This document shows, piece after piece, positions 1 to 20,000 of a DNA stretch of 20,000 bases. Each line of letters starts with the position of its first letter. Position 1 is the first letter of the stretch. Made by a program: the position numbers and the translations under genes. Below the pieces are notes generated by a model. The model did no database searches, was not told the origin of the DNA, and worked only from the letters and a program-made list of their open reading frames with translations. This DNA is from Catajapyx aquilonaris (lineage: Eukaryota), in assembly GCA_000934665.2 (NCBI GenBank), contig KZ538085.1:109044-129043 (forward strand), read 5' to 3'.

Positions 1-252
1 GATGAAGCACCTGAAGATGACACCCGTCAATATGCTGACTCCAGCCTCCAGGGTAATACCAATGGGCCTCCACCTGCCATCCTGGATGATAACCAGTCTA
101 ATCATCTTGAACCTCCTGAATCGCCAGCGATTCACTGGGGTGGCGAATACTCAGTTCCCCAGTCTCCTGCACAGTTCCCCCGACCTCCTTTCAAACTCAG
201 ACTTGTAATGACCACACCGTATAAGAGAAGTCAACAGATGAATGGAAATTGA
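1..252 (+). CDS. 3' end of coilin-like paralog A (partial; begins before the window)
   Basis: Frame 1 is open from base 1 to TGA at 250-252 and reads DEAPEDD...SLQGNTNGPPPAI...EPPESPAIHWGGEYS...PPFKLRLVMTTPYKRSQQMNGN*. This aligns with the C-terminus of the gene at 1181-2207 (DESAEDN...SIQGNPNGAPPVI...EPPESPAPHWGEFS...PLFKRRRVVTMGYARSPQLTEN*). This frame is not in the supplied ORF track. Confidence 0.7.
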   Translation, partial: DEAPEDDTRQYADSSLQGNTNGPPPAILDDNQSNHLEPPESPAIHWGGEYSVPQSPAQFPRPPFKLRLVMTTPYKRSQQMNGN

Positions 253-537
253 GTTTCATTCATCCTACGTGACAGCCAGTCATAAAGTGATACTCATACG
301 TGTTATCATTAAGTGCAGCTTACCAGAGACAGAACCACCTTTGCTCAAGATAAATGGACAAATACAAGTGTACACAATCATCGTCACAACCGATCGAGTC
401 GTGTCTGACCCTCTAATAGTAAAAGTACGTATTTGTTGTGAACGGTGCATTGTTCAGTCTTCCCACGTTTTCATTTTTCTAATAAATTCATTGAAGCTCT
501 CTGAATGTGCATATTTGATTTGATGAGGGTCGCAGCA

Positions 538-566
538 AGATGGATAAACATGGTGTTTATCCATCT
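538..566. repeat. Perfect 13-bp inverted repeat (hairpin)
   Basis: agatggataaaca-tgg-tgtttatccatct; it lies in a segment that paralog B's 3' region appears to lack. Confidence 0.8.
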
Positions 567-879
567 AGGCCGTAATGTGTCCGTCAATAATTGTTGGACA
601 CATTACTTAGAGCGCACGGTGTAACAGTGATTGCCTTGCATACTAACGTGGGCAAAAATGCATTTTTCCTTAATAATTATAATCAAAACACTGCCATTCT
701 TATAAAAACTTTGTAAGAATTTATTCAACAGTTCTATACATGCATATCCCACTCACCGATACGAACACCATAAGAAGAATTGACCAGGAATGCGACCGAA
801 AAATTTTGAAAATTGGGCAAAGAGCGAGCTCCAATTTAAATTTTCAAAAACGAACTCGAAAAATAATTTTCATAACAAT

Positions 880-955
880 TTTCGGCCGCCATCTTTGTTT
901 CCTATTACCATCTGGCAACCCTGTGTTCGATCAGCGGGCTGGCAACACTGATCAC
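880..955. promoter_or_regulatory. Probable promoter of the coilin-like gene B
   Basis: YY1/Pho-type motif on the minus strand (cggccgccatcttt, about 883-896) and two related tggcaac(c/a)ctg motifs (about 913-923 and 940-950), upstream of ATG 1181. Confidence 0.4.
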
Positions 956-1180
956 TCCTAAATTCCGAAATATTTATCAAAACTGTCAATAGAATAAGCA
1001 ATTAAATTGATTTATTTTGAATTTTAATCCGTAAAGTGTGATTAAAAATCGAGTAAATTAAATTTGAGTCCATATCGTAGCAGCTATATTTTGTATAGCT
1101 ATGAAAAATAGTCGTCCTGGTGACAGCTGCTTTTTTGTCACCTTTTTATTTTGTATGATTTTGTTTGGTGACAGAAAAAG

Positions 1181-2207
1181 ATGAGTTCTGGAAGTATTAG
1201 CCGGGTTTTGGTGACCGTGAATGTCTCGTCGGAGTTGCCTGGACTGGTGGCGTACGTGGTGGGGGGTGAGCACATACGTGACCTGATGGAGCGTGTGGGA
1301 GAACGATGCAATGTGAAGAGAGGCACCTTTCACCTCATGTTTGGAAATGACTACTTGCATCCGGATGATCCGGTTGATGTCCTGCATCCGGATGATAGAG
1401 TCAGGTCGGTTGTGGATCAGTACGTTGCAAATAGGAGGGGCTGACGGATTATGTTCGCATTCCAGGTTGGTGTTGGGGACGTTTGATCCTGCGGTGCAGT
1501 ATCGACTAGGCCGCCGTGAGGAGGAGACTGCGGATATGTCGACAGCATCGCAGGACCATGTTGATACGGGGGCAACACCCGATGCCACACCCGACCAGCA
1601 CCAGCCGGTTGAAGCAGCTCCCGTCGCTAAACAGTCCGACGATGTGAAGGACGACAAAGAAGACTGTAAAGCAGAAGAGGAAGAAAAGCAGGAACGTAAG
1701 AAACAGCTCTCGGACACAACCACAGAGTCTGGCCCCAGGCGCCGGAATAGACGAAGCCTCCGAAGACGTCTCAGGACAAAGGCAAGAGATCGGACGACAA
1801 ATTGGCAGGAATTGAAGAATCAGAGGCAGGAAGCAACATACCAGGTGCCATACCAGGAGCAACCACGTCTAAACCACGTCAGATTCAACCAGGATGAATC
1901 AGCTGAAGATAACCCCTGCGAGACTGATGAACCGGAAGCCAGCATCCAGGGTAATCCTAATGGGGCTCCACCAGTCATCCCGGATCAACCGTTGACCTCA
2001 GGGGCTCGGGATGAAGAATCCGAGTCTGATTGTGATGAACAGTCGACGTATGCTGTGTTTTCTCCTGAACCGCCTGAATCTCCAGCCCCTCACTGGGGGG
2101 AATTCTCAGCTCTCACATCTCTTGCGCAGGCCCCACCGCCTCTTTTCAAACGCAGACGTGTTGTGACGATGGGGTATGCGAGAAGCCCACAGCTTACGGA
2201 AAATTGA
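1181..2207 (+). CDS. Coilin-like protein (paralog B), about 321 aa; exons 1181-1404 and 1466-2207
   Basis: A 61-nt GT-AG intron (1405-1465, ctgac branch site at 1441) joins two ORFs in frame. The N-terminus (..IRDLMERVGERCNVKRGTFHLMFGNDYLHPDDPVDVLHPDDRVRLV) resembles the coilin N-terminal ubiquitin-like domain. It is followed by an acidic, low-complexity region with a basic NLS-like stretch (RRRNRRSLRRRLRTKAR). The C-terminus resembles the start of the coilin Tudor region. No RG box seen. The family call is by eye. AATAAA at 2511-2520. Confidence 0.6.
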
Positions 2208-2351
2208 GTATGTGACAGCCAATCATAAAGTGTCACATGTTATCATTAAGAGGAGCCCACCCAAGACGGAGCAAGAGATGACCCAACTCTGCACAATTGA
2301 TGATATTATCATCGCAACCACATGTCAGGTTGTGTCTGGCCCTCTCTTGTA

Positions 2352-2439
2352 CTATGGGCGCCAAAAGAATTGACCGGAGTTGATGGGTATATGGTGCTAT
2401 ATACCCATCAACACCGGTCAATACTTTTGGCGCCCATAG
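2352..2439. mobile_element. 88-bp palindromic Tc1/mariner-type MITE with TA target duplication
   Basis: Flanked by TA at 2350-2351 and 2440-2441. Ends CTATGGGCGCCAAAAG(A/T)ATTGACC resemble Tc1-family TIRs. The whole 2346-2445 folds into 47-bp arms with 2 mismatches and a 6-nt loop. The homologous site in paralog A (about 411-430) is empty. Confidence 0.8.
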
Positions 2440-2915
2440 TACAAGCACGTGTATGGTACCTTTATATGGGAATGTAGCGTTTTGTTAGTCGTCCCATATT
2501 TAATTTTTCAAATAAATAAATTTGAAGCTGTACAAATGTGTAAGGTTTATTTCATGACCTCGGGTTGGATATCAGCTGACTTTTTAAATATAATTAATTG
2601 AAACACTGTCTTTCTTATAAAAATTTATTCAACAATTCTATACAGGCCGAAAAGAAAAGAATAGCAGGAAGAACAGAAAATGAAAAAGAAAAAAACAAAA
2701 CTCAGATCTGGGATAAATACAAGTTTGCGAGATGAGGTGATTAGAACACATCTCAAGATTAACTTAGACAATATTTTACCTCGATATTTACGAATAAGAG
2801 TTGACTTTCCTCTCGGACCACTGGGATGGATTTGATCTGGAGATGAACTTCTGAGAGGCTATATCACGTGTCATACGGACATTTTTTTGGGGGGATAAGC
2901 TGTCACCACTTTTAC

Positions 2916-4502
2916 TTAAATGACTTGAGAAGCTGAGCTCTGACTGGCATAAATTATAGCTCCCGTGAAGTTAATACCCGCAGCCAAAACGAACACGGGG
3001 AACCACCTTCCGTTTGACTTTACCACAAGTTCCGCAGTCAGAGGCCCGCAGAGAATACCGGGTATTGTTGCAAGGGTGTTTGAAACCGCGAAGGTGACTC
3101 CCGCATTGTTGGGTGCGACCTCCGCGTGATTTGAGAGATGCCCTGCGGAATTGCAGGCACACAGCCCCATCGAGAGGGACACAATCAGGACAGCCAGAAG
3201 TAAGCTGTCCACGGAGCAAAGGGCCAGGAGGAATGCGCCTGGACCGAGCAATCCGATGATGGTCATCAGGCGACGGACGGACAGGACTGTCCAGCCACGG
3301 GATGTAACCAGGGAGTCAGCCAAGTGGCCTGCAACTGTACGCAAGATTCAGTAACAATTCACAACTACTGCGATGCGATTAACTTACCGACGCCTACAAG
3401 CGAGTTCACGATGTAAGGCACTGCGGTGAGACTGATGCTTTCCCTGTTGGCTCCAAGGGTTCTGGCCAGATACGTCGGAAGCCACTGCATCACAATGTAG
3501 TTGCTCCAGTTCATGGCGAAGTGGGCAATGTAGATGCTCCATAGGGGCCAGTGAGACACGAATTCGACCCACCTCACCTTCTGGGTCACCTTTGGGGTCA
3601 GCAGGGGAAGGGAGTCTTGGCCCTGGGCGGACGTGGACTCTCCTCGGTACAGCACCACCCAGGCCAGACACCAGGCCAGTCCCATCCCTCCAAACATCCG
3701 GAATGAGTTGGCCCAATGCAAATGCGGGCATAAAACGGAGGCTAAAGTCTGGCCCACCTGATAACAAAAAGACGAATGAACATACGTTGCATTAGCGGTA
3801 GTTATGCGACTCACCGAACCGGCAGCCACGAGGTACCCAAATGCGCGTGACCTCTCTTCAATGGAAACCTGGTGCGCAAACATGTGGAATACTGTCGGCA
3901 ACCCCAGCCCCTCGCCAAGGCCCAACAATACGCGGGAAGCCAGCAACAATGGGAGCGACGGTGCCACCCACGGCGTCACGAGGGTCGAGACGGACCATAA
4001 CAATACTGCAAACAGAAGGACCGGCTTGCCTCCAAAGCGTGTCGCCGCACTCGCACCAATTATCTGCAATAACAAGTCATTACGTTTCACGACTAATTGT
4101 CTGGCCCAAATCTGCAAATATTCTTTCGCTTTCAGTAACTTCCATATTTTTTTAAAAATGCAAATAAACCACAGGTCAAAGTCCTGCTGTGCAATCAGTC
4201 AGCATATGGCTGATAAAATGTGATGATACGACTGCCATCAACGTTCCCAATTGAATGTTTCGACGTCTCATTATTCTTATTAGCTAGATGCGTTTTAATT
4301 GATTTTTTCCATATAAATACGCCACCTGGCTAGTGAAGTATCCGAATGCAAACGACGAGAGGATCCAGCCCTGCCAGTACAGATTCCAGTGGAACTCGTC
4401 CGTCATCGGTACGATAGCGATGGGCATCAGGACCCTGTCCGCTGCGTTAATGAAGTTTGCAGCGCTGCACAGAGCAATCAGACGGGAGCTCCCCTTCACC
4501 AT
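2916..4502 (-). CDS. MFS anion:cation symporter, SLC17A9 (vesicular nucleotide transporter)-like; exons 4502-4326, 4063-3815, 3757-3388, 3334 (or 3328)-2916
   Basis: SLC17/ACS-type motifs: NAADRVLMPIAIVPM, QGWILSSFAFGYFTSQ, RVLLGLGEGLGLP, NWSNYIVMQWLPTYL, NTLATIPGIL. GT-AG introns join the four ORF pieces in frame. A probable non-coding 5' exon lies near 4702-4860. Exact SLC17 orthology is not certain. Confidence 0.85.
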
Positions 4503-4859
4503 CTTTGCGCACGGATTACGACGAGGCTGCTGACTACTGAAATTAATTAAATATTTTGCCCAATTTTTCTTTCCCCAAAAAATAATAAGCCAGATGTTAC
4601 ATGTCGCACTGTGAACATTTAAAAAAATATATAATTACTGCGATGCCAACACAGCGACAACCCTTCACATATTATTAGTGTCATGTTGATGTGTGGCTTA
4701 CGTCGTCGGAATGGTCCAGTGTCCCTTGGAAGTCTGCTGAGTTCAATAATTTTGCAAGTTTTTAGCTCCAGTTGTCTTCACATCTTGTTATGATTTTTTT
4801 TTCTTTCTTTCTTTTTTTTAAGGATCACCAGGTATCGCCTCGTGTTATCAGATCGTCCG

Positions 4860-5113
4860 ACAATCTTATAGTTGGGGAATCGATACCGACGTGTCAGCCG
4901 CATCATTATGTACTTATTTAATTGTCTAATTATTTTTAAAAGATTTAATTACTATAAATAGTTTAATGTGTGCATGTTCGAACACAGCTGAGTGGCAGGT
5001 GTGCCAACAGTCATATTGGCTACCCTGCGGTGTGTTTCAAGATGGCGGCGCTCAGGACGTGGTTTAGTCATCTTTGTTAATTAAACTTAATTAAAAAACA
5101 CGGTTAATTAGTG
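4860..5113. promoter_or_regulatory. Putative bidirectional promoter (SLC17A9-like / PGGT1B)
   Basis: Short head-to-head intergenic region with a YY1-type caagatggcggc at 5038-5049 and a DRE-like atcgata near 4879. Confidence 0.45.
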
Positions 5114-6253
5114 ATGGATGAGGGCGATTCGCCTCCTGCCGGACGCTCCGGGCTTCGTTTGTCCAAGAGGCAGCATGTGCGTTACCTCCGATTCTGCCTG
5201 TCGTCCCTTCCGGGCAAGTTTTGCTCGTTGGACAGCAGCAGATTGACAATCGCATTCTTCGCGGTCTCTGGACTTGATTTGTTGGGAAGCATACCTGAGG
5301 ACCAGCGGGATAATATAGTCCAGTGGGTCTACTCGCTGCAGGTCGTACAATGCATTTTGAAGGTCATGCGTAAGATACTGACAAAACGGTTCACTTTGTA
5401 GGTTGTCACTGGAAGTCCGGATGAACAGTACAGAGGCGGATTCCAAGGTTCAAGTACGCTTCTTTTTAAAAATATTGATTCCACTTTGCCCTTGTGGGGT
5501 CATCGGACAGGTCACATTACGATGACCTACACTGGATTGGCCCTGTTGCTCATTTTGGGCGACGACCTCTCCGGTGTGGATCGACTGGCGTCCTTATGTG
5601 GAACTCGTGCACTGCAGATGCCGGATGGGAGCTTTCGGGCGACGCTGAGCGGCGGAGAGAGCGACATGCGGTTTGTGTATTGCGCTGCTTGTGTGTGTTA
5701 CATACTCGATGATTTCCAGAGCGGAATGGATGTACTCGCGGCTGAGGATTACATAATCAGAAGCATTACATATGAGGGTGGGATTGGTCAAGCGCCTGGC
5801 CTTGAAGCGCACGGAGGCAGCACTTTCTGTGCGGTTGCAACTCTAGCTTTGATGGGCCGGCTGGACTCGGCAATGACCAAGACACAGCTGGACAGGCTCC
5901 GACTCTGGTGCATCAGACGACAACAGGACGGATTCCAGGGAAGGCCAAACAAACCGCAGGACACATGCTATTCCTTTTGGGTCGGCGCGACTTTAAAACT
6001 GTTGGGTGCCTACAGTATGGTTCACACTGACTCAAACCATGAGTATGTGCTGAGTACACAGGATCCCATCACTGGCGGTCTTGCAAAGTGGGAAGGTTGC
6101 GACCCAGATCCACTTCACACGTATCTAGGACTGTCGGGACTTGCCCTGATGGGAGCGGATGGACTGAAAGAGGTTCACCCTGCCCTGAACATCAGTGCTG
6201 AAGCAGCAAGGCGATTGGAAGAGATTCATAAAATATGGAGATCGGAACAGTAA
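5114..6253 (+). CDS. PGGT1B: Geranylgeranyl transferase type I beta subunit, about 359 aa; exons 5114-5341 and 5402-6253
   Basis: Hallmark sequences SLDSSRLTIAFFAVSGLD, GHITMTYTGL, ESDMRFVYCA, LEAHGGSTFCA, GFQGRPNKPQDTCYSFW, DPLHTYLGLSGL; 60-nt GT-AG intron at 5342-5401. Confidence 0.95.
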
Positions 6254-7614
6254 TTGCTGCAGTTAATTGAAGCTTCACATGTCAATTAATTTTGGACCCG
6301 TATGACGAATTTAGGTCGTGAATTGTTTGAGGTCACTTCAGTGGCTGCTTCCTATCAAAGCAAACGATAGTCACAGTCGCCCAAATGAATTCGAACTGGT
6401 TTTGGGACAATCTTGTGGGTCCAAAATTCATATATCGGTGAATGCGCCTTTGTGACGGACATATCGAGGACAGATTTTGGAGAGTACATGCCACTGGATC
6501 TTCACTAGTAATCATTTACACATTACCTGTGAAGTTCGCTTAATTGGTAATTACTGTATGTGTCTATGCTATTTTTTTAGGTATGACATAATCATTATTA
6601 GGAGTCTATTGATATATCCTGCCAAAACTCCTAAGGACTGATGATCAGGATGGGACAGGTAGATGCGAATGATTGAGTATTAAACAGAGCCATTAACAAG
6701 TAAACCTTTTTATATAATTATCTGTACACATTAAGCAGTTTCAACGTGTAATATTTTCTACAATGTGGAAAACATGCAGAATATTATCATATGCAACAAA
6801 TTATGTCGATGGAATATCTCGAGATGCGTTTACACTACGGGAGAAGACGTGATTGAGATGCAGTCGAAATAATATCAAGAGACACATTAGTGCGCTTTAG
6901 ATGAGCAGTCCAAGTTGGTATCCCGTCACTTTGTAGCCCAAGTGTACATGTGTTTTGAAGCAGTACTACTGAACAATATCTAGGAACACATGCTTGTCTA
7001 TCGCAGTTGAGACTGGCTTCCTAGTGTAATCACGCCTAACGTGCAAGCTAGGTTGCACCACTGAACCTGCTGAGATAATTGTTGTACTGTATTTTAAAAC
7101 ATAACGTTTGTACTTGTTGGTAAAGCAAGCAGCATTTTGTACTCTATGGATGTGGCCTCTGAAATTTTGTGTCATATCATCTGTTGTTGCCACATGTCGC
7201 AAATATAAGCAGTGTTGCTCATCAGAATTAACAATACCTGTACATGTTAACGGACATGCTGTCTTTGTAGTGATTGCAATAATTGTCATCTTAGATTCAC
7301 CGTTACTACCAGTTGTGAGAACAGTTTCCGCAAATTATTTGTGGCCAACAGCGACTAATTTTGATGAGAGTACAGGTCGCTTCATCCATGACAAGCTTTG
7401 TTACTAATTATTAGCCACTCTTTATTTTACAAACAGTGGCAAAGGTGTTAAAGTGCTTTTTAAAAATAAGAGGATATGAAAGAGAGAGAGAGATGGAAAT
7501 TTTGCATGTAAAAGATGTATCTATTTGTTAATAACAACAACAGTGTAAATAAACTATGTTAAAAAGTGAATTAAGACGTCTAGCGTCCAACTCATATGAT
7601 TTTAAAAATTTCCA

Positions 7615-9284
7615 CTACAACTTTTCCTTGATTGCTTTTGCTTTTGCTTTCGCCCTGAAATATAACTTCTCATAAAATCGTTCCATGTTGTCATAAAACT
7701 CTAGCCGCCGCTGCTGATGACCTCTTTCGATCTCTCCAGCTTTGGGATACGTACTCTCGTCATGCGAATCGTACTCGGTAGGATCAACAGATGGAATGAA
7801 CAGCTCACCATTGGGGTCATTCTCACCAGACGCAATTCTCTCATATAATTTTTGTTGCGCATGAATCGACTCGTCTTGGGTCTTCTTTCCTTTTGGCCGA
7901 TCACTTATCCTTTCATACACTCGTATTGATTGTGCAAGGTGCTTAGATGGTAATTGACTTTTTGTGTCATGCGATTTAACTGGTCGTCGTGTAGGACTAC
8001 TTGGTACATCAGGTGTCTTGTAGCTTCCTTTTTCTGCTACTCTCTGAGGCGATCTGTTGATTGATTTGTCTGCTTCTGTTTCAGGTGATCTATCAAGTGC
8101 GCTGTCCACTTCTGTCTGAGGGTCTTGGCCTGCTGCCATCCTGACACTTGGTACGGGAGACTTCCTGCTCAGTGTGTCGTCTACCATCCTGTAGCCGTAG
8201 GTCATCTTAGCGCCCATTTTTGCACCCCTGTCAGGAGAACTGGTCGCACCATGACGTCCAGCATATTCACGCCCAAAAAATTCGCGGTATGTCCTGCACA
8301 CATCGCATCGCTCGTTATCATGCGGGCCCACAATTTCACCGCAATTTGCACAGTTGCATCCTGCAGGTACGGCTGTTCTCCACCCATGAGCTTTCCGTTG
8401 TCTGGGAGGTGATGGGGAATAGTCCCAATTGGTATCGCCTGGTATGCATCTTTGATGGAACCCTCTATGTTTTGGCGGTAGAATCTGTTGCAAGGAACAT
8501 CTCTGGAGCAAATTCTCCGTTTCCCTTCCTGGGTACCGACCAATCAAGCCCGCCGAGACATGCCGGACCACAAAAGGCGGTCGCCTATCGAGGCCAGTTT
8601 GATCCACCCATGGGCCACCTACAGTGTGAGGTCGAATATAATTTAAGCCGGCCAAAGTGGCATCCAAATGGGCTCCCAACATGGACGGCTCGGGCGAGAC
8701 AACTGTCTTTGACATCACTTCCAATTTTGGGCTTAGGCAGCTCTGAAACATATTTATCACACCTAATGTAAGTGATGAATGTATTGAATTTTTGCGCAGT
8801 ACATGATAAACACACTGTGCTTACAGGAAAGTCTCTGGTGGTGTCCATGATGAGATCCAGCCCCACGGATTGTACATGTGGGCTGTTCCTCGGATACGGA
8901 AAGAGAATCTCACTTGCAGAGCACTCGAAGGATGCCAGCGTCATCTCCGCGTTATGAGATGTCTCCTGAACCATCTCGACGAACACGGATTCTCTGTCCA
9001 GTTGTTTCTGTACCCCATTGAAGTTCAGCGCCCCACGATACACCTGCAATAAAACTCAACTGTTAATTGGTTTCGCATTATCGCAGTAAGTGAAACCGGA
9101 CCTTTTCGCACTCAAAGTTAGAGTTGAAGATGAGCGGAAAGACAGGCGAGACCCTCTGCGTCCTTCCTCTGAACCCAATGAGCGACACGTACAGGTGGAT
9201 CATACCAGGTCTGGGCAGCGACACTCCGGGACAGGTGACGGCCTGCACCTCCAGCTGCACCACAACTTTGACCCCTCGTGACAT
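7615..9284 (-). CDS. SPATA6-like (spermatogenesis-associated protein 6 family), about 509 aa; exons 9284-9102, 9043-8825, 8742-7615
   Basis: N-terminal SPATA6 domain pattern VVVQLEVQAVTCPGV...SPVFPLIF..F..EK...LFPYP...DFP..SPKLE. Phase-0 GT-AG introns at 9101-9044 and 8824-8743. Long low-complexity C-terminal exon. Confidence 0.8.
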
Positions 9285-9725
9285 CCTGCTGACCTCTGAC
9301 CTCCTCAAAAGTCCTCTCTCTCCACCAAAACAAATATTATGCAGTCCTTCTAATTACATATCTGGATCGATCATCAGCAAGGTATCCGAGGCAACACATG
9401 GGGGTTTGTAAATACCAATAATTTGTAAGGCCATTGACCTACTTTTTCAAGTTCAAATTTCCTTCCATTTTTTTCCGAATTCGGTTTTTAAAAATGTGAC
9501 GTCATCATGTCAACGCACTGGTGACGTCACGTGAGGCGATTGGAACAGGTTTCTTAAAAATGGGAAAAACTAATCGATTTATTATAACGAAATATTTATA
9601 ACAAATTTAATCTGGGAATTTTTTAATATCGTTTAAAAGTAAGTGGTGTATATTAATTTATTAAAGGAATTTCTGTTGGCAGCTTGGTTCCATTTTCGTG
9701 TTCCAAAATCTAAGATGGCGGAATA
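9285..9725. promoter_or_regulatory. Putative bidirectional promoter (SPATA6-like / FAM32A)
   Basis: Two perfect CRE palindromes TGACGTCA (9497-9504 and 9522-9529), the second overlapping an E-box CACGTG (9528-9533). YY1-type aagatggcgg overlaps the FAM32A ATG. Confidence 0.5.
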
Positions 9726-10254
9726 CGAGACGGCAAGTAAAAAGAAGCTTCAGCTGAAAGGCGTCTCCGAACTAGGAATTAAGAAGTAATTTCACCTTAC
9801 AATTAATTGCAATTGTAGCCTGTACTTGCCTGACGATAATTAGTATCAGTGCACCTGCGTGTGTTGACATATGTGTAATGAAAGGTTTGGTTTTTGTCTG
9901 GCAGAAAGAAGAAGAGGAAGGAGAAGCAGTTGGTGGTGGAGCATGTTCCGAAGGTTGAGGCTCAGAACTTGGAGAAGACGGAGGAGCAGAGGAACAAGGA
10001 GCAGGCGCAGATAAGGAAGACCAAGGCGGAACTCTCGTTCTTGCAGATGCAGCAAAAGATGGTTCGTACGCTCGTTCGTACCGTGCATGAAATTGACGTG
10101 GCAGGTCTGACAAGTGCAAATCTTCTTACAGCAAACGGAGCGTATACTCCAGAAGGCCTCAAAGACGCACAAGCAGCGAGTGGAGGACTTCAATCGCCAC
10201 TTGGACACCCTTACTGAGCACTTTGACATCCCGAAGGTCAGCTGGACCAAGTGA
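9715..10254 (+). CDS. FAM32A: Protein FAM32A, about 116 aa; exons 9715-9785, 9905-10061, 10132-10254
   Basis: Spliced product MAEYETASKKKLQLKGV..KKKKKRKEK..KTKAELSF..ILQKASKTHKQRVEDFNRHLDTLTEHFDIPKVSWTK carries the characteristic FAM32A C-terminus. AATAAA at 10394-10399. Confidence 0.95.
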
Positions 10255-10887
10255 ATTTATCATCGGCATTCATCCTCGAGGGTTTTTATGGTTGTGCAAG
10301 TACGGACATGGCAAGAGAACTCGTATTGAATTCATGCTGTTTCTGTAGGACACTGCTGCATTTCATTTCGCTCGTTTCATATGTAATTATTTGAATAAAG
10401 TTATTTCGCCATTGTAACATGCATGTCTGTGGTATGCGGTCAGATCATTTTGCACTATACAGTATTTATATTTTTAAAATAGAACCTCGGCGAACTCGCA
10501 GTAACCGGACGTACGATTTGGATGCGTATTTCAAAAGTGTAGCGTTCCAGCTCGCAAACCAAATCATGGCATAAGCCAGGACAATAAACATGCCATTTTG
10601 ATAGCAAATGTTTCACGGTTTTCCCTAGGTAATAACTCTTATGTATATGTTATGAATGCTTCGGAAAAATGCATATCACTTGTATGCAAGACGAGGAAAG
10701 GCTTGCCAGATTAAAAATTTCCCGAGAACCTGACCTGACCTGAACCATCTTTTCCGAGGCAGTACTTTGAGTAGTACTATACCTGAAAATTTCGCCAATG
10801 ATAGCTACGAATACATGTAGGAATCATAGATGTTATAGGAACGGGTAGGAATATAATTAAGTGTCGAACTCCGGTTCCGGAGAAATC

Positions 10888-10946
10888 CTACAATCCTGAT
10901 GGACTCTGCCGCATGGTTCCTGTGCCTGTAGAAGACGTTTGGAAGG
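10888..10946 (-). repeat. 59-bp duplicated fragment of the SETD9 last exon
   Basis: 55 of 59 bases identical to 12762-12820, same orientation. Confidence 0.9.
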
Positions 10947-11242
10947 ATAGTAACAATTCATTGTTGGCAGACAACTTATTGTTCTGGATCATACAAAATC
11001 ATGCTGATGATAAATAAACTTACCTGGCGACCATTCGAGTGTTGTCAACGCAACCTGGATAAATGTCACTGTTCTCAAACAATTAGAGATTTGCGTGTGA
11101 TAACAGTTGAGACTGCTTGGGAGCATTCGCTGAGAGGGCTAGGAGTTCGGAACGCATGAGATTTTTGGTGGTGCGGGACTGGCATGTGAGCGGTGCTGTC
11201 CTGCAAGTGGAGTAGCATGTGCAGTGAACTTGGGTCGTGAAG

Positions 11243-12445
11243 ATGCTGCTTGTGAAGTACAGGGCAGAAATGCTGATCTCCTGGATCGGCTTGATTGTCA
11301 TCTGCATCATCCTGTACAACAATGACCTCTGGAACAGGGCATCACACACCCGTAGCGTCATTTTTAACCAGGGACTACGAGAGCCACTGAAGCAAATGGT
11401 AGTTATGATATAGTTGTTTTTCCCCCATCAACTTGAAAGTGACGTATTTCTCGTAGTAGGTCACCACGGACACCCAGACCATACCTGAAAGCAAACGTGA
11501 TGAGCTAAATGGGCCTGATGTGAGCCCGTCTGACCCACGTGTCATTGCCAAGATGAGGTCAAAGTACCTCATCCCACCTTCGTCACTGCCCTACAACCTA
11601 AAAAGTCCACAGATCACTGACCCATCAATTGTTCAAGGGGAGAAGATCAGAGAAATTCTCGGACCCGTGGCAAGTACTGTACTACTTTTTAAAAAGAATC
11701 ATCAGCCACGATGGGAATAGCGTAACTATTTCTTGCTATCCTCAGGGAAACGGTTTTTTCGTCGAATGTGGCTCACTGGATGGAGAGACCAATTCAAGCA
11801 GCCTGTTCTTCGAGAAGGAGCTGGGTTGGGAAGGACTGCTGCTGGAAGCTGACCCAGTTCACTTCGCACAGCTCGTCAAGAAGCAGAGGAAGGCCTGGAT
11901 CGCCAACTCATGCCTCGGGATCCGGAACTATCCAACAGTGGTGGGCACCATCAATCAACGCACAGTAATTATGTTAACTGTACAGGCATACCAGTACAGG
12001 ATGCGTGTGTTCATTTCAGGTGTCTTTCAAGCAGCAACGGGACATAGGTCACATCTCAGACTTTGACGCAGGCCATGTTGTGGAGAAAGGTTACATGGAC
12101 GTGCATTGCTTCCCTCTCTATTCATTCATGCTGGCCCTAAATAGAACCAGGATAGATTACTTCAGCCTCGATGTTGAGGGGGATGACGTGGCCGTGCTCA
12201 GAACCATTCCGTTTGACAAGCTAGACATCAAAGTAAGCTACAAGTTACGGATTTGCATGGTTTTTATGGACTAATGAGATCGGTTTTCCCCCCTCCAGAC
12301 TCTTTCAGTCGAGTTCATTCATGGAAAGGAAGGGAAGCTGGTGATGCGCAAGTTCATGGAGGACAAAGGGTATTACGTCCACAGTGAAGTGACTCGCCCA
12401 GACTTGATGGCCACCGATTTCATCTTCGCCAAGAAAGGGCTGTGA
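11243..12445 (+). CDS. Star-like FkbM (Methyltransf_21) family protein with N-terminal membrane anchor, about 306 aa; exons 11243-11398, 11460-11669, 11746-11940, 12020-12232, 12299-12445
   Basis: Hydrophobic N-terminal segment (LISWIGLIVICIILY). Motifs YLIPPSSLPYNL, NGFFVECGSLDGE, LGWEGLLLEADP, VHCFPLYSFMLALNRTRIDYFSLDVEG, LRTIPFDKLDI, DFIFAK are typical of arthropod Star/FkbM proteins. All junctions are phase 0. Confidence 0.85.
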
Positions 12446-12690
12446 AGGCTTTTGTGTAGCAATCCCGTTGCTTTCAAATGGCTTAATTTTAGGTTACAAG
12501 TTCTTTAATGTTGAAGTTTGGTTGCCCAATTGATAGTAAATCTGTGATGTTGGTATTATTATAAACAATGGATAACAACTGCTTGTTCGGAATTAATTTT
12601 TTGAAATAATTAAACTAATGATAAGGAGTATTATTTAGAGCATTTATTGACTAGTTGAGTTTTCACAAACCGTCTCTTGCGAGGGCAGCG

Positions 12691-13672
12691 TTAGTGCACC
12701 ACTGTGAAGTAGGAGGAGAGGATTTCTTCTCCTTGGGCGATCTCTCTAGTTGCAACAAGCGCTACGATCCTGATGGACTCTGCGCCGTGGTTCCTGTGCC
12801 TGTAGAAGACGTTTGGAAGGTGCCTCTGCAAGTACGGCGGGAAGGTGTGGGGCACGTTGCATTCTTGATAGGCGACGTTGGTTGCCTCGTCACTGGAGGC
12901 ATTGTTGACGTACTGCCCCACGTTCAGTGGACTTAAGGGCATCCCTCCAAGCCATGTGAGGTCGCTCAGAACCTGGGTGACGACCCTCTCCCGATTTGAG
13001 CAGGATTGGTAAATGACCCTGGACAATCCAGAGTCCTTTCCATCCACGTGGACTCCATCGATGCAGCGCAGGATGAACCGGTTGCCAATAGACGGCAGCA
13101 GCACAGGCTCGAAGCGGCGGTACACGGTCCCTGCCATGTCGACAATCACTGCCGGGTAATGACATTAATTGTGATAATTCGTACCTGGGTAGAGCGCAAC
13201 GATGGATCCAGGCTTGGCAGTTCCTGAGGCCAGAAACACGCCAATCCCAGCGCCTGGAATGTTGCTCTTCTGGCGCGATATGCTGAATCCGAAGCAATCT
13301 TGCATTACCTGTAATTAGGGTATAGGCGCTTGTTTTCTGCTCAAAAGGCATGTTATTGGAATGATGCTGACCTGCATGTTCCTGCGGTTGCCTGCTTCTG
13401 GCTCAATGATAGGGGAGTAGTCTTCCAGTCGGTGGAACAGGCTGACGAGGCTCTCCAGGACCAGGTCATCGCTGATTATCTTGTCCTTGTTGCTGCCCTT
13501 CTGAACGCTCCGTACCCTTCTGCCCTTCAGGAAATAATCTCATGTAATTCTGTTCATTTTTTTGTCCCCTCCCCTCCAACAGCTGACCTGACCTGTGCTT
13601 GAGGTTGAAGGCCAGCCAGGGAACCAGCCTGTACCTGTACTCCCTCCACTTGCTGCCCACATTACGCAGCAT
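12691..13672 (-). CDS. SETD9: SET domain-containing protein 9, about 263 aa; exons 13672-13593, 13519-13372, 13308-13185, 13130-12691
   Basis: WREYRYRLVPWLAFNL, KDKIISD, GAGIGVF, VALYPGTVY, SIGNRFILRCIDG, PLNVGQYVNN, NVAYQEC, LVATREIAQGEEILSSYFT match SETD9. GT-AG introns join the pieces in frame. Confidence 0.92.
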
Positions 13673-15117
13673 TGCTGTTGTCTCCGCTAACAATTTGCCA
13701 TTCCCAACCCGTGGACAAGCTGCCCACAAATCCCCTGCAAGAACCTCTACTCTCACTAGGAATTATTAATTTTAACTCGTCACATTTGGCCTCAAATTGA
13801 CCGCGAAATTAATAAATGGAATATGTGTGGCCAGCTGATCGGGTAGTAGGCCACATTGTCACGTCGGAGCAAAGCAGCAAACAGGTAGTAGTAAACAGTT
13901 ACAATATTAGGTTTAAATAATACAATATCATTCGCGCGGCATGGAGGCGGCCATCTTTTAGCGGATCCCATGTGCGATTTTTTCTCTCTCTCTCTTCTTT
14001 ATTCCCGACATTCCGAAGCCACAATACCATCATAGATCAGACTAGCCTCATGGCTCCGAGGCCGCGGCCCCATATAGCCATGGCTGTGGCCATGGCGATG
14101 GCAGGGGCGTGGGCAGCAGGGGCGATGGCGCAGGAAAAGGGAGCCAGAATAATAACTGCTGACGAATTCTGCTGTTTTCCTCGCAATTTCTACAGGTCAA
14201 ACTTTAGGAAGGAGAATAATTAAAAGGCAAAGAATCAGCCCAAGAGAATGTCTTATTTTAGCCAGTTTATTGCCATTCCTGATGGAGATGTTCATGAATA
14301 TATGTGTTATATCTCCGGCACACTCTGCAAGAAGCAGACGTGTTTCAAAATTGTGATTCTGCTCACTCAACTACGTCCCGTATCATAATTACTAGTTGGT
14401 TGGCAATGTTCTTGATCTTGAAACGTAAATAGTTAAGAAGTGCATAATAAAGTGGGTGTGTGTGGGTGTGTTTTTTAAAGCTAGAAAGCTGTGCGAAATT
14501 TATGAGCCTTTTAACGCTACGTCATCACAACAAAGGCGGCCGCCATGTTGGTTGGGTAAAACCCCTATCCCACCCGTGTTGTTGGCAGGGTTTTTGAGGT
14601 CTGCTGTGGCCCGTGGTTGGCCCGTGGCCTACCTACGGGGCTCCCCGACATGGCCCGCCCTTTGGAACCACTGCCGCACTACGCGAAAAGGCTTACTACG
14701 GGAGAAACAAAGAGGCGAGGCGATACGATACTCGATACGATACTCTCGTGGGTAAATGATCGCTCCTCCTCGTGTTGTTGGCAGTGTTTGTGACGGTCTG
14801 TGAGGTTCGCCAGGGTTAATTAGTCACACTGCTACTTCCAGCAGGGAAATAAACACGGGAAATGGTTACTTTGTGCAAAGTGTGAGCTCCGCTAATCCGT
14901 CGATGTTTGGTGGGTTACCAACTTTTCTCGACCTTCCCCACTCTCCTGACGGCGGCCAACAATCTTGCCCTTCCCTCCACATCAATTTGGAACCGAAAAA
15001 GAGGCCGGCGTGGCTTACTTACTCGATATATTGTTGCAGAAATAACCCGCTCAGCATGCCGCCATTGCTGGTTCTGCCCAACCAACATGGCCGCCGCGAA
15101 AAAAAAGGTAAACAAAT

Positions 15118-15874
15118 AGACCTTGTCGCCGTGACGTCATATGTTTACATTTTTGGCCCGGCGGCCATATTGGGTAGAAGGAAGACCATTGTAAACATAG
15201 GGAACCAGCAGGTTTTTAATTTTTTAAACAGCGCTGAAGCAATAGGATCTTAGTAGACGACAGACTTCCCAACAACCGGACCTATCCGGATCTTCCTGGC
15301 CCCACCCGGGATCTCCACTGTACCTTGCTCCCTCTGTACCCTCTCTTGAAAAAAATCCCAAACCTAATGTTCATTGTAGCTGGTGCACACTCCAGTGATA
15401 ACTGCTACGCGAGTACAGACCCGATCGCCGTGTTTACTTTTTTTTGTTGCCCGGCGGCCATCATCTCAGAGGAAAACTATGAAGTGTATGGTACTTTCGG
15501 TCTACCAACCTCTGGTATGATCCCTGCCCGGTATAATAATCCGCCCCAGGTGCAATATGTCACTATATGCTATATGCTATATGCTATATGTCACCATACC
15601 GTTAATAAATAGCTACAATGAACATTAGGTTTGGGATTTTTTTCAAGAGAGGGTACAGAGGGAGCAAGGTACAGTGGAGAACCCGGGTGGGGCTGGGAAG
15701 ATCCGGATAGGTCCGGTTGTTGGGAAGTCTGTCGTATACTAAGATCCTAGTGCTTCAGAGCTGTTTAAAAATTAAAAACCTGCTGGTTCCCTATGTTTAC
15801 AATGGTCTTCCTTCTACCCAATATGGCCGCCGGGCCTTGGCCACGCCCACCCGTGACGTAGCGCGACAAGGTCT
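15118..15874. mobile_element. 757-bp foldback MITE with AT TSD (ISL2EU-like)
   Basis: Perfect 12-bp TIR AGACCTTGTCGC...GCGACAAGGTCT, with AT at 15116-15117 and 15875-15876. Near-identical subterminal inverted arms of about 226 bp (15155-15381 vs 15611-15836). No transposase. Confidence 0.88.
15562..15590 (+). repeat. Short tandem repeat (ctatatg)x4 in the MITE spacer
   Basis: actatatgctatatgctatatgctatatg. Confidence 0.8.
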
Positions 15875-15894
15875 ATACGTCACGGCTAAAAGGT

Positions 15895-16145
15895 TGTCAG
15901 ATTCCGCACTGCAGAACCGTACCCTGGCTAGCTCAAGTACTGGGTTCAGTAATGATACTACGGACTGGGGATAAATCAGTGTGTATTACGATTCAGAGGT
16001 TACAGAGCCCAACCCGCACACTCCTGCTCGGGTGGCAGACAGGGACCGACTGGGGAAGGTGGGGCGAACCCCCCCTCCTCCTTACAAAGGGTGAAAAGCT
16101 TTCCGCAGGGGCAACCATGTGGCAGGGTTGCCACATGGTGTCACA
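15895..16145 (-). repeat. 3' LTR (251 bp)
   Basis: Direct repeat of 19140-19389, differing by one substitution (attcagagg vs attctgagg) and one C in a homopolymer run. Confidence 0.95.
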
Positions 16146-19120
16146 ATACCCCACGTTACAAAAATCAGCAGACACCTGCTGATGTCACTTCAAAATTCCC
16201 CCTCCTACTACTAAAAGTTCAAATCACTTAACACATGTTCCATCCAGCGAGCTCAACTGGAAAGAAATTTTTTCACATACACACACATGCACACCAACAT
16301 GTAGATTCGTCCACGCTGCATACTACTGGATCCCAGTTCCGGCGTCCCGGAAGCCGCATACGCACACAGGCAGCCATGGTACAAAAGTCCAGGCAGCACA
16401 CGCCAAACACACGCTTCGCAGGAGGTCCCATCTTCAGAAAGCTCCTCGAAGAAATCAACAGCAGTGCCATTCCAAAACCCCGGAATGCGCACAAGTCCAG
16501 GTCATGCACCTCAACAAGTGGCACATCCACTCATGACCAGTGCACCGGCTGAGAAGCATCCCAACCACAACACACGCGACTCGCACGTGCCACAGGATAA
16601 CAGCTAGTCTTCATCCACTACGTCACCACAGTTCAGCACATCAACCACATGCTCACCTCCTGGAAAGGTCCTTCCACGTGACGACGTCTTCTCCTCCTCT
16701 TCTTCTCTCCATCCAGCTGATCACAGCCAGAACAGCCAGCAGCACCATCGTTATCGGTGGGACAGCAGCTGGCGACTCGAGAGATGACACATCACTCCAG
16801 CAGTCCATCGTAGCCCCCACAAGCAGCTAACGACAATCACCCCAGTGTCGACGGCCGGGTACGGTGGTCAGGTGTCCTAGGACCTCGCTCAAGGACTTTC
16901 AGCCCCCTTTTCCAGGCAGGAGTGGCACTTTGTGTTAACCACCCCCACCCTTCTCCCGGCGCCAGTCCATTGACCCCCAAACCCCCTCCTTATGGCCACC
17001 CGATACCGGGTCTTGGCTCTTTGCCAGACTTTCAGGCACACCAAAAACGCCCACGGCTACTTAACAAGCCAACGTCAGGTGTCTCGACCCCTATGACCAT
17101 AGAGTCGTACGACAAACCTACTGTGCTACCCAGCCTCCAGGGACTTCCAGAGCGACCACTGTCACTCGAGCCCAAGCACATGGTAGCACCACCTTCCACG
17201 CGTAGGTACCCACAAGGGGATTTAACTGACAACAGGGCAGGATGACTCGCATCCACGTGGGCAGCGACCATTTCGCTGGCCAAAGGTCAGGTCTCAAAAT
17301 TCAAGACCATCGGCATCATACATTCAACAATGTAGCCAATCCGTCCTCGACATTTGCAACGACGGTGTTCGCATCAGGATCACACCCGATGTAAACAACG
17401 ACCCACCCGACAATACGTCATTGGGTCGGTCAACATGTGGTCAGTCGACCCAACATGTGGCCTCAATTCTGGTCCGTCCAACTCCGTTGGCGCGAACTCG
17501 CAGGCACACGATGAAACCTTAGCATCCGCCCACAACAGTTAGTCCAACAATCATCGTTGACTGACTCGGTACTCACATTGACGGAATACACTCCCCCATC
17601 CTGCGACAACCAAGATGAGCACAGTAGCCAATAGTGTCCACTACTGACTTGTCCGAATTAATGGCACGCATTAATTCAAAGGCATTGCGCTAACCAAGCA
17701 ACGAATTGCCTACATCTGGTCGAACTGCACATTCCAGTACAACCAACCCGACCGATAATCCCACCGAATGAGTCACATTCAGCAACGTGGGTACGAGAAA
17801 AGAAACGTCCGTTTCTTCCTCCAGCGGCCAGATGACCCGATTTTCCGTTATCTGACAGGAAGCCAAATGCAGTACGCATTTATTCTTCTCATCGGCCGCA
17901 TCATGCTTGCCACATGATTGAACGGCCACATGCCCAATATCAGCACAGTACTTACTATGCTTCTCAGGACACACTTGCGTCAGAGGATATGACCATCCCC
18001 ATCAACAATATTTCTGGGCGCCACTTCCGGTTAACTTCCGGAAGAATATCCGGTGACAAATAATGCAACATTTTATCACACAGAAATTGAGCGGACTGTG
18101 TCCAACAATGGACACAACTGCCCCCTCTGGTATGGCAGCATCAGCCTCCAGAGACCATGGACTCTGTTCCGGTGCAACCAACAGCACCCCGGAACTCTCC
18201 ACCAGGGTGGGAAGCAGCAGACTTCTACTGACATTCTCCCCCAAGCCAGATGCGTCACACAGCAAACTTACCATGTGTCACAACTAGTTTGGAAACCAAA
18301 ATGCTCCTCGCACTTTTCTTTCCTTTCGCCACCCCAAAAAGGGTCCTCCTGTTGACCTTCAAGAGCTGAGCTCCAAAGTCAGGCGAGATCGGAATGTGCC
18401 CACTCCTTTCTCCCCCAAGAAGGGTCCTCCTGCAATCCGCAAGAGCCCCTCCCTCCGCTGGCGCTGGTGCCACACCGCACCCCAGCTAACAAAGGAAGGC
18501 TGTGCATTCCTTCAATGCACTGTTGCCATATTTTTGTGCTGCATGTACCGGTACCGCAAATGTACATACATTTGGTACGCGTACATCCACACTAACTCGT
18601 GACGCAATTACGCCACAATCAGCACTGTTGCATCAGCAACATGGCGGCAACAACGGTTGTACGTGCTTCCAGCAAGTCAACCACGTCGTACAGCGGACTT
18701 TCATCAGCATGTGCCGATGTCCGCTCCGACAATAGGTGGACGATGAGACCACCGCTATGTCGGTGAGACATGTATGGAAGCGTACACCTTCCAGTACCAT
18801 GTCAGCACCAGCCGGACAAATGCACGGGCACGCCCGCCATCTTGTCCTGCATCTGCATGAGCGTCAGCTAACGGCCTGCAGAGAGTGCAACTGCGCCTCC
18901 GGAACCGGAATTTACCGACTCCGGATTTACAGCAGGGTCATTGAGGACGGCTTCGTCGTTCGTCCCCCTCAACCCAACGTACGGCGGCAAGCCAACGCTG
19001 ACTTGCCCACCCGTACCGACCCCAACACCCTTGCTCGAATTCAAGCAAGTGTATATGGTCACAAGTCTCAACCTCTTCCCGCAGTCCGCCCTCACGAAAA
19101 TACATACAGATATACTGTAT

Positions 19121-19138
19121 GCCCCACGTTGGGCACCA
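19121..19138 (-). other. Primer binding site, tRNA-Lys(CUU)
   Basis: Minus strand reads TGGTGCCCAACGTGGGGC, 1 nt after the 5' LTR. It matches the canonical Lys1,2 PBS TGGCGCCCAACGTGGGGC at 17 of 18 positions. Confidence 0.9.
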
Positions 19139-19139
19139 T

Positions 19140-19389
19140 TGTCAGATTCCGCACTGCAGAACCGTACCCTGGCTAGCTCAAGTACTGGGTTCAGTAATGA
19201 TACTACGGACTGGGGATAAATCAGTGTGTATTACGATTCTGAGGTTACAGAGCCCAACCCGCACACTCCTGCTCGGGTGGCAGACAGGGACCGACTGGGG
19301 AAGGTGGGGCGAACCCCCCTCCTCCTTACAAAGGGTGAAAAGCTTTCCGCAGGGGCAACCATGTGGCAGGGTTGCCACATGGTGTCACA
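19140..19389 (-). repeat. 5' LTR (250 bp)
   Basis: Direct repeat of 15895-16145, adjacent to the PBS. Confidence 0.95.
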
Positions 19390-19397
19390 AGGTCCAT

Positions 19398-20000
19398 ACC
19401 AATCCATATGCATGTAGCCTATACCAGAGCAGAGGGAATAAATCTCGGGAACACCCACCCGATTGCAATGAAATCTTTTAAATTTGAAAGCTGTACATGA
19501 AATTTATATCAATCCTTACAGAAGTACCAAGATATGGGGGATAAGACTCGGGGACACCCTTAAGAGCGCGCTCTAGGCTACGCTATTCATTGTTGCGGGG
19601 AGCCCGTCGCGGGCCGGCCCGTGAGTTTGACACTTCTTCCCATGCTTCTTCCTCTCGCTGTCACGATCGCAAATATGGAGGTATCAGCATGAAACTGGAG
19701 TATCTGGACGCGAAAGGGTTGCACTTTGAGATGGTGCGCTTATTTTTCTCCTGGGGCGACATTTGCGGCCGCCGCGGCCAGATACAGTTTTTTATTTTGA
19801 CCCTCAATAACTTCTTTCCATGTCGGTACCAGTGAAATTCGAGAGCGTCACCACCTTTGTACGGCGAATTACCGTACGTGTGTGAAAGGGCACGAGTGTG
19901 GCAGTCTTGGTTTGGCCAAACTTTGGGATCGAAAATACCCCCCTCCATGAACAATAAGAGCTCGCAGGAAGAACGCGACGATCTGGCAGCGCCGCGGTGA
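19398..20000. mobile_element. Probable further DNA-transposon remnants around a TTAA at 19560-19563
   Basis: gggacacccTTAAgagcgcgctctag could be back-to-back TTAA-type termini, and cgcgggccggcccgtgagtttgacac (about 19608-19633) resembles hAT-MITE terminal sequence. No partner ends were found in the window. Confidence 0.25.

Follow-up and report, generated by a model that had tools for sequence, protein, structure and literature searches.

The window analysed here, a eukaryotic and gene-dense stretch of 20,000 nucleotides, carries one gene twice, as tandem copies (A and B) about 1.9 kb apart. Copy B is complete and encodes a product of 321 residues; copy A starts upstream of the window, and the comparison of the two copies covers their 3' parts. 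When copy B exon 2 was compared with the window by tblastn, copy A was matched at 37-249 (E 2.6e-12), and no further copy beyond A and B was found in the window. Contigs of sequencing run X1, the kind of which is not on record, were treated as RNA-derived because eight stretches of 53-262 nt, bounded by GT..AG or CT..AC, are missing from them. The features of the two copies were delimited as follows, with the evidence given in brackets.

1..252, plus strand: end of the copy A coding sequence, its last 83 frame-0 codons and the stop TGA at 250-252 (ORF list, tblastn, X1 depth).
251..418, plus strand: conserved part of the copy A +1 ORF, the frame being open over 242-523 (ORF list, alignment, stop counts).
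481..486, plus strand: AATAAA of copy A, within the still-open +1 frame (read from the sequence; presumed poly(A) role).
1181..1404, plus strand: copy B exon 1, from the ATG, 74 codons and 2 nt (X1 contig on 1211-1401, resuming at 1463).
1405..1465, plus strand: copy B intron, 61 nt, GT..AG (X1 joint from 1401 to 1463, skipping 61 nt, cut +3).
1466..2207, plus strand: coding part of copy B exon 2, with the stop TGA at 2205-2207 (X1 contig colinear over 1595-2340).
2206..2351, plus strand: conserved part of the copy B +1 ORF, the frame being open over 2167-2373 (ORF list, alignment, tblastn).
2511..2520, plus strand: two overlapping AATAAA of copy B (read from the sequence; presumed function).

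Three neighbours of the gene pair could be named.

2916-4634, minus strand: MFS transporter.
5108-6253: prenyltransferase beta subunit.
8585-9055, minus strand: SPATA6-like ORF (Pfam match).

The SPATA6 match points to an animal source. Within the duplicated 3' flank, the segment kept best (680-743 and 2595-2647, 84-88%) contains, in its copy B part, a minus-strand AATAAA which probably serves the convergent MFS gene, so that the duplication unit would have carried the 3' end of this neighbour along. Further away, the plus-strand GT..AG joints 8287-8366 and 8768-8826 oppose long minus-strand ORFs (7615-8820) and the SPATA6 match; they may stem from an antisense transcript that is spliced, or the gene model may need re-reading. 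A 59-nt repeat (10888-10946 and 12762-12820, 93% identity, 1.9 kb apart) lies in plus-strand ORFs that share a peptide, and these ORFs may be another tandem gene pair. Two further features look like transposable elements: direct repeats, about 250 nt long and 3.2 kb apart (15894-16146 and 19139-19390, 99% and 91% identity), and a foldback (15155-15381 and 15611-15836) whose arms of 168 nt and 73 nt are 95-99% complementary.

The two copies of the gene end in the same way. The TGA at 250-252 in copy A and at 2205-2207 in copy B is preceded by AAT and followed by G in both, and only the +1 frame stays open past it, two points of the initial annotation that our analysis bears out. Stop-to-stop, the +1 ORF spans 242-523 (93 codons) in copy A, where it opens just three codons ahead of the TGA, and 2167-2373 (68 codons) in copy B; the other frames carry stops. 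Indeed, the +1 frame of copy A contains a single stop in 271 nt, versus 5 and 10 in the other two frames, and the third frame past the stop contains 10 stops in copy A and 9 in copy B. Exactly at the TGA, the protein-level likeness between the copies leaves frame 0 and continues in the +1 frame. The copy B +1 part was matched to copy A 266-418 by tblastn (E 2.6e-5), with 23-25 identical residues among 46 aligned columns, depending on which of two alignments was considered. The gaps between the two peptides amount to 4, 2 and 2 codons, that is 12, 6 and 6 nt, so that the length differences are multiples of three, as had been claimed.

Such openness was evaluated against shuffled sequences. Among 20000 shuffles of copy A 251-523, a fraction of 0.0022 reached 90 codons in the +1 frame, and among shuffles of copy B 2206-2351 a fraction of 0.063 reached 48 codons. 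The +1 frame is also open across AATAAA in both copies and, with the transposon described below left out of copy B, it stays open for 101 codons there; as coding across AATAAA is unlikely, chance openness does occur at this locus.

Other accounts of the shared TGA were set aside. Selenocysteine insertion or TGA readthrough in frame 0 would end at a common TAA only 10 codons further in copy A (283-285) and 6 codons further in copy B (2226-2228). A SECIS element was looked for with Rfam over the window, where no family reached the gathering score. Recent gene conversion spreading the stop from one copy to the other was rejected because only about 11 nt around the TGA are identical.

Run X1 indicated that this arrangement is present in transcripts. 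An X1 contig of 746 nt covers 1595-2340 of copy B with no other letter, no gap and no joint. This colinear contig shows that the copy B stop is not an assembly error, which settles for this copy a check proposed in the initial annotation. As the contig is intron-less and runs unbroken through the stop, no splice around this stop is present in the assembled mRNA; the X1 data are contigs, however, which can drop rare forms. In copy A, the X1 depth was 7.52 over 1-300 and 0.98 over 301-600. From this depth, and from the fact that no difference, indel or joint occurs there among the matches listed, we infer that the copy A stop is likewise no assembly error. The shared stop, with its open +1 continuation, is thus real and transcribed.

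The distal end of the copy B +1 ORF has been modified by an insertion.

2352..2439, no strand assigned: palindromic miniature transposon of 88 nt, with TA duplicated at 2350-2351 and 2440-2441 (inverted repeat, ends matching with 0 and 1 mismatch).

This element is found in copy B and is missing from copy A. It resembles TA-flanked palindromic miniature inverted-repeat elements (MITEs) in its terminal inverted repeats, its target duplication, the empty site in the paralogue and the occurrence of other copies in X1 contigs. We take it to be a MITE, possibly derived from Tc1/mariner elements. The last seven codons and the stop of the copy B +1 ORF lie inside it. Loose ends of X1 contigs at 2348 and 2392 indicate that other copies of the MITE are transcribed elsewhere. 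A further set of loose ends, at 2256/2257 and 2289/2292, delimits a short repeated piece within the copy B +1 ORF: in several X1 contigs the match to the window is limited to about 33 nt at 2257-2292, with unlike sequence on both sides. This piece lies in the stretch of the copy B +1 ORF that aligns worst with copy A.

The family to which the gene belongs was then considered, as the genes had initially been described as coilin-like. Neither Pfam, PDB sequences nor two protein searches supported this description, and the Atlas and AlphaFold2 did not either. Pfam hmmscan, run on six pieces including both read-through peptides with X and accepting E-values up to 10, found no Coilin_N, Tudor or other family above the cut-off, and its only rows, all below the cut-off, were TetR_N (E 0.22), CDC45 (E 7.7) and PTP_tm (E 0.13). 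The sole match in the PDB sequence search was an antibody chain (E 1.5). A word-indexed protein search yielded 1053 word-sharing candidates, none of them at E <= 0.01, and HMMER, applied to exon 1 against 1.84 billion representatives, returned two internally repetitive proteins with seven stretches each, which are artefacts. No homologue of any kind, coilins included, was detected in these protein searches. The search of metagenome contigs by protein and by a 24-nt conserved block gave no additional copy of the gene, and no relative was present among 11 candidates obtained when the +1 peptide was compared with longer proteins.

Exon 1, a query which covers only 74 residues of the N-terminal domain, the remainder lying behind the intron, was placed among ubiquitin-like folds in the Atlas, with Coilin_N at rank 18 (score 0.79), below DWNN, CIDE-N and TDP-43_N. 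The unaltered +1 ORF of copy A had a recognition of 1266 in the Atlas and no usable match. AlphaFold2 gave pLDDT values of 44.9 for exon 1 and 46.7 for the +1 peptide, the latter with four strands, at low confidence; both models are too unreliable as fold-search queries. Folding the frame-0 piece and the +1 piece as two chains gave a score of 0.00, which weighs neither way.

The middle of coilin is disordered and contains nuclear localisation signals and an RG box. In the copy B translation there are runs of acidic residues and a cluster rich in arginine, but no RG repeats. Coilin, the scaffold of Cajal bodies, is conserved in its N- and C-terminal domains, of which the second is Tudor-like, according to the accessible text of PMC10494742. 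Compared with that description, the present gene shares a small N-terminal domain with ubiquitin-like neighbours in the Atlas, a charged middle with an arginine-rich cluster, and a short, strand-like C-terminal part in a low-confidence model. Unlike coilin, its 321-residue product shows no sequence or profile match to Coilin_N (PF15862), the N-terminal self-association domain, or to any Tudor family. The likeness to coilin is one of layout only, and the coilin label is unsupported.

Selection on the +1 frame was evaluated by comparing copies A and B, a comparison which rests on two tandem paralogues of one window. Eight synonymous third-position changes in this frame had been put forward as unexpected of neutral sequence. 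The eight pairs are present, but the departure from neutrality fails, as a control frame behaves similarly. Differences at +1 codon positions 1, 2 and 3 numbered 11, 12 and 15, each out of 41, a flat distribution. Over gap-free blocks (41 codons), omega was 0.41 in the +1 frame, where the two control frames gave 2.08 and 0.53; over the best-aligned blocks the corresponding values were 0.39, 2.49 and 0.36. The undisputed coding sequence upstream, compared over 75 codons, had an omega of 0.82; its three codon positions showed 19, 21 and 21 differences, each out of 75. As this true coding sequence gives no signal either, the omega test has little power: substitution tests on the +1 frame say nothing either way, and changes like the eight synonymous ones would turn up in any frame.

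Codon usage was no more informative. Trained on 980 codons of neighbouring genes, it lost its preference for the +1 frame once stop codons were excluded, with 839 of 3000 (copy A) and 2238 of 3000 (copy B) stop-free shuffles scoring at least as high as observed, and it also failed to tell apart the true frames of the gene. Nucleotide identity between the copies was 187/246 (76%) in the upstream coding sequence, 99/141 (70%) past the stop and 158/220 (72%) in the 3' flank, in whose alignment there are about 19 gaps, most of which are not divisible by three. The middle of the +1 region is barely alignable between A and B. As for the coding part of the copies (1-249 and 1893-2204), its protein evolves almost as neutral sequence would (omega about 0.8, 54% amino-acid identity), and it is still in frame, with gaps of 6, 48, 12 and 3 nt.

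The survival of the +1 frame was examined in a neutral simulation, which started from the copy A sequence and scored, over 1500 trials per setting, whether both descendants remained open and in register. Without indels, this occurred in fractions of 0.17 (divergence 0.30) and 0.12 (divergence 0.38) of the trials. With 0.1 indels per substitution, the fractions were 0.0087 and 0.0047, respectively, and with 0.3 indels per substitution they were 0.002 and 0. A +1 frame that is open with all gaps multiples of three is thus unlikely for a neutral relic once indels are allowed. It should be noted that the case was picked from a very large scan, in which a one-in-a-hundred coincidence is expected somewhere.

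The best explanation of the locus, which we hold tentatively as a whole, is a fast-evolving, lineage-restricted, two-exon gene from an animal with short introns, with two or more copies in tandem. Its truncation by a frameshift, which we favour with the same caution, would go back to a one-base insertion that preceded the duplication, left a short main product and turned the former tail into the +1 ORF. From a mechanistic point of view, an extra base ahead of GAG (the T of AAT-T-GAG) would have shifted the frame and created an immediate TGA, which both copies would have inherited and which their mature mRNAs would keep. The short protein, which has 321 residues in copy B, would be the main product, and the +1 ORF would be the old C-terminal part, now in the 3' UTR. 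We infer the one-base insertion, the past membership of the +1 ORF in the protein and its present dispensability from several observations taken together. The two copies have AAT TGA G in common, and it is there that the likeness between them leaves frame 0 for the +1 frame; X1 removes the 61-nt intron cleanly yet runs through the stop; the region past the stop is no better conserved than its surroundings, with flat codon positions and an omega matched by a control; a transposon at the end of the copy B +1 ORF supplies its stop; and no conserved RNA structure is found at a fixed distance from the TGA. Several points count against this truncation. A neutral relic should decay, and in the simulation with indels fewer than 1% of the trials stayed open; the three gaps of the +1 region are all multiples of three, unlike most of those in the 3' flank; moreover, the true coding sequence upstream is equally featureless, so that by this measure the +1 region looks as coding as real coding sequence. 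Among the three alternatives of the initial annotation, the third, ancestral truncation with relic sequence, is therefore the one we prefer, frameshifting and splicing being rated lower. Each of these two would nevertheless explain the survival of the frame better than a relic does.

A splice form reaching the +1 ORF was considered for two candidate stretches.

1951..2218, plus strand: candidate intron of the initial annotation, corresponding to 53-275 in copy A (retained in X1 contigs).
2160..2208, plus strand: candidate GT..AG stretch of 49 nt, of equal length in copy A (205-253), whose removal joins frame 0 to the +1 frame (retained in the X1 contig).

If one of them were removed from a minor fraction of the transcripts, the long protein would come from that fraction and the short one from the transcripts that keep the stretch. 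Such splicing is conventional and would account for the survival of the frame; we regard it as unlikely. The proposal of a splice joining 1950 to 2219 in copy B, and 52 to 276 in copy A, stands in so far as GT and AG are conserved and the frame does change from 0 to +1, which is true of both candidates in both copies, and falls in so far as these junctions are absent from the X1 contigs. Neither candidate joint is among the nine listed for these contigs, and copy B is covered unbroken over 1595-2340 while the 61-nt intron is removed. Besides, when the four conserved GT were combined with the six conserved AG, 7 of the 24 pairs shifted frame 0 to +1 in both copies, and about a third are expected to do so by chance. 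The 49-nt candidate has a length close to that of five of the eight confirmed introns in the window, which measure 53-61 nt; its acceptor is GAG with T at exon position -1, whereas all eight confirmed acceptors are CAG or TAG. The acceptor at 2218 of copy B is itself preceded by a purine-rich run.

Programmed +1 frameshifting, in which some ribosomes would skip a U at AAU UGA G and make, besides the short form of 321 residues in copy B, a form about 55 residues longer, appears improbable. The arrangement is nonetheless the one expected of it: in both copies the stop of ORF1 is overlapped by an ORF2 that takes over exactly there and runs on in the +1 frame, which survives, its only gaps being 12, 6 and 6 nt long, and the mRNA contig retains the stop, with no splice or base change to do the job instead. 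The AAT TGA G is kept in two of two copies, both of them tandem paralogues in one window. Signals that might stimulate such an event were searched for next to the site, and one weak stem was recorded.

2209..2239 (copy B), plus strand: weak 6-bp stem with one covarying pair (UA/CG), formed in copy A by 266-271 with 297-302 (consensus energy -2.9 kcal/mol).

This stem, with its covarying pair, lies after the site as a stimulator would, but it starts 1 nt past the TGA in copy B and 13 nt past it in copy A, a 12-nt gap between the copies falling directly behind the shift site. Single-sequence folds of 95-110 nt from the site gave z values of -0.27 and -0.26. A stimulatory structure at a fixed distance from the stop was not found in the two copies, and, as seen above, codon positions do not set the +1 frame apart. 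The MITE, in addition, shortens the long form in copy B. A G after UGA favours termination, and ornithine decarboxylase antizyme is almost the sole known case of chromosomal +1 frameshifting in animals.

The locus was compared with known systems. As in antizyme, ORF1 ends with UGA and the rest of the protein would lie directly behind it in the +1 frame (PMC5009743, accessible text). Antizyme sites, however, are mostly UCC_UGA and are flanked by stimulators, for instance a pseudoknot located 3 nt downstream, whereas the site here is AAU_UGA_G; among the shift sites named in the accessible text of PMC5009743, which are UCC_UGA, CCC_UGA and GCG_UGA_C, AAU_UGA does not appear. The +1 frameshifting of Euplotes similarly combines an internal stop with a +1 continuation, but the accessible parts of PMC4759687 and PMC10235951 describe it as a genome-wide property of these ciliates, of which there is no sign in the present multi-gene, animal-type locus with spliced genes. 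A further comparison is with 'corrective' frameshifting, in which a DNA indel is partly offset by low-level shifting and the unshifted product stays dominant; the cases given in the accessible text of PMC5009743 are mostly mitochondrial or viral, while frameshifting at the present locus is hypothetical.

It may also be asked whether the protein always ended at the TGA, the +1 ORF never having been coding and being open by chance, and the likeness between the copies being that of duplicated 3' UTRs. The identity past the stop equals that of the non-coding 3' flank (70% and 72%), the +1 peptide has no family, fold or language-model signal (no Pfam match, Atlas recognition of 1266, pLDDT of 46.7), and the +1 frame of copy B, once the MITE is excised, is open past AATAAA. 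This origin is nevertheless quite improbable, as only 0.0022 of the copy A shuffles stay open for 90 codons, the other two frames have 5-10 stops each, and such an origin does not account for gaps of 12, 6 and 6 nt. Translation of the +1 ORF alone, by re-initiation or leaky scanning from the ATG that lies ahead of the stop in each +1 ORF (242 in copy A, 2176 in copy B), is very improbable. The two ATGs do not occupy homologous positions, each has roughly 1 kb of mRNA with many other ATGs ahead of it, and no other observation speaks for such a start.

This analysis indicates that synonymous counts between two fast-evolving paralogues prove nothing without control frames. If the +1 frame were decoded by the ribosome, the gene would join a very short list of animal chromosomal genes with a +1 frameshift, and its shift site would be unlike that of antizyme. 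That a non-antizyme nuclear gene of an animal undergoes +1 frameshifting at AAU UGA G in both paralogues, its long form gaining a beta-rich, possibly Tudor-like domain, is improbable; were it true, the presence of the C-terminal domain would be a translational switch in a coilin-like scaffold protein. As it stands, the locus would offer a clean frameshift-truncated orphan gene whose cut-off tail can still be read in two diverged and transcribed copies, and it is useful as a test case for ribosome profiling.
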